In this document: positions 1-64,000 of the stretch, piece after piece | Layout of the letters: the number at the start of each line of letters is the position of its first letter | Numbering within the stretch: the stretch's first letter is position 1 | Notes under the pieces: model-generated | Databases searched by the model: none | The model's input: only the letters and a program-made list of their open reading frames with translations | Told to the model about the DNA's origin: nothing | Position numbers and translations under genes: made by a program | DNA from: a virus | Lineage: Duplodnaviria > Caudoviricetes | IMG/VR virus record: IMGVR_UViG_3300035698_029580 | Length of the DNA: 64,000 nt | Direction: 5' to 3' (one strand)

Positions 1-142
1 ATTTAAAATTGAATTTAAAGATAAAATAAATAATATCAAAGAACCAGTTATACCAAAAACAGATGACAATATTGTTGTTGAGATAAATGAAGAACATAAA
101 GTAAAAAATAGATTTGAATTAATGGATTTATAGGAAATTATT

Positions 143-724
143 ATGGAAGATTTTGAAATAATAGATGAACCATTGGTAACAGAAGATGGTTTTTTGAATG
201 AAGTTGCTTGTAAAAAATTATCCAGTTGGATAGACAATCTTGACCCTCCATATGAACGATTAAAAAATCGTCCAGAATGGTCTATAAAAAGAATAACAAG
301 TAAGAAAGATATTCTTTCTAATTTTGGAAAATGTGCGATTTTCATATCTCCCTATACTATTCCTTCTCATTTAGAAGAGGTAATTTGTTATCTTGATAAA
401 TGTTTGGAAAAAGATGTACCTTGGGATAGAATTGGGAAATTTGTGTTTACTGATTTAAGTTTGTGTGATATAAATAAATTGCTTTATGATATTTTATATG
501 AGAAAAATATATCTTATTTTGATGATTGGAATATTGCTAAAAAAGATTGGAGAAAAGATAAACTTGAAGGATTTTCAGAAGCCATTGACTCTGATGCTGA
601 TTATGACTTTATTGATTTAGACGCATTATTACATAATGTATGCTTAGAAATAAGAAGTGAAAGAAGAAGTAATGATGATTTTGACAAAAGATTTAATGAA
701 AAACATGGAAACGAAACTTTCTGA
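143..724 (+). CDS. hypothetical protein
   Basis: 193-aa ORF with upstream AGGA; no recognised motif. Confidence 0.6.
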   Translation: MEDFEIIDEPLVTEDGFLNEVACKKLSSWIDNLDPPYERLKNRPEWSIKRITSKKDILSNFGKCAIFISPYTIPSHLEEVICYLDKCLEKDVPWDRIGKFVFTDLSLCDINKLLYDILYEKNISYFDDWNIAKKDWRKDKLEGFSEAIDSDADYDFIDLDALLHNVCLEIRSERRSNDDFDKRFNEKHGNETF

Positions 725-1547
725 TTATTTTAATAAAGTAATTTGTGGTGATTGTATTGAATTAATGCAAAAATTGCCAGAAAATTCAATTGATCTCATT
801 GTAACTAGTCCTCCATATAATGTGGGAAAGGATTACTCTAATTATAATGACTCTAGACTCTCTTCAGACTACCACAGTTGGCTCAGGAGAGCATCGAAGG
901 AGATGTATAGGGTAATCAGGCCTAATAGTAATATCTTTATAAATATATGTGATGTAGGCATTTCTAACAGGGATGCTACGGAAAGAGTGGGAGAAAGGGG
1001 TAATTTTCATGTAATTCCCAATCATATTGTTATTATTGATGAAATGATTAAGGAAGGGGCTCAATATCTCCATCCTATATTTTGGAGAAAAGTCAGTAAT
1101 CATACAAGTCAATTTGGTGCTAGTGCTAGATTTTGTGGTACTTATCCTTATCCTGCTAATTGCCACGTTCCTTCTGAAACTGAATATATTCTTCATTTTC
1201 GTAAAAATGGGCTATATGAAAAGGTAGATAAAGAAATAAAAGAAAAAAGTAAGGTTTCTAAAAAAAGATGGATGCAATTATCTAGTCAAATATGGGAATT
1301 TCCAGGTATAACAAAAAGAAAAAATCATCCTGCTGAATTTCCTATTGAACTCCCTTATAGATGTATTGAAGGATGGTCATTTGAGGAAGATATAGTTCTT
1401 GATCCTTTTATGGGAACAGGAAAAACTGCTGTAGCATGTATTTATCTTAATAGAAACTATATAGGATTTGAAATTTCCCCTGAATATTGTGAAATAGCAA
1501 AGAGAAGAATAAATGGAGTTATACCACAAATTAATTGGGAAGCATGA
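705..1547 (+). CDS. site-specific DNA methyltransferase (N4-C/N6-A, beta class)
   Basis: ICGDC start, TSPPYN catalytic motif before DPFMGTG SAM-binding motif, HPAEFP; start moved to ATG 705. Confidence 0.92.
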   Translation: METKLSDYFNKVICGDCIELMQKLPENSIDLIVTSPPYNVGKDYSNYNDSRLSSDYHSWLRRASKEMYRVIRPNSNIFINICDVGISNRDATERVGERGNFHVIPNHIVIIDEMIKEGAQYLHPIFWRKVSNHTSQFGASARFCGTYPYPANCHVPSETEYILHFRKNGLYEKVDKEIKEKSKVSKKRWMQLSSQIWEFPGITKRKNHPAEFPIELPYRCIEGWSFEEDIVLDPFMGTGKTAVACIYLNRNYIGFEISPEYCEIAKRRINGVIPQINWEA

Positions 1548-2208
1548 GGGAGAAACAGCCTTTATAGTTGCTGCTGGTCCTTCTATGTTTGATATTTATA
1601 AAAGTCCCTATTTTTCCAAAATATTTGATCATATAGTCATTTCTGTAAATAGTAGTAATGTTATTATGCCTTGGGAAAAGGGCAGTTCAGAACGACGATA
1701 TTGGGTTTCTAACGATGCTTTATGTCGTAGATGGACATATTGGCCAAGATTAAAAAAATTAAAAGCAATAAAAATAGTTAGAAATAGCTGGAAAAAATAT
1801 TATTCTGAAATACCTGATTTTTTAGTATTTAATCCAAGAAAAACCTCTGAAGATATAGTAGATTTTGAAGAAAAGAATTTATGTTATTGTTCAAGTGTAC
1901 CAACTTCATTAGATTTGGCAATACAAATGGGTTGTAAAAAAGTTTTTTTATTGGGAGTTGATCAATACATGAAAGACGGGAAAACTCATTTTTGGCAATT
2001 TTTACCGGCAAAAACTCAGCCTAGAATTGATCCTAGAGGAATGACTCCGTTTCACAGACAAATGAGTGTTTTCAATATAAATAAAAAGGCTTATAATGCA
2101 TTAGATAAATTTGCTAGATTTAAAAAAGTATCAGTGTATAATTGTAATCCGATAAGCAACATTACAATATTTGAAAAAATAAAATTTGAAGAAAGTTTTA
2201 AAAAATAA
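1513..2208 (+). CDS. DUF115/MptE-like (glycosyltransferase-associated) protein
   Basis: AFIVAAGPS, ISVN, LAIQMGCKKVFLLGVD pattern. Confidence 0.6.
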   Translation: MELYHKLIGKHEGETAFIVAAGPSMFDIYKSPYFSKIFDHIVISVNSSNVIMPWEKGSSERRYWVSNDALCRRWTYWPRLKKLKAIKIVRNSWKKYYSEIPDFLVFNPRKTSEDIVDFEEKNLCYCSSVPTSLDLAIQMGCKKVFLLGVDQYMKDGKTHFWQFLPAKTQPRIDPRGMTPFHRQMSVFNINKKAYNALDKFARFKKVSVYNCNPISNITIFEKIKFEESFKK

Positions 2209-2218
2209 AAAAATAATT

Positions 2219-2458
2219 ATGGAAAATTCTGTTAAACAAGAAATAGAAAAATTAATTGAAAAATTAAAATTAAATTGTTCAATAGAAGAATTTAAAGATA
2301 AGGTTGATTGGCAAAGGATTTCTACACATCAAATCTTATCTGAAGAATTCATTAGAGAATTTAAAGATAAAGTTGATTGGAAAGAAATTTTTCAATATCA
2401 AGAATTATCAGAAGAATTTCGTGAAGAATTTAAAGCATTAGGGGAAGAAGTAGAGTGA
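2219..2458 (+). CDS. Trp-repeat (LSEEFIREFKDKVDW) family protein
   Basis: 24-aa repeat shared with five paralogues in the window. Confidence 0.75.
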   Translation: MENSVKQEIEKLIEKLKLNCSIEEFKDKVDWQRISTHQILSEEFIREFKDKVDWKEIFQYQELSEEFREEFKALGEEVE

Positions 2459-2829
2459 AAGACTCAGTTAAACAAGAAATAGAACAGTTAATTGAACAAG
2501 AACAATTAAATTGTATTATAGAAGAATTTCCTAATAAAATTGATTGGAATAGTATCTCTGGACATCAAAAATTATCAGAAGATTTTATCAGAGAATTTAA
2601 AGATTGTGTTTGGTGGATACAGATTTCTAGAAATCAAAAATTATCAGAAAAATTTATAAGAGAATTTAAAGATAAAGTTGATTGGAATTATATTTCTCAA
2701 TTTCAAAAATTATCCGAAGATTTTATAAGAGAATTTAAAGACAAAGTTCATTGGCCTACAATTTCTCGATATCAAACATTATCCGAAGAATTTTATGAAG
2801 AATTTAAATATAGATGCATGGAATTATGA
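2455..2829 (+). CDS. Trp-repeat family protein
   Basis: four W..IS..Q.LSE.F..EFK repeats. Confidence 0.8.
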   Translation: MKDSVKQEIEQLIEQEQLNCIIEEFPNKIDWNSISGHQKLSEDFIREFKDCVWWIQISRNQKLSEKFIREFKDKVDWNYISQFQKLSEDFIREFKDKVHWPTISRYQTLSEEFYEEFKYRCMEL

Positions 2830-3128
2830 AAACAAAAGTTGTTAATATAAAAGGATTTGGAGAATGTCTGCCAAAAAATTTAATCAAAATTTGTCGTCCT
2901 TCTATATTCGGTAATCCATTTCATATCGGTAAAGATGGTACAAGAAAAGAAGTTATTGAAAAATTTAGAATATATTTTTACGATAGAATTAAAAATGATA
3001 AACATTTCAAATTAGAAGTTGACAAACTAAAAGGTCATTTGTTAGGATGCTGTTGTAAACCATTACCTTGCCATGGTGATATTTTAGTTGAATATTTAGA
3101 AAAAGAACATGAAAATTCCGACAATTAA
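2826..3128 (+). CDS. DUF4326-family protein
   Basis: RPSIFGNPF...GTRKEVI...LGCCCKPLPCHGDIL signature. Confidence 0.85.
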   Translation: MKTKVVNIKGFGECLPKNLIKICRPSIFGNPFHIGKDGTRKEVIEKFRIYFYDRIKNDKHFKLEVDKLKGHLLGCCCKPLPCHGDILVEYLEKEHENSDN

Positions 3129-3395
3129 ATCTATTATAAAATATTTTTGTCTGGTTTTTAATTATTATAGAATTCCTAAAGGAGTTTATTGTTATTCTCT
3201 TATAAAAAATAATTCTGATAGTTTTAAACATAAAATAAAGTTATGTCCATATTGGAGTAAAGATACCAGTAAAGATGAACAAGAATGTGGCTATTGTAAA
3301 TGGTTAGAATTAGGAGATTGGGAATGTGAATGTTTGAGTTTGTTGTGGGACCAATGCAAAGAATGTCATTTTAGATTAAATTTTAAGGAAGAAAA

Positions 3396-4934
3396 ATGAA
3401 TAATGGTAATTTTCCGAGAAATATTCCTGTCCAGATTGTCGATACTGTTCGTAATAATGATTTTCAGCAAAGTGCAGTTGAGTCTAAAGAAGTAGGAGTT
3501 CAAGCAGTTGAAATTGCTGAAAAAACAGCAATTAATAAATCTAATTATACTTTCGGAAAAGTATCGGAGGGTGTGCCAGTCGAATGTTATAAGGAAAAGG
3601 TTAGAGAAAATGAATTTACTCCCGTTCAAGATGACCATCTTTCGGGAATAAATTTTGGTAATGACATTAAAGTCCTGTGTATTCCAGTAATTGATTATAG
3701 GATTATGTGTTACTTTTTAGGTGCAACATCTGTTAATCAAGTAGAAAGTGTTCCCTATACAAACGTTCCTCTGATAACTCTTCTTTTAATGCAAACATTG
3801 CCTAATTTTATGAAAGAAAAAGGATATACTTATTCTGGTGAACTTAATTTTGACGACCAAGGTAATTTTATACCTTGTTCAAAAACTATATGGCTTGTTC
3901 GTGGAAAAGAAATTTGTTTTACAACTGTTGGTTTCTCGTATTTTAGCAGAGGAGATGACAAAGTTGTTTTCTTCAATTATTTTAATAAAGACAGAGCCGC
4001 AGCAGGTATAACTTGTTACACCAAAAACGGAAAGCATAGTAAACAAATTATTAAAGATTTAGAAGATTATACTTATGGAAGAAATTGTCTTAGAGGCATT
4101 AAAATAAGAGGGGTTAACATATATCGTGCTACCTTTGACGAAGTTATTCCTGATGAAAAATATACTTGGGACAATTACTATTATGATGATGATATTATTA
4201 ATCTTTTCGATCTTGAAGTTTTTGGTTTTCTGAAAAATTTGAAAGAATATAATGCTGTTGGAATACATAAAAGAGGGATCATAGCCTGGGGGACCCCGGG
4301 ATCTGGTAAGACCACGTTAGGACATATAATTTGTAATTTAGCAAAAGATTATACTGTGATGTGGATTACTCCTGATATGATAGGAATGGATTCTTCTCAA
4401 GGTGATTCTCTTATGGTTCTTTATAAATTGGCTGAATTTGTGGCTCCTTCAATAGTAATTTTAGAAGATTTAGACTTATATGGGGAAGATAGGTCTAGTA
4501 GTCATAATAATAGTAAATTAGGAGCACTGATGAACATAATGGACGGAGTTCATAGTGTAAAAGACTCTATTACCATTGGCACTACAAATAGACTTGGCTC
4601 CATAGAAAAAGCTCTTAGAAATAGACCTGGACGTTTTGATCGTATTGTAGAGATACCATCTTTGAAAGATGATTTGAGAAAAAGAATGATACGAGATAGA
4701 ACATTAGATTATAATATTACTAATTCTGTTATTGATGATATGGTAGAAAAGACGGATGATTGGACAGGAGCAGAAATTCAGGAATTTATCAATACTATAG
4801 GATTGCATTTCCTTAATAAAAAGACTAAAATAAGAAAAATTACAACTGTTGTTGTTGACAAAGTTTTGAGTACGATGAAAAAATTTGGGGTAGGAGAGAA
4901 AAGTGGAATGTTTGGCTTTAATAAAGAAATATAG
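3396..4934 (+). CDS. AAA+ ATPase
   Basis: Walker A GTPGSGKT, Walker B ILEDLD, TTN sensor, RPGRFDR second region of homology. Confidence 0.92.
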   Translation: MNNGNFPRNIPVQIVDTVRNNDFQQSAVESKEVGVQAVEIAEKTAINKSNYTFGKVSEGVPVECYKEKVRENEFTPVQDDHLSGINFGNDIKVLCIPVIDYRIMCYFLGATSVNQVESVPYTNVPLITLLLMQTLPNFMKEKGYTYSGELNFDDQGNFIPCSKTIWLVRGKEICFTTVGFSYFSRGDDKVVFFNYFNKDRAAAGITCYTKNGKHSKQIIKDLEDYTYGRNCLRGIKIRGVNIYRATFDEVIPDEKYTWDNYYYDDDIINLFDLEVFGFLKNLKEYNAVGIHKRGIIAWGTPGSGKTTLGHIICNLAKDYTVMWITPDMIGMDSSQGDSLMVLYKLAEFVAPSIVILEDLDLYGEDRSSSHNNSKLGALMNIMDGVHSVKDSITIGTTNRLGSIEKALRNRPGRFDRIVEIPSLKDDLRKRMIRDRTLDYNITNSVIDDMVEKTDDWTGAEIQEFINTIGLHFLNKKTKIRKITTVVVDKVLSTMKKFGVGEKSGMFGFNKEI

Positions 4935-4943
4935 GAGAGAATT

Positions 4944-5383
4944 ATGGATATTAAAAACCGGATGCTTATTTGGTTACATTTTAAATCAAAATTTTCAAAA
5001 CTTCCTGTAAATAAAAAAAGAACATTAATACAAAAAGTCTTGACAGACTCCTCAATGAAGGAGATACTAGAACCAATAAACACATACATTCCACCAGAAG
5101 ATTGTGTTATTGAAAAAACGGAAAATACTCCTTTTATAATTAAAATGAAAAATAAAAATAAAAAATTATTAGTGACAGAAGAAAAAGAAGTAGTATTTAA
5201 TAGATGGGGCAGATCAAATCTACATGAAGCTGTCTTAATAAATGATGTTAATTTAGTGGAAAATCTTTTGAAAAATGATGTAATGTATATCTGACAGATA
5301 ATAACGGTCAAACTCCTTTGGAACTAGCATCACTAGAAGAAAAAAAAGAAATAGTGAATTTGTTAGAATCTCATTATTTATGA
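4944..5383 (+). pseudogene. ankyrin-repeat protein with 1-nt frameshift near 5282
   Basis: GRSNLHEAV...LVENLL is continued in another frame by LTDNNGQTPLELASLEEKKEIVNLL to TGA 5383. Confidence 0.7.
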
Positions 5384-5815
5384 ATTTTCCAGCGTTATAA
5401 TAATTGGACTATTTAGAACATGTGTGGTATAGTGAAATTTATTTGGTACCTTATTTAGGTCAGAATGGAGAACAAAGATGAAAGTAGAAACAGCCGAAAA
5501 GACAGTTGATGTTAAGTTTTATCGTAGGAGAAATCTGAAAAAAAATAGGGAAGTATATGATACCAGTTGTGTTATCAGTGATATACTTCCAGGTAGGACA
5601 GGAGCAGATAAATATCGTCCTATTGCTGAAGGAATAACCCATCAGAACCCTAAGGATACCAATGATAAAAGGATTGGTCGTAAAATTGCTCTTACAAGGG
5701 TATTAGAAACAACTACTTTTGATAAAATTTCTCGCATATTTGATAAAAAGTTTCGAACAGTAGTGTGGGAAACTTATAAGAAAAATTGTAAGTTGTGAGA
5801 GATATAGTTAATAAA

Positions 5816-5848
5816 GACACCATTTTGCTGACGTCAACAATATGGTAT
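5816..5848. repeat. 33-bp palindrome, copy A
   Basis: GACACCATTTTGCTGACGTCAACAATATGGTAT; 30/33 match to the reverse complement of copy B. Confidence 0.8.
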
Positions 5849-6394
5849 TGAGATAAACAAAAATGTAGGCTAAAAATTATGTCTGTAGAAACTTGGATAA
5901 ATGAATTTTATCCTAAAAAGCCTAATACCAGGAGTCTCCTGATATTAGCAAAACGTTGTTTAAAAAAATGGGAAGGAATAAAAAAATTAAATCTAAAAAA
6001 ACATAAGATATATATTATAGGATTTGAATTATATTTTGAACATAAAAATAAAGATATGGAGCGTTTTGAATTAAATGGAAATAATTGTCCTTTTTGCAAA
6101 ATGGCTGAAGAAAAAATAGAAGAAATTATACAAAAAGATGAAAAAGCAAACATACCAGAATTACGTAAAAATATCTGTAATTATTGTCATATAAAGAAAG
6201 CCATTGGAAGAGGATGTGATACTTCAGTAAATGATTCTTTTTCTCCTTGGGCATCATTTTTTAATGATCATGATCCATTACCTATGATCGATTTAATAAA
6301 TGAATATATAAAGATTTTGAAAAATCCAAAGTTTGAGGTTTTGAAATAATATAATTTTTTTATGATAATGTAATAATAAATTGAAAAGAGTATT

Positions 6395-7525
6395 ATGGAA
6401 AATATTACAGATCTATTAACATCGGTTAGTCAAGTCCATCCGGGAAGAACTTTAGATTTTGACTATATTTATGATGGGTTGCAAAAGGAGGAGGAGAATG
6501 GTTATGTCTCTTCAAATTCTCATCCTAAATATCCTCTGAAAATATATAAGTACACTTCCTCTACCTCTGGAGAAAAAAGGTGGAATATCTTCACTCTTAT
6601 CTCCAGAGGTATTGTTTTAGATGTGCAAAATAAAAAAGTAGTAGCTACTCCTTTCCCTAAATTTTTTAATTTGCAAGAAATGCCCGTTCCCAAAACATGC
6701 ATAACTTTTATGGCCACAGAGAAAATAGACGGGTCATTGGGAATTGCATTTAATTATTCAGGAGAATGGATAATTACAACTGCAGGAGCTTTTGAGACTC
6801 CTCAAGGAATATGGGCAACAACTTATCTAAATAGAATTAATCATAATTTAAATCCTAATAATACTTATTTGTTCGAGATAGTTTATTCTGAGAATAAGAT
6901 AATTGTTAAATATGATCATGAAGGACTTTATATTTTATCAGCATATAACAAAAATGGAAAAGAAGCAAAATTATATGAAATAGAAAAAATATCTTTAGAA
7001 AATAATTTTTTCCTTCCTAAAATATTTTATTTTAATAGTATTTCTGATGCTGTGAAAAATGCTAAAGGACTGCCTGTTAATGAAGAAGGATATGTAATTC
7101 GATATTCCAACGGTGTTAGGGTTAAAATAAAAGGAGAACAATATGTTAGTATGCATAATCTTATTTCCAGAATTACTCCCTTAGGTATCTGGAAAATGAT
7201 ATATACTGGAACAGATATGGGTGAAGTGAGAAAAGAAATACCAGAAGAAATAAAAGATGAATTTGATCATATTAATGAAATTCTTGTTTCTAATTATAAC
7301 TATATGTTGATGGAACTGGAAAATCTCTTTCAAGAAACAGTAAGTTTGTCTAATAAAGAACTTGCTTTTTATATGAGAGACAATAAACTTCATCCTGTTA
7401 ATAAATTATTATTCCATTATAGAAAAATTGGTCATAATTTACCCCTATATGGTACAAAAGTTGACAAAGAAATACTTAAGATGATAAAACCCATTAATAA
7501 TTATCTGGAAAGGTTATACATCTAG
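6395..7525 (+). CDS. T4 Rnl1 (RnlA)-like RNA ligase
   Basis: SRGIV, PFPKFFN, motif I EKIDGS, FEIV, EEGYV, VKIK nucleotidyltransferase motifs. Confidence 0.9.
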   Translation: MENITDLLTSVSQVHPGRTLDFDYIYDGLQKEEENGYVSSNSHPKYPLKIYKYTSSTSGEKRWNIFTLISRGIVLDVQNKKVVATPFPKFFNLQEMPVPKTCITFMATEKIDGSLGIAFNYSGEWIITTAGAFETPQGIWATTYLNRINHNLNPNNTYLFEIVYSENKIIVKYDHEGLYILSAYNKNGKEAKLYEIEKISLENNFFLPKIFYFNSISDAVKNAKGLPVNEEGYVIRYSNGVRVKIKGEQYVSMHNLISRITPLGIWKMIYTGTDMGEVRKEIPEEIKDEFDHINEILVSNYNYMLMELENLFQETVSLSNKELAFYMRDNKLHPVNKLLFHYRKIGHNLPLYGTKVDKEILKMIKPINNYLERLYI

Positions 7526-7871
7526 ATTTAGGAGGAATGCACTTTGTCTCATTTAATTTTAGTACCACTAGACAAAAATAATATGGATATGGCTGGTCAT
7601 ATATTTCCTCTAAATGGATATATATTAGCTAAGGAATTCAGTCTGGATCACGATATTTCAAATGGTTTTTTTGGTTCTTTTCTTGGAAAAACTCCTATAA
7701 AAAGTTTAAAGGATATAGATAATGGAAAATGGACAGTAATAAAAATTGATGACTCTGAAAATTATATAAATATAAGTATTGTTGATAACTGGGTAAAATT
7801 TTCCAAAGGTAAGATTGTGCTTATGGATAATTTACAAACTTGTCTGGACTTTATAGAAGAAGAAAGAATTT

Positions 7872-8519
7872 ATGAAAATTGTATTTGTCAGTGATTTGCA
7901 TGGGAATTTGATAGGTAATATTCCACCTTGTGACATTCTTTGTATTTGTGGGGATTTAAGTAAACATTTTTACCATATAGGAGAAACATCTAATTGGTTT
8001 AATTTGAAAGTTAAAAAATGGCTTAACAATATTCCAGCAGAAGAAGTTTGTATTATAGCTGGTAATCATGATGAAATATTTTATAATAAAAATTTGCTTG
8101 ATACAGATTTTAGATGGCATTATTTAGAAGATAGTAGTATAGAAATTAATGGACTAAAAATCTATGGTACTCCATGGACATCAATATTTTTAAATTGGTT
8201 TTTTATGAAGTCAGAAGACAATTTAAAACAGGTTTTTGATGCTATCCCCGAAGATACAGACATTCTAATGACTCATGGTCCTCCCTTGGGAATACTAGAT
8301 CAACCAATAGGAAGAAATTTAAAACATATAGGTTCCCTGGGTTTAAAAGAAACTATATTACGAAAAAATATTCCTCATACTGCCTTTGGGCATATACATG
8401 GTAGCGGTGGTAGGACTCTTGAAATCTTAAATGATGAAAAATATTTAAATTTTTATAATTGTTCCATATTGAATGAAAGATATAAAATAGTGAATAAACC
8501 AATTGTAAAGGAATTATGA
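7872..8519 (+). CDS. calcineurin-like metallophosphoesterase
   Basis: SDLHG, CGD, AGNHD, THGPP, FGHIH motifs. Confidence 0.92.
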   Translation: MKIVFVSDLHGNLIGNIPPCDILCICGDLSKHFYHIGETSNWFNLKVKKWLNNIPAEEVCIIAGNHDEIFYNKNLLDTDFRWHYLEDSSIEINGLKIYGTPWTSIFLNWFFMKSEDNLKQVFDAIPEDTDILMTHGPPLGILDQPIGRNLKHIGSLGLKETILRKNIPHTAFGHIHGSGGRTLEILNDEKYLNFYNCSILNERYKIVNKPIVKEL

Positions 8520-9127
8520 TGAACAACACTCCTCTTACAGATGAACAATCAATGCTTGTCGAAAAAAATATAGGTCTTATTTATAAGTATGTAAAAATAA
8601 AAATTCCAAATTGTTTAATGTCTAACTCAAATAGAATAGATGATATTATGAGTGATTTAAGATTGGCATTATGTAAATCTGTTAAAGGTTTCGATCCTTC
8701 TAAAGGATATAAATTTACCACTTATGCTTTTACGTCTTTTAGGAATGCTCATTGTGATTATATGAGAAAATTAACTAATAGGGAAAAAAAATTACCTATA
8801 ACAGATATTGATGATAAAATTATTATTGGGGAAAAAGGATTAGTAAATAGAATAGATTGGCTAAGGGTTACACATGTTATAAAACAGTTAGATATATCTG
8901 AGAGAAACAAAAACATAACAATACATTACTTGACAAATGAGTTTTCTCTCACCTCCACTGGTAAAAAATACAACTTAAGCAAAGAAAGAGTAAGGCAAAT
9001 TTCCAATAAAGTAATGGGTAAGTTCAAAGAATTTATGTTATTTAATGGACTTTTGTTAGAAGATTTATGTGCTCATACAAATATTTTTTGGGACGAATTA
9101 AAAGAAATAGAAAAGCAATTATCATAA
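8516..9127 (+). CDS. sigma-70 family RNA polymerase sigma factor
   Basis: LVEKNIGL, FDPSKGYKFTTYA (region 2), LSKERVRQI (region 4). Confidence 0.88.
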   Translation: MMNNTPLTDEQSMLVEKNIGLIYKYVKIKIPNCLMSNSNRIDDIMSDLRLALCKSVKGFDPSKGYKFTTYAFTSFRNAHCDYMRKLTNREKKLPITDIDDKIIIGEKGLVNRIDWLRVTHVIKQLDISERNKNITIHYLTNEFSLTSTGKKYNLSKERVRQISNKVMGKFKEFMLFNGLLLEDLCAHTNIFWDELKEIEKQLS

Positions 9128-9145
9128 TAGTTTTAGGAGATAGAT

Positions 9146-12100
9146 ATGCCAGATAACGATGAAAATTTTAATAAAATGATACAGAATTTAGACCAAGCTT
9201 CTGCAGAAATGAGAGATGGGTTTGTCCCCTTTTTAAAATCTTTCTACGATGCATGTCTAGAAAATGGTTTTGACAAGGAGCAGAGTTTTTCTTTAACCGA
9301 AAAATATTTAGAACTAATTTTATTCCCTCCAAAATAAAAAAATAATAGTGTCTGTGTGGAAATCAAATACTGAAAAATTTAAAGGATCAAATTCAATTAC
9401 TATTATACAAAAGGAAACTGTAAATGGAAATTAATGAGTGGAAATTTAAAAAATGTGTTGATCCAATAGTAGATACTGATGGATTTTGGTATATGATAAA
9501 TAATGGATACATAGACCCAGAAAAACTTTTAGCAGATGAAGACCAAATAAGAGCAATAGAGGACGCACTGGAAACTTTAGTATCTTTTGAAGAGTCATTA
9601 GAAGAAGAAAATATTTTAGAAGAATATTAAAAATGATTATTTTAATTGTAGAAGAACGTTTTTTCCCTAAAGACACAAATCTTAATTTTATTGATACTGT
9701 CTGTAAAGATACTACATTAATTTCTAGATCTATCTGTGGTCGTGATTTCCGAATATATAGAGACAAAAATGGATGGTACACACATGATGACATATATTTA
9801 AAAATATATACTCTTTCCAAAAAAGATTTAGACTCTTTTGAAGAAGAAGATTTTGATAATTTGAAAGATGAAATTGATTGTGATAACGATACATATATAA
9901 ATGACTTCAAAGATTTAGAGGCAGGAGAATATGAGATACAGCTAAAACAGGAAAATAATAAAGATTATGAAAGCGGGGTAGATGAGTTCAACCTTATTAT
10001 TGAGAATATTGTTAAGTTAAATTAATATTATGATTAAGGAGAAACAAAATGAGTGAAAAAGTTAGTGTAGGTGGTGGACTGGGTATACTTGAGGTACTTA
10101 CAGTTGTATTTATTGTATTGAAACTTGTTGAAGTAATAAATTGGTCTTGGTGGTGGGTGTTAGCTCCATTTTGGATGCCATTAGGTGTTGTATTTGTTAT
10201 ACTATTTTTTGTTTTGCTATTAACTAAAATATAAAGTGAAAAATGATTATACTAACAGTAGAAGTGAAAAAATACAAAGATGGAACAGACTTAAATCAAG
10301 TCTTGAATGATTGTAAAAAAGCTGATTTAGTTCAAACTGATTTTTCTGGTTACGATAGAAATTTCTATAAAGGACAAAAAAATTGGTTTATTTGTGATGG
10401 ATTTTCTATTGTTCTATTTATCTTCAAAAAAACAACTTCTTCAAAAAAAGATATTGTTGATTTGAATTTTTTGTTAAATATCGTTAGGTCTAATCCTTAT
10501 GCTGCTATAGTAGCTCTTGAAGATTTATCTGAAGGAAAATATGTTTACAAATACAACAAAGAACGACATGACGAAATAAAACAAAATTATGGAAATTCTG
10601 TAAAAGTCACAATTCTTGGGGATGATTTTGAAGAAATAATAATGAGGGATTATGATGAATGATTATAAAAAAGCTAAAGAACTTGGATTGACAAATAAAA
10701 AGAGATGGGAAAAAGGAATTGATCATCATTCTATGTCTGAAAAATTGATGAGATTTATAGCAGAACATGATTTTAATGATTATCAAGATTCTTTTCAATG
10801 GAATGTTGGTGGGGATGGAGATAATGGGGAAACTTTAATGTATCAAATGGATGCATTTTTTGAATTATTAGATTTGGAAAAATAGATGAAATTATAGAGG
10901 CAGTAGATTATGACTGATAAAGAACGAGTTCTGATGAATATTGCAGTTCATACTTCTGGTTCATGTTTTGATAACATGGAAACTATAGAAGGAGGTTGGC
11001 ATTTAAGGTTTATTTTTGATAGACCATCTCCACAATTTGTTCCTATTGAACTAGCGAAAATAATAGGAATGCCACTTCTACCAGGAGATATCGTTAAATG
11101 TGAAACTAATCCACATCATAAATGGGGTATTGCTGAATTTGTAGAATCAAATGGAGATTATAATTTTCTTTTAAAAGAAATTGGTGGAAATAAACTCTGT
11201 AACATGGGAAATGAAAGTTTTAATGTATTACGATTTATTAATCCATCTTTTCTTTATACTGGAAAGAAATATCAAGTTTATAAATGGGCATCTGAAAAAG
11301 CATTTTCAAAAAGATATAATTCTCATGCAGATCGTTATAAAAGGTGTGGGGGTGTTGAATTTGAAGAAGACAATTTAATTATTTGGTGTCGTGCTCATAT
11401 TTTTATAATGGATAAAGAATATAGTACAACAAAATTATATGCACAACCCAAAAAATTTGTATTACAATGGAATAACAAAACTAGATTAAAAGATATTATT
11501 AATGCAATGATAAGCCAAGGATTTGATAAGAATTTTGAATATACAGAAGATAAACCATCTGAAGGTCAAGCAGGATATGCTTCTTTTAAAAAAGAGGATG
11601 TTATGAGGATTTTGAGATGAAGAAATATAATCGTATTGGTGAAGCAAAATTTTATTGTAATTTTTGTGCTCGTCAAATAGTTGATTATGCAGCAAATAAT
11701 AAATATTGCGTTGGTCCATTAAAGTGTGCAACTTTAGTTGATTATGATGTTCATTGTTGTCAGTATTGTGATAGAGAAGCTAGAATTGAAGAAGAAGAAT
11801 ATAACTCAAAATTTGAAAGAATGTAAGAATGAATAAAGAAAAAATTGGAATTGGAGATTTAGTTGATATTCATTTCGGCAAATCTCCAGCTATTTTTAAG
11901 GCAGAAGTTTTATATATGCCTTTTTCTACTGGAGATTGTTGGCATTTGAGAACTGAAGACAATCAAATAATTTATGTGCAAAATTTTGAGATTATGTATT
12001 TGTATTTAAAAAAAGATGCAGATAAAAGTGATAATCAATAATTTTTTGCGAAATAAAAAATAAGAGAGAAATTAAAATGATTAAGCAATGGGTGTGTTTA

Positions 12101-12806
12101 TTGATAATGTTTTTGTTATTCTTATTGTTAATAGGTGGATGTGAAGACAAACAAGGAAAGTACGAAAATGGATTAGCTGAAATAGGTTTGGTAATGAATG
12201 GAATAGATGGAGAACGTTCTCCTAAATTTGAACTAAAACAGATTATTTGTAGTTCTGTTGATCCTAATATTATAGGTCAAATAGTAACAGAACCATATTA
12301 TTCCTATAGAACAGGTGTAGATGATTATGTTTATGGAGTACGATTTATAACATTTAGTTCGGAAATAGTCGAAGTAGATGAGTATGAAATAAAGGAAAAA
12401 AATGAAATTTAGAAAAAACAATAAGATAGTATATGGGCAAGATTTTCATTATTTCAGAGGAATTCCATCTGGAATTAATTTTGAAGTAGTAGAATTTTCT
12501 CATGGTGATGTTATTTTACAAGCTCCTGGTTATGGATGTTTAGATGGTAGAGGTTATGGAAATGGAAAAATATTTATTAGGAATAAGAGAGTAATAGTAA
12601 GAGCAAAGAGAGAGAAAAACATGATAGAAAAAGAAAAAATAAATAAACTTAAAGAACTTGGTCCTCCTTTATCTCCTCCTAATATAGACGTTAAAATTGG
12701 ATTTTTCGGAAAAGTAGAAACAAAGGAAAGTAAAAAAAGGGGAGCAGATTATTTAGAATATTTAAAAAATTATCGGGAAAAAAGAGAAAAAATAATATCT
12801 GAATAA
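9146..12806 (+). other. run of about 11 short hypothetical phage ORFs, including a small membrane protein (10049-10234) and a lipoprotein-like ORF (12077-12412)
   Basis: closely packed co-directional ORFs with no recognised family. Confidence 0.55.
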
Positions 12807-12827
12807 AAATATGGAATATTTGTAAAC

Positions 12828-12860
12828 ACACCATATTGTTGATGTCAACAAAATGGTGTC
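12828..12860. repeat. 33-bp palindrome, copy B
   Basis: ACACCATATTGTTGATGTCAACAAAATGGTGTC. Confidence 0.8.
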
Positions 12861-13097
12861 ATGGATAGAAACCTCCACACTTATTGATAAGTGTGTACTT
12901 TCTTATCCAACCTACTACATATAGTAATTTTCTTATGTTTTCCCCAAAAATATACCATATTTAGTAATTTTTCTATTATTTTCCCCAAAATATAGTAATT
13001 CTTTAATTTTCCAGCATTATATAATTTAATTGATATGTGCAGAGAAAGATGGTAAAATTCACCATTAAAAAAAATTTTTAATATAAGGAATTTAATT

Positions 13098-13610
13098 ATG
13101 TTGAAACATGTTAGAAAAGAAGTAGAAAAACTAGTCAAAGAGTTAAAACTTAATTGTACTGTTGAAGAATTTAAGTTTAAGGCTGATTGGCTCTATCTTT
13201 CTATTCATAAAGTATTACCAGAAGACTTTATGAGGGAATTCAAAGATAGAGTGTACTGGGATCATGTTCCTACTTTCCAAAGACATGTTTCTCAAAAATT
13301 TAAAGATGAATTTGATGATAGAGTGGCTTGCTGGGAAGATTGTGAAAATTGTGAAGATCGTTACGATTGTGATGACTGTGATAATGTTCCTAATTTTCCA
13401 AAAGAATTTTTGGAAGAAATTAAAAAACGTAGATATGGAGGTACTAAACATGAACATCATTCTGTTTTTCTTCCTATGTTCAAAATGAGTAAATCCCCTG
13501 ATTCTCATAACGATTATAAGAAAAAAAATGATGACAAAGAAAATTCAAAAATTAGGGAAGTATATGATTTCGTAATTAGGATTTTTTGTTATTTTCTAAA
13601 AAAGTTGTAA
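13098..13610 (+). CDS. Trp-repeat family protein with Cys/Asp-rich insert
   Basis: LNCTVEEF leader, repeats, and CWEDCENCEDRYDCDDCD segment. Confidence 0.7.
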   Translation: MLKHVRKEVEKLVKELKLNCTVEEFKFKADWLYLSIHKVLPEDFMREFKDRVYWDHVPTFQRHVSQKFKDEFDDRVACWEDCENCEDRYDCDDCDNVPNFPKEFLEEIKKRRYGGTKHEHHSVFLPMFKMSKSPDSHNDYKKKNDDKENSKIREVYDFVIRIFCYFLKKL

Positions 13611-13692
13611 AAAAAAACAGTGGATAGAAATACCTGTACTTATAAATATTTGCAGGTAATTCTATCCAATTTTTAAGATGAAAGAATAGACG

Positions 13693-15189
13693 ATGAAGAA
13701 ATTGATAATTATTCTATTATTTGTAAGTTCTTTTTGTCTAGCAGATCCCAATGATCCCAACATGCTCTACCCAGACATAAATAATGATGCAATAGTAGAT
13801 GCCAACGATTTAATAATTCTTAAGGAATGTTTCCTTTCCACTGATCCAAATTTTTCTTATGCAGATTTTAATAATGATTTAGAAATTAATCTTCATGATT
13901 TATCTATTCTGTCAAGTAATTGGGGAAAAGAGTCAATTGATAATGATTTAATTGTTAATTGTCCAAATAATGTTATTGGCTCTTTAGATATTTATCCCTC
14001 TGGTTATGACTATCCTGATGACCTTTCTCTATTAGTTGATGGAAAAATTGTTGACTCTTTTAATCCGTGGCAACAAGGAACTTATTTCAATTTAGAGAGT
14101 TTTTGCTTTCCTAATGGAAGTTATGAATTAAGAATTTTTAAATATGATAGTACAGGAAGAGCATGGCTTTCAAATAAATGTATAACCAATTTTGATAATG
14201 TACTATCCAATCTTAATGCAGATAGTTTTGTCAGAGGGCAAGACTATCATTTAACTGCAAATTATGAGGATCCCAATGACTCAAGAGGGCTAAATATAAA
14301 GGTAATAGATTTATTAGATGATAGCATAGTATTTAATACAGATATAGATGGAAACATAGATTTAATAATTCCTTCAAGTGTTTTTATTAATGCTTATTAT
14401 AAAATTGTTATAAAAGAAATTCCTATGGGAATAGCCTCTCTTGGAGATGATGAATTTGATGAGTGGGAAAAAATTGTTTCTGAAAAATTTGATACAGAAA
14501 ATTATCTTACTACTTCTTCTGTAGAAATGCTTATAACTATTCCTGATAGAAAAGTTGCAGAAGCACGATTTTCACATATACAAAAAATTCTTTCCGAGTG
14601 TGATAGAAAACAAATAGAATATTGTATTCTTTACGAAGAAAATTGTACTTGGCAAAATTTTTCTTGGATGATGATTGTCCCACAGGATGTATGCTACTGG
14701 GTAAATATAGGACATGGAAGTACTGAAATAGAAGAGATACAAAGAACAAACATAAAGTTTTATGATTGTACCGTTGTTGCTTGGAAAGGTAGCGACACTC
14801 TAGATCCAAATGATGATTTGCCAAATGTTGAAAATAAAGTAAAATCATTGGCTAGTCTTCATCTTTATGACAAAGGAAAATTAAAATTTGTCTTAATTGA
14901 TGCTTGTGAAAGTGCTCTTGAATCTGATTTTGCCTATTCTTGTGGAATGTTTTCTCAATCTAATTATAGTAGACATGATCAGACTTATGTAGGATGGGCA
15001 GATGTTACTTATGCTGGATGGGCTCTCCCTCAATACAATTATTTCCTAGAAGATTACTGGCATTCTTTTGGGGGAGGAGATTCTGTTTATGAGAGCATTA
15101 TGGATGCTATTGAAGCAAGGTCAGGTAGTTATATTCCTGGAGAAAATATTCGTTTTTGGGGTTCTGCAAACTCTACTTTTTTGAGGTAA
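13693..15189 (+). CDS. secreted protein with dockerin-like Ca-binding repeats
   Basis: signal peptide, DINNDAIVDANDL and DFNNDLEINLHDL repeats, several DPN motifs. Confidence 0.75.
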   Translation: MKKLIIILLFVSSFCLADPNDPNMLYPDINNDAIVDANDLIILKECFLSTDPNFSYADFNNDLEINLHDLSILSSNWGKESIDNDLIVNCPNNVIGSLDIYPSGYDYPDDLSLLVDGKIVDSFNPWQQGTYFNLESFCFPNGSYELRIFKYDSTGRAWLSNKCITNFDNVLSNLNADSFVRGQDYHLTANYEDPNDSRGLNIKVIDLLDDSIVFNTDIDGNIDLIIPSSVFINAYYKIVIKEIPMGIASLGDDEFDEWEKIVSEKFDTENYLTTSSVEMLITIPDRKVAEARFSHIQKILSECDRKQIEYCILYEENCTWQNFSWMMIVPQDVCYWVNIGHGSTEIEEIQRTNIKFYDCTVVAWKGSDTLDPNDDLPNVENKVKSLASLHLYDKGKLKFVLIDACESALESDFAYSCGMFSQSNYSRHDQTYVGWADVTYAGWALPQYNYFLEDYWHSFGGGDSVYESIMDAIEARSGSYIPGENIRFWGSANSTFLR

Positions 15190-15194
15190 GAAAA

Positions 15195-15626
15195 ATGAAA
15201 ACTAAAATTTTGTTATGTTTAATTTGTTTTTTGTTTCTTTCTAGTTGCAACAGAAATAGTCTAAAACCAATTGTCAATAATAATGTGACAAGAATAGAAT
15301 TTCACTATACACTAAGTTATGATCCAAATAGTTGGGAGGAAATAGAAGAACTTAGGATTGAAAACAAAGATAAAATTTCTCAAATAATTATTGCTATTAA
15401 CATTAATAGTTTAAAGAGAAATAGTGCTCTGCTTGATAGTAATATTAAGATGAGGTTTGTATATGACAATGGAGAAGATACTTGGGTTAATTATCATGTT
15501 GACAGGAACAGAAAAGAAGTTTATGGAAGAGAGTGGGTATCAGTTGAACTTTATGATATCTTTTTCAGAATGGGTATAATTAAACCTTTGAAAAAAATGC
15601 CCATTCCCATTTTTCTTAAAAATTAA
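15195..15626 (+). CDS. putative lipoprotein
   Basis: hydrophobic signal ending in LSSC lipobox. Confidence 0.65.
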   Translation: MKTKILLCLICFLFLSSCNRNSLKPIVNNNVTRIEFHYTLSYDPNSWEEIEELRIENKDKISQIIIAININSLKRNSALLDSNIKMRFVYDNGEDTWVNYHVDRNRKEVYGREWVSVELYDIFFRMGIIKPLKKMPIPIFLKN

Positions 15627-15648
15627 ATTTGTAAGAAAGGAATTTGAT

Positions 15649-16002
15649 ATGAAAAAATTATTTATAATTTTAATAGTATGTCTTTTTTGTTTTTTGATTG
15701 GATGTGAGATTGATGATGAAAAAAAACCCGATCCTCCAAAATTTAAAATTGGAGAACTCGTAAAAATGATAAATGGGGGAACCCAGGGTCAAATTATCGG
15801 AGTAGATTACCATTCTTATGGAACACGGTATGATAACCAAATTTATTTTACGGAAGGATGGCGTTACGCAGTAAGATTTCATATAAAAACAATAGTGACA
15901 GATTCTAGAGTGTTATCTGATGATAAACCGGTCCAATTTGAGTCCTTCATAGAAAAAACTGTTTGGGAATTTGAATTAGAAAAAAAAGAAGAAATAAAAT
16001 AA
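15649..16002 (+). CDS. putative lipoprotein
   Basis: signal ending in LIGC; similar architecture to 12077-12412. Confidence 0.55.
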   Translation: MKKLFIILIVCLFCFLIGCEIDDEKKPDPPKFKIGELVKMINGGTQGQIIGVDYHSYGTRYDNQIYFTEGWRYAVRFHIKTIVTDSRVLSDDKPVQFESFIEKTVWEFELEKKEEIK

Positions 16003-16111
16003 AAATGTAGTTTATCAGAGGTAAATGCTCATTTTTGATGAATAAATGAGGATTTATAATTTTCCAGCATTATATAAAATAATCATATAGGGTAGAAGTT
16101 GAAAGTAAAAT

Positions 16112-17311
16112 ATGATAAGGACTATTGTAATGGAAAATGAAGAAAGCTTATTCGGTCCCCTGGGAGATAATGTTGAGAAATACTCAAATATTATTCCTCC
16201 GGAAGAATTAATTCCTGAAAAATCTGTAAATTATTCAGACGGAATTATGAGTTTGGATAACCATAGAGAAGTTGTGCCTATTGGCAGGACATCTACGGGA
16301 TTTGAGGAATTAGACTGGCTTTATGGTAGTTCTCCAGAAAAGGATTGTCCTAAATGGGGTATGCCCAATGGGAGGATATCTATTTGGGCAGGAGAGGGAG
16401 GAGTAGGAAAAACTCGTACATCTATCTCAATTTGCAAGGGATTGATATTAAAAGGTAAAAAAGTTTTATATTTTCAGAATGAAGTTGAATTATCATCTTT
16501 TATAAGTTGGGTAATAAAAAATGAAAATGACAAGAATTTGCCATTGGAAAGATTTATAATTTCTGATAGAATGTCGTTAGAAGGTCAGTTATCAGCTATA
16601 GAAGAATGTGATCCCGATATAGTAATAATTGATAGCATAAATAGGATTGTTGAATTTGGTAGTGGAGTTGGAAAAAATATTAAGTTAATTATTGATGGAA
16701 ATGGAGAGCAAAGAGGTTATAGGGATATATTAAAAGGAAGAGATACTCATGTTATTTTTATCAGTCATTTAAATGGAGAGGGAGAAATAAAGGGATCTAC
16801 GGACCTAAAACATCTGCCTGATGTGTTGTTTTATTTAAAAAATGCCGATAATAATAAATTTACTATACAAGTGAATAAAAATCGTTATGGTAGAAGTGAT
16901 AAAGAAAGCACTTGGGAAAAAGTTGAAGATGGAGTAGTCTGTCTTTCTAATAATAGATATGAAGAAGTTATTAAAGCATTAAAGAAAAATGGTGTATATG
17001 ACGATATATCTCAACATATTAATGAAGAAGAAGCAATTAGGGTTGCTGAAATTGAGAAAGAAGAAGAAATAAAGGTTAAAAAACTTAAGGATGAAAATTT
17101 TCGAAATTTTGTTGAAAAGTTAAATCTTACGGTATATGATAGAAAAAATTTATATAAAACTTTGGGATTTCCTTTCAATAAAAATCGTTATAAGGTAAAA
17201 AGACCCTGGACAAAAAAAGGACTTGAGGATATGTTTGAAGAATGGGATGCAGAAAATAGAAAATTATGTGAAGAATTTGGGGTTCCTAATTGGCATTCAT
17301 ATTCAAAATAA
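16112..17311 (+). CDS. RadA/Sms-like RecA-family ATPase
   Basis: STGFEELD, Walker A GEGGVGKT, IIDSI, KNRYG motif; no Zn finger or Lon domain evident. Confidence 0.8.
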   Translation: MIRTIVMENEESLFGPLGDNVEKYSNIIPPEELIPEKSVNYSDGIMSLDNHREVVPIGRTSTGFEELDWLYGSSPEKDCPKWGMPNGRISIWAGEGGVGKTRTSISICKGLILKGKKVLYFQNEVELSSFISWVIKNENDKNLPLERFIISDRMSLEGQLSAIEECDPDIVIIDSINRIVEFGSGVGKNIKLIIDGNGEQRGYRDILKGRDTHVIFISHLNGEGEIKGSTDLKHLPDVLFYLKNADNNKFTIQVNKNRYGRSDKESTWEKVEDGVVCLSNNRYEEVIKALKKNGVYDDISQHINEEEAIRVAEIEKEEEIKVKKLKDENFRNFVEKLNLTVYDRKNLYKTLGFPFNKNRYKVKRPWTKKGLEDMFEEWDAENRKLCEEFGVPNWHSYSK

Positions 17312-17370
17312 TTAGAAGAACAAGAAGAATTTGACTGAAATTTTTTAATAATCTGTTAGGAGAGCCGCCG

Positions 17371-18702
17371 ATGAGAACAAACGTAAAAGCTAAGGATGGC
17401 AAGGAATTTGTAACTTATGAGGGTGGACGTGCAGTCAGAACCTCAGATGAGAAGTTATTGAGACGTACCTTAATGACTTGTTTTCTGGGTGAAAATACTT
17501 TTTATGAAGATGGAGAGTCTATTAAGGACAGAATTCGTGAACTGGTAGCAAAGGTTGATCCTATAGTTGTAGCATCAATGGCTATTGAAGCTCGTGAACA
17601 AATGAACTTACGTCATGCTCCACTATGGATAGTGAGGGAGATGGCTCGTAATAGATATCCTGGCACAGCAGATACTATTGAGAGAGTAATTCAACGAGCA
17701 GATGAATTAAGTGAATTATTGGCTATGTATTGGGAAGACGGTAAGTGTGCATTGTCTAAGCAACTAAAGCTAGGATTGGCTCGTGCATTTACTAAGTTTA
17801 ACGAGTATCAATTGGCTAAGTATAATAGGAATAACATCGTTAAATTACGAGATGTCTTATTTATGGTACACGCAAAGCCTAAGGACAAAGAACAGGCTGT
17901 TATTTGGAAAAGATTAGTAGATGGTAAATTAAAAACTCCTGATACTTGGGAAGTTGATTTATCTTTGGGAGAAGGTAAGACTACTGATGAAGATAAGAAG
18001 CTTAAGTGGGCAAGGTTGTTAAAAGAGAATAAATTAGGTGGATTAGCATTATTGCGTAATTTACGTAATATGAAAGACGCTGGTGTTAATGAAGATTTGG
18101 TATTTGCTGCATTAAATAACAGTAATTTCAGCAGAGTATTACCATTTAGATTTATTGCTGCGGAAAAATATGTTCCACATTGGTCTGGACAGTTAGAACA
18201 AGTTATGTTCAAAAGTTTAAAAGACGTTAAAAAACTATCAGGTAAAACAGCTGTTTTAGTTGATATAAGTGGTAGCATGAGTTGGTCTAATTTGTCTGAG
18301 AAATCTGATATGTTGAGAAAGGATGGAGCTATTGGATTAGCTATATGTGCTCGTGAACTGTGTGAAGATTGTCGTATATATGCTTTTCACACAGAGGTAT
18401 TTGATGTTCCTGCCCGACGAGGATTTGCCATAAGAGATGCAATTAATAAATTTGGAGCAGGTGGTACTTATTTAGGTGCAGCAGTCAAGCATGTTAATGA
18501 TACTTATGAATATGACCGTATTATTGTTGTAACTGATGAGCAGGCACACGATGTGGTTGGTCCTCCTTTGAAAGACAGTAATGCATATATGATTAACGTA
18601 GCATCGTATAAAAATAGTGTTGGTTATGGAAAATGGGCAAAGATCACAGGTTTTTCTGAATCTATTTTTAAGTACATAAGTGCTTACGAGGAGGAGATTT
18701 AG
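17371..18702 (+). CDS. Ro60/Rsr TROVE-domain RNA-binding protein with C-terminal vWA domain
   Basis: ENTFYE, NLRHAP, RADEL, FNEYQLAKY, PDTWE, ALLRNLRN, VLPFRF; MIDAS DISGSM; GGT; IIVVTDEQ. Confidence 0.93.
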   Translation: MRTNVKAKDGKEFVTYEGGRAVRTSDEKLLRRTLMTCFLGENTFYEDGESIKDRIRELVAKVDPIVVASMAIEAREQMNLRHAPLWIVREMARNRYPGTADTIERVIQRADELSELLAMYWEDGKCALSKQLKLGLARAFTKFNEYQLAKYNRNNIVKLRDVLFMVHAKPKDKEQAVIWKRLVDGKLKTPDTWEVDLSLGEGKTTDEDKKLKWARLLKENKLGGLALLRNLRNMKDAGVNEDLVFAALNNSNFSRVLPFRFIAAEKYVPHWSGQLEQVMFKSLKDVKKLSGKTAVLVDISGSMSWSNLSEKSDMLRKDGAIGLAICARELCEDCRIYAFHTEVFDVPARRGFAIRDAINKFGAGGTYLGAAVKHVNDTYEYDRIIVVTDEQAHDVVGPPLKDSNAYMINVASYKNSVGYGKWAKITGFSESIFKYISAYEEEI

Positions 18703-18711
18703 AGCAAAAAT

Positions 18712-18773
18712 AGGTGGTGAAGTCAAGGGTTACTTCTAAGTTTATGAAAAAACCCCTTGACAACTGTTCCCCT
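18712..18773 (+). ncRNA. Y-RNA-like repeat 1
   Basis: AGGTGGTGAA-GTCAAGGG-TTACTTC...GAA...CCCTTGAC-AACTGTTCCCCT; starts 10 nt after the TROVE stop codon. Confidence 0.75.
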
Positions 18774-18791
18774 TTTTTGTATAATTGGAAT

Positions 18792-18860
18792 TGGTGAGTG
18801 GTGAAGATAAGAGTTACTTCCATTTAAGAAACCATGCTTTTATCGTTTGTTCCCTTACTA
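18792..18860 (+). ncRNA. Y-RNA-like repeat 2
   Basis: GAGTGGTGAA-GATAAGAG-TTACTTC...CTTTTATC-GTTTGTTCCCTT. Confidence 0.75.
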
Positions 18861-18917
18861 TTTTAAGAAATATTTTCTACTATTTTATTTGTGGGAGCCG
18901 TAAAATAGTAAAAAAAT

Positions 18918-18981
18918 TAGGTGGTGAAAATAAGAGTTACTTCTTGCTATTGAAAATGAACTCTTATTGTTTGTTCCCCTA
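18918..18981 (+). ncRNA. Y-RNA-like repeat 3
   Basis: AATAAGAGTT/AACTCTTATT stem inside the conserved GTGGTGAA and TTGTTCCCCT ends. Confidence 0.75.
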
Positions 18982-19010
18982 TATTTTTATTTGAATAAAG
19001 GTTATTAAAA

Positions 19011-19418
19011 ATGAGTATAGATAATAGTTATGGAAAAGGATTTCAGAAATCAGTTATTGAACAGTTGGCTGAACAAAAGGCTCACCCTGAAAAAGTTGCA
19101 AAGTGTCCTTGTTGTAATCATTTTGTATCAGTACCTTCGTATCAATATGATTGTACACTTGTTGAGTATGCATGTGGAACAACGAAGAGTTACACAGGAG
19201 AAATTAAACAGAGTTCAACTTGTATAAAAAATGTTCGAAATAACGACGCTAAGGCTTTTCAAAAGAAAATAGATATTTTGAGTAGTGCAATGCCTACTAC
19301 TATAGGACATCCAGGAGGAAAGTTAGTTAAAGTTGTTGGTCATTATGAAAATGGATCAAAGCAGACTATTGATGGAGCAGTTGTCGAAAAGGCTTGTAAA
19401 GAGGTACATAAAAATTAG
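19011..19418 (+). CDS. hypothetical Cys-rich protein embedded in the Y-RNA-like array
   Basis: 135-aa ORF with AAGG RBS and CPCC motif. Confidence 0.6.
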   Translation: MSIDNSYGKGFQKSVIEQLAEQKAHPEKVAKCPCCNHFVSVPSYQYDCTLVEYACGTTKSYTGEIKQSSTCIKNVRNNDAKAFQKKIDILSSAMPTTIGHPGGKLVKVVGHYENGSKQTIDGAVVEKACKEVHKN

Positions 19419-19543
19419 GTGGTGTAGATAAAAGTTACTTCTACTTCAAATAGAGAAATTTTGGGTTCGAGTCCCAAAACCAATTAAGTTTGGTCTCGTC
19501 TAACGGTAGGACGCTAAAACAACTTTTGTCGATTGTTCCCCTA
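19416..19543 (+). ncRNA. YrlA-like RNA with permuted tRNA module (repeat 4)
   Basis: conserved ends enclose anticodon arm (loop CTTCAAA), T arm TTGGG-TTCGAGT-CCCAA, closed acceptor ACCAA/TTGGT and D arm GTCT-AACGGTA-GGAC. Confidence 0.85.
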
Positions 19544-19579
19544 TATTTTTAAAAAATAATGCATTGATACTGAGTTAGT

Positions 19580-19663
19580 TAAGAGTGGTGAAAATAAAAG
19601 ATACTTCATCAATGAACCTTGTTCGTTAGAAACAAGATCTCTTTTATTGATTGTTCCCTCTTA
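19580..19663 (+). ncRNA. Y-RNA-like repeat 5
   Basis: same conserved ends; insert hairpin CTTGTT-CGTTAGA-AACAAG. Confidence 0.75.
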
Positions 19664-19686
19664 TTTTTTAAAAATTTAGATTAAAA

Positions 19687-19815
19687 CATACAAAAGTGTA
19701 GGTGTGAAAAATCGCGGACACACTGGGTGCCTCTCACTGGTGGACTGGGCCAAGTGGCTGAAAAGTCGAAGAAAACCATCATCAGCCGGAGTAGCGACCG
19801 GCACACTTTTGTATG
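19687..19815 (+). ncRNA. unassigned structured RNA candidate
   Basis: 13-bp terminal stem CATACAAAAGTGT/ACACTTTTGTATG enclosing a GC-rich multi-stem core. Confidence 0.55.
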
Positions 19816-19882
19816 ATTTTGATAATTTTCCAGTAAAAAATAATTTAGTTATTACATAGTTCAAATTTAGAAAGGTATTAAA

Positions 19883-20494
19883 ATGAATGAGAAGACACAA
19901 ACAATTGATAATGAAGAAGTTATGAAATTATCAGTTATAAAAGAAGTAGAATATCTAATTAAAGAATTAGGTATGACTCATTGTGGTGTATATGATTTCG
20001 AGGACAAAGTTGATTGGACTGGCATTTCTTCTTCTAAAACCTTATCTGAAGATTTTATAAGAGAATTCAAAAATAAAGTCTCTTGGTATAATATTTCTCA
20101 ATATCAAACTTTATCGGAAGATTTTATTAGAGAATTTAAAGATAAAATTCATTGGTATTTGATTTCTCGATATCAAACTTTATCAGAAGAATTTATAAGA
20201 GAATTTAAAAATAAGGTTGATTGGAATTGTATTTCTCAAAATCAAGAATTATCCGAAGATTTTATAAGAGAATTTAAAGATAAAGTTATTTTGATAACTA
20301 TTTCTCAATATCAAAAATTATCTGAAGAATTTATTAGAGAATTTAAAAATAAAATTTGGTGGTCAGATATTATTCATTATAAAAAATTATCCGAAATATT
20401 TATGTATGAATTGCTAGAACAGTTAGGGTCTGATTTTATAGATGATGCAGGTTTCCGAGATCGTATTAAATCAGAGTTAAAAAATGTGGGATAA
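19883..20494 (+). CDS. Trp-repeat family protein
   Basis: five or six 24-aa repeats; tandem paralogue of 20542-21102. Confidence 0.85.
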   Translation: MNEKTQTIDNEEVMKLSVIKEVEYLIKELGMTHCGVYDFEDKVDWTGISSSKTLSEDFIREFKNKVSWYNISQYQTLSEDFIREFKDKIHWYLISRYQTLSEEFIREFKNKVDWNCISQNQELSEDFIREFKDKVILITISQYQKLSEEFIREFKNKIWWSDIIHYKKLSEIFMYELLEQLGSDFIDDAGFRDRIKSELKNVG

Positions 20495-20541
20495 TTTAAT
20501 TTTCCAGCATAAAGATGATTTTGTTATTATAAGGTATTAAA

Positions 20542-21102
20542 ATGGATGAGAAGACACAAACAATTGATAGTGAGAAAGTTATGAAATTATCAGTTATAAA
20601 AGAAGTAGAATGTCTAATTAAAAAATTAAAGTTAAATTGTACTGTAGAAGAATTCCCAGATAAAGTTGATTGGATGTATATTTCTGAACATCAAAAATTA
20701 TCCGAAGATTTTATAAGAGAATTTAAAGATAAAGATACTTGGATAAATATTTTTATTTGGATAAATATTTCTCAACATCAAAAATTATCTGAAGAATTTA
20801 TTAGAGAATTTCAAGATTATGTTAGATGGAATTCTATTTCTGGACATCAAAAATTATCAGAAGAATTTATTAGAGAATTTCAAAATAGAGTTAGTTGGTG
20901 TCTTATTTCTGAATGTCAAAATTTATCAGAAGAATTTTTAAAAGAATTTAAAAATAAAATTTGGTGGTCAGATATTATCTGTCATAGAAAATTATCTTTA
21001 ATGTCTATTTATGAATTGCTAGAAGAGTTAGGGTATAGTTCTGTAGATGATGCAGGTTTCCGGGATCGTATTAAATCGAAGTTAAAAAATGAGAAAATTT
21101 AA
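20542..21102 (+). CDS. Trp-repeat family protein
   Basis: shares near-identical N- and C-termini with 19883-20494. Confidence 0.85.
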   Translation: MDEKTQTIDSEKVMKLSVIKEVECLIKKLKLNCTVEEFPDKVDWMYISEHQKLSEDFIREFKDKDTWINIFIWINISQHQKLSEEFIREFQDYVRWNSISGHQKLSEEFIREFQNRVSWCLISECQNLSEEFLKEFKNKIWWSDIICHRKLSLMSIYELLEELGYSSVDDAGFRDRIKSKLKNEKI

Positions 21103-21344
21103 AAATTTTCCAGCATTATAATTTTTGTTGGATATAAATAGAGGATTTTTAAAAAATATGGCTGAAAACTGGAAATTAAATGAAATTGTTAAATTATCTA
21201 AAGAGGAATCTCTGTCATTGGCAGAAACTCCCTTGAAAGCCTGCCGAGAGATATTTAAAGAATTGGCTAGATGGAGAAGTGAATCTTTAGATTCCAAGAT
21301 AAGAATTAATTGATAATTTTCCAGCATTATAATTTTTGTTGGAT

Positions 21345-21696
21345 AAAAATAGAGGAGTAACCGGGGCATTTGACAACCGAATAATAGTTTGGGCAATGAA
21401 TTATTTGGCTCACCAGACAACAAAACCACAAAACTTACAAAAATGGAGATAAAACCCATGAGTAAAAACAAAGAAACAGTGAATGTGCTATTAGAAAAAT
21501 CAAGTAAATGCGAAAAATCAGAAGACGCTATGAGGTTTTCACAAGCGGCATTGAATTGTTCACAGGCAATTCAGATATTATTTTTTGTAGAAAAAGACGA
21601 GAAAGAAGCGAAGTAGTTAGATACTAATACTTGGTGAGCCAAATGATTCATTACCCTGGTATTAGCTCTTTTTCGTAACTGAAAAAAAATAGAGGA
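21345..21696 (+). mobile_element. small inserted element: ORF enclosed by 25-bp inverted repeats, flanked by 12-bp direct repeats
   Basis: AAAAATAGAGGA at 21345-21356 and 21685-21696; inverted repeats at 21391-21415 and 21632-21656. Confidence 0.5.
21458..21616 (+). CDS. 52-aa hypothetical protein (MSKNKETV...AMRFSQAALNCSQA...)
   Basis: GGAG RBS before ATG 21458; lies inside the inverted repeats. Confidence 0.65.
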   Translation: MSKNKETVNVLLEKSSKCEKSEDAMRFSQAALNCSQAIQILFFVEKDEKEAK

Positions 21697-21724
21697 TTTT
21701 GAAAAATAGGTTAGAAATAGAAGA

Positions 21725-21798
21725 AGAGAGTGGTGTAAATAAGAGTTACTTCAATAATTTGGTATCGAAAAAAGCTTTTATTGATTGTTCCCTCTTTT
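21725..21798 (+). ncRNA. Y-RNA-like repeat 6
   Basis: GAGTGGTGTA-AATAAGAG-TTACTTC...CTTTTATT-GATTGTTCCCTC. Confidence 0.75.
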
Positions 21799-21814
21799 AT
21801 TTTTGAGAAAAATT

Positions 21815-21913
21815 ATGACTAAAAAACAACAAATAGATAGTTTACCCATGTCCAGGATTGCCTGGTCATTTGCAGGTAGACATAATGCCTGCGAAAAACC
21901 AGGAGGTCCGTGA
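21815..21913 (+). CDS. putative 32-aa leader peptide MTKKQQIDSLPMSRIAWSFAGRHNACEKPGGP
   Basis: open frame whose TGA abuts the antiterminator arm; no strong RBS. Confidence 0.55.
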   Translation: MTKKQQIDSLPMSRIAWSFAGRHNACEKPGGP

Positions 21914-21941
21914 ACTAGCCGTTAAATAAAAAGGATTTTAC

Positions 21942-21971
21942 AAGACGGCTAGAAAAAGCCGTCTTTTTTTT
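21942..21971 (+). terminator. intrinsic terminator with a competing antiterminator
   Basis: AAGACGGCT/AGCCGTCTT plus T-run; CTAGCCGT (21915-21922) can pair with ACGGCTAG (21945-21952). Confidence 0.8.
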
Positions 21972-22000
21972 ATGCAAAAATTTTTAAGGAAATAAAAAAA

Positions 22001-22186
22001 ATGGAAGTAAAAAGAAAAACAAGTGATGCCGTTAAAATCTTATATCACCGATATATTGATGGAAATCCAGAGAGAGAGAAAGCTGTGCAGACAGAACGTA
22101 TCAATGCTGATGTTGAATGCATGGTATACGAATTTTATGAATTAGCTAAGAAATATGGATTTTTAGCTCCTAAGGAGTATAAATAG
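22001..22186 (+). CDS. short protein resembling the N-terminus of XRE-type antitoxins
   Basis: TSDAVKILYHRYIDGNPER...ERINADV; no HTH follows; recognised from memory only. Confidence 0.4.
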   Translation: MEVKRKTSDAVKILYHRYIDGNPEREKAVQTERINADVECMVYEFYELAKKYGFLAPKEYK

Positions 22187-22259
22187 GGGTATAGTTTAAT
22201 TGGCCAAAATATTGGAATTTGACTCCAAAGACATATAGGTTCGAGTCCTATTGCCCCCA
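22185..22259 (+). tRNA. tRNA-Gln(UUG)
   Basis: anticodon arm TTGGA-ATTTGAC-TCCAA; T arm ATAGG-TTCGAGT-CCTAT. Confidence 0.85.
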
Positions 22260-22275
22260 TTGAAAAGTGAATAAT

Positions 22276-22381
22276 TGTTCTGTAGTGTAAGCAGTTGGTT
22301 TTAACCATAGTGGCTATAAACCAAAGTGATAGTAGCACATCTTTCTAGAAGAAGATTTAGGTGCAAATCCTAACAGAACAG
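22276..22381 (+). tRNA. atypical tRNA-like gene, possible CUA anticodon, expanded D-loop
   Basis: acceptor TGTTCTG/CAGAACA, T arm TTAGG-TGCAAAT-CCTAA, D stem GTGT/GCAC with about 46-nt loop, short arm TCT-TTCTAGA-AGA. Confidence 0.55.
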
Positions 22382-22397
22382 TTGAAAAGTGAATAAT

Positions 22398-22470
22398 TCC
22401 CGGGTAACTCAATTGTTAGAGTGACGTGCTGTTAACACGTAAGTTGGAAGTTAGAGTCTTCCTCCGGGAG
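22398..22470 (+). tRNA. tRNA-Asn(GUU)
   Basis: ACGTG-CTGTTAA-CACGT anticodon arm; full cloverleaf. Confidence 0.88.
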
Positions 22471-22555
22471 GTTTAGTTCTTTGACAAGTAAAGAGGTGTG
22501 GTTGTAATAATTGGAAATTACAGTGTTCCCCAAACACTGTTTTCTATAAATGTCT

Positions 22556-22587
22556 GCCCCCAGAGGACTTAAGTATCCTCTGGGGGT
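22556..22587. repeat. GC-rich hairpin inside the tRNA cluster
   Basis: CCCCCAGAGGA/TCCTCTGGGGG inverted repeat. Confidence 0.6.
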
Positions 22588-22598
22588 GGAGTAAATGA

Positions 22599-22669
22599 CC
22601 CATCATGGTGTAAAGGCAGCACAAAATACTGTCCATATTTAAGCCCCGGATCGTTACCGGGTGGTGGGA
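22599..22669 (+). tRNA. tRNA-Asp(GUC)
   Basis: AAATA-CTGTCCA-TATTT; acceptor CCCATCA/TGGTGGG. Confidence 0.8.
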
Positions 22670-22734
22670 TTGGTGTAATGATCGCATATGACTATGCCAC
22701 AGTCAAGGAAAGAGTTTGATTCTCTTATCCCACT
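22664..22734 (+). tRNA. tRNA-Gly(GCC), overlapping tRNA-Asp
   Basis: acceptor GTGGGAT/ATCCCAC; TGACT-ATGCCAC-AGTCA. Confidence 0.8.
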
Positions 22735-23071
22735 TTTCTATTATTTTCCAGCATTATACAAATGCTTATAATAGAGTAGATAATGAAGAAAATTGCTATA
22801 ATAAGGAAATAAAATGAAAAATATGACATTTGAATTATCACTTTTTTCAGAAAATAATTACTGTTATTCTGAAGGATATCAAATTAAGAGAGGTATTCCT
22901 GTTAATGTATATTTAGCAGATATTGTAGAATTTAATAAAAAAAAGATAATTAGATTAAATGATGGATGGGGAAATATTTTCTATACTAATGATTATAATG
23001 TTGTTAAAATGGTAGAAGGTATAAGAAAAGGAACAATTGAGAGTAAATGTACTGATAAATTAGGACATTAG

Positions 23072-23162
23072 GGCACAGTGGCAGAGTTTGGTTTATTGCG
23101 ACTGACCGCTAATCAGTTAGGCTCAGAAATGGGTCTCAAGGGTTCAAATCCTTTCTGTGCCG
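23072..23162 (+). tRNA. tRNA-Ser(GCU)
   Basis: ACTGA-CCGCTAA-TCAGT, long variable arm, G73. Confidence 0.88.
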
Positions 23163-23494
23163 TTTGTAGAATGTTGTAATTACTATATTTAAGGAAGTAA
23201 AAAAGATGCTAGAACGAGAAAATTTTATTGATGTCACTAAAGAGTATGACAAGAAAGAAGTAATTAACATAAGGAGTATCAGTAGAATAGAAGAATTTGA
23301 ATCTCCTATTAAAAATGTTCTTCATTCTAGAATTCATTTCAATAATTCTATAGAATTGTTACCAGTCAAAGAAACAGTTGCTGAGATTAATGAGAAAATT
23401 AGTCATACATATGAAATAAGAAATAGTGAATTAAAAACACTTTTATCAAGTGTATTTAAACAGAGCAAATTAGGTTCTCTTCATGTATGATAAA

Positions 23495-23575
23495 GGAGTA
23501 ATGGGAGCATGGGCTCAATCGGACTTGAAATCCGTCCCTACTGAGAGGTAGACCGTTCGATTCGGTATTACTCCG
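23495..23575 (+). tRNA. tRNA-Ser(UGA) with 8/4 (allo-tRNA-like) fold
   Basis: acceptor GGAGTAAT/ATTACTCC, T stem ACCG/CGGT, D arm GAGC-ATGG-GCTC, loop CTTGAAA. Confidence 0.75.
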
Positions 23576-24137
23576 TTAGAAATTAAAAATGAAAATATCA
23601 TATTTGTTTTTGATTGTGTTTTGGTTTTTGATATATTTATTTAATCATTATTTGATTGGATGAAGAATTGGATTGGATAATTCCTATAGTAGATTGGATT
23701 TTTTCTGGTTATAATATACTTTATATTGTTGCTTGTGTAATTGTAGGGTTGTTTATATATTATTGGGAAAAAGATGATGAGGATGAAGATTAAATAATGG
23801 ATTGGATAAGCATAAAAAATTGGTTTATTTCTGATTATAATGGATTTTATATTATATTTACTATAATGTGTTTCATTATATTTAAGTTGGTAATATATTA
23901 TAGCCAAAAGCAAAAGTGATTAATTATGACATTATCACGTAAAATATTTATTGTTAAAATATTTATTGTTATAATAGTTTTTTTGGGTACATTAGGTTAT
24001 ATGTATAAGCAAGAAAAGAAAAAAGAACAAATTATTTATAAGTTATTAGAAACTGATGAAAGTCGTAAAGATATATCTCAATCATTAATCGAAAATACAG
24101 ATAGATTTAAAAAAGAGAACGAAGAGAAAGAAAAAAA

Positions 24138-24854
24138 ATGGTAGATTACGAAGATGCTTATAAATATTTAATAGATTATGTAGATAATCATCCAGGATCT
24201 TCTGAAGAAATTATTAGCTTTTTTATTAGTAATAGAATAACGGATGATGAATTTATTCCAGTAGGGAATAGAGATGAACAGCCAGAAGATTTGATTATAG
24301 CATTATTAGAAGAGACATCTTTTAGAGAAGATTATCGGCAATTTATTTTAGATGGATGTATTATTGTTTATAATATTATAGATTTTAATCTTATTTATGA
24401 TGGAAAATATTCCATAGATGATATTGCTAAATTTGCAAAACGTCTTAGTCGTATAACTGATATGGTATCTCCATATTACAGCAATAAGAAATTAAAAAAG
24501 TATGCTGAAAAATTTCTTCATCTTATTTTAGAAAATGAAAAATATAAAAATAATAATAATTTGTTAGAATCTGCTGTTTTAGGTTTTATAGGATATGGTT
24601 ATTCAGAAGGATATGTTTCTTTATGGGAACAGCTTTTGGAGATTCCATATGTTTCAAGATATGCTTTTAATGCATTACTTCATATAATGCCACAGGATGA
24701 AAGAATAAAAAAATATCTTATTGCATTAATTCATCATGAAAAAAAGTATTATCAGGATTTCTCAATAGATTATTTTTTGAATCGAGCAGCAGAGAAACAA
24801 GGTACAAAAAAAGAAGGTGAAAAGTTTAGAGAAGAAATAATGAGAAATATTTAA
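24138..24854 (+). CDS. hypothetical helical protein
   Basis: 238-aa ORF with no recognised motif. Confidence 0.55.
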   Translation: MVDYEDAYKYLIDYVDNHPGSSEEIISFFISNRITDDEFIPVGNRDEQPEDLIIALLEETSFREDYRQFILDGCIIVYNIIDFNLIYDGKYSIDDIAKFAKRLSRITDMVSPYYSNKKLKKYAEKFLHLILENEKYKNNNNLLESAVLGFIGYGYSEGYVSLWEQLLEIPYVSRYAFNALLHIMPQDERIKKYLIALIHHEKKYYQDFSIDYFLNRAAEKQGTKKEGEKFREEIMRNI

Positions 24855-24936
24855 ATTTTAAAATAAGGACCAGGAATAATTAGTCCTCCGTAGACAATAT
24901 ACCTTCAAATGTTTATGGGACTTCCTGGTCCCTTAA

Positions 24937-25009
24937 GCTCCCATCGTCTAATGGTTTAAGATTTCTGTTTTTCAGACAGAAGATGCCGGTTCGACTCCGG
25001 CTGGGAGTA
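24937..25009 (+). tRNA. tRNA-Glu(UUC)
   Basis: TCTGT-TTTTCAG-ACAGA; canonical T arm. Confidence 0.88.
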
Positions 25010-25014
25010 GTGAA

Positions 25015-25087
25015 GTCCCTATGGTGAAAATGGATATCATATTTCTCTTCTAAAGAAATGTTCCGGGTCCGAGTCCTGGTAGGGACG
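25015..25087 (+). tRNA. tRNA-Arg(UCU)
   Basis: TTTCT-CTTCTAA-AGAAA. Confidence 0.88.
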
Positions 25088-25160
25088 TGGAAGAATTTTT
25101 ATTTCTAAAGAAGGAGTTTGAAGTTCGAATTTAGAATATAACTTTATATAGAATTTTTAT

Positions 25161-25811
25161 ATGGAGTTATATTTAATGGACAAAAAAATATGTTGTAAAT
25201 GTAAAAAAGAAAAAAAGATTAATGAATTTTACTTAAAACCAGGGAGGAAAAAAAGAAATACTTTATGTAAACCTTGTCTTTATGAAATACAAAAGAAAAG
25301 ATGGAAAGATAGAAAAATAAAAGCAGTACAATTATTAGGAGGTCAATGTCAAAGATGCGGATATGATGAAAATTATGCAGTATTTGATTTTCATCATATA
25401 AACCCAAAAGAAAAAAAAATGAATTGGGATAAACTACAAAGTTGTAGTTGGGAAAAGATAATAAAAGAATTAAAAAAATGTATTCTTTTGTGTAGCAATT
25501 GTCACAGGATAATACATTATCCTAATAATATAAAATTAGATGTAAACAATTTATCTGATAATAATTTTTTAAATATAGAACATAAGAAGTTAAAATCAAC
25601 TGGAAAATGTCCCATTTGTAAAAAAGAAGTATATGGGACAAAATATTGTTCTTTAAAATGTTCATCTTTTTCTACAAGGAGAGTTAATAGACCTATGAAA
25701 AAGACATTAGTAAAAATGATAAAAGATATGTCTTGGTGTGCTATTGGCAGAAAATATGGAGTGTCTGATAATGCTGTAAGAAAATGGGCAAAAAAATATG
25801 AGTTGATTTAG
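25161..25811 (+). CDS. HNH endonuclease with C-terminal HTH
   Basis: CQRCG...FDFHH...LLCSNCHRIIH; WCAIGRKYGVSDNAVRKW. Confidence 0.85.
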   Translation: MELYLMDKKICCKCKKEKKINEFYLKPGRKKRNTLCKPCLYEIQKKRWKDRKIKAVQLLGGQCQRCGYDENYAVFDFHHINPKEKKMNWDKLQSCSWEKIIKELKKCILLCSNCHRIIHYPNNIKLDVNNLSDNNFLNIEHKKLKSTGKCPICKKEVYGTKYCSLKCSSFSTRRVNRPMKKTLVKMIKDMSWCAIGRKYGVSDNAVRKWAKKYELI

Positions 25812-26048
25812 ATGTAGTAGAATTGGAGAAAAATTATGTTATGGATTAGTATAATAGACACAAGTTCAGATACCATAGATTTATGGGATGAAAAGCCTAA
25901 ATCATATCATTATTATGGTGAGTATTTTGTAACTTATCCATGGGAAAGAAGTCCTATAACACACGGGGCAGTAGAGAATCAAAAGAGAGAATGTATTATA
26001 AATATTCCCAAAGGATATAAAAGAAAAGTTAATTTATTTTTGTAAAAT

Positions 26049-26120
26049 ATCTCCGTAGTTTAATTGGTAAAATAGCGGTTTCCAACTCCGCAGTATGGGG
26101 TCCGAATCCTCACGGGGATG
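26049..26120 (+). tRNA. tRNA-Trp(CCA)
   Basis: GCGG(T)-TTCCAAC-(T)CCGC, G73. Confidence 0.8.
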
Positions 26121-26166
26121 TTATAAAAAATGTGAGAAAAAATGGGGTATTTTTCTCATAAAATAT

Positions 26167-26239
26167 ACTCTTGTCGTCTAATAGAAAAGGACAGCTTTCT
26201 ACGAAAAAGCAGATGGAGGTTTGAGTCCTTCCAGGAGTA
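26167..26239 (+). tRNA. tRNA-Arg(ACG)
   Basis: GCTTT-CTACGAA-AAAGC. Confidence 0.85.
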
Positions 26240-26247
26240 TTTGAAAC

Positions 26248-26320
26248 GGGGATGAAGTGTTGATGGGAACACATTTCTCTGGCAGAGAAAAAATTAGGGA
26301 TTCGACTTCCCTCATCTCCA
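26248..26320 (+). tRNA. tRNA-Ala(GGC)
   Basis: TTTCT-CTGGCAG-AGAAA; G3:U70. Confidence 0.8.
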
Positions 26321-26329
26321 GTTTATAAA

Positions 26330-26402
26330 GGGCTTGTAGCTCAGTTGGGAGAGCATTTGGTTTGCAACCAAAATGTCGTCAGTTCGATTCTGACCAGGTC
26401 CA
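26330..26402 (+). tRNA. tRNA-Ala(UGC)
   Basis: TTTGG-TTTGCAA-CCAAA; G3:U70. Confidence 0.9.
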
Positions 26403-26489
26403 TGTTAACTAAAAAAATCTAAGTAAAGGATTTGGAAAAAATATCTCGAATATTACTAGTAAGACTATGTAATATTTAGGGATATTTAA

Positions 26490-27020
26490 ATGAATTTTAA
26501 AAAGATAGTTAAGGAAAGTTTTTCTTATTCAGAGGTTGCTAGAAAAATAGGTTATAAAAGTCCTAGTGGGCAAAAGATAAAACAGTTAAAAAAAGAGTTG
26601 TCAGAATATGATACTTCTCATTTTACTAAAAATGGTAATCAAAGAAAATATTGTATAATTATAAAAAAGTGTCCGGTTTGTGGTAAAAAGTTTAAAGCTT
26701 TGAGTGGGTGTAAAAAAGAAAAAAAGACTTGTTCTTATTCGTGTTCTAATGTTTATTTCAGGTCTGGTCCCAACAATGGTAATTGGAGTGAAGATCGTTA
26801 TAGAACAACATGTTTTCATTATCATTCTAAACAATGTGTAATTTGTGGTGAAAAAAACATAGTAGAAGTTCATCACTTAGATGAAGATAAAAAGAACAAT
26901 AAGCATAGTAATTTGGTTCCTCTGTGTCCTACTCATCATCAATATTGGCACAGTAGATATAAACATTTGGTTGAAGATAAAATTTATAGGTACTCAGAAA
27001 ATCACAAAATTACGGAGTGA
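26490..27020 (+). CDS. HNH endonuclease
   Basis: CVICG...EVHHLDEDKKNN...NLVPLCPTHH. Confidence 0.88.
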   Translation: MNFKKIVKESFSYSEVARKIGYKSPSGQKIKQLKKELSEYDTSHFTKNGNQRKYCIIIKKCPVCGKKFKALSGCKKEKKTCSYSCSNVYFRSGPNNGNWSEDRYRTTCFHYHSKQCVICGEKNIVEVHHLDEDKKNNKHSNLVPLCPTHHQYWHSRYKHLVEDKIYRYSENHKITE

Positions 27021-27030
27021 GATGTTATAA

Positions 27031-27106
27031 CTGGGTGTAGCTCAGCATGGTAGAGCGTCTGGCCTGGGACCAGAAGGTTTCGCAAGTTCGAATCTTGCCA
27101 CCCAGA
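27031..27106 (+). tRNA. tRNA-Pro(UGG)
   Basis: TCTGG-CCTGGGA-CCAGA (C33). Confidence 0.88.
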
Positions 27107-27214
27107 GTTCATTAAAGCCTAATTTTAATATAATTAGTTTATATTAAGATTAGGCATTAATAACGTTTATTTTCCAGCATTATAATTTTTAGAAGAATAA
27201 GGTAAGGCTATAAT

Positions 27215-27304
27215 GCCGGGGTCGCATAGTCTGGTTGATTGCACCGGATTTGTAATCCGGATGGGTTAGTACCCCACACGTGAGTTCGAATCTCACCCTC
27301 GGCT
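27215..27304 (+). tRNA. tRNA-Thr(UGU) with long variable arm
   Basis: CCGGA-TTTGTAA-TCCGG; G1-C72, C2-G71; about 19-nt variable region. Confidence 0.8.
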
Positions 27305-28612
27305 TTTTTATTACTAAAAAATTTTATTATTTTTATTTTTTGTTATTTTCCTAAAATATGCTATTTTCCTACGCAGGAAAATGTGATATAATTGGAAAGT
27401 CATGGAGAATTATAAATTTTCCAGCATTATATTATAATTATGTATAGTGTAGAGGAATTGAAAAAATTGTTATAAATATAGGAATAACTAAAGATGGGCT
27501 TTTGTTTAGGTAATATTTTGGAAGAAATTTCTGATGAATAAATATATGAAAGAACTTTGGGAAGATTATTTAGATGAATGTCTTATTCTTCAGAAAGAAA
27601 TGGAAGATATAAAAGAAGACATTAAAAATATTAACGAGTCTGGTGAGCCTCTTGAGATTTCTTCTCTTTTTTCTATAACTGAAAGATTAGTTAATATTGT
27701 TGAAAAACTGATTTGATTATTTTTCTAAGGGAATAAATTTTGAAGAATAAAAAATTTAATTCAATAATTGAGAAAAATCTTCCTTCTTGGGTATCTAGAC
27801 AAATAATTAGATATTTTAAAGAAGGTGGTATAATAGAGACTATTATTGAAAATAACTTTTTGTATGAAGATATAGAGAGAAAATTTTTATTGGCATTAAA
27901 AAAAGAGGGAGAATTAGAAGATATAAAAGTAAGTGATATTAGAAAAGATGTAAAAGATTTATATGATATAATGGGAAAAGAGACATCCTTTAAATTTGAA
28001 AAAGAGTTTGAAAAAGAAATAGAAAAGCAATTTAGAATGATATTAAAGATTTTGAGGCAGATAGAAAAGGGAGAAATGTAGATTTTCCAGCATTATATAA
28101 AATGATGTAATAATATAGTGTTTGATTTGTGTTATAATAGGATGTACTAAGAAAGAGAGGTATTGTGATGGAGATTACGATTTATACTTATTTGTGTACT
28201 CATGGACAGTGCAGGAATGTAGAAAAGAGGTCAGGAGTTAATAATTCTCAAATTAAGTGTCCTCAGTGTGATCATCAAATGAATAAAATTAGCACAGAGA
28301 AAGTAAAGAAATAAAATGGAAGAAAAAAATAATTTAGAAGGTAGTAAATTTGCTGAAAAAGTGATTAAAAGAGAAAAGATAAAGAGTGTTTTTTCTTGGA
28401 TATTGTTATTTCCTTTTAGAGTATTAATGGCTGTATTGGGAATAGGAATACTATTCTTTTGTTTAGTATGTTTTTCTCCGTTTTTTGTTTTTATAGCCGG
28501 AATTTTATTATTGGTATTTGTTTTGGTCATATTGGTTGCGATATTGGCTATGATATTATGGATATTTAGCAAAAAATTTCGGGAAGAAATAAAAGAGAAC
28601 ATATAGGGAATA

Positions 28613-28684
28613 GGGCGTCGAAGCGGACGGTAAGCTACCTTTTTTACACGAAGGAAACACCGGGTCCAACTCCCGGGTCGCCCA
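28613..28684 (+). tRNA. tRNA-Val(UAC), atypical
   Basis: CCTTT-TTTACAC-GAAGG; T loop TCCAACT. Confidence 0.72.
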
Positions 28685-28720
28685 GTTAGAAGTAATTGTA
28701 GAATATTTTTTAAGGAGAAA

Positions 28721-29173
28721 ATGATGAAAACTCTAGGTAATATTCTTTGGTATTTCCCTTTTATGGGACTTTTTACTGCCATTTTTTATTATTTCCTGGG
28801 ACTATTTCTTACTGTTTTTGTTATCCCCTCTCCATTAGGATTGGGTTTAATGGAATATGGTAAGTTTTTATTTGCTCCATTTGGACATCAGATGATAAGC
28901 AAATATGAAATTAGCAATAAAGAGAACATAGCGTGGAAAACCTATAAAATTATCTTTTATATTTTATATATTCCCTTTGGGATTTTTGGTTCTATAGCTG
29001 CCATATTTCAAATAATTGGTTTATGTTGTACTGTTGTCGGTATTCCTGTAGCAATAGTTTTAGCTAAATCTCTTGGGACAATTTTTAATCCGATTAATAA
29101 AAAATGTGTTTCTCAAGCTGTGGTAGATGAGATAGAAAGACAAAAAGCTCAAAAAGTATTATCAAGACATTAG
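28721..29173 (+). CDS. YccF-domain inner membrane protein
   Basis: MKTLGNILW...PLGLGL...LFAPFG duplicated pattern. Confidence 0.85.
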   Translation: MMKTLGNILWYFPFMGLFTAIFYYFLGLFLTVFVIPSPLGLGLMEYGKFLFAPFGHQMISKYEISNKENIAWKTYKIIFYILYIPFGIFGSIAAIFQIIGLCCTVVGIPVAIVLAKSLGTIFNPINKKCVSQAVVDEIERQKAQKVLSRH

Positions 29174-29181
29174 AATTTCAA

Positions 29182-29252
29182 GGCTCTGTAGTTCAATGGC
29201 AGAACGGTCGGCTGATAACTGACAAACCCAGTTTCGATTACTGGTGGAGCCA
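29182..29252 (+). tRNA. tRNA-Ile(GAU)
   Basis: GTCGG-CTGATAA-CTGAC. Confidence 0.88.
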
Positions 29253-29512
29253 TGTATTAATTTTCCAGCATTATAAAAATTGGGAGAATAAACTATGAAG
29301 AAACGAGAAAAATTAGAAATTAGTAAAATACGTTGGGTTCCTGATGAACCTTTAGAAGAAAGTTTAGAAGAAATCTCATCATATGCCATGCAAGGTTCAT
29401 TTCCTACTAGATTAAGTGTAATTAAATTTACTAAAGAAATGTTCGAGGATGAGGAAGATCCTATTGTAGCAAGAAAAGTTAAAATAACAATTACTGTTGA
29501 GGAAATAGACAA

Positions 29513-29830
29513 ATGAAAAACTCAGTCAGAAAAGAAGTAGAACAATTAATTAATAAATTAGACTTAAATTGTTCAGTTGAAGAATTTCCTAATAAAGTTT
29601 GTTGGAATTATATTTCTATAAATCATAAATTATCAGAAGAATTTATAAAAGAATTTAAAAATAAAGTTTGGTGGTTTTTAATTTCAGAATTTCAAACTTT
29701 ATCAGAAGATTTCATTAGGGAATTTAAAGATAAAGTTGATTGGTATAATATTTCTCAATATCAAACTTTATCAGAAGAATTTATAAAGGAGAACCAATAT
29801 GGATTATACCCCTATCAACGAGAATTTTGA
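29513..29830 (+). CDS. Trp-repeat family protein
   Basis: LNCSVEEF leader plus three repeats. Confidence 0.8.
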   Translation: MKNSVRKEVEQLINKLDLNCSVEEFPNKVCWNYISINHKLSEEFIKEFKNKVWWFLISEFQTLSEDFIREFKDKVDWYNISQYQTLSEEFIKENQYGLYPYQREF

Positions 29831-30243
29831 AGATTGGTCAATTGATTGCCAAGATTTTTTGACAGAAGAGGAAGTAAGTAAAATAAGAAAATGTACAGTT
29901 GAAGTTTTAACTAGTATATTTAATAGAGAAAAAGATCCTATTCGTAGAACTGTTTTAATGCAAGTCTTTAAAGACAGGACAGTTGCAGAAATAGTAAAAG
30001 TTTATGAGATAGGATTTATAAAAGCAAAGAAACATCATTATTATGAAAAATTGAAGAGATTAAAAGAAGAAAGAGAGAGGGAAGAAGAAAAATTTCCATG
30101 TGGCAAAAAAATGACAAGAGGAGAAGTAATAGAATATGTTCAGAAGAAATCAAAAGATAAAGAAAAAGAGAGAAAATTAGAAAATGAGTTGTATTATTGG
30201 AAAGAAAAGGAAAATGAAATAGAAGAATAAAGGGTTTAATACT

Positions 30244-30462
30244 ATGCAAAAAAGTAGAATAGCATATATCCTTCTTGGTATATTCTTGGGGGGATTAGGA
30301 ATTCATAATTTTTATGCAGGATATATAGGTAGAGGATTATCTCAGATTCTTATTAATTTATTTTTTGGTTGGTTAGTTTTTCCTGTTTTAATGATATTTA
30401 TATGGAATATTGTTGAAGTATGTGTTGTGACGAGAGATTCTCAAGGTGTACCTTTTGCGTGA
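30244..30462 (+). CDS. TM2-domain membrane protein
   Basis: KSRIAYILLGIFLGGLGIHNFYAG. Confidence 0.88.
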   Translation: MQKSRIAYILLGIFLGGLGIHNFYAGYIGRGLSQILINLFFGWLVFPVLMIFIWNIVEVCVVTRDSQGVPFA

Positions 30463-30470
30463 TTTATAAA

Positions 30471-30543
30471 CGGTTCGTAGCTCAGTTGGTAGAGAATCGG
30501 ATTCTTAATCCGAAAGGCGTAGGTCCAAATCCTACCAGGGCTA
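30471..30543 (+). tRNA. tRNA-Lys(CUU), irregular acceptor stem
   Basis: TCGGA-TTCTTAA-TCCGA; acceptor pairing imperfect. Confidence 0.7.
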
Positions 30544-30548
30544 TATTA

Positions 30549-30619
30549 GGGAGATTAGTTCAACGGTAGAACTTTCAGCTTATATCTGAAGAACAATGGT
30601 TCAACTCCATTATCTCCTA
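30549..30619 (+). tRNA. tRNA-Ile(UAU)
   Basis: TTCAG-CTTATAT-CTGAA. Confidence 0.82.
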
Positions 30620-30880
30620 TTGAAAAAGAACTATTTAATAAAGATAATTAAAAATGAATGAAGACGAACGTCAAGAAAAGATGAGGCAAGGTAAAATTCG
30701 AGAAAATTGTTGCAATAATTATAATAATGGATATGATGTTGGTTATGTAGATGCATTAAGATTATTTGCATATTGGAAGGATGGAGTTCAATACGTTGGG
30801 ACACGTGGAACAACATTAAAAGAAGCAATTAAAGAATTTGAAGAAAAAAGAAAGTAATAGTTCTTTTTTAGGAAAAAATT

Positions 30881-31285
30881 ATGGAAAAAATTAAAAATTT
30901 AAATTATCAGGAATTAATAGAAATTATGGTACCTCGTCCTATTAATTCAGTTAGCCAATATAAAAAAGCAATGAAAATTATAGATTCATTATCAGTAAGA
31001 GATGATCTTAATCGTGATGAAGAAGATTATTTATACGTATTAGCAATGCTTGTAGGAAAATATGAAGATGTTAATTATTCTATGAAAGATGAACCCATTG
31101 ATACTATTGAGATGTTAAAATTTTTACTTGAACAAAACAGTATGAAGCCGTCAGATTTAGGTAATCTCTTTGGTGACAAGAAGTTAGGTGTTAAAATTCT
31201 CAAACGTCAATATAATCTCAGTGAAAGAGATATTAAGGTGTTATCAAAACATTTTTATGTAGATAAAAAATTATTTTCAGGGTAA
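30881..31285 (+). CDS. HigA-like HTH antitoxin (orphan)
   Basis: PRPI...Y..A...L..L...YE, then MLKFLLEQNSMKPSDL...LS...IKVLS.HF. Confidence 0.78.
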   Translation: MEKIKNLNYQELIEIMVPRPINSVSQYKKAMKIIDSLSVRDDLNRDEEDYLYVLAMLVGKYEDVNYSMKDEPIDTIEMLKFLLEQNSMKPSDLGNLFGDKKLGVKILKRQYNLSERDIKVLSKHFYVDKKLFSG

Positions 31286-31330
31286 AATTAATTTTCCAGC
31301 ATTATATAGAAGAAGAGATATAGAATAAAA

Positions 31331-31406
31331 GGGCCTGTAGCTCAGTCTGGTTTAGAGCAGAAAACTCATAATTTTAAGGTCGCAGGTTCAAATCCTGCCG
31401 GGCCCA
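31331..31406 (+). tRNA. tRNA-CAU (Ile2- or Met-type)
   Basis: loop CTCATAA; acceptor GGGCCTG. Confidence 0.88.
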
Positions 31407-31466
31407 GGAATAATGTTGATATGTTAATTTTCCAGCATTATAATAATTGATAGTATAAGATAATGA

Positions 31467-31542
31467 GGGCCCTTAGCTCAGGTTTGGTTAGAGCAATTGC
31501 CTTTTAAGCAATGGGTCCCCGGTTCGAGTCCGGGAGGGCCCA
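31467..31542 (+). tRNA. tRNA-Lys(UUU)
   Basis: ATTGC-CTTTTAA-GCAAT. Confidence 0.92.
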
Positions 31543-31857
31543 TTATGGAAAATAAAAAATTATATTATACTGGTGGGATGTCAAAGGAAGATTTTTTTAA
31601 AAAAATAGAAGGAAATGGTGGATGGCCACTTGATAAAAGATATGTATCAGTTTTTCATACAGTCGATATAAAAAGAGAATGTAGTTTTGATAATAAATCA
31701 TTAAGAAATGAATGGTGGACAACTCTTTATGATGTTGATGATTATTTATGGTGGAAGATGAGTCCTGAGGGGAAGAAAAAATTTGTTAAACAAGAGAATG
31801 AATCACTGAGAGATAAATTAAGAGCTTTTGTAAGAAGCAATTTTTAAATCAATAATT

Positions 31858-31949
31858 AACGTGATTATTGAGAAAGCATGATGTGTGATATCCGATGGAG
31901 TCACAGAGAGTATACTATGGGGTAAAAGCCCTCATTCGTCGGTGTTTTT
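31858..31949 (+). ncRNA. unassigned structured RNA, copy 1
   Basis: shares AACGTG..ATTGAGAAAGCAYGA and TGRGGTAARAGYCCT blocks with copy 2. Confidence 0.55.
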
Positions 31950-31990
31950 AAAAATAAGAATAAAATATAAAATCAATGTATATGGTATAT

Positions 31991-32083
31991 AACGTGTACA
32001 ATTGAGAAAGCACGAAATTTGGGTAGGGCTGAGCCAAATATAAGTAATCGTGAGGTAAGAGTCCTAACTTAGCTCGGTTTTTT
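31991..32083 (+). ncRNA. unassigned structured RNA, copy 2
   Basis: middle stem ATTTGG/CCAAAT replaces TGTGA/TCACA of copy 1. Confidence 0.55.
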
Positions 32084-32514
32084 AAAGGTAAAAATAATGG
32101 ACAAAAATGAAATTAATGAGGATTATCCAACAACTAATCCTGTGAAAGGATTGTCTCTAACATTATATCCAATTAGAGGAGAGAGTCAAGAGGAGATAGT
32201 CAACAGACGGAGAAAAAAGAGAGAAATGGATAATAAATCTAAAACAGAATTATTAGAAGGAGAAATTTTAATGGAAATTATTAAGAAAGATATTTTTTGT
32301 GAACAATGGCGTGAGTATGATTTTGGTGGTAGAATATATCGTATCAAAGAGCCTATGTTTTTATTTGTGAGAGAGGGAGGATCAACACATCGAGTTGTTG
32401 ATATATATGGTATCGTACATTGTGTTCCGGCTCCAGGTCATCATGGGTGTATATTAAGATGGGAAAGTAAAGATATAGATAATCCTGTTAAATTTTAATT
32501 AAGGAGAAATTGAA

Positions 32515-32823
32515 ATGAATGATAAACCTGACATTCCTGTAGAAAATGATTATTCTAGTGAAGCAGATGAAAGTGAATTATTAAAAGGAATTACTTATTT
32601 ATTAAATACTACTTGTGCAGAAAATGCAAGTGATACACCTGATTTTATTTTGGCAGAATTTTTACTAGATTGTTTATCTGCTTTTAATAAATCTGTTAAC
32701 AGAAGAAATAAATGGTATAAACCTAATGAAACAACTATGAAGACTTTTGAAGAAACTGATGAAGGTAAAAATTTGCATAAAGCAAATAATGTAGGAGAAC
32801 TTTTTGAGGAACTTGATAATTAA
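32515..32823 (+). CDS. hypothetical protein with RelB/DinJ-like C-terminal tail
   Basis: PNETTMKTFEETDEGKNLHKANNVGELFEEL tail. Confidence 0.45.
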   Translation: MNDKPDIPVENDYSSEADESELLKGITYLLNTTCAENASDTPDFILAEFLLDCLSAFNKSVNRRNKWYKPNETTMKTFEETDEGKNLHKANNVGELFEELDN

Positions 32824-32830
32824 AAATTTT

Positions 32831-32923
32831 GGGAGATGTTCCTATCGAAAGACTGTAAATCTTTTGCCCGTTATAATTTAATGATAGGTGGTTGGGCAGG
32901 TAGTTCAATTCTTCCATCTCCCA
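32831..32923 (+). tRNA. D-armless tRNA-Tyr(GUA)-like gene with enlarged variable arm
   Basis: GGGAGATG/CATCTCCC acceptor, AAAGA-CTGTAAA-TCTTT, TGCCC/GGGCA arm, TTCAATT T loop. Confidence 0.65.
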
Positions 32924-32925
32924 TT

Positions 32926-32998
32926 GTGGCTGTAGCTCAATTGGTTAGAGTATCTGGTTGTGATCCAGAGTGTCCGAATTCGAATTTCGGCAGCCACC
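32926..32998 (+). tRNA. tRNA-His(GUG)
   Basis: TCTGG-TTGTGAT-CCAGA; C73; no encoded G-1. Confidence 0.88.
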
Positions 32999-33000
32999 GT

Positions 33001-33110
33001 TAAGGCAAATTATCTCCTTATCCGCCCTGATGAGAGACAAAGGCACCGATAGGACTTGGGCAAACACATAGTCCAGGGTTGTGAACAGTCGTGAGTAATA
33101 ATTTGCCTTA
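33001..33110 (+). ncRNA. unassigned structured RNA between tRNA-His and tRNA-Cys
   Basis: 13-bp terminal stem TAAGGCAAATTAT/ATAATTTGCCTTA with GC-rich interior. Confidence 0.5.
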
Positions 33111-33113
33111 TTT

Positions 33114-33185
33114 GGCCAAGTAGTCGAGTGGTACAGACAGTGGTTTGCAAAACCATGCACGTTGGTTCGAATCCAACCTTGGCCT
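33114..33185 (+). tRNA. tRNA-Cys(GCA)
   Basis: GTGGT-TTGCAAA-ACCAT; U73. Confidence 0.9.
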
Positions 33186-33311
33186 TTTTGCTAATTTTTA
33201 GCTCATTTTTTGCCCATTTTTTTATTTTCCAGCATTATATGATATAATGTAATAGAGTGTAGAGTAAATGTTACTAAATGATGTAAGTTGTTGTAAATTA
33301 GGAGTTTAGAG

Positions 33312-33977
33312 ATGGCTGAAGAAAAAAAAGTTGGTCGTAGAGGCAAAAAGTTATGTCCATCGTGTGATGAACAAGTTGGAGCCAGGACGTGTGAATGTGT
33401 TTGTGGGCATGTATTTAAGGCTCGTAAAGGTCCTCCTCCTAAGACTAAAGATCCTAATGTACGAGTATCTTCTAGGGGGAAACAATTTTGTCCATCCTGT
33501 GATAAAGAAGTTGGTATCCGGGCTGCTGAGTGTGAGTGTGGACATATTTTTTATGAAAGAAAAACTCCTAAGAAGGTAGCATCTAAGACTTCCCGTAAGA
33601 AAACATGTCCTGATTGTCAAAAGCAATATGGTTTTAGTCAATATAAATGTGAGTGTGGATATAATTTTACACTTCGTATGAATGTAGAGAAGGCAAAAGC
33701 AGCCAGGGAAGCCAAGAAGTTAGAATCAGTTTCAGAAGAAAAAACTAAGAAATCTGAGATAAATGAGAAGAGGCAAGCAATTTTATCTGGTCCTGATATT
33801 CTTGTTGGAGAAGGTCATGAAGAAAAGAAAATGACTAAGCAGGAACATGCCGAGAGAATATTGGGATTAGGTAAGAAGAGAGCATCTAATTTGTTAAGAA
33901 TTAGTACAAAGAATAATTATTGGGCTCATGTTGATTGGAATTATGTAAGAGAGCAATTGGGTGTAACAAATGGATAA
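33312..33977 (+). CDS. triple zinc-ribbon basic protein
   Basis: three CPxC...CxCG repeats. Confidence 0.75.
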   Translation: MAEEKKVGRRGKKLCPSCDEQVGARTCECVCGHVFKARKGPPPKTKDPNVRVSSRGKQFCPSCDKEVGIRAAECECGHIFYERKTPKKVASKTSRKKTCPDCQKQYGFSQYKCECGYNFTLRMNVEKAKAAREAKKLESVSEEKTKKSEINEKRQAILSGPDILVGEGHEEKKMTKQEHAERILGLGKKRASNLLRISTKNNYWAHVDWNYVREQLGVTNG

Positions 33978-34668
33978 AAAAAAATTAAAAGAATTAAAAA
34001 AAATGTCATTAAGAAATGGGGCTGATCTAGATCAGTTTTGGGCTGAGGTGAGAGACAAAGAAGATAATTTATCTAAAATTTTTGAGAATGGACCTCGTAG
34101 TGAAGATGATATAATTTTATTGAGACAAGTTGCGGGTCTTATTATAGCAGAGATAAATTATAGAAAAGCTGAGGAATGTCGCTTGCAGTCAGGAAACTAA
34201 TAATGAATGAAAGAATGAAGAAAATAGAAGACGAAATGTTAAAAATTTCTTCTAATAGTGATCAACTTTTTGCTGCTTTCTCAAGTAAAAAAAATATATT
34301 AAAGAAAATAGCAGAAAATGGGATTAACGGACAAGACGATGAAACATTATGTAGATCAGTTATTTATTATTTATTGGGGGAAATAGAGATAAGAAGAGCA
34401 GAAATAAGTATTATTAATTTGAAGAATGAATTAAAAGATGGATAAAGATAAAAAAGAATTAAATAATTTACATTTACAAAATATTTCTTCTTTAGATCGT
34501 CTTTGGGCTCTTATGAGAGATAAAGAAGATGAATTAAAAAAGATACTGGATAATGGACCTAAAAATAAAGATGATTTAATTTTGGTTAAAAGTGTTTTAT
34601 GTCTTGTTTTGGCAGAGGTTAATTTTAAAAAGGCTGAACAACTTCGTGTTGAGTTAGGAAAAGAGTAG
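33970..34668 (+). other. three tandem paralogous small ORFs (33970-34200, 34203-34445, 34438-34668)
   Basis: shared D.LW...DK...L.KI..NG....DD...L...EI..R.AE pattern. Confidence 0.7.
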
Positions 34669-34681
34669 GATTGGTGAAATT

Positions 34682-34753
34682 GCCCCAGTGGTATAATGGT
34701 TAAAATATTAGCCTTCCAAGCTAAAGATGAGGGTTCGATTCCCTTCTGGGGCT
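34682..34753 (+). tRNA. tRNA-Gly(UCC)
   Basis: TTAGC-CTTCCAA-GCTAA; U73. Confidence 0.9.
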
Positions 34754-35905
34754 ATTATAAAAATATAAATTAGTATTTTTGGAGGAACAAATATGGATAT
34801 GGATTTGTCATTTTTTATATTATTGTGTTTATTTTGTTTTTGCTTTGGTTCTTTTTTGTGTGATATTTATTATAAATTAAAAAAAAGAAAAATACAAAAA
34901 GATATTTTAATACTTAAAAAAGAACTGGCAAACAGAAGAAAAGAAGTAAATTAATTAAAAAAAACTCAGAAAGAAAGAAATGATTAGATGTAAATATTGT
35001 AAATATTTTGAGAGGGGAAAATAATAAGATGAAGACAACGTATGCACACGATTGGGAGTTGCTGGGAGAAGAGAGGATAAGACGGTGGACAAACAGTTTT
35101 AAGCATACAGAACAAATAAAATCTCAAATTGAAGATCCACGAACAGTAAATTGTGAGATATTTTCATGGAAGAATGCCCCCTGTTTAGGAGGTCGTCATT
35201 ATTCTTTGAGAATCCAAGAGGAAAATAACCAATGGTGGTGTAATGATGAAAACTCTTGGGTAGAGATTAGTTGTGATAGCAATAATCGAGGCTTCTCACT
35301 AGAGGCAGAATGTAATAGTAGAGAGGAAGCTGAGGCTATACGAGACTTTGTAATTAACAGGGTATTTGGGAATCCAAGAACAAAAAAACGAAAAATGTGG
35401 AGGGTCGTTAATGATTAAATGTAAAGATTGTAAATATTTTGAAAGGGCAATGTGGCCTTCTTCTTTAGGAGGAGGAGAGCAATATGGCGGAAGTTGTCCA
35501 TTATTGCTTAAAGAATTGAAATTACACAATACTAACATCTTTTTCTGGGAAAAAATTTATATACAAGATACTTTTGGATGTATAATGGGAGTTGAGAAAT
35601 TAGAAATTTCTGAAACTGTTTTATATGGAATAGGTGATTATCTTGAAAATTATGGTTTATGTTTATTTTTGACTTATGAAAAAGAATTTTTAAAAAATGG
35701 GTATCAATCAGATACGTTTGAAGAAAATATATATAAGAAATTGAAATCTAAGGGTTTTTATGACGTAGGAGATGGTATTTGGGTGGGTGGATCTCGTGTT
35801 GAGAATATAAGAGATGATTATGAAAAAATAGTAGAAGCATTAGGATTTAAGTATAATAAAAAATTTGAAGAATTTGTATTAGATTGTGATGATGATTAAT
35901 AAGAT

Positions 35906-35984
35906 TGCGGGCGAGTGGAACGGATATATAAACCACACGTGGTTTATATCCACGTAATACCAGTTTCGACTACTGGGTTTGCTA
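35906..35984 (+). tRNA. atypical tRNA with UAU anticodon and unpaired 1:72
   Basis: CGTGG-TTTATAT-CCACG; TGCGGGC/GTTTGCT acceptor; long D-loop. Confidence 0.65.
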
Positions 35985-35989
35985 TTTAC

Positions 35990-36072
35990 AGTGGAATATG
36001 CAAGTGGCTAAAGCAGAAACCCTCATAAGGTTTTGGAGAAATCCTTCCCAGGTTCAAATCCTGGTTCCACTA
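35990..36072 (+). tRNA. tRNA-Met(CAU) with long variable arm
   Basis: AAACC-CTCATAA-GGTTT; GGA-GAAA-TCC variable stem. Confidence 0.82.
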
Positions 36073-36086
36073 GGATCATAAATTTA

Positions 36087-36158
36087 GGTGGTTTAGCTGA
36101 GTTGGATTAGCGGTGTCTTGAAGCGGCACAGAGTCAGGTCCGAATCCTGAAACCACCA
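36087..36158 (+). tRNA. tRNA-Phe(GAA)
   Basis: GTGTC-TTGAAGC-GGCAC. Confidence 0.85.
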
Positions 36159-36616
36159 TTTTTTAGGAAAAAATATGTGTCAAAAATGTATTGATGCTGT
36201 AAAAGAGACATGGAAAGATTTACCAGAAGAAAATTATAGTGATTTATTAGTGGGAGCTACAGCTTTTCCCTGTAGTGGTCCAGAGGAAACAAGAAAGCAA
36301 TTGATAGAGATAGGAAAAAAGAGTAATTATAATTTAGAATTAGCTTTAGCAATTATTGATACTGAAACAGAAAAGCAAATGAGAGAAGGGGTTGATGAAT
36401 CTAAAATACCTAAGAGGAAGTTAAGGCAAATTAAATATACTGCTCGTTTTGCACGAGAAGCAAAGGATATAGGAATTAATTTAGACAAAGAGAAGTTAAG
36501 GCAAATTAAATATTCTGAGCAATTTGTACGAGAGGCAAAGGATATGGGGGTTAAGTTAAAAGATGAATAGAAAAATTATTTTTTATTTTATAATATATAC
36601 ATTATTATTGATGTGA

Positions 36617-36698
36617 ACTCCCATGATGGAATAGGTAGACATGATAGATTTAGAATCTATTGCCGCAAGGCGTACTGGTTCGACTCCAGTTGGGAGTA
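36617..36698 (+). tRNA. tRNA-Leu(UAG)
   Basis: ATAGA-TTTAGAA-TCTAT; GCC-GCAA-GGC variable arm. Confidence 0.9.
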
Positions 36699-38272
36699 TT
36701 TATTAGCATAGTAATAATATCACTTGATATAAGTGATACAAGTGCTTTCATAATTTTCCAGCATTATAAAAAATTGGAGAATAAAGAAGAAACACGGGAT
36801 AATAAAAAAGAAAGAAAGGTGAAGTGATGGCAAAAATAGAGTTTATTAAAAATGTACACGATCAATATAAGTATGATATGGTGTTGACTACAACTATTCC
36901 AAAAACAGGTAAAGAGATAAAAACCACCATGGCAACAGTTTTCTGTGATGAAATAGGTGAGGCAGGAGCAGATAATTACCAATATAATTCCGTTACTGGT
37001 AAAAAAGAATACCTGAAACAGATAAACGCTGAACTGGTTTTTTCAGCAATATAGTTGAGAGTTTATCTGCTTGTCCTTAATTTTCCAGCAAAATAAAAAT
37101 TTTAGGATAGTAAAATGAAGAAGGTACTATTAAGAAAAAGTGATTTTAAGTCAGATTTTAAATTTGATGAGATTGCAAATGTTGTAGGAGTCGATACTGC
37201 TTTTTCTAATAAAATAGTATTATTTGTTAAGGATTCAGTTGCCCTTTCTTCAACAGAGACAAATAAAGAGCAAATGAAAAAAATATTTGATAAAATAGAT
37301 ATGATGAATTTGACAGATGAATATGAAGTCCAGTGGAAAGATGAAAGAAGTTTATTTGAGAATAGAGAAAATAAAACTTTTTCTTCTAGAAAAGAGGCTA
37401 TTACTTATGTAAGGTATCAAATAGAAGATTTTGTACATATGCTAGATGATGGTGATGAAATAAAGATATTTGATACTAAAAAGTTAGTCTGTACTATTGT
37501 AAGAGTTGAAAAGAAAACAGATATAGAAGAAGAATTTCATAAAGCAATAACAGAGCCTGGGGATGTAGGTCTGAAAAATGAATAAATATAAAAAATTTAT
37601 GGATAAACATAAAATGTTTGATGTGTCATTGACTGATGTATTAGCAAAAGTAGAGGATAAGTTAAAGGGAAAAAAATTAAATAAAGAAAATTTGGAACAA
37701 GCTCTTACTGAAATGGAAGCAGAATATAAAAGAGAAAATGAGGCAGATTGGAAGAAAGTAAGAGGCAAAATAAGAAGAGATTTTATTATTCAATTGGTAA
37801 CATTTGTAGCATTGCTTGGAGTTATTGCAATGACAGTTTTTTTAGTATTGCAATAAAAATATTTGAAAATAGATTAGAAAAGGGAGTCTTATTATGAGAA
37901 AATTATCTGATATAAAGATTAATTTAAATGATTTTTATGAAGAAGTATTAAAAGAGCTAATGCAAAAAAGAGTAGGAATTAAATTAAAGGGAAAAGAATT
38001 AAATAAAGAAAATATGGAGCAAGCTATTGATGAGGTAATAGCAGAAGCCGAATTAGAAAATCAGGCAAATATGAGGGAACATGGTTTAACCATAGTAGAT
38101 GAGGCAGATATGAAGAAAGAGAATAAGCAGATAAGAAAGGAATGAATACAAAATATAATAGATACAATAGGATTTTGGTCTATTTTTATTGGTTCTATTG
38201 TTGTTTCTATATTGTTTGTTTATTTTGTTTTTCACTAAAATAAAAATCTTTGAAAATTGAATAGAGAAAAAT

Positions 38273-38586
38273 GCGGGTGTGGCGGAATTGGCAGACGCTG
38301 AAAGTTTTGGCGTCTAAAAATTGGGCAAAAACGGTGAAGGCTGAGATGCTAATATCGTGCTAAATAATCAGATTACGAAAGGCTGATTGTCAGTGTAGAG
38401 CATAGAAGGTGAATAAATATAATCCTTCCACGAGTGCCCAACAATCGAAAGATTGAAAATATATGCCGAGCTACAATAAAATCAAGTTGTAGAACTATGG
38501 GATAAAAAGCCTATAGGATAACATAACTGGGGGCCTTAAAAGCCCCTGCTCGTAAGAGCATGGAGGTTCAAATCCTCTCACCCGCA
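38273..38586 (+). tRNA. tRNA-Leu(UAA), exons 38273-38299 and 38530-38586
   Basis: joined exons give a canonical class II Leu cloverleaf with GGGGC-CTTAAAA-GCCCC. Confidence 0.88.
38300..38529 (+). mobile_element. group I intron (230 nt, no ORF)
   Basis: P1 GACGCT/GGCGTC with U:G at the 5' splice site, P3 TTGGGCA/TGCCCAA, P7 GCATA/TATGC, terminal G. Confidence 0.85.
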
Positions 38587-38716
38587 TTATTATTAACTTG
38601 ACAGAAATGGTATACATTTTTTATAAAGGAGTTTTCGTCATTATTCTGATTGATTAAGATAATTATTTTTCCAGCAAAATAATTATCTTAGCCTATAAGT
38701 AGAAAGGTATTAAAAA

Positions 38717-38944
38717 ATGGCAAAATTAATATGTCCTGAATGTGGTAGTAAAAAAGTAAATACTAGTATTAAGGATTATCCTTTTTTTTATGGAAAAAAG
38801 GGAAGTATTCAAATTGAATTAACTGCTTGTGATATTTTAGTAAGAAATTGTACAAATTGTGGTTTTAGTTTTATAGACGATGAAGCAGAAAAAATAATGG
38901 AAAAAGCAATTTCTGATTATTTGGAAAAAAAAAATGAAGATTAA
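38717..38944 (+). CDS. YgiT/MqsA-type zinc-finger protein
   Basis: CPECG...CTNCG followed by helix; no HTH. Confidence 0.7.
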   Translation: MAKLICPECGSKKVNTSIKDYPFFYGKKGSIQIELTACDILVRNCTNCGFSFIDDEAEKIMEKAISDYLEKKNED

Positions 38945-39324
38945 ATTGACGAGATTACAATCTAAAATATTAAGACATCAATTAGGGTTTTCAGATCGTT
39001 TAGCTGATGTGTTGGGTGATGAGTTTGGATTTTCGAGGGAAGATGTTGAAATTACTGCTAATTTGTTATTCATTAATTTAACCAATAAAGAAATAGATAT
39101 TTCTGAGGCAAACTCATTTAGTGAAAGTATTACTGAGGAAATATTAATTGAGTGTGTTGAAGATTCTACTTGGATAAGTTCTATGATGGAGAATGAGTCA
39201 GAAAGAAAAATTTCTGCTCATATTAGAAGTTTAGAAGATTTAACACAAAAAATAAAAGAGAGTACAGGACATAAGGTGATAAAATGTTAGTATTAAGTAG
39301 ACAAAAATAAATAATTTTTTTAAA

Positions 39325-50278: not shown

Positions 50279-50605
50279 GTGTTTATTATATAAAGGCTTA
50301 TGAAAATATTGATTATTTTTGCTTTTTTAAGGAATTTGTGCTATAATTAAGAGGAAGTTGAAGTCATACTAATATGTGAGAAGTACAATGTTTGAAATAA
50401 TATTAATTTGGGTATTCGTGTGGATAGTTGGAGCAAGAATACTAACTGACTTACTATTAAAAAGTGGGTTGATAGAAAAATATATAATTTTACCTCATAA
50501 ACAAAAAACATTATTAATTAGTGTATTTTTATTGATTATGTTTGTTCCCTTAGTTCTTTATGAATGTGTTACAGAATTGCTGTCAGTTGACTAACTATTT
50601 TTTAA

Positions 50606-50633
50606 GTGCCCGTCTCGGAGACGTGGTGGAAAC
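50606..50633 (+). repeat. solitary CRISPR-repeat-like hairpin upstream of cas6
   Basis: GTGCCCGTCTCGGAGACGTGGTGGAAAC: CGTCT/AGACG stem and GAAAC end; single copy. Confidence 0.35.
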
Positions 50634-50668
50634 CTCTAACGGAGTAGATGTAATAATGGAGAAAACTG

Positions 50669-51316
50669 ATGTACTTGGATGTGTGTTTCAAATTACAGGC
50701 TGATTTTATTGCACTAAATCATAATTATCAATTATGGGAGGCTCTTGCTGAAAAGTTTGCTTTTCTCAGATATGATGAAGGTAAAACAATTGGTATTGAC
50801 TCTATCAATGGAAAAGCAATAAAATCAGGGAATGGCAGTGGAAATGGAGTAGATACTTTGGAAATTACTTCTCGTTCTATCTTGAGAATAAGGACTCCTA
50901 TTCAACATGTTAATCCTTTTCTTGAAATGTGTGATACTCAATTCCAAATTGATGATGATTTGCTTGAGATTTATAATCCTCACGTATATCCACTTAATCC
51001 TTCCTGGGCACTATGGGGTCGTATGATAGCTTATAGAGGCATAATGGACCCAGAAGGTGTATTAGAGGCAGTGAGAATGGAACTAAATAATATGGGGATT
51101 TCTTCAGATGTTCAGTTGAAGATACCTACTTATGAAGATTCAGGTGCTCCTAAATTGAGCTTTCTGATGATACAAGATAAGAAGATAGTAGGTTTTCCCA
51201 TGTATATTTATGAATTAAATAATGAAGATTCTATGAAGGTTCAAACTCATGGAGTCGGTGATTTTCATCACTTAGGTTGCGGAATATTTTTGCCAGAAGT
51301 AAAAAAAATTAGTTAG
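50669..51316 (+). CDS. cas6: orphan Cas6 (type I-MYXAN/Cmx6-like)
   Basis: DVCF...NHNYQL, GIDSING, SILRIR, C-terminal Gly-rich loop GVGDFHHLGCGIFLP. Confidence 0.78.
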   Translation: MYLDVCFKLQADFIALNHNYQLWEALAEKFAFLRYDEGKTIGIDSINGKAIKSGNGSGNGVDTLEITSRSILRIRTPIQHVNPFLEMCDTQFQIDDDLLEIYNPHVYPLNPSWALWGRMIAYRGIMDPEGVLEAVRMELNNMGISSDVQLKIPTYEDSGAPKLSFLMIQDKKIVGFPMYIYELNNEDSMKVQTHGVGDFHHLGCGIFLPEVKKIS

Positions 51317-51323
51317 GAATAAA

Positions 51324-51710
51324 ATGTTAAAAATAGGATTAGATTTTGATAATACAATTACTGCTTCCCTGGAAAGTCTGAGGTTCTTTCAAATGCTTAC
51401 TAAGGCTTTTAAAGGACAAGCAGAAATTCATATTATTACAGGAAGAGAAGTTATAGGAAAATCTAGAAAAGAAACAATAGAAGAATTAAAATTACTAGAT
51501 ATTCATTATGATTATTTGGAGATGACATGGGATAAAAAATACTATATAATGAAAAATGGAATTACTGTTTATTTTGATGATATGGACGAATTTTTAATTG
51601 ATTTGCCTGAATCTGTAGCTGTTTTTAAAGTTAGAGAACAGTATAATTTTAATTTTACTAGTAAACAATGGCTTTATAGTGATAAAACTGGAGCAAAATT
51701 AAAAGGATAA
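51324..51710 (+). CDS. HAD-superfamily protein
   Basis: GLDFDNT, IITGR, YFDD motifs. Confidence 0.75.
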   Translation: MLKIGLDFDNTITASLESLRFFQMLTKAFKGQAEIHIITGREVIGKSRKETIEELKLLDIHYDYLEMTWDKKYYIMKNGITVYFDDMDEFLIDLPESVAVFKVREQYNFNFTSKQWLYSDKTGAKLKG

Positions 51711-51736
51711 TAAGTGTAATTATTTAAATAAATAAA

Positions 51737-52231
51737 ATGAACTGGTATATCCAAGCACAATTAAATATACATGGAGAACCATTAGAATTTCAAGATAGAA
51801 CAGATGTTCCGTTTTATGATGATATGTTATCCGAAAAAGAATTGGATTGGTACGATCATACAACTAGACAACATAAAGTTGGTCCAAAAAAACAGTATAT
51901 GAAAGAAGTTAAAAATAGGACAGCAGATATTCAATGGATGAGTCCTGATGAGTATATAAATAAATGTGCAGAAGGTTTTTATGAATACTCTGATCCACGA
52001 ATAAAAGAAAAATTTCAAAATGTTTCTGAATATAAGGAATGGATTCTTAATACTAAACAAGAAGATTTAATTAGAGGATATTCAGATAGATGGATAAATG
52101 GAGAAAAACCTCCAATGGTTTATTTGACGTATAAAGATGGTGAATTTTATGGGCAAGAAGGATTACATAGAGCAATTATGGCAAAAAGACTTGGATTAGA
52201 AAAGATACCTGTATTGGTGGCTAATGAATGA
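51737..52231 (+). CDS. MNWY-tagged ParB/Srx-like protein
   Basis: MSPDEY...QEGLHRAIMAKRLGLEKIPV. Confidence 0.6.
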   Translation: MNWYIQAQLNIHGEPLEFQDRTDVPFYDDMLSEKELDWYDHTTRQHKVGPKKQYMKEVKNRTADIQWMSPDEYINKCAEGFYEYSDPRIKEKFQNVSEYKEWILNTKQEDLIRGYSDRWINGEKPPMVYLTYKDGEFYGQEGLHRAIMAKRLGLEKIPVLVANE

Positions 52232-52533
52232 ACTGGTATAAAACATCACAATCGTATAATACAGAAGAAGTATCTCTCGAGTGGTTAACTCGTCATAAAA
52301 TTCCTATGGAAGGAAATAAATATGTTTTATATCATGGAAGTCCTAAAAATAATAATCTAACTGAATTAAGAAGTCAGTCTCTTTTAGCGGAAGATCAAAA
52401 AGATGCTCGTTTCTTTGCTGCTAGAGATAGGGGACTTCAGCCAGAAGATATAGTAGTTTATAAAATATTAGTAGAACCATCAGATATAAATGCGGGTGTT
52501 TTTGCGTCATTAAATAGAATTTATAAATTATGA
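52228..52533 (+). CDS. MNWY-tagged small protein, possibly ADP-ribosyltransferase-like
   Basis: VLYHGSP...LAED...A..FA. Confidence 0.45.
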   Translation: MNWYKTSQSYNTEEVSLEWLTRHKIPMEGNKYVLYHGSPKNNNLTELRSQSLLAEDQKDARFFAARDRGLQPEDIVVYKILVEPSDINAGVFASLNRIYKL

Positions 52534-53126
52534 ACTGGTATAAAAAAGCACAAACTACAGATAAACGATGGCAATATGACGAAGATACTATGCTTGATTA
52601 CTATGAGAGACAGAATGAAATCATGATGGAACAGGTTCAAAATTTCAATTATTCAAAACCTGGAGATCGTCAGCCATGGAGGTTAATACCACTGCCAAGA
52701 TTAAAAAAAATATGGGCAGATTATGTTAGAATGGGATTTGTGAGGGATGAACGAGGCATCTCACTTATTGAAAATATTATAATAGAAAATGTAAGAAAAA
52801 TTGAAGCGAATACAATTCTTATGGGTCATACATCTCATAGAGTTGAAGATATGTGAAATGATTATGAAATGACAATGAATGAAACAAATGAGCATGATTT
52901 TTCCGATTGGGCGGTTGATGATAAGGGAAGTTGGAGAATTTCTGATTATGCTCTAGGCAATCTTGTCAATGGAACTCTAGAACTTATGCAAGCAAAAACT
53001 CCCGAAGAGAAGTTGCAAAAAATAGATTTTATTCTTAATGTAGTTCATCAGAGATCAGACATTGCTTCTTGGTTCGTAGAAGGAGGAATTGGAGGATTAG
53101 ATGAATTGAGTAATCAACAGATATGA
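52530..53126 (+). pseudogene. MNWY-tagged gene interrupted by an in-frame TGA (52854-52856)
   Basis: ORFs 52530-52856 and 52869-53126 are in the same frame, joined by TGA AAT GAT TAT GAA. Confidence 0.6.
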
Positions 53127-53704
53127 ACTGGTATAAACAAGCACAAACTACAGATACCCTAGATTATTTTGCTGAATTAGATATCTTTCCTGATATTGAA
53201 AAGACAAATAGTCTTATTGAAGAAAAGGTCAATGCTAAAATATTGGGAGAAATAGGTAGAGGAGATAATGGCATAGCATATGACATGAGCAATGGAGATG
53301 TTCTTAAAATAACTACAAATTCTCAAGAATATAAAGTTGCTATTTATCTTATACAAAATCCAAATAAATATATTGCTGAGTATAAACAGGCTTGGCAAGA
53401 CGGAGATTTATATTTTATTGTAATAGAAAAATTAAAAGATATGGTAGTAAATCACCCTACAATTAAATCGTATTTTTTAGATTTGGTGCAAATAGCCAAA
53501 CAGAAATCCTGTTATAATCAATTTTGTTTCTTAGATATATTAGAAAATAATCCTTATATTAATTCTCATCCATATACACCAATAGTAAAAAATTATTTGG
53601 ACCATTTATCTGGAATTTCTTCTCTTAGATTATTTGATATAATTAATCCGGCTAATATCGGCATATCACAAGATGACCAATTAAAGTTTTTTGATATAAA
53701 TTAG
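53123..53704 (+). CDS. MNWY-tagged protein kinase-like protein
   Basis: IGRGDNGIAY, VLKIT..QE, D....NIG, KFFD. Confidence 0.65.
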   Translation: MNWYKQAQTTDTLDYFAELDIFPDIEKTNSLIEEKVNAKILGEIGRGDNGIAYDMSNGDVLKITTNSQEYKVAIYLIQNPNKYIAEYKQAWQDGDLYFIVIEKLKDMVVNHPTIKSYFLDLVQIAKQKSCYNQFCFLDILENNPYINSHPYTPIVKNYLDHLSGISSLRLFDIINPANIGISQDDQLKFFDIN

Positions 53705-54917
53705 GACCAATAATGAAATACGATAAATCTAATTTTGAAGAAGAATATGCTACATCTATGGCTTTCTGGGGTCATTTGAAAATTCCAACAATGGCGGCAA
53801 TAGAGTCTTATGTGTATGTTCTTGCAAAGTATAATAATAAAGAGACAAAGAATATTGTTGCCTGTGGCAATCGTCTCAAATTCACATGTATACATTGTTT
53901 AAGAAATTTTCATGAATGGGATGAAAAACTTTTACAGGAATTTAGTGATATTTTTAATATTTTTATTAAATATTTAAAGTCTCCAGAAAAAATAAAGGAA
54001 ACTGAGAAAAATATGAAAGAAGCTTCTGTGTGGGGAGAAAGAATGGTAAACTGTCTAATATCAGAGAAAAATCCTTATAAAATTGCTGTTATTTTTTATA
54101 GTGGCTTGAAGGGTTGTAGTGTTTCTTTGGAAGAATTAAAAAATAAATATAAGGAAAAAAGTGGAAATATCGGTTCTTTGATTAAAAATCTGATGCTCGG
54201 TTTCAAAATGGAGGGATGGGAAAAAGAATCTATAGATGAATTTCAAAAACACCTGGATACACTAGTGTTGGGAGAATAATTACAATATTTTTTGAGATGT
54301 GTCGTGCAAGATGTTTTTTCAACTCACGATTCATGGATGATGGCAGTTTTTGTTTATCACTTAGTGAAACAAAATCAGTCAACCTATAGTAATGAAAAAC
54401 TTAGAATATTAGTATACTTATATTCTAAAATTCTTGAAGTGAAGCATTGGAAGAAAAAAGAAATAGAACAGTTTGAGAAGAAGTTTTTGACGATGGCAAT
54501 AAGATGAACTACCCATTCTTTCGTATAAAATGTGGTAAGGAAGCACTATGAGTAATATAATAAAATTAGGAGATGTTATATTAATTTATCAATTTCCTGT
54601 TGAAAAATCTCTTATTGTTTTGGTAGAAGATATAAATGGACCAACTATAAACACTTATGTTCTAAAACCGGAAACACATAAAAAAAAGAAAAAATTAACT
54701 ATTCAAAAAAAGAATGGGCATTTTATGCCTATTTCTTTTGATCCTTCTCTTCTTCGATATATTCCTGGACATGGATTAGCATTAACAATTCTCAATGAAA
54801 TACAAATTGAACAACTGCTATCTGTTAAACAACTAAAAGAATTAAAAAAGATAGAAAAATTTATAGATGACGATGTGGATTTATTTGCCTAAAATTTCCT
54901 ATTAATAGGAGAAAATC

Positions 54918-55232
54918 ATGGTTAAATATGTTGGCAACAAAGTAGAAAACAGTAGTATTCCTTTAATAATCAATGTTGTTAATAAAGATAAAAAGTACAA
55001 ATTGAGACATGTTATTAGGCATAGTCCTACTGGATTTCAATGGGGTTATGAAGGTTCTGGTCCTGCTGATACATCTTTATCTATTCTTGTAGATTTTTGT
55101 CAAAGAAAAAAATTGGATATAAAAATAGCAGAAGATAATTATATGGATTTTAAACGGGATTTCATTTCTCAGCAAGAAAAAATATTAAAAATTACTGATA
55201 GAGAAATTGAAAATTGGCTAAAAAATAAATAA
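54918..55232 (+). CDS. DUF6166-like protein
   Basis: HSPTGFQWGYEGSGPA. Confidence 0.75.
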   Translation: MVKYVGNKVENSSIPLIINVVNKDKKYKLRHVIRHSPTGFQWGYEGSGPADTSLSILVDFCQRKKLDIKIAEDNYMDFKRDFISQQEKILKITDREIENWLKNK

Positions 55233-58200
55233 AGTGATTTTCGAGGATAATAAATCAATTACAGAAAATTGTAAAGAAAAATTATAATGAATAATTACGA
55301 GGACTTAGAATATAATTTCTCTAATAGAGATAAAATAAGAGAACCTAAAAAAAATTTGTTTTATTGTGATTGTGATTGTAATATGGTCGGCAGATGGAAA
55401 AAATGTGAAATTTGCGGGAAAAGAATGGGAAATAAATGCTTGAAAAAACCATCACCAAAACAATAGAAAGAAGAAAATTAATATGTTAAAAATAACAAAG
55501 ATTATTATGTGGTTGATTGTATTATTTTTTTCAATTTGGTTTATACAAAAATTTGTTTGGTTGCTTTTGATAATTATTTCTGTGTGGGCTCTAATAAGAC
55601 TCTTTAAAGAAAATAAGAAAATAATCCCTTATAAAGAAGAAGAAAAATATGGAAGATGATACTATTTTAGAAATTTTGCGGCTAAAAGACAAAATAAAAA
55701 AAATTGAAACAGAAAATAATGAATGGAAAAAAATTGAAACAGAAAATAATGAATGGAAAAAACTTGTTAATGAGGCAGAAGAAGCAGCAGGATTAGAAAC
55801 TAAAGCAATTTCACCAAAATCTAGAAATATAATAGATTTTATTCTCCATCTTAAAAGAGGTCACGATAATTGGAATGATATAAAATCTCGTGTAGATGTA
55901 ACCGCTGATGGTGTGTTTGTTTTTATTGATGATAAAGTGTGGCTTCCTGCAACAGATAAACATAAGGAAATTGAAGGTACAGTTGGCTTTTCCAGACAAA
56001 AAAATGCTTTAGTAGCAGAGTTTGGATGGATTGATGGAGTTTCCGAATCATTGAAAAGTTCAGTAAAATATAATATCTCTAAATGCTATTCTAAGAAGAA
56101 CTCAAAAAAAGAATAGAAGATATTTTGATTTTAAGAAGTAGTAATATCTTAACAAAAAATTATGGGGGATTGGATATGCATATAGAAAATGTTATGGATA
56201 AGTTGCTAGGTATTTTGGTAGCAATCTGTATATTTGTTTTTACAATAGCTACAGTCAATTGGGTGTTGCAAGAAAAAATTCGCCCAGAAATAAAGTTCTC
56301 AGAAGGAGATATAGTAAAAATTGTTGATACTGATAAAATAGTACAAATAGTAGGAAAACCTATTTGGAAATTATCATGGAATGAAAGATATTGGCTCTAT
56401 TATTGTAAAATTATAGAAAAAAATCCAAATACCACAGATTATGAAGAACAATTTATATCACGATATGTCTATAAAGAAGAATATGAATTAAGAGAATTTG
56501 ATTAAAAATTTCCGGAGGAAAATAAATGACGTATAAAAAAAATGAAATGATAGAAAATGCCTTTTATGCTATAAACGGAAAAGATTGGAATAGAAAAAAC
56601 TGTCAATGTGACCCTGATGTTGGAATGGCACCATGTCAATATTGTGCAATGTTCAACTAGAACTTAAAATTATGATAATTTGTAAAAATTGTAAATTCTT
56701 CAAATCTCAAAAAGAAAATCCTCAACAAAAATTTGTTGAAGTAAATTCTCAATCAACTAACTTTGTTATTGTTAAAAAAATTAAAATGTGTCAACATTTT
56801 ATCTGCTTTAAATATTCCCAAAAAGATGATGTAGCTTACGGCCCCTACGAAATAAAAGAACGAATTCAAGGACAAGCTCAACTTAATAAAGATTATAAAT
56901 GTAAATATTTTAAAAAATTATGGTGGAAATTTTGGGAGAAATGCAATATGATATCTCAGGAGAAGAAATTTAATATATAAATTATGAATTTAAATCTAGA
57001 AACTATTATTACTATTATTAGTGTTCTTTTTTGGATATTTTTGTTTTGTAAAATTCTATAAATCATTTGTCCGTAATGGGTTATAAAAAATAGTCCCATT
57101 AGATTTTTCATTTTACAAGTGATTTTTTTTGCGGTAGAAAAGATAATACACATAGAACCAAGTAAATTAAAAAATCAGAAATAAAGGAGATGTGATGGCG
57201 GCTGCACACGGACAAATGAAATGTAAGATATATCCAAGTGCCTTCTCTGGCGAAGTGGTTTTTCAGGTTGACACAGTGGACGGGCAAAGTTTTGAAGGCA
57301 TAGCCCCAAAGCACTATGTTGCGTCCATCACTCAACCAATAAAGGATGTCTCAGACGGGCAACTTAAAGAGGGCGTAGATGGACAACTTAAAGTACGAGT
57401 CTTAAGCAATAAAAGAAAAATAACTAGGGTGAGGTTGCCTGATGAGCAAATTTTGAATGTTTCAGCAGATAAGGTTGTTCTGTTGGTGAACAAGACATAG
57501 AGAAAAAGGTAATGTAATGACTGAAAACAGAAAATTTATAAATCGTTTTCTTACTCTTTCTCATGTTTATAAATTAACAATTGCCAAGCAATTAAATTTA
57601 ATGCCTGATAAACATGAAGATATGAATGATATGGAACTTTATTATAATATTTTGAACCGGGCAAAAGACAAGGGAGTACTAGCGGATTTATGGGATGCTG
57701 TTGAAAAAGCACATCGGAATGACGATACTGGGGACAATCCTTTTAGAAAAAGTATAGCAAATATAGAGGAAAAAGAAGATAATATAATGAGCAAGGATCC
57801 ACAAAATTTTAGTGCTGAGGAACAAGCCTACTGGGAAGGTCGTGCTGAAGAAAAATATCTTCGAGATAAAGAAATTCAGGAATTAAAGGAAGAATCAGAA
57901 GAATCGGATCGGTTGAGAGAAGTAATGGGGGACATATTAACGAGAATAGCTAATGTTTTCAAAGGTCCACCTCCAAAACTCACAATATGGAGTTGGCACG
58001 ACTTGCCCGAACTATGTGCAAAATTAAAAGATCTAGAGGAGAAGAAGGAATAGATGTTATGAAATGTGAAAAATGTGGTGCTCCTGTCTCAGTAAAAGTT
58101 TTCTGCGGTTCTCCAAGATATGACGATGACCATTTAACTGAATTAAAAAAAGAAAATACCAAGTTGCAGAATAGACTTGATAAATATACTTCCAAAAAAG

Positions 58201-59791
58201 ATATTATCTGTCCTTTCTGCGGAGAAGGTGATTTCGACCTGATCGGACTAAAACATCACTTGAATGCTTATTGCGATAATTATCAAAAGATTCAACCCTT
58301 GAAATGAAAGGATAAAATGTCAACTTTTAAAAAACATTGTGATGAATGCCTTATTGAATTAGGAGAAGAATTTCAAGAAGTACATCTTTGGCTGGATGAA
58401 TTCTTTAAAGAACAAGGGCCTAAACATAGAAATATAAGACATCATGAAGAGGGAGTAGAAGAAATAAGAGAGAAGTGGGGAGACAAAGCAGCAGAAGCAG
58501 CCATTTTGCATATTAAAGCAGATTGTAAAGGTATAATTCCTACGATGAAACAAATTAAATTATGGTCATTATTTAGTTAAAAAAATAAAATGTTAGATAA
58601 AAATAATACTCTATATACTTCAATTTCCTATAGAACCTGTCCATGCTCCATGACTTTTAATACCATAGCAGAAGAATATAATTTTAATACAGAAAATATA
58701 GAAATAAGAGTTAGGGTAAAGAAAAAAATTTGGACAACTAATAGAAAATGTATAGAATTAAGATATGCACCTAGAAATCCTAAAATATTCTCATCAAAAG
58801 AAGATACTAGAACTGATATATAAAAGGATAACAAAATGTTCAGTACTCTAACATCTCGAGCCAAATGTACAAATTGTAATAAAATATTTTTTGAAGGAAA
58901 TGGATGGAATGATTTTCTTATAATGGAAGATGGTAAAACAGTTTCACCTCTTCCTCATCCTGGAGATTGTTTTTGGAGAATTGGGAGAGCCAGAGAATTA
59001 GGTTTTACTCATAATTTTAAAGAAGAAGATTATAAAGATAATCCTCCAGATATATATGGGGATATATTTAAAGCTGCTGATGAATTTTTAAAAGAAAAAG
59101 AAATATACGGTATTGTTTATTTAGGTTATAATTTTGATACTAAAATGGCTGAATATCATATGTTATCAAAATTTCCAGATAAATTTGTTTTTCGAAAAGA
59201 CATAGAAAATTGTAGTTGTGATAATTGTTCTGAAGGAAAAATAGAGGTTAGTATGGTCCCAGAAAAATGTTTCTTTTCTCCAATATAAAATACTGATTTT
59301 TAATTAATTGTGATAAGGTATTTGTTATTATGATTATAAGCCTTATTTGACTAGAAACGAAGATTTTTTATTTTTTAACCTTATAATTAAAGAATTATTA
59401 TGAAAACAGTTATTTTTGATAATTATGATGAAACAGTTATTCCTTTTGAAAATGTAGAAGCAGGATGTGTATATGTTATTGTACACCAATTCTATCTTTA
59501 TATTCTTAGGAAAATTGAGTTTGAAAACAAATTTCCTGTCTGGACATGGATAGCTCTCGAACACTCCTCTCAAGATTTTAGAGAAGCAAACTCCGAAAAA
59601 GATTTTCCTAATCACAACTTCCTAGAAGAAGAGTCCTTTTACGAAATTATTAAAGAAACACATGATAAAGGATATAATATCTTCCAGTTCGATGATTTTA
59701 GAGATGTGGTATATGAATTTTCTGAGTTAGAAAATGCTGCCGAATTAGAAAATAAAAAAATAATTGATAAAATGAATAAGAAAGGAAAATA

Positions 59792-59989
59792 ATGGATAAA
59801 AAATGTACCTGCCATGACAAACATATTTGTACTACTAATGCTAACCTCTTTGGTAAAAAACCCATCCCCCTAGCCTCTCCCGTTACCCCTAGAAATAATC
59901 TTGGAAGAAATGATAAATGCCCCTGTAATTCAGGTAAAAAATATAAAAATTGCTGCCTTAATAAACCCTCTATATTAGAAAATAAGTAA
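59792..59989 (+). CDS. SEC-C motif protein
   Basis: [18 protein letters not shown]. Confidence 0.88.
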
Positions 59990-61089
59990 TGACAGACCAA
60001 ATAATTAAATGCGATAATTGCGGAAATGAAATAAAAATAGAAGAAGCTCTGACTAAACAAATAAAAGCATCTCTAAATAATGACTTCGATAAAAAAGTAG
60101 CAGAAAAAACTAAACAAATTGTTTCAGAACAAACTAAAGAACTACAAGATGAAATAAATGAAAAAAATACTAGATTACTAAATGCTAATAAAAAAGAATT
60201 AGAACTCCTTAAAAGACAAAGACAAATTGAAGAAAAAACACAAAATTTAGAATTAGAAGTTGAAAGGAAATTAGCCTCAGAAAGAAAAAGAATATTCGAT
60301 GAAATATCACAAAAATCAGCAGAAGAAAATATGCTGAAAATGAGAGAAAAAGATGATCAATTTGCAGCTATGAAAAAACAAATTGATGAACTTAAAAGAA
60401 AAGCAGAAGTGGGCTCCCAAGAAGCTCAAGGTGAAGCATTAGAAGGTGCTCTAAAAGATAACCTCCAACATATTTTCCCCTATGACCAAATAACAGAAAT
60501 AAAGAGAGGTATCAAAGGAGCCGATGTATTACAAAAAGTCTTTCATAATAATAAAGAATGTGGCTCTATCCTCTGGGAAGCAAAAAATACTAAAGAATTC
60601 CAAAAAAAATGGATAGATAAACTGAAACAAGACCAACAAGATGCTAAGGCAGATATAGCAGTTATTATCTCCATCGTCCTACCTAAAGAAATTAAGAATT
60701 TCGACAAACAAAATGATATATGGATAACTGATTATAAATCGACTATAGGACTAGCAACTGCTCTAAGACAAACTCTTATAATGGTTACTAAAGAAAAAAC
60801 TAGAATTAAATATCAAAATAGTATGAAAGATGTTGTCTATGAATATATCACTGGTAATGAATTTTCCATGAGAATTAAACAAATTGTTGCCGCCTATGTG
60901 GAAATGCAAAGCGATATAGAAACAGAAAAAAGATCCCTAAATAGAATATGGGCAAAAAGAGAAAAACAAAATACCCTAGTACTTGAAAATCTTAGCGGTA
61001 TAAGAGGAGAAATAGAAGGTATGGTGGGCGGACAAAAATCCTTGCCGGAAATTAATAATCTTTTATTAATAGAACCAGAGGAGAATTAA
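59989..61089 (+). CDS. DUF2130-family coiled-coil protein
   Basis: IKCDNCG, GSQEAQGEALE, FPYD.I.EI..G..GAD, ILWEAKNTK, WIDKLKQDQ. Confidence 0.88.
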   Translation: MTDQIIKCDNCGNEIKIEEALTKQIKASLNNDFDKKVAEKTKQIVSEQTKELQDEINEKNTRLLNANKKELELLKRQRQIEEKTQNLELEVERKLASERKRIFDEISQKSAEENMLKMREKDDQFAAMKKQIDELKRKAEVGSQEAQGEALEGALKDNLQHIFPYDQITEIKRGIKGADVLQKVFHNNKECGSILWEAKNTKEFQKKWIDKLKQDQQDAKADIAVIISIVLPKEIKNFDKQNDIWITDYKSTIGLATALRQTLIMVTKEKTRIKYQNSMKDVVYEYITGNEFSMRIKQIVAAYVEMQSDIETEKRSLNRIWAKREKQNTLVLENLSGIRGEIEGMVGGQKSLPEINNLLLIEPEEN

Positions 61090-61090
61090 A

Positions 61091-61774
61091 ATGAAAAAAT
61101 TAATATGTTATGAAGATGCTATTACTTTTGATAATATAACTTCTAATGATTATATTGTGGCAGTCATAAAAAGTATAAAATATTCCATTAAAAAAGATAT
61201 ATTAGTAGGAAGATTAAGGGCTGATAATGTACTTGTCTTTATAAATGTTGTGACAGTCTCTGATGATAAGTTTTATTATTATACTCTTAATGAGGGTAGT
61301 AATTTTGAGTATTCTAATTATGATATTTATGTTTTCTCTAATGAACAAGAATATTTTAGATTTCTGGCCGAGAAATTAAATTCTCTTGCTGTTGATTTTG
61401 ATGTAGAATATGGACCAACAGAAGAATAAAATGAGTAATTATGGAAAAAGATAATATAAACCCTACCATGAAAGGTAATTAAAATGGAAAAATTAGTGTC
61501 AGACAAAAAAGATTTGGAAAATGGACTCCTTATAGTGGCTGTCGAAAAAAATAACAAAGATATCCTTAGCGGAAAAGTAGTAGACCAAGATATGTATTTT
61601 GTCGATGTTCTAAATCCTCTGAAATCCGTTTTTTGTAAAATAAAAAATACCGTTCTAGATGATTATAATATATATGCCTTCAATAATGAAAAAGAATACC
61701 TTAGATTTCTAAGTGAAAAGTTAAATTCTTTTGCTCTTGATTTTGATGTAGAACATGGACCAACAGAAGAATAA
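61091..61774 (+). other. tandem paralogous ORFs 61091-61429 and 61484-61774
   Basis: shared C-terminus Y.IY.F.NE.EY.RFL.EKLNS...DFDVE.GPTEE and duplicated downstream sequence. Confidence 0.75.
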
Positions 61775-61785
61775 AATGAGTAATT

Positions 61786-62439
61786 ATGGAAAAAGATAAT
61801 ATAATATTATGTAAAAATAGTATATTAGAAATAATAAATAATAGATCCTACTCGTGCCTAAGATTGGCTCAAGATATAGATGAATTGGCTTCAAAAAATA
61901 AGTGGGAACAAATCTCTAAAGATGGTAAAAATTATAATGTCTATCTCAATAATAAAAAAACTCCTTCTAAAATTCAATGCCCCTATGGACCTGTAGGAAA
62001 ATTTCTGAATGTCCAAGAATCATGGGCAGATGTCACTAATCTAGTTAATTGGAAAACTAAAAATAAAAAACCTCCACATGATGAGTATAAGGTAGTTGCC
62101 CATCAAGCCGATGGACAAGTTAGAGATTGTACTATGGCTCTCTGGCCTCCTCAAGATTTTGTCATAAATGATATGAAAAAAAAAGATCTTATTAAATGGA
62201 ATTCTCCTCTTGATATGCCTCAATATTACTCCAGATTTCATCTGATCCCTACCCTTATTTCCTTACTAAAATTACAACAATCTTTCTCTCTATATTCCTA
62301 TTTTGATGAAATTATTACTGAACCAGTAGAAAATTCAGTTATGCTCCCTGATGATAATAAATGGGTGTGGTCCATAAACTTTAAAGTAGTAAAACCTTCC
62401 TATTGCTGGATCACAGATAAAGAATGGTTCGGGGAATAA
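61786..62439 (+). CDS. phage protein of the CPYG...WxxxxxMP type
   Basis: CPYGPVG..L.V.E.W, WNSPLDMP...SR..L, WVW.I.F. Confidence 0.55.
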   Translation: MEKDNIILCKNSILEIINNRSYSCLRLAQDIDELASKNKWEQISKDGKNYNVYLNNKKTPSKIQCPYGPVGKFLNVQESWADVTNLVNWKTKNKKPPHDEYKVVAHQADGQVRDCTMALWPPQDFVINDMKKKDLIKWNSPLDMPQYYSRFHLIPTLISLLKLQQSFSLYSYFDEIITEPVENSVMLPDDNKWVWSINFKVVKPSYCWITDKEWFGE

Positions 62440-63193
62440 TTATGTATCTTTTATTATTAGTTTATTTGACTTTTGGAATTCTAACCAATTTCGCCCTAAA
62501 AGAAGATATGAAAAAATTAATGGGGAACGATAAAATGACGTGGAAATATAAAGCTGGATTACTAGTAGCTAGCCTTATCTTCTGGCCTTTTCTCTTCTTA
62601 TTCTCCCTTATCTATGTCTTCCTAAATATAGTAAAAAAAATACTCGATGTCTCAAAATTTGTTAAACAAAAATTTCGCGGAAAATAAAAACTAATGATAA
62701 AAAATGATATTAGCACTATGGAAATGAAAAAATTTGTGATGATGGATTTTATCTATAATGCAAAAGAAATGAAAGAATTTGTAAATACCTTACCCTCAAT
62801 AGTTACTCTTTATAGCCACGTTATATGTATGAATTCTAATTCTCCTCATACAATATCATTCTGTCCTTTTAATTGGAATAATGAACTTATTTCAGATAAA
62901 TCTTATTCTCATATTTATGCGTTTTTTCTTAATAAAAATGATGCTGAAATATATAGAAATTATTATTCAGATATTACATCAGATTTAAAATGTAACTACA
63001 CTACAAAACAAATGTATCCTAAATTTAAAATTTTTCGTCATTATAGAGAAAATCTGCCAATTAAAGAATTCTCCAGTCCAAAACAAAATATTACTACCGC
63101 GGGAAATATTGTTCTTAAATATTGGGGATATCATTCTTCTCTTACTTCTATACTCTCTAATTCTTTTACCTTAAAAAATACTAAGGAATAATT

Positions 63194-64000
63194 ATGATTT
63201 GCTTCTATCATTCTGCTGACTTAGATGGAAAATGCTCTGCTGCTATTGTTAAATATGTATATCCCAGTTGTGAACTTTATCCCTGGGACTATGGAGATCC
63301 ATTACCAGAAATAGAATACTTTAACCATGATAAAGTGTTTATTATAGATATCTTCTTCCCTCCTGAAAAAATGAAGTGGATTGAAGAAAATGTGAAATGT
63401 CCCATCTGGATAGATCATCATGTATCGTCTATTAATACCGCTGAAAAACATAATCTCAATTTTCGACAGTGCAACGGTATTCAAAAAGTGGGAAAAGCTG
63501 CCTGCGAACTTACCTGGGAATTCCTCTCGAGATATGATATCCTTAAACCTAATAATGTCCCAATAGCAGTTACTCTTCTAGGAAGATATGATGTCTGGGA
63601 TCTAGATTATAATTTATCTGTTCTCCCCTTTCAATATGGGATGAGAGTAGAAAAAACAGATCCCCAGTCCCTTCTTTGGAAAACTTTATTTGAAAATCCT
63701 GAAAGTCCAGGATCACATACAATAGATAAACTAGAAACCATTGAAGAAAAGGGAGAAATTATTATAGAATATGAAAAATTCCAGGCAGAAGAATATCTTA
63801 ATTCCTATTCCTTTACCACCAAAATTAAAGATTATAATGCCCTATCTGTTAATAGAGGAAAAGTAAATTCTCTCTTCTTTAATTCACATTTTAATCCCGA
63901 AATCCATGATCTAATGTGCTCCTTTGTTATGTCTTCTAATCAAAATTGGTATGTTTCTTTCTATACTACTAAAGATAATGTGGATTGCTCCAAATTAGCT
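63194..64000 (+). CDS. DHH-family phosphoesterase (runs off the window)
   Basis: MICFYHSADLDGKCSAAIV...IIDIS...WIDHH...AACELTW...YDVW. Confidence 0.85.
   Translation, partial: MICFYHSADLDGKCSAAIVKYVYPSCELYPWDYGDPLPEIEYFNHDKVFIIDIFFPPEKMKWIEENVKCPIWIDHHVSSINTAEKHNLNFRQCNGIQKVGKAACELTWEFLSRYDILKPNNVPIAVTLLGRYDVWDLDYNLSVLPFQYGMRVEKTDPQSLLWKTLFENPESPGSHTIDKLETIEEKGEIIIEYEKFQAEEYLNSYSFTTKIKDYNALSVNRGKVNSLFFNSHFNPEIHDLMCSFVMSSNQNWYVSFYTTKDNVDCSKLA

What the first reader, a model, noticed from the sequence alone, without database searches (positions are those of the whole stretch)
17371..21798. Phage Ro60/TROVE gene followed by an array of six Y-RNA-like cassettes with constant ends and variable cargo
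Seen: six elements (18712, 18792, 18918, 19416, 19580, 21725) share 5' RGTGGTG(A/T)A, an internal TACTTC and 3' TGTTCCC(C/T). The 8-10-bp stem between these blocks changes sequence while keeping pairing (GTCAAGGG/CCCTTGAC, GATAAGAG/CTTTTATC, AATAAGAGTT/AACTCTTATT, GATAAAAGTT/AACTTTTGTC). The apical insert ranges from a short loop to a whole tRNA module. Known: bacterial Ro60 (Rsr) genes sit next to Y RNAs that bind through a terminal helix, usually one or two per locus. Inference: a modular phage RNP in which one Ro60 scaffold loads interchangeable RNAs displaying different loops, perhaps decoys for host anticodon nucleases or tethers for RNA decay/repair enzymes. The ends differ from the classic GGUCCGA/UUGACC Ro site, so this may be a distinct Y RNA class.
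Basis: partly seen in the sequence, partly recalled or inferred. Interest (0 to 1): 0.92.

Follow-up and report, generated by a model that had tools for sequence, protein, structure and literature searches.

The report
Phage Ro60 gene with six Y RNAs
A giant phage carries a gene for the ring-shaped RNA-binding protein Ro60 followed by six small RNA genes that share one conserved 'handle' (one also holds a sealed, rearranged tRNA); this is a large but otherwise typical example of the Ro60/Y-RNA particles already described in bacteria and phages.

Summary
A TROVE+vWA Ro60 gene (17371-18702) is followed on the same strand by exactly six RNAs. They share a terminal helix with a bulged U, GGUG(A/U)A, a covarying 8-10-bp stem, UACUUC and UGUUCCC.

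A covariance model built from the six finds the same RNA, always on the Ro60 strand, beside Ro60 genes elsewhere. In about 86 phage loci it gave 218 hits, at a median 175 nt from the gene, with 0-6 copies per locus (mostly 2-3). In 54 bacterial Rsr loci it gave 153 hits.

The long members match Rfam YrlA (RF02553) below threshold and align along their whole length with the published mycobacteriophage ET08 YrlA. The "new ends" are the known bacterial GNCGAA(N)G motif with U in place of C. The UA of UUAC corresponds to the conserved YUAY.

So this is not a distinct Y RNA class. It is a YrlA-type Ro60/Y-RNA locus with one tRNA-like RNA and five short RNAs. The idea of interchangeable RNAs on one Ro60 is already published. 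The decoy idea is untested.

One possibly new point concerns the hairpin after UACUUC. In many family members it has an anticodon-loop signature (C-U-NNN-A-A).

This scan has noted similar phage arrays on other DNA. Expression and binding are unproven.

The parts
17371..18702 (+). Ro60/Rsr gene (443 aa; TROVE HEAT-repeat ring plus vWA domain with a DxSxS MIDAS motif)
   Evidence: Pfam TROVE 6e-15 and vWA_Ro60. PHROG 850 RNA-binding protein, 5e-45. Full-length match to Thermus phage phiLo Ro60 structures 9KOP/9L5Y, E 1.5e-33. More than 8000 homologues at E<1e-20. DISGSMS is visible in the translation and invariant in the alignment.
18708..18780 (+). Y1, short Y RNA (model hit including about 4-nt flanks). 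It starts 6 nt after the Ro60 stop codon. Its stem 2 (GUCAAGGG/CCCUUGAC) also carries the -35 box of the next copy's promoter.
   Evidence: R1 81.6 bits, E 3e-16; fold; promoter scan.
18757..18785 (+). Perfect sigma-70 consensus promoter TTGACA-17-TATAAT. The predicted start lies at about 18792, the 5' end of Y2.
   Evidence: 12 of 12 consensus matches.
18792..18862 (+). Y2, short Y RNA. Apical hairpin UUC-CAUUUAA-GAA.
   Evidence: R1 78.5 bits; fold.
18915..18986 (+). Y3, short Y RNA
   Evidence: R1 86.5 bits; fold z -3.7.
19413..19548 (+). Y4, long YrlA-type Y RNA. The order is handle, UUAC, a 5-bp/7-nt hairpin (loop CUUCAAA), a 5-nt linker, T arm, acceptor-like hairpin closed by UAAG, U8, D arm, CUAAAA, handle. 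The interior can be numbered as a tRNA opened between positions 26 and 27 with its acceptor ends joined.
   Evidence: R1 72.1 bits; fold; aligns end to end with Rfam-YrlA-positive phage copies and with ET08 YrlA. ARAGORN miscalls 19413-19486 as tRNA-SeC. Rfam tRNA scores only 22 bits against a 29-bit threshold.
19579..19666 (+). Y5, short Y RNA with two small apical hairpins (AUAC in place of UUAC)
   Evidence: R1 72.3 bits; fold.
21724..21800 (+). Y6, short Y RNA. It lies 2 kb downstream of the others and just before the 27-gene tRNA array.
   Evidence: R1 77.8 bits; fold; tRNA list.
19011..21102 (+). Interspersed lineage-specific ORFs: a 135-aa Cys-rich ORF at 19011-19418 and two repeat proteins of PHROG 3532 at 19883-20494 and 20542-21102. 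They lie inside the array but are not part of the conserved module.
   Evidence: No homologues in any of about 86 other Ro60 loci; Pfam and PHROG results.

Best explanation
This is a phage-borne Ro60 (Rsr)/Y-RNA ribonucleoprotein locus of the bacterial YrlA/YrlB type. The Ro60 ring most likely binds each of the six RNAs through their shared handle. The handle is the terminal helix with a bulged U, plus the asymmetric internal loop formed by GGUG(A/U)A on the 5' strand and UGUU on the 3' strand. The variable distal module points away from the protein. In Y4 that module is a sealed tRNA look-alike; in the other five it is a short UACUUC-initiated hairpin followed by an A-rich strand.

By analogy with characterised systems, the distal module either gates Ro60's cavity or tethers Ro60 to a partner enzyme. 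The best precedent for a partner is host PNPase; tRNA-handling or RNA-repair enzymes are alternatives. Six paralogues would then give one protein several partner specificities during infection.

Shown here: the genes, the conserved and covarying structure, strict linkage to Ro60 across phages and bacteria, and homology to YrlA. Inferred: transcription and processing into discrete RNAs, binding to this Ro60, and every downstream function. Y1 is probably cut from the Ro60 transcript. Y2 has its own consensus promoter.
For: The protein is a Ro60: TROVE plus vWA, and a full-length match to phiLo Ro60, which binds two phage Y-RNA-like RNAs and forms a ternary complex with host PNPase (PMC12135203).

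The RNA structure is supported by covariation. Within the window 10 of 16 pairs change on both sides. Across 94 distinct phage copies 16 of 16 pairs do so, with 95% of cells paired against about 48% when the partner is slid.

Linkage to Ro60 is strict. In 7 whole phage records totalling 1.65 Mb, the model hits cluster at Ro60, with one exception 30 kb away in RsoM2USA. Across about 86 phage loci there are 218 hits; all lie on the Ro60 strand and 208 lie within 1 kb. Across 54 bacterial Rsr loci there are 153 hits, all on the Rsr strand.

Homology to YrlA is supported. RF02553 hits the long copies in Xanthomonas phage 10KY502B (55.9 and 46.7 bits) and in CcrColossus (42.3 bits), at the same coordinates as my model's hits. 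CcrColossus was already listed as carrying Y-RNA-like RNAs. Y4 aligns end to end with the published ET08 YrlA. The motif correspondence is GNCGAAN0-1G and YUAY.

The context fits an RNA-conflict role: an Rnl1-type RNA ligase, a phosphoesterase and 27 tRNA genes lie in the same window.
Against: There is no expression or binding data; no RNA-seq holder was available. Rfam YrlA does not hit any window copy even at E<=10. All relatives score below the 69-bit gathering threshold, but so does the published ET08 YrlA at 37 bits. The strict GNCGAA motif is not present in the window: U replaces C, and Y4 and Y6 also have U in place of the first A. My model finds nothing in mycobacteriophage ET08 or in Brevundimonas phage Gurke, so the family link rests on architecture and transitive matches. 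The partner enzyme is unknown, and no PNPase or RtcB gene is in the window.
Confidence: 0.85

Rival explanations
1. The RNAs are decoys or sensors. The Ro60-held RNAs display tRNA and anticodon-arm look-alikes that absorb or report host tRNA-targeting weapons (anticodon nucleases) or tRNA-modifying enzymes, and so protect the phage's own 27 tRNAs. It concerns what the distal module does and is compatible with the main explanation.
For: Y4's interior is a complete tRNA body with a 5-bp/7-nt hairpin of loop CUUCAAA. Across the family, the hairpin after UACUUC has a 7-nt loop in 22 of about 55 long copies and 29 of about 100 short copies. Those loops carry an anticodon-loop signature: position 32 is C in 37 of 51, position 33 is U in 39 of 51, position 37 is A or G in 49 of 51, and position 38 is A in 39 of 51. 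The middle triplet varies: GUU, GCU, UGU, GAU, GUG, UCA and others. The window also carries counter-defence-type genes: a Tad5 homologue, a PARP-like gene, an RNA ligase and a tRNA array.
Against: Only Y4 fits the signature among the window's six copies. Y2 fits partly (A at position 33). Y1, Y3, Y5 and Y6 have loops of 9, 8, 4 and 14 nt. The published view treats this hairpin as a class-II-like variable arm. The same RNAs are abundant in bacterial chromosomes, where a phage counter-defence role does not apply. There is no functional data.
Confidence: 0.12
2. The elements are cis-acting parts of the Ro60 and tRNA operon transcripts, such as processing signals, stabilisers, terminators or autoregulatory Ro60 binding sites. 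They would not be stable, trans-acting small RNAs.
For: In most loci the copies sit head to tail, 2-10 nt apart, directly upstream of Ro60 (for example L015, six copies ending 26 nt before the gene). They must therefore be co-transcribed with it. In the window each copy is followed by a T-rich run.
Against: Co-transcription followed by processing into stable Rsr-bound RNAs is exactly what was shown for M. smegmatis YrlA/YrlB and D. radiodurans Yrn1/Yrn2. The T-runs are not conserved in GC-richer relatives, and terminators upstream of Ro60 would block its expression. Y2 has its own consensus promoter. Y6 lies 3 kb from the gene.
Confidence: 0.08
3. The elements are decaying tRNA genes or a mobile intergenic repeat with no function of their own.
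For: ARAGORN and genome annotators call parts of the long copies tRNAs: tRNA-SeC in the window, tRNA-Thr in 10KY502B and tRNA-Gln in CcrColossus. The locus adjoins a tRNA array.
Against: The handle is nearly invariant at many positions: the bulged U in 93 of 94 copies, UAC-UC in 94 of 94 and UGUU in 92-94 of 94. Both helices show compensatory changes across phages and bacteria whose Ro60 proteins are only 50-60% identical. There are no copies elsewhere in the window. Y4 is not a copy of any tRNA in the window.
Confidence: 0.02

Closest known systems
YrlA-type bacterial and phage Y RNAs (Chen et al. 2014, PMC4201824; Rfam RF02553; crystal structure described in bioRxiv 10.1101/312249)
   Same: They are encoded within 4 kb of Ro60 on the same strand, and the 5' and 3' ends pair into the Ro60-binding stem. 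The 5' motif is of the G-N-C/U-G-A-A-G type, and the conserved UA lies at the start of the variable-arm hairpin. The order is T arm, closed acceptor-like hairpin, D arm. Chen et al. reported these RNAs in 22 phages; PMC12135203 names CcrColossus among phages with previously identified Y-RNA-like RNAs, and my model finds five copies there.
   Different: The window copies have U where the motif has C. The 3' strand (UGUUCC) and the bulged U are as conserved as the 5' strand, whereas the literature says only the 5' strand is recognisable in YrlA. Y4 scores nothing against RF02553. Y4's variable-arm hairpin has full anticodon-arm geometry, whereas S. Typhimurium YrlA is said to lack an anticodon loop.
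Second, shorter Y RNAs: S. Typhimurium and M. smegmatis YrlB, D. radiodurans Yrn2
   Same: They share the Ro60-binding motif and are encoded beside YrlA. They are long hairpins without the full tRNA-like core and were proposed to widen the range of Ro60 partners.
   Different: Here there are five of them. They are clearly homologous to the long form (same handle, same UACUUC), so they look like YrlA without the T-AS-D core. No curated family exists for them. Chen et al. found YrlB homologues only in Salmonella serovars by BLAST.
Thermus phage phiLo Ro60 with Yrl1 and Yrl2 (PMC12135203; PDB 9KOP, 9L5Y)
   Same: A phage Ro60 that matches the window protein over its full length (E 1.5e-33). Y-RNA-like genes lie next to the gene. 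RNA binding and a ternary complex with host PNPase were shown in vitro.
   Different: phiLo has two RNAs, upstream of the gene and defined by a CGAA motif. The window has six, downstream of the gene. I did not test whether the phiLo RNAs fit my model.
Metazoan Y RNAs and D. radiodurans Yrn1 (the Ro60-Y RNA-PNPase 'RYPER' complex)
   Same: They have the same modular logic: a terminal helix with a single bulged pyrimidine binds Ro60 and a distal module binds effectors. There are several paralogues per genome (2-4 in vertebrates).
   Different: The helix sequence differs (GGUCCGA/UUGACC there). No Rfam Y_RNA match was found. Metazoan Y RNAs have no tRNA-like core.

Membership tests
Ro60/Rsr protein (TROVE + vWA) | TROVE HEAT-repeat domain | tested here: met
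   PF05731 at 6e-15, 55.8 bits against a 23-bit cut-off.
Ro60/Rsr protein (TROVE + vWA) | C-terminal vWA domain with a MIDAS motif (DxSxS) | tested here: met
   PF25045 vWA_Ro60 matches weakly (19.5 bits, below its 27.7-bit cut-off). D298-x-S300-G-S302 is invariant in 21 homologues.
Ro60/Rsr protein (TROVE + vWA) | Full-length similarity to a solved Ro60 ring | tested here: met
   phmmer against 9KOP/9L5Y: residues 15-440 align with 23-483, E 1.5e-33.
YrlA-type Y RNA (Chen 2014; RF02553) | Encoded within about 4 kb of Ro60 on the same strand | tested here: met
   The six copies lie 6 nt to 3.0 kb downstream on the + strand. Family-wide, all 218 phage-locus hits are on the Ro60 strand.
YrlA-type Y RNA (Chen 2014; RF02553) | The 5' and 3' ends pair into a long stem | tested here: met
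   Two helices with compensatory changes.
YrlA-type Y RNA (Chen 2014; RF02553) | GNCGAAN0-1G motif near the 5' end | tested here: inconclusive
   The window has GGUGAAG in Y1 and Y2, GGUGAAA in Y3 and Y5, GGUGUAG in Y4 and GGUGUAA in Y6. This is the motif with C changed to U, plus A changed to U in two copies. The same alignment column is C in 31 and U in 63 of 94 family members. The Microcystis phage copy reads GGCGAAG.
YrlA-type Y RNA (Chen 2014; RF02553) | Conserved YUAY at the start of the variable-arm region | tested here: met
   UUAC in five copies and AUAC in Y5. U-A-C is invariant family-wide.
YrlA-type Y RNA (Chen 2014; RF02553) | tRNA-like core in the order T arm, closed acceptor-like stem, D arm | tested here: met
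   Met by Y4 only: UUGGG-UUCGAGU-CCCAA, then ACCAA/UUGGU, then GUCU-AACGGUA-GGAC. The five short copies lack this core.
YrlA-type Y RNA (Chen 2014; RF02553) | Rfam RF02553 score at or above the 69-bit gathering threshold | tested here: not met
   No RF02553 match in 18600-22100 even at E<=10. Relatives found by my model score 25-56 bits, and the published ET08 YrlA itself scores only 37 bits. The threshold therefore excludes known phage members too.
YrlA-type Y RNA (Chen 2014; RF02553) | Bound by Rsr/Ro60 in vivo | not testable with these tools
   Needs co-immunoprecipitation or EMSA.
Metazoan/Deinococcus-type Y RNA (RF00019-like helix GGUCCGA/UUGACC) | Conserved helix sequence with a bulged C | tested here: not met
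   No Rfam Y_RNA hit. The sequence differs, although a single bulged pyrimidine on the 5' strand is shared.
tRNA (for Y4) | Cloverleaf with free acceptor ends; Rfam tRNA at or above 29 bits | tested here: not met
   RF00005 scores 22 bits. The acceptor ends are joined by UAAG and the molecule is opened at positions 26/27. The ARAGORN tRNA-SeC call spans handle plus hairpin plus T arm and is an artefact.

The most novel reading that the evidence does not exclude
In this widespread Rsr clade the hairpin that follows the invariant UACUUC is a maintained anticodon-arm mimic rather than a class-II-like variable arm. Its 7-nt loop reads C-U-NNN-A-A with a freely varying triplet. The arrays would then give one Ro60 a panel of different 'anticodons' to display, as whole sealed tRNAs or as bare anticodon hairpins. 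Such a panel could serve as decoys, sensors or guides for enzymes that read anticodon loops (anticodon nucleases, modification enzymes, repair ligases).
Probability: 0.12. Interest if true: 0.7.

Novelty: new member of a known kind. Interest (0 to 1): 0.4.

Why it matters
The locus adds a clear, easily modelled example of a phage Ro60/Y-RNA system. The survey behind it shows three family-level points. Tandem arrays of 2-6 Y RNAs are the rule in this Rsr clade, in phages and in bacteria. Most array members are short forms that have no curated family. Rfam's YrlA threshold misses phage members. Several public phage records annotate the 5' part of long copies as tRNA genes, so a handle-based model would correct those annotations. 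If the anticodon-loop signature reflects function, it would give a concrete, testable handle on what bacterial Y RNA effector modules recognise. That question is still open.

Tried and rejected
Tools and searches that gave nothing:
- The search for related loci with the single protein found nothing. An alignment query was needed.
- No whole genome is held for the window.
- No RNA holder was listed for the stretch. Only DNA contigs from salt-lake metagenomes hold it.
- Rfam at gathering and at E<=10 gave no Y RNA or YrlA hit in the window.
- Model R1 found nothing in mycobacteriophage ET08 or in Brevundimonas phage Gurke. The ET08 YrlA had to be located by eye.

Ideas tested and dropped:
- Pairing between GAAG of the handle and CUUC of UACUUC. 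Rejected because Y4 (GUAG) and Y6 (GUAA) change the first block without any change in the second.
- Y4's tRNA body as a recent copy of one of the phage's tRNAs. No similarity beyond the T loop.
- Neighbouring ORFs as conserved partners. None recurs in about 86 other Ro60 loci.
- The T-runs after each copy as terminators. They are not conserved in relatives.

Side checks:
- The GC-rich RNA at 19687-19815 has no Rfam match, no phage-database match and no copy in related loci.
- No CRISPR array lies near the Cas6 homologue.

Full report
OBSERVATION. The region was read directly. An ORF at 17371-18702 encodes a 443-aa protein with a Pfam TROVE domain (6e-15) and a weak Ro60-type vWA match. It belongs to PHROG 850 'RNA-binding protein'. 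It matches the solved Ro60 of Thermus phage phiLo over residues 15-440 (E 1.5e-33).

Six elements follow on the same strand. As model hits with about 4-nt flanks they lie at 18708-18780, 18792-18862, 18915-18986, 19413-19548, 19579-19666 and 21724-21800.

Each element folds the same way. A terminal helix of 6-8 bp is interrupted by one bulged U. Next comes an asymmetric internal loop (5' UGAA or UGUA; 3' about 7 nt ending in UGUU). Then comes an 8-10-bp second helix and a distal module that begins with UACUUC.

Within the six copies, 10 of 16 base pairs change on both sides and 95% of cells are paired; no shuffle reaches this. A full-model scan of 15-24 kb finds exactly six copies.

WHAT IT IS. 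I built a covariance model (R1) from the six copies. It recovers the same RNA next to Ro60 genes in very different phages:
- Xanthomonas phage 10KY502B: 5 copies.
- Caulobacter phages CcrPW (4 copies) and CcrColossus (5 copies).
- Microcystis phage Mvi-JY20: 2 copies.
- a crAss-like Bacteroides phage: 2 copies.
- Ralstonia phage RsoM2USA: 3 copies.

When whole phage records were scanned (1.65 Mb), the hits cluster at the Ro60 gene, with one exception 30 kb away.

In 80 IMG/VR contigs that encode a relative of this Ro60 (534 such contigs exist), R1 gives 195 hits at E<=0.01, every one on the Ro60 strand. I pooled these with the named phages and the window, which gives 218 hits. Of these, 187 lie upstream and 31 downstream of the gene. 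The median distance is 175 nt and 208 lie within 1 kb. Copies per locus are 0 (6 loci), 1 (9), 2 (33), 3 (26), 4 (8), 5 (3) and 6 (3).

The same holds in bacterial chromosomes. In 54 Rsr loci, mostly Acidobacteriota and some on Mb-scale contigs, there are 153 hits, all on the Rsr strand. Five copies often fall within the 3 kb fetched.

On 94 distinct phage copies, all 16 modelled pairs show compensatory changes, and 95% of cells pair against about 48% when the partner is slid. The caveat is that this alignment was fitted to the model.

The consensus handle reads: helix, bulged U (93 of 94 copies), G-G-Y-G-(A/U)-A-G, helix 2, G-(U/A)-U-A-C-U-U-C, then the distal module, helix 2', G-y-y-U-G-U-U-C-C, helix. 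Lengths are bimodal: about 62-80 nt, and about 130-150 nt with a T loop.

RELATION TO KNOWN Y RNAs. Chen et al. 2014 (PMC4201824) described YrlA RNAs beside Ro60 in 254 bacteria and 22 phages. The features they list are:
- location within 4 kb of Ro60, on the same strand;
- a 5' GNCGAAN0-1G motif thought to contact Rsr;
- a conserved YUAY that opens a 'V' stem-loop;
- then a T arm, a closed acceptor-like stem and a D arm.

[quoted passage not shown] They proposed that the extra RNAs let Ro60 reach more partners.

The window's elements fit this description point by point. GGUGAAG is the motif with U in place of C. A third of family members have C at that position, and the Microcystis copy reads GGCGAAG. 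UUAC is YUAY. Y4 has the arms in the published order.

Rfam's YrlA model (RF02553) does not hit the AT-rich window copies. It does hit the long copies that R1 found in 10KY502B (55.9 and 46.7 bits) and in CcrColossus (42.3, 30.5 and 29.9 bits), all below the 69-bit threshold. The published mycobacteriophage ET08 YrlA itself scores only 37 bits.

I located the ET08 RNAs by eye. A long YrlA and a short RNA with GCCGAAGG and UUAU lie in tandem upstream of its Ro60. Y4 aligns with the ET08 YrlA, and with the Rfam-positive copies, along its whole length, including the CUAAAA segment after the D arm.

I therefore read the six RNAs as one YrlA-type and five short (YrlB-like) Y RNAs. They are not a separate class.

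HOW IT PROBABLY WORKS. Shown: the genes, the conserved structure, the linkage to Ro60 and the homology to YrlA. Inferred from characterised systems: Ro60 binds the handle, and the distal module gates the ring or tethers it to an effector.

Precedents for the effector are PNPase in D. radiodurans and S. Typhimurium, and host PNPase with phiLo Ro60 and Yrl1/2 in vitro, where the complex slowed PNPase.

On transcription, Y1 begins 6 nt after the Ro60 stop codon, so it is probably cut from that transcript. Y2 has a perfect TTGACA-17-TATAAT promoter. Its -35 box lies inside Y1's second helix, which explains why Y1's stem sequence differs from the others.

In most other loci the copies are packed 2-10 nt apart in front of Ro60. 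This implies a processed polycistronic precursor, as was shown in M. smegmatis.

The neighbouring ORFs are not conserved between loci, so the conserved unit is Ro60 plus the RNAs. The window also holds an Rnl1-type RNA ligase, a phosphoesterase, 27 tRNA genes and several counter-defence-type genes. This fits a role in RNA conflict or RNA quality control but does not prove one.

A POSSIBLY NEW DETAIL. The interior of Y4 can be numbered as a complete class I tRNA that is opened between positions 26 and 27 and has its acceptor ends joined by UAAG:
- anticodon-like arm UUCUA-CUUCAAA-UAGAG;
- 5-nt variable loop;
- T arm;
- positions 66-72 and 1-7;
- U8;
- D arm;
- G26.

Across the family, the hairpin after UACUUC has a 7-nt loop in 22 of about 55 long copies and 29 of about 100 short copies. 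Those loops carry an anticodon-loop signature (C32, U33, purine 37, A38) with a variable middle triplet.

The literature treats this hairpin as a class-II-like variable arm and states that S. Typhimurium YrlA lacks an anticodon loop.

My hairpin caller was crude, the copies are phylogenetically related, and in this window only Y4 fits fully. I therefore report this as a lead.

VERDICT. It is a new, copy-rich member of the known Ro60/YrlA-type Y RNA system. The claim of a distinct class is not supported. Earlier follow-ups in this scan reported similar handle-plus-cargo arrays beside Ro60-like genes on other phage DNA, so this is a recurring pattern rather than a one-off.

Noticed in passing
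window 18757-18785: A perfect sigma-70 consensus promoter (TTGACA, 17 nt, TATAAT). Its -35 hexamer is part of the 3' strand of Y1's second helix, and its predicted start coincides with the 5' end of Y2. One RNA gene's stem therefore doubles as the next gene's promoter.
   Followed up: partly
L001 3831-3898 (OQ622092.1 tRNA-Thr); L088 3164-3231 (JX100810.1 tRNA-Gln); window 19413-19486 (ARAGORN tRNA-SeC): Public phage records and ARAGORN annotate the 5' part of long Y RNAs (handle, anticodon-like hairpin and T arm) as tRNA genes. These calls overlap model R1 hits and look like misannotations.
   Followed up: partly
Family-wide: alignments A2, A4, A5 (for example L075:7357-7494, L057:1602-1739, L025:5743-5815): The hairpin after the invariant UACUUC often has a 7-nt loop reading C-U-NNN-A-A with varied triplets (GUU, GCU, UGU, GAU, GUG, UCA and others), in both long and short copies. 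This is an anticodon-loop signature, and I did not find it described in the YrlA papers I read.
   Followed up: partly
window 19687-19815: A GC-rich 129-nt element in AT-rich surroundings, lying between Y5 and the repeat-protein genes. It is closed by a 13-bp stem (MFE -45 kcal/mol, z -2.9). It lacks the Y handle and has no match in Rfam, in the phage database or in related loci.
   Followed up: partly
window 6395-7525 and 7872-8519: A T4 Rnl1-type RNA ligase (Pfam 1.5e-11) and a calcineurin-like phosphoesterase, which together look like a tRNA-repair pair. They lie 10 kb upstream of the Ro60 locus and are followed by a sigma-70-family factor at 8516-9127.
   Followed up: no
window 50669-51316: A Cas6 homologue (Pfam Cas6 1.6e-40) in a phage region with no CRISPR-like repeat array within 46-56 kb.
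   Followed up: partly
window 143-724; 40350-41639: A homologue of the Thoeris inhibitor Tad5 (2.8e-20) and a PARP catalytic plus regulatory domain protein (2.5e-28). The window looks like a counter-defence and accessory region of a giant phage.
   Followed up: no
window 19883-20494, 20542-21102, also 2216-2823, 13095-13343, 29513-29797: A multi-copy family of repeat proteins (PHROG 3532), similar to Bacillus phage G gp563 and to the 'tryptophan repeat gene family' of Bacillus and Listeria jumbo phages. Two copies are inserted inside the Y RNA array.
   Followed up: no
L096-L175 (genome contigs): Relatives of this Ro60 at 54-58% identity are abundant in Acidobacteriota (Terriglobia) chromosomes. 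There, five or more R1-type RNAs lie within 3 kb upstream of rsr. These are larger arrays than the two RNAs per species shown experimentally in bacteria.
   Followed up: partly

What the first reader, a model, noticed from the sequence alone, without database searches (positions are those of the whole stretch)
19416..19543. Complete circularly permuted tRNA with a UCA (opal-reading) anticodon loop inside Y-like repeat 4
Seen in order: anticodon arm TTCTA-CTTCAAA-TAGAG (19439-19455), 5-nt variable loop, T arm (19461-19477), acceptor ACCAA/TTGGT closed by a loop (19479-19494), then D arm GTCT-AACGGTA-GGAC (19498-19512). The break lies between tRNA positions 26 and 27. Known: YrlA RNAs mimic tRNA with T, acceptor and D arms in this permuted order, with the Ro-binding stem replacing the anticodon arm. 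This copy keeps a canonical-looking anticodon arm that is complementary to UGA. Inference: a full tRNA decoy, or less likely a precursor that could be religated into a UGA-reading tRNA.
Basis: partly seen in the sequence, partly recalled or inferred. Interest (0 to 1): 0.85.

Follow-up and report, generated by a model that had tools for sequence, protein, structure and literature searches.

The report
Phage Y RNA mimicking a whole tRNA
This 128-base gene is a Y RNA of a phage Ro60 protein whose upper half copies a complete tRNA in rearranged order, anticodon arm included. The UCA triplet is one of about 30 interchangeable triplets seen in relatives, so it gives no sign of stop-codon reading.

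Summary
It lies 714 nt downstream of a TROVE/Ro60 gene and is one of six Y-RNA-like cassettes. It is a YrlA-type Y RNA, a known family.

The "anticodon arm" is the stem-loop that Chen et al. 2014 named "V" (variable arm). In 88 relatives the loop looks like an anticodon loop:
- the loop is 7 nt;
- U33 94%, purine-37 95%, A38 88%;
- a 4-5-nt linker follows, whose last base covaries with D-loop position 15.

I therefore read the hairpin as an anticodon-arm mimic, with the Ro-binding stem entering between positions 26 and 27.

The triplet is not conserved. There are 30 different triplets, UCA occurs only in the window, and the nearest relative has UAG. The triplet is the fastest-changing part of the RNA.

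Nothing supports an opal-reading tRNA or its precursor. The window's acceptor hairpin has only 5 pairs and no free end. Sister RNAs at equivalent loci lack an anticodon loop or cap the arm with a tetraloop. I saw no sign of TGA recoding.

ARAGORN here, and GenBank for two cultured phages, mislabel such RNAs as tRNAs.

The parts
17371..18702 (+). Ro60 (TROVE + vWA) gene, the presumed protein partner of the Y RNAs
   Evidence: Pfam TROVE E=6e-15, with a weak vWA_Ro60 match. More than 8000 homologues, some named '60 kDa SS-A/Ro ribonucleoprotein' by their source.
16112..17311 (+). P-loop ATPase (CbiA/ParA-like) directly upstream of the Ro60 gene
   Evidence: Weak Pfam CbiA/AAA_31 matches. A gene with the same weak CbiA match sits directly upstream of the TROVE gene in L001 and L002.
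18711..18774 (+). Y-RNA-like cassette 1 (short, no tRNA module)
   Evidence: Covariance-model match, 34.8 bits. Shares GGTGGTGAAG, TACTTC and TGTTCCCC.
18757..18785 (+). Perfect sigma-70 consensus promoter (TTGACA-17-TATAAT) ending 9 nt before cassette 2
   Evidence: 12 of 12 matches. Inference: cassettes 2-5 and the 135-aa ORF may be one transcript from which the RNAs are cut.
18795..18857 (+). Y-RNA-like cassette 2 (short)
   Evidence: Model match, 34.3 bits.
18918..18981 (+). Y-RNA-like cassette 3 (short)
   Evidence: Model match, 44.5 bits.
19416..19543 (+). Cassette 4, the finding: a YrlA-type Y RNA with a complete permuted tRNA-like module
   Evidence: Model match at exactly these ends, 151.5 bits. 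Orthologue at L001:3216-3343.
19416..19422 (+). 5' strand of the Ro-type lower stem (UAGG-U-GG), followed by the UGUAG motif; pairs with 19538-19543
   Evidence: Pairs listed. Four of the six pairs show compensatory changes and 97.9% of cells pair across 80 relatives (helix 1).
19427..19436 (+). 5' strand of the 10-bp upper stem; pairs with 19521-19530
   Evidence: Eight of ten pairs covary (helix 2).
19435..19438 (+). UUAC, the conserved YUAY motif that Chen et al. place at the start of the 'V' region
   Evidence: Sequence. Motif described in PMC4201824. TACTTC is near-invariant in relatives.
19439..19455 (+). Anticodon-arm-like hairpin UUCUA-CUUCAAA-UAGAG (the 'V' stem-loop of the literature); triplet UCA at 19446-19448
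   Evidence: In relatives: 7-nt loop in 88 of 91, U33 94%, R37 95%, A38 88%. The two inner pairs covary.
19456..19460 (+). 5-nt linker AAAUU, equivalent to a class I variable loop; the last U is the Levitt partner of A15
   Evidence: N15:N48 is A:U or G:C in 84 of 88 relatives.
19461..19477 (+). T arm UUGGG-UUCGAGU-CCCAA
   Evidence: 100% of cells paired; 4 of 5 pairs covary (helix 4).
19478..19495 (+). Closed acceptor hairpin: 5 pairs ACCAA/UUGGU, a flanking A-C mismatch and a 6-nt loop
   Evidence: All 5 pairs covary across relatives (helix 5). L001 has 7 pairs and a 4-nt loop.
19496..19512 (+). U8-C9 equivalents, then the D arm GUCU-AACGGUA-GGAC
   Evidence: 97.5% of cells paired; 3 of 4 pairs covary (helix 6).
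19513..19520 (+). 8-nt single-stranded linker GCUAAAAC between the D stem and the 3' strand of the upper stem
   Evidence: Relatives have RCCUAA-type linkers of about 7-11 nt. Classical YrlA relatives have 1 nt here.
19582..19661 (+). Y-RNA-like cassette 5 (short, with its own apical hairpin)
   Evidence: Model match, 37.2 bits.
21727..21795 (+). Y-RNA-like cassette 6 (short)
   Evidence: Model match, 45.1 bits.
6380..7525 (+). T4 Rnl1-type RNA ligase gene (context, not part of the RNA)
   Evidence: Pfam RNA_lig_T4_1, E=1.6e-11.

Best explanation
Cassette 4 is the YrlA-type Y RNA of a phage-encoded Ro60 ribonucleoprotein.

Shown:
- It lies on the same strand as a TROVE/Ro60 gene, 714 nt downstream of it.
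- Its 5' and 3' ends form the conserved bulged stem (GG-U-GGUGNAG / UUGUUCC-CC) shared by all six cassettes.
- Its apical part is a covariation-supported tRNA-like module in the order anticodon-like arm, 5-nt variable loop, T arm, closed acceptor hairpin, D arm.

Inferred from the family's biology (Chen 2014; Wang 2018; Thermus phage phiLo work, PMC12135203):
- Ro60 binds the lower stem.
- The tRNA-shaped module is the effector end. It is very stable, is probably modified like a tRNA, and is used to engage a tRNA-binding partner or a nuclease such as PNPase.

My own inference:
- The hairpin is a mimic of the anticodon arm rather than a variable arm. The Ro-binding stem leaves the tRNA body at the 26/27 junction.
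- The RNA does not decode. The acceptor end is closed, and the UCA triplet is one state of a fast-changing position, not a conserved opal anticodon.
For: Locus and family:
- TROVE gene next door.
- Six cassettes with shared ends.
- Exact-end covariance-model matches in the window and in L001.
- Well over 100 full-length relatives lie beside TROVE genes in metagenomic, viral and Acidobacteriota loci.

Structure:
- 92.6% of cells pair against 75.1% in shuffles; covariation score 0.50 against 0.165, reached by 0 of 500 shuffles.
- RNAalifold finds the same arms de novo.

Family hallmarks described in PMC4201824 are present: the YUAY motif (UUAC), T/AS/D order, and the Levitt pair A15:U48 covarying with G15:C48 in 84 of 88 relatives.

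Anticodon-arm reading:
- 88 of 91 relatives have a 7-nt loop.
- Y32 90%, U33 94%, R37 95%, A38 88%. Real tRNAs of the same loci give 93, 87, 99 and 66%.
- The linker to the T stem is 4-5 nt, as in class I tRNAs.
- G36 goes with G37 in 26 of 30 and U36 with A37 in 41 of 41 (Fisher p = 2e-13, not corrected for relatedness).
- In about 30 sister RNAs the five bases at the same distance from the T arm pair in trans with the five bases after D stem + 1 nt. This is the classical YrlA anticodon stem. The hairpin's 3' strand therefore sits at positions 39-43.
- The D stem is joined to the closing stem by 8 nt here, against 1 nt in those sisters.
- tRNA finders read the hairpin as an anticodon arm: the ARAGORN SeC call here, GenBank 'tRNA-Gln' in CcrColossus and 'tRNA-Thr' in Xanthomonas phage 10KY502B.

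Non-decoding:
- UCA is unique to the window. L001 has UAG. There are 30 triplets in 88 RNAs.
- The window's acceptor hairpin has only 5 pairs.
- In five clear D-loop-split relatives the arm's loop is 4-7 nt, and two are capped by GNRA tetraloops.
Against: - No experiment here shows Ro60 binding, expression or the fold.
- No Rfam family other than a sub-threshold tRNA match hit the region, so family membership rests on my own model and on features read from papers.
- The 5' motif is GGUGUAG, not the published GNCGAA(N)G.
- The three outer pairs of the hairpin use the near-invariant UUC of the TACTTC motif. That motif is also conserved in cassettes without any tRNA module. These pairs do not covary and may be constrained for another reason.
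- RNAalifold predicts only the two inner pairs.
- Which helix stacks on the D stem cannot be decided from sequence.
Confidence: 0.8

Rival explanations
1. Published topology: the hairpin is only a variable-arm equivalent ('V'), and the closing stem plays the anticodon stem, as in Salmonella YrlA. The RNA then has no anticodon-arm mimic, and the loop's resemblance is incidental.
For: - Chen et al. 2014 orient YrlA so that V corresponds to the variable arm and YUAY begins it.
- The hairpin's outer pairs do not covary.
- An extra helix at 26/27 and a long variable arm would leave the tRNA core at nearly the same place.
Against: - Bacterial class II variable arms have short loops and 1-2 nt before the T stem (textbook knowledge, not tested here). 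Here the loop is 7 nt in 88 of 91 relatives, carries U33/R37/A38 frequencies like real anticodon loops, and is followed by 4-5 nt.
- The closing stem is 8 nt away from the D stem rather than 1 nt.
- Sister RNAs that do use a trans anticodon stem place its 3' strand exactly where the hairpin's 3' strand lies.
Confidence: 0.14
2. Permuted pre-tRNA: the Y stem is excised, positions 26 and 27 are ligated (for example by the phage Rnl1-type ligase), and the acceptor loop is opened by RNase P with CCA addition. The product would be a UCA tRNA that reads UGA.
For: - All tRNA parts are present in permuted order.
- Mycobacterium smegmatis YrlA is cut by RNase P and receives CCA in vivo (PMC4201824).
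- Wang et al. raise the possibility of further processing.
- An Rnl1-type ligase gene lies 12 kb upstream.
Against: - The triplet is not conserved even in the 81%-identical locus (UAG, with an unusual C37).
- The window's acceptor has 5 pairs, and 7 pairs is a major RNase P determinant according to the same paper.
- Both strands of the Ro-type stem are conserved and covary, as expected for a functional part and not for an intron.
- No bulge-helix-bulge splicing system is known in bacteria or phages (stated).
- Genes in the window read well under table 11, and the longest ORF does not grow under table 4.
- The tRNA array holds tRNA-Trp(CCA) and no opal suppressor.
Confidence: 0.03
3. Ordinary-order tRNA gene (ARAGORN: tRNA-SeC, 19413-19486), with the Y 5' strand serving as acceptor and D arm.
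For: ARAGORN call. Rfam tRNA model 22 bits, E=0.1 over 19418-19485. Similar calls are deposited as tRNA-Gln and tRNA-Thr in two phage records.
Against: - The score is below the tRNA gathering score of 29 bits. The alignment has 4 non-standard acceptor positions and essentially no D arm.
- ARAGORN makes no such call in L001.
- In relatives the bases after the T arm covary with the following bases (the acceptor hairpin), not with the 5' end.
Confidence: 0.01

Closest known systems
[quoted passage not shown] 2014, PMC4201824; structure of the Salmonella module, Wang et al. 2018, bioRxiv 10.1101/312249, PDB 6cu1)
   Same: - Encoded near a Ro60/TROVE gene on the same strand.
- The ends form the Ro-type stem.
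- YUAY motif.
- T arm, closed acceptor-like hairpin and D arm in that order.
- Levitt-pair covariation.
- An optional stem-loop upstream of the T arm.
- Several Y RNAs per locus.
   Different: - In Salmonella YrlA the anticodon stem is made in trans by the 5' and 3' parts, and there is no anticodon loop.
- Here, and in about 90 relatives, a cis hairpin with anticodon-loop features is present and the closing stem is 8 nt from the D stem.
- The 5' motif is GGUG(A/U)AG rather than GNCGAA(N)G.
- The literature calls the hairpin a variable arm. I read it as an anticodon-arm mimic.
Y RNAs of Caulobacter phage CcrColossus and Xanthomonas phage 10KY502B (TROVE proteins 47-49% identical)
   Same: Same architecture, including the hairpin: CcrColossus UUCGC-AUCUGGA-GCGGG and UUCGA-CUGUUAA-UCGAG; Xanthomonas phage UUCGA-CUUGUAA-UCGAG. 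CcrColossus is cited as having Y-like RNAs (PMC12135203).
   Different: - They lie upstream of the TROVE gene instead of downstream.
- They are GC-rich.
- Their triplets differ (CUG, GUU, UGU).
- In GenBank their 5' halves are annotated as tRNA-Gln and tRNA-Thr.
Circularly permuted tRNA genes of Cyanidioschyzon merolae and other algae (Soma et al. 2007, as cited)
   Same: The 3' half lies before the 5' half, the acceptor ends are joined by a short loop, and the 5'/3' ends of the transcript pair.
   Different: Those are true pre-tRNAs, matured through a circular intermediate by the eukaryotic/archaeal splicing machinery, and their anticodons are conserved. Here the joining stem is a conserved protein-binding module and the triplet is not conserved.
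tRNA-Sec / opal-suppressor anticodon loop
   Same: The loop CUUCAAA equals C32-U33-UCA-A37-A38. From memory, not from a tool, this is the loop of E. coli tRNA-Sec.
   Different: No long acceptor/T helix, no long variable arm, no free 3' end. The match follows trivially from the family's CU-NNN-AA frame plus UCA.

Membership tests
YrlA-type Y RNA | Encoded within about 4 kb of a Ro60/TROVE gene, on the same strand | tested here: met
   TROVE gene at 17371-18702 (+). The RNA starts 714 nt downstream on the + strand.
YrlA-type Y RNA | 5' motif GNCGAA(N0-1)G, thought to contact Ro60 | tested here: inconclusive
   The window has GGUGUAG, the other cassettes GGUGAAG, and relatives GGCGAAG/GGCGUAG/GGUGAAG. 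It is a near variant at the same place, not the exact motif.
YrlA-type Y RNA | Nearly invariant T and D stem-loops with tRNA-like conserved bases, and an acceptor-like stem-loop between them | tested here: met
   T loop UUCGAGU, D loop AACGGUA, U8 equivalent present. Helices 4-6 are 97.5-100% paired with compensatory changes.
YrlA-type Y RNA | Conserved YUAY at the start of the V region, with an optional V stem-loop upstream of T | tested here: met
   UUAC at 19435-19438 followed by the hairpin 19439-19455.
YrlA-type Y RNA | Levitt pair 15:48 kept by compensatory change | tested here: met
   A15:U48 in the window. A:U in 30 and G:C in 54 of 88 relatives.
YrlA-type Y RNA | Bound by Ro60/Rsr in vivo; carries tRNA modifications (Psi55, D) | not testable with these tools
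   Needs co-immunoprecipitation and modification mapping.
Genuine tRNA gene (including tRNA-Sec or a suppressor) | Acceptor stem formed by the 5' and 3' ends with a free 3' end; score above the tRNA model threshold | tested here: not met
   22 bits against a gathering score of 29, with mismatched acceptor positions. The bases after the T arm pair with the following bases instead.
Genuine tRNA gene (including tRNA-Sec or a suppressor) | Anticodon conserved among orthologues | tested here: not met
   UCA in the window, UAG in L001, 30 triplets in 88 relatives.
Circularly permuted pre-tRNA (algal/archaeal type) | Processing junction in a bulge-helix-bulge motif cut by the tRNA splicing endonuclease, followed by circularisation | not tested
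   I ran no bulge-helix-bulge search. The closing stem is instead the conserved Ro-type stem. [quoted passage not shown]
Circularly permuted pre-tRNA (algal/archaeal type) | Mature product is a functional tRNA needed for decoding | tested here: inconclusive
   No sign of TGA recoding in the 64-kb window and no need for a UCA tRNA. The rest of the genome was not available.

The most novel reading that the evidence does not exclude
The hairpin's triplet is read by something and is under pressure to change. Among relatives 90-95% identical elsewhere, it differs at 0.48 per site. The whole RNA differs at 0.08 per site, and other unpaired segments at 0.17-0.19. The loop frame (Y32, U33, R37, A38) and a tRNA-like 36/37 coupling stay fixed. 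One locus can carry two such RNAs with different triplets.

That pattern would fit a 'programmable' anticodon mimic. Each Ro60-Y RNP would imitate, or pair with, one particular tRNA species. It might act as a decoy or sensor for anticodon-directed nucleases, or as a guide that captures a tRNA by anticodon-anticodon pairing for repair or decay. This phage also carries an Rnl1-type RNA ligase and 26 tRNA genes. In the window the mimic would be set to UCA (tRNA-Sec-like or opal).
Probability: 0.2. Interest if true: 0.8.

Novelty: new variant of a known kind. Interest (0 to 1): 0.5.

Why it matters
How the tRNA-like end of bacterial and phage Y RNAs is used remains an open question in the Ro60 field. 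The papers I could read describe YrlA as lacking an anticodon loop and call the extra stem-loop a variable arm.

In a large, easily sampled subfamily (phages, Acidobacteriota) that stem-loop has the length, frame and linker of an anticodon arm. Its triplet is also the fastest-changing part of the RNA. This gives a concrete handle: swap the triplet and look for the partner, or test cleavage by anticodon nucleases.

There is also a practical point. tRNA finders and at least two GenBank phage records label these Y RNAs as tRNA genes, including a false 'tRNA-SeC' here. That can mislead inferences about suppressor tRNAs and stop-codon recoding in phages.

Tried and rejected
Searches that led nowhere:
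- Rfam at gathering and at E<=10 found no Y-RNA family match, only tRNA at 22 bits.
- A DNA search of the 'phages' collection with 17371-19900 found no match.
- An IMG/VR scan with the TROVE protein and one with an exact T-arm/acceptor word found nothing.
- No whole genome is held for the window, so TGA use outside the 64 kb could not be checked.
- The Annual Review on bacterial Ro60 (PMC10870794) is not held, and the supplements of Chen 2014 are not held. I could not see how their alignments draw the V arm.
- L003/L004 (TROVE 59% identical): the downstream Y RNA looks interrupted by a possible transposase-like ORF (not checked) near the contig end, so it was not usable.

Readings rejected:
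- The ARAGORN tRNA-SeC call, because of covariation and the sub-threshold score.
- A stop-anticodon enrichment. One of 88 triplets is stop-complementary, against about 3-4 expected from base frequencies.

Corrections to my own parser:
- The first parser bucket, 'D-loop-split', held 36 RNAs. Only 5 passed the explicit split-D-stem test, so I claim only those.
- On trimmed sequences ARAGORN called only 7 of 88 as tRNA. On whole loci, 32 calls overlapped Y RNA hits.

Full report
**What is there.** The window is AT-rich (30% GC), with nearly all long ORFs on the + strand. It carries 26 ordinary tRNA genes between 22 and 39 kb. Other genes include an Rnl1-type RNA ligase, a metallophosphoesterase, a sigma factor, a PARP-like protein and Cas6. 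This looks like part of a very large phage.

The ORF at 17371-18702 is a TROVE/Ro60 protein. Thousands of relatives exist, several of them named Ro ribonucleoprotein by their source.

Downstream lie six cassettes sharing a 5' block GGTGGTG(A/T)AG, an internal TACTTC and a 3' block TGTTCCCC. Cassette 4 is the finding, at 19416-19543.

**Checking the observation.** All arms are present at the stated positions, and all 35 proposed pairs are standard. The single-sequence fold recovers the T, acceptor and D hairpins and the closing stem. It is only modestly better than shuffles (z = -2.0).

The comparative evidence is strong:
- The closest relative is L001, with a TROVE protein 81% identical. Its acceptor hairpin changes completely in sequence but still pairs. 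Its lower stem changes UAGG/CCUA to AGAG/CUCU.
- A model built from these two sequences found full-length matches next to TROVE genes in 80 metagenomic loci, in IMG/VR viral contigs and in GTDB genomes, mostly Acidobacteriota.
- On 80 aligned relatives, 92.6% of cells pair against 75.1% in shuffles. The covariation score is 0.50 against 0.165, reached by 0 of 500 shuffles. Sliding the partners by one to three columns drops pairing to 39-50%.
- RNAalifold recovers the same architecture without my input.

**What it is.** The locus and the RNA match the published description of YrlA Y RNAs (PMC4201824):
- a position near a Ro60 gene on the same strand;
- a 5' Ro-type motif, here a near variant;
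- a YUAY motif (UUAC, 19435-19438);
- T, acceptor-like and D stem-loops in that order;
- a 15:48 pair kept by compensatory change (A:U in 30 and G:C in 54 of 88 relatives).

The object therefore belongs to a known family and is not a unique copy.

**Variable arm or anticodon arm.** I sorted 211 distinct full-length relatives with a simple parser.

About 30 are classical. One base after the D stem, five bases pair in trans with the five bases lying 4-5 nt before the T stem. The Y stem continues from there. This is the Salmonella arrangement, in which the crystal structure shows the anticodon stem made of nt 15-27 and 83-93.

About 90, including the window, are different:
- The five bases at that same distance from the T stem pair in cis with bases just after the YUAY motif. 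The hairpin's 3' strand therefore sits at positions 39-43.
- The loop is 7 nt in 88 of 91.
- Loop position 2 is U in 94%, position 1 is C/U in 90%, position 6 is a purine in 95% and position 7 is A in 88%. The three middle positions have near-maximal entropy.
- The 149 real tRNAs of the same loci give 87, 93, 99 and 66% for the same positions.
- G36 is followed by G37 in 26 of 30, and U36 by A37 in 41 of 41.
- The D stem is joined to the closing stem by 7-11 nt (8 in the window) instead of 1.

Five further relatives are split in the D loop instead. Their arm has a loop of 4-7 nt, and in two of them it is a GNRA tetraloop.

I conclude that the Ro-binding stem enters the tRNA body at different points in different family members. 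In the window's class it enters at 26/27, leaving a cis anticodon-arm mimic.

This is an inference from sequence, with three caveats:
- The three outer pairs of the hairpin use the near-invariant UUC of TACTTC and do not covary. Only the two inner pairs do.
- That motif is also conserved in cassettes without any tRNA module.
- A structure is needed to say which helix stacks on the D stem.

**The UCA triplet.** UCA occurs only in the window. L001 has UUUAGCA (triplet UAG). The 88 relatives show 30 different triplets, nearly all sense anticodons. One stop-complementary triplet in 88 is no more than chance.

The triplet is the fastest-changing part of the RNA. In pairs 90-95% identical elsewhere it differs at 0.48 per site. 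The rest of the RNA differs at 0.077 per site. Two other unpaired, poorly conserved segments differ at 0.17-0.19. Three loci, and CcrColossus, carry two such RNAs with different triplets.

These counts are not corrected for phylogeny.

**Decoding is unlikely:**
- The acceptor end is closed, and in the window the hairpin has only 5 pairs. According to Chen et al., the 7-bp stem of the M. smegmatis RNA is why only that RNA is cut by RNase P.
- Both strands of the Ro-type stem are conserved and covary.
- Sister RNAs at equivalent loci have no anticodon loop at all.
- The window's genes read well under table 11, and the longest ORF does not grow under table 4.
- The tRNA array has Trp(CCA) and no opal suppressor.
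- Notes from other windows of the same genome describe normal head-module ORFs. I did not check these myself.
- The ARAGORN tRNA-SeC call at 19413-19486 is a mis-call. It scores 22 bits against the threshold of 29, has mismatched acceptor positions and no D arm, and is absent in L001.

The same mistake is deposited in GenBank. 'tRNA-Gln' of CcrColossus and 'tRNA-Thr' of Xanthomonas phage 10KY502B are the 5' halves of such Y RNAs.

**How it most likely works.** Established for the family: Y RNAs bind Ro60 through the stem formed by their ends and use the other end to engage an effector. The effector is PNPase in Deinococcus, Salmonella and Thermus phage phiLo.

Inferred here: the phage makes its own Ro60 plus six Y RNAs. 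The RNAs are probably cut from longer transcripts. A perfect sigma-70 promoter ends 9 nt before cassette 2, and cassette 4 starts inside the stop codon of a 135-aa ORF. Cassette 4 supplies a complete, non-chargeable tRNA look-alike. What reads it is unknown.

The speculative but testable reading is that the triplet specifies which tRNA is imitated or captured. The phage's RNA ligase and large tRNA set make tRNA damage and repair a natural setting.

**Novelty and score.** The RNA is a new member of the YrlA family. The 26/27 topology with a cis anticodon-arm mimic, the fast-changing triplet and the coexistence of at least three permutation points are not described in the papers I could read. 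Chen 2014 calls the hairpin V, and Wang 2018 states that YrlA "lacks the anticodon loop". I could not see their supplementary alignments or the 2020 review.

I rate it a new variant of a known kind, with interest 0.5. It is not low, because the family-wide pattern is unexpected and experimentally tractable.

Noticed in passing
window 19687-19815 (+); L001:3367-3496: A GC-rich structured RNA candidate of about 129 nt lies right after cassette 5 and lacks the Y-type ends. It is conserved in L001, with 37 predicted pairs of which 6 keep pairing through changes on both sides. It has no Rfam match at E<=10.
   Followed up: partly
L285:1664-1731 (CcrColossus) and L286:1831-1898 (Xanthomonas phage 10KY502B): GenBank features 'tRNA-Gln' and 'tRNA-Thr' are the 5' halves of YrlA-type Y RNAs upstream of the TROVE gene. 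ARAGORN made 32 such calls over Y RNA hits in the fetched loci.
   Followed up: yes
L285:1640-2450 (CcrColossus): Five different Y RNAs lie in a row upstream of the TROVE gene. Two have a cis anticodon-like arm (triplets CUG and GUU). One appears modelled on a class II tRNA, with a real long variable arm and a trans anticodon stem.
   Followed up: partly
L052:3281-3409, L016:3297-3421, L070:1632-1757, L283:3297-3423, L065:1490-1614: In these relatives the Ro-type stem enters the tRNA body in the D loop. The D stem is made in trans, and the anticodon-like arm has a loop of 4-7 nt (GNRA tetraloops GAGA and GCAA in two of them).
   Followed up: partly
window 6380-7525 and 7857-8519 (+): An Rnl1-type RNA ligase and a calcineurin-like phosphoesterase lie close together. 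They may form a tRNA healing-and-sealing pair like T4 Rnl1/Pnkp.
   Followed up: no
window 50657-51316 (+) and 40329-41639 (+): A Cas6 family gene (Pfam E=1.7e-40) and a PARP catalytic-domain gene (E=2.5e-28) occur in a phage-like region.
   Followed up: no
window 22276-22381 (+); L001 about 4345-4450: A tRNA-like sequence with a TTCTAGA loop and a long insert in the D-loop region lies between tRNA-Gln and tRNA-Asn. It is conserved in L001 and is not called by ARAGORN or the Rfam tRNA model.
   Followed up: no
L003:3774-3844 (-) and L004:987-1057 (-): ARAGORN calls a CUA-anticodon tRNA ('tRNA-Pyl') on the opposite strand just upstream of a related TROVE gene (59% identical) on a 177-kb contig. 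It could be an amber suppressor.
   Followed up: no
window 19011-19418 (+): A 135-aa ORF with no Pfam match sits between cassettes 3 and 4, and its stop codon overlaps the first bases of cassette 4. It is absent from the same place in L001.
   Followed up: partly

Follow-up and report, generated by a model that had tools for sequence, protein, structure and literature searches.

We found that the entrance of the tRNA array of a giant phage probably carries a real, conserved, and bistable transcription attenuator, which gates an antitoxin-like gene and five tRNA genes. The switch lies in a window, i.e., the whole stretch of 64,000 nt that was analyzed, which is part of a very large, AT-rich phage genome and has all its genes on the + strand. 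Between positions 19413 and 39406, ARAGORN identified 27 tRNA genes and Rfam added two more; a tRNA at 30472-30543 (47.9 bits in Rfam) was missed by ARAGORN. A type I dockerin domain (E = 5e-7) in the 498-aa product of the gene at 13693-15189 hints at a cellulosome-bearing host of the Clostridia type. The coordinates of the switch and of its surroundings are given in Table 1.

Table 1. The switch and its neighborhood in the window, in order of position.
Feature	Position	Strand	Remarks
RNA ligase gene	6395-7525	+	Upstream of the switch
Ro60/TROVE protein gene	17371-18702	+	Upstream of the switch
Closest upstream copy of the recurrent promoter	21317..21347	+	TTTTCCAGCATTATA motif; presumed start of the transcription unit of the switch
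Sixth Y-RNA-like cassette (c6)	21732..21806	+	Ends 8 nt before the small ORF; in lineage A, missing here in lineage B
Small ORF of 32 codons (MTKKQQIDSLPMSRIAWSFAGRHNACEKPGGP, then stop)	ATG 21815 to TGA 21911-21913	+	Intact in lineages A and B
Long imperfect hairpin H1	21838..21917	+	From folding; 29 bp in four helices; codons 9-32 (~80 nt)
Shine-Dalgarno-like AGGAGGT inside the ORF	21901..21907	+	Pro codon CCG and stop come next; invariant alignment columns
Antiterminator, two-tier hairpin	21915..21952	+	Lower stem CTAGCCGTT/GACGGCTAG, 3x3 internal loop, upper stem TAAAA/TTTTA; dG -13.4 kcal/mol
Intrinsic terminator	21942..21971	+	9-bp stem (5 G-C pairs), 6-nt loop, T8; dG -13.4 kcal/mol
61-aa gene	22001..22186	+	Between terminator and tRNA-Gln; ATG 27 nt past the T-tract, AAGG 11 nt before ATG
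First tRNA cluster: Gln(UUG), odd tRNA-like gene, Asn(GUU), Asp(GUC), Gly(GCC)	22184..22735	+	Same order in lineages A and B
Next copy of the recurrent promoter	22744..22772	+	TTTTCCAGCATTATA motif; the readthrough-dependent stretch ends here

The core of the switch is a pair of alternative hairpins. The initial annotation had noted that CTAGCCGT (21915-21922), one base 3' of the stop codon of a small ORF, could pair with the 5' arm of a strong intrinsic terminator, and both observations hold. The octamer is the exact reverse complement of ACGGCTAG (21945-21952), and the terminator, AAGACGGCT-AGAAAA-AGCCGTCTT followed by T8 (stem at 21942-21965, T-tract up to 21971), was the top terminator match. 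It is one of only two convincing intrinsic terminators on the + strand of the 64 kb, the other being at 40217. A perfect 8-nt complement to the terminator 5' arm within the preceding 80 nt was present in 73 of 20000 dinucleotide shuffles (p ~0.004). Of 9132 genome windows, 16 had one, and the majority of these overlap the real site. Since the terminator 5' arm is common to the antiterminator, the two folds are mutually exclusive; their dG values are equal in the window and similar in the related lineages A and B. The hairpin H1 precedes them, and its basal helix takes in the stop codon as well as 3 nt at the start of the antiterminator arm; in our models it could extend to 21832-21923, which in the window takes in up to the whole antiterminator arm. 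For the 176-nt region the predicted folding energy is -52.5 kcal/mol, and that of its shuffles -30.8 ± 3.4 (z = -6.38); H1 alone, which includes most of the ORF, reaches -37 kcal/mol. No Rfam family matched the switch region at gathering score, and within 21500-22400 only tRNA scored well, the other scores being at chance level. T-box-like tRNA sensing was rejected, because the antiterminator has no UGG bulge and no Rfam match.

The genes beyond the terminator lack a recognizable promoter of their own. The recurrent promoter motif of the window consists of TTTTCCAGCATTATA and a -10-like element ~17 nt past TTTCCA, and has 25 copies on the + strand, including those at 13007, 21106, 21317, 22744, and 40267. 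It reads as a sigma70-type promoter, with TTTCCA as the -35, a conserved spacer, TATAAT/GATAAA as the -10-like element, and TAGAG near the likely start. The motif had been described as absent between the terminator and the first tRNAs, and this was confirmed: two copies are found at 21317 and 22744, and none between them. We also sought an internal promoter in 21972-22185, and neither the recurrent motif nor a sigma70-like site was found there on the + strand, or further on before 22744. Hence, the 61-aa gene and the five tRNAs appear to need readthrough of the terminator, and because the next promoter is at 22744 the switch can affect only these genes. The earlier proposal of control over the first tRNA cluster must therefore be restricted to the five tRNAs before 22744, leaving out the rest of the array, and widened to the 61-aa antitoxin-like gene, which is also within the unit. 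A candidate internal promoter in the apical loop of H1 (TTGCCT-17-CATAAT) was rejected, since its -35 is not kept in lineages A and B and matches at 9 of 12 positions occur at chance frequency.

The ribosome-binding site of the 61-aa gene begins 15 nt past the T-tract. The first ~45 residues of its product match the N-terminal extension of XRE/HTH_37 antitoxin-like proteins, whereas the HTH of those proteins is missing from it. The protein has three clusters of homologues, with 78-84% identity, and the gene is under purifying selection (pN/pS 0.22). A gene that is selected and has no promoter implies that readthrough must occur, and the conservation of a strong terminator implies that the latter must also be used. 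Among the tRNA genes that follow, the second (22276-22381) is odd: it scores 34 bits in Rfam, has a 44-nt insert in the D-loop, and is not called by ARAGORN even when the insert is trial-deleted. Its anticodon arm can be drawn in two ways: a stem of 6 bp closing the 6-nt loop CUAGAA, or one of 5 bp closing an 8-nt loop. The gene is 84-86% conserved, and gap-free, in lineages A and B. The same 17-nt leader, TTGAAAAGTGAATAATT, is found before this odd tRNA (22260-22276) and before tRNA-Asn (22382-22398). The two 15-nt spacers that contain this leader are 100% conserved in A and B, whereas for the tRNAs on either side the difference reaches 40% in A; judging from the sequences, the leader may be a processing signal.

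The leader of the array was compared with its variants in metagenomic lineages A, B/B2, and (partially) C. The related contigs (L001-L011) carry, in the same order as the window, the Ro60 gene, further genes, the ORF and hairpin, the terminator, a 60-aa gene, and the tRNAs Gln-Asn-Asp-Gly-Ser. The three lineages have ~12% nucleotide divergence at the leader, and a synonymous divergence of 0.46-0.55 in the next gene; they maintain both alternative folds, the spacing, and the gene order. The ATG, the frame, the 32 codons, and the position of the stop are also kept, with TGA in A and TAA in B. A constant distance between ORF and hairpin in related phages was among the checks suggested at the start, and indeed, in all variants, a single nucleotide (A/T/C) separates the stop from the antiterminator arm, and it is the only one there to vary freely. 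The middle arm, AAGACGGCTAG, shows no variation. The antiterminator arm shows a change of C to T opposite a G, and an identical change is found in the terminator 3' arm of B and C. In the three upper helices of H1, 96.7% of the cells are paired and the changes are only wobble-compatible; the antiterminator has 100% of its cells paired in 5 sequences, with one C-to-U wobble change. Taken together, 98% of the pair cells of these upper helices and the antiterminator are paired, against 34-48% in slid controls, the basal helix and the terminator being outside this count. The alignment places one mismatched pair (U27/N100) in the H1 basal helix of A and B. There are no compensatory double changes, because all five varying pairs change on one side. 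Hence, there is no true covariation, and these relatives are too close to prove the helices.

The switch seems to be specific to these lineages. A blastn search with 21000-23500 gave no match in INPHARED, and none of the queries used on IMG/VR (the 61-aa protein, a window-specific hairpin word, a degenerate junction pattern, and the Ro60 protein) gave relatives. The junction pattern retrieved from the JGI metagenomes only the known lineage-B contig and two G+C-rich chance matches. Scanning IMG/VR with the 17-nt tRNA leader gave 15 chance matches, where only one phage (L019) was related, weakly. This 189-kb phage has a 35-tRNA array and lacks both the Ro60 gene and a terminator/small-ORF module before its first tRNA. 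The absence of the module from a distantly related phage that has a tRNA array argues for a lineage-specific switch.

The pattern of conservation within the small ORF points to constraint on the RNA, not on the peptide. The initial description of this ORF, 32 codons ending at TGA 21911-21913 and 18 different amino acids with no Val or Tyr, agrees with our coordinates and translation. At least 18 different residues in 32 are found in 2-5% of the controls, which is only mildly unusual, and the + strand has 68 ATG ORFs in the range of 25-45 codons, such that the small ORF is by itself not unusual. Its pN/pS between lineages is 0.66-1.0, compared with 0.22 for the adjacent 61-aa gene, and no purifying selection was detected on its amino-acid sequence. 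Its pS is 0.10-0.18, compared with 0.46-0.55 in the neighboring gene, which makes its synonymous sites 3-5x more conserved. DNA identity between lineages (88-89%) exceeds peptide identity (72-75%), the reverse of what is seen in the adjoining real gene. The substitutions are in the 5' tail, the bulge, or the apical loop (codon positions 1 and 2 included), or are wobble-compatible in the stems. It is the combination of a pN/pS close to 1 with unusually conserved synonymous sites that indicates RNA-level constraint. At the level of the sequence, RNA structure alone explains the conservation of the region, and the ORF could be incidental.

Other evidence on the coding status of the ORF is mixed. 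Its retention is weakly informative, since the simulated chance of it staying intact is p ~0.2-0.6 per lineage. Its Shine-Dalgarno sequence is weak in the window (GAG), absent in lineage A, and GGTGA-like in lineage B, where it is 4 nt before the ATG; the quality of this signal has a wide range among the real genes of the phage. Gene callers annotated the ORF in none of 18 related contigs (11 with gene tables), and a homologue search with the 42-aa extended ORF as query gave no called homologous peptide. Two recoding events at its end were considered and rejected. A prfB-like +1 frameshift at AGGAGGU-CCG-UGA does not fit, because in the +1 frame CCG has no way to re-pair, and the stop of lineage B is UAA. 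Opal readthrough of the stop would change little, since an in-frame TAA occurs three codons on in all variants.

How would such a switch be set? We propose a cis-acting transcription attenuator within a sigma70-type phage transcription unit. Once polymerase is past H1, the nascent RNA would fold either as the antiterminator (21915-21952) or as the equally stable terminator (21942-21971). The antiterminator would be made first and, as the default fold, let polymerase continue into the 61-aa gene and the five tRNA genes. Before synthesis of the terminator 3' arm, folding predictions give the antiterminator arm a probability of 0.97-1.0 of pairing with downstream sequence in all four variants, with displacement of the basal helix of H1. 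If the antiterminator pairs first, some agent must block it for the terminator to be used, and a ribosome reaching the stop codon would be the simplest agent able to do so. The likeliest setter is thus a ribosome on the overlapping 32-codon ORF, provided that the ORF is translated and that the position of the ribosome sets the fold. A ribosome keeping pace would stand on the Pro-stop codons (21908-21913), where its footprint would hide the 5' arm of the antiterminator and lead to the terminator. A ribosome that is absent, late, or held earlier, e.g., while unwinding H1, would leave the antiterminator to form, and readthrough would be expected to rise when translation is impaired. The peptide would have no function; the position of the ribosome alone would matter. 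A C-terminal Pro slows peptide release, and the invariant AGGAGGT-CCG(Pro)-stop context fits a long residence of the ribosome at the stop.

The folding predictions also show on what this mechanism depends. When a ribosome footprint is masked at either the last sense codon or the stop, terminator occupancy is 0.99-1.0 in all variants, a result that is a test of geometry only. With the whole region made, the equilibrium occupancy of the terminator is 0.93 (window), 0.92 (lineage B), and 0.27 (lineage A). For the first two of these, the terminator wins whether or not there is a stalled ribosome, and the ribosome model therefore depends on kinetics. The attenuation logic of the initial annotation, in which a ribosome at the stop codon leads to termination, fares well on the non-random alternative folds, the footprint result, and the retention of the ORF in relatives, its basis being geometry and prediction. 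We tentatively favor a switch set by a ribosome on the putatively translated ORF as the best single mechanism in our models, with somewhat less than an even chance of being right.

A possible, if somewhat less likely, alternative is an attenuator that works without ribosomes. The element might be bistable because of its folding kinetics, acting as a partial terminator of fixed strength that balances upstream against downstream products, or it might respond to the binding of a trans-acting factor, protein or RNA, to H1 or to the antiterminator, as in BglG/RAT or in riboswitches. The ORF would then be an accident of a G+C-richer structured segment. The nucleotide-level constraint (pS 3-5x below the neighbor, pN/pS ~1) is explained equally well in this way. 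The location of the substitutions in loops and bulges or at wobble-compatible positions, the inconsistent Shine-Dalgarno across lineages, and the high stability of H1 (z = -6.4) also speak for it. Yet, its unpaired nucleotides vary, including 2 of 7 apical loop positions and bulge positions, unlike those of a ligand aptamer. The 3-nt overlap between the basal helix of H1 and the antiterminator arm recalls a P1 helix and its expression platform, but the base of H1 is predicted to lose to the antiterminator (at least 0.97) before terminator synthesis, which leaves slow strand displacement as the only RNA-only route to the terminator. Similarly, the two-tier antiterminator with an internal loop resembles the protein-bound RAT element, but there is no Rfam match of any kind. 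Finally, the stop has stayed right next to the arm through the change of TGA to TAA, as a ribosome-set switch would have it, though the G-to-A change also keeps the base pair.

Upstream of the switch, six Y-RNA-like cassettes are found just 3' of the Ro60 gene (18716-19665 and 21732-21806). They share a 5' GGTGGTGaAnATAAGAGTTACTTC and a 3' CTyTTATyGaTTGTTCCC, and their inner helix covaries (ATAAGAG/CTCTTAT, vs TCAAGGG/CCCTTGA in copy 1). The first cassette includes, at 18757-18785, one of the only two perfect TTGACA-N17-TATAAT promoters of the window. The -35 of this promoter lies within the covarying helix, and the cassettes that follow would be transcribed from it. Copy 4 has a T-arm-like module and is called tRNA-SeC(tca) by ARAGORN. 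In the sixth, c6, a purine-rich 5' flank and a pyrimidine-rich 3' tail make a long terminal stem. Following cassette 5, a G+C-rich structured segment (19687-19815) has a clear homologue in lineage A (L001, ~5581-5650), which there directly precedes the promoter motif, c6, and the leader. Relative to 21644-21820 of the window, lineage B (L005-L010) misses ~170 nt, c6 included, with the junction at an ATGATT repeat, which suggests a deletion between two such repeats. Given this junction, the ATG of the ORF in B derives from the 3' arm of a long inverted repeat that flanks the 52-aa gene of the window. The absence of c6 from the locus in B indicates that it is a separate module, outside the switch. 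Bacterial Y RNAs (YrlA/YrlB) have an Rsr-binding motif, GNCGAAN0-1G, near the 5' end and within a long terminal stem (PMC4201824). H1 has no Rfam match to them, and GGUCCGU on its 3' strand is a loose resemblance only; Ro60 binding by GGUCCG in H1 was rejected on the same grounds. The six upstream cassettes, with their GGUGAAG-type 5' motif, are better Y-like candidates by sequence than H1, and they too have no Rfam match. Elsewhere in the window (40106-40254), a perfect sigma70 promoter (TTGACA-N16-TATAAT), a ~115-nt structured transcript, and a 17-bp terminator make what is likely a stand-alone small RNA. It is directly 5' of a gene (40350-41639) whose product combines a PARP catalytic domain (Pfam E = 2.5e-28) with PARP regulatory and WGR domains.

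In this setting, H1 and the terminator might be just the 3' end of a non-coding transcript made of c6 and H1, which we regard as unlikely. The terminator would mainly stop transcription coming from the Ro60/Y-RNA-like region, the downstream genes would be expressed by leakage or from an unrecognized promoter, and the complementarity would result from a partial duplication of the terminator arm. The layout of stem-loop, A/U-rich stretch, and U8 terminator does resemble that of many sRNAs, but a plain sRNA tail has no need for a complete and conserved antiterminator, iso-energetic with the terminator, and the complement has p ~0.004 by chance. In lineage A, a promoter copy ~60 nt before c6 would put promoter, c6, H1, and terminator in a compact 300 nt, but no promoter was found for the 61-aa gene, which has its RBS 15 nt past the T-tract and is, with the five unique tRNAs, conserved and selected. 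The presence of a Ro60/TROVE gene and five more Y-like cassettes 3 kb upstream, and the observation that the other strong terminator (40217) ends an obvious small-RNA unit with a perfect sigma70 promoter, remain in favor of a small RNA. It is highly improbable that the ORF is an ordinary small gene with its own terminator and a functional 32-aa product: it is intact in all lineages and, in lineage B, comes after a 52-aa gene in the manner of an operon member (GGTGA 4 nt 5' of the ATG), but the pN/pS of 0.66-1.0, the peptide identity of 72-75% for 88-89% in DNA, the hairpin-loop changes at codon positions 1 and 2, and the lack of a called homologue all argue against it.

If a ribosome sets the switch, the next question is what the ribosome would report. 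The initial annotation saw in it a general sensor of tRNA damage, a reading that we consider speculative and doubtful. The ORF has no regulatory run of codons (18 different residues), which limits its resemblance to known leaders to the subclass of general stalling, as opposed to the trp/his type. Another conjecture, also improbable as it stands, is a gauge of translation speed. The ribosome would have to unwind the stable H1 and reach the slow Pro-stop codons in time to block the antiterminator. An attack on translation would delay it and turn on a toxin-neutralizing peptide and replacement tRNAs, including a possible suppressor-like tRNA. Attacks causing such delays would include tRNA cleavage, tRNA depletion, and ribosome-dependent toxins, and the phage would then encode a feedback loop between translation damage and tRNA supply. 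We found no attenuator preceding a phage tRNA cluster in the literature searched. Coupling of tRNA supply to the state of translation by the switch would be the first indication of such a link in a phage. Without any role of the ribosome, this is still a compact, conserved, and bistable attenuator of ~160 nt. The entrance of the array, with its five tRNAs, would be gated on its own, apart from the cassettes after it, which have promoters at their heads.

Several known systems share parts of this architecture. Leader-peptide attenuators control amino-acid operons, as in trpL, hisL, and pheL (for pheL, PMC3082878). Like these, the phage region has a short leader ORF, mutually exclusive antiterminator and terminator hairpins with a common arm, and an upstream hairpin that overlaps this arm; in our models, a ribosome at the stop would likewise mask the 5' arm of the antiterminator. 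Unlike them, the phage ORF has no run of codons for a single amino acid and is only a putative leader ORF, and the genes under control are tRNAs and an antitoxin-like peptide instead of a biosynthetic operon. The upstream hairpin of the phage is also far larger, and overlaps the antiterminator arm by just 3 nt. For this reason, the predicted default in the absence of ribosomes is readthrough, not termination.

The protein-dependent antiterminators of BglG/SacY (RAT elements) and the expression platforms of riboswitches also feature an imperfect two-tier hairpin that overlaps, and competes with, the 5' arm of an intrinsic terminator. The phage antiterminator differs from them in being as stable as the terminator without a ligand, and Rfam shows neither a RAT-like nor a riboswitch match. 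At the level of function, phage tRNA arrays have been proposed to act as counter-defense against host nucleases that target tRNAs (PMC10264068). As in those systems, our phage has a large set of tRNAs beside RNA-repair genes (RNA ligase and Ro60/TROVE); the published work concerns evasion by tRNA sequence, and not control of the transcription of the array. The association of RNA-repair neighbors with a large tRNA set provides a rationale for tying tRNA supply to translation stress.

Leader ORFs that respond to antibiotics control resistance genes by attenuation in Firmicutes. In E. coli, toiL is a multipurpose uORF of the topAI-yjhQ toxin-antitoxin transcript (PMC12121999). The concept is similar to that proposed here, since these uORFs have no codon runs and the position of the ribosome reports general translation stress and remodels the downstream RNA. 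As with toiL, the gene under control in the phage is related to toxin-antitoxin systems. The mechanisms differ, because toiL acts by occlusion of the RBS and Rho-dependent termination, whereas the phage switch has an intrinsic terminator and gates tRNA genes. By analogy, the switch appears nearer in concept to the sensing of general translation stress by uORFs, as in toiL (PMC12121999), than to attenuators based on codon runs.
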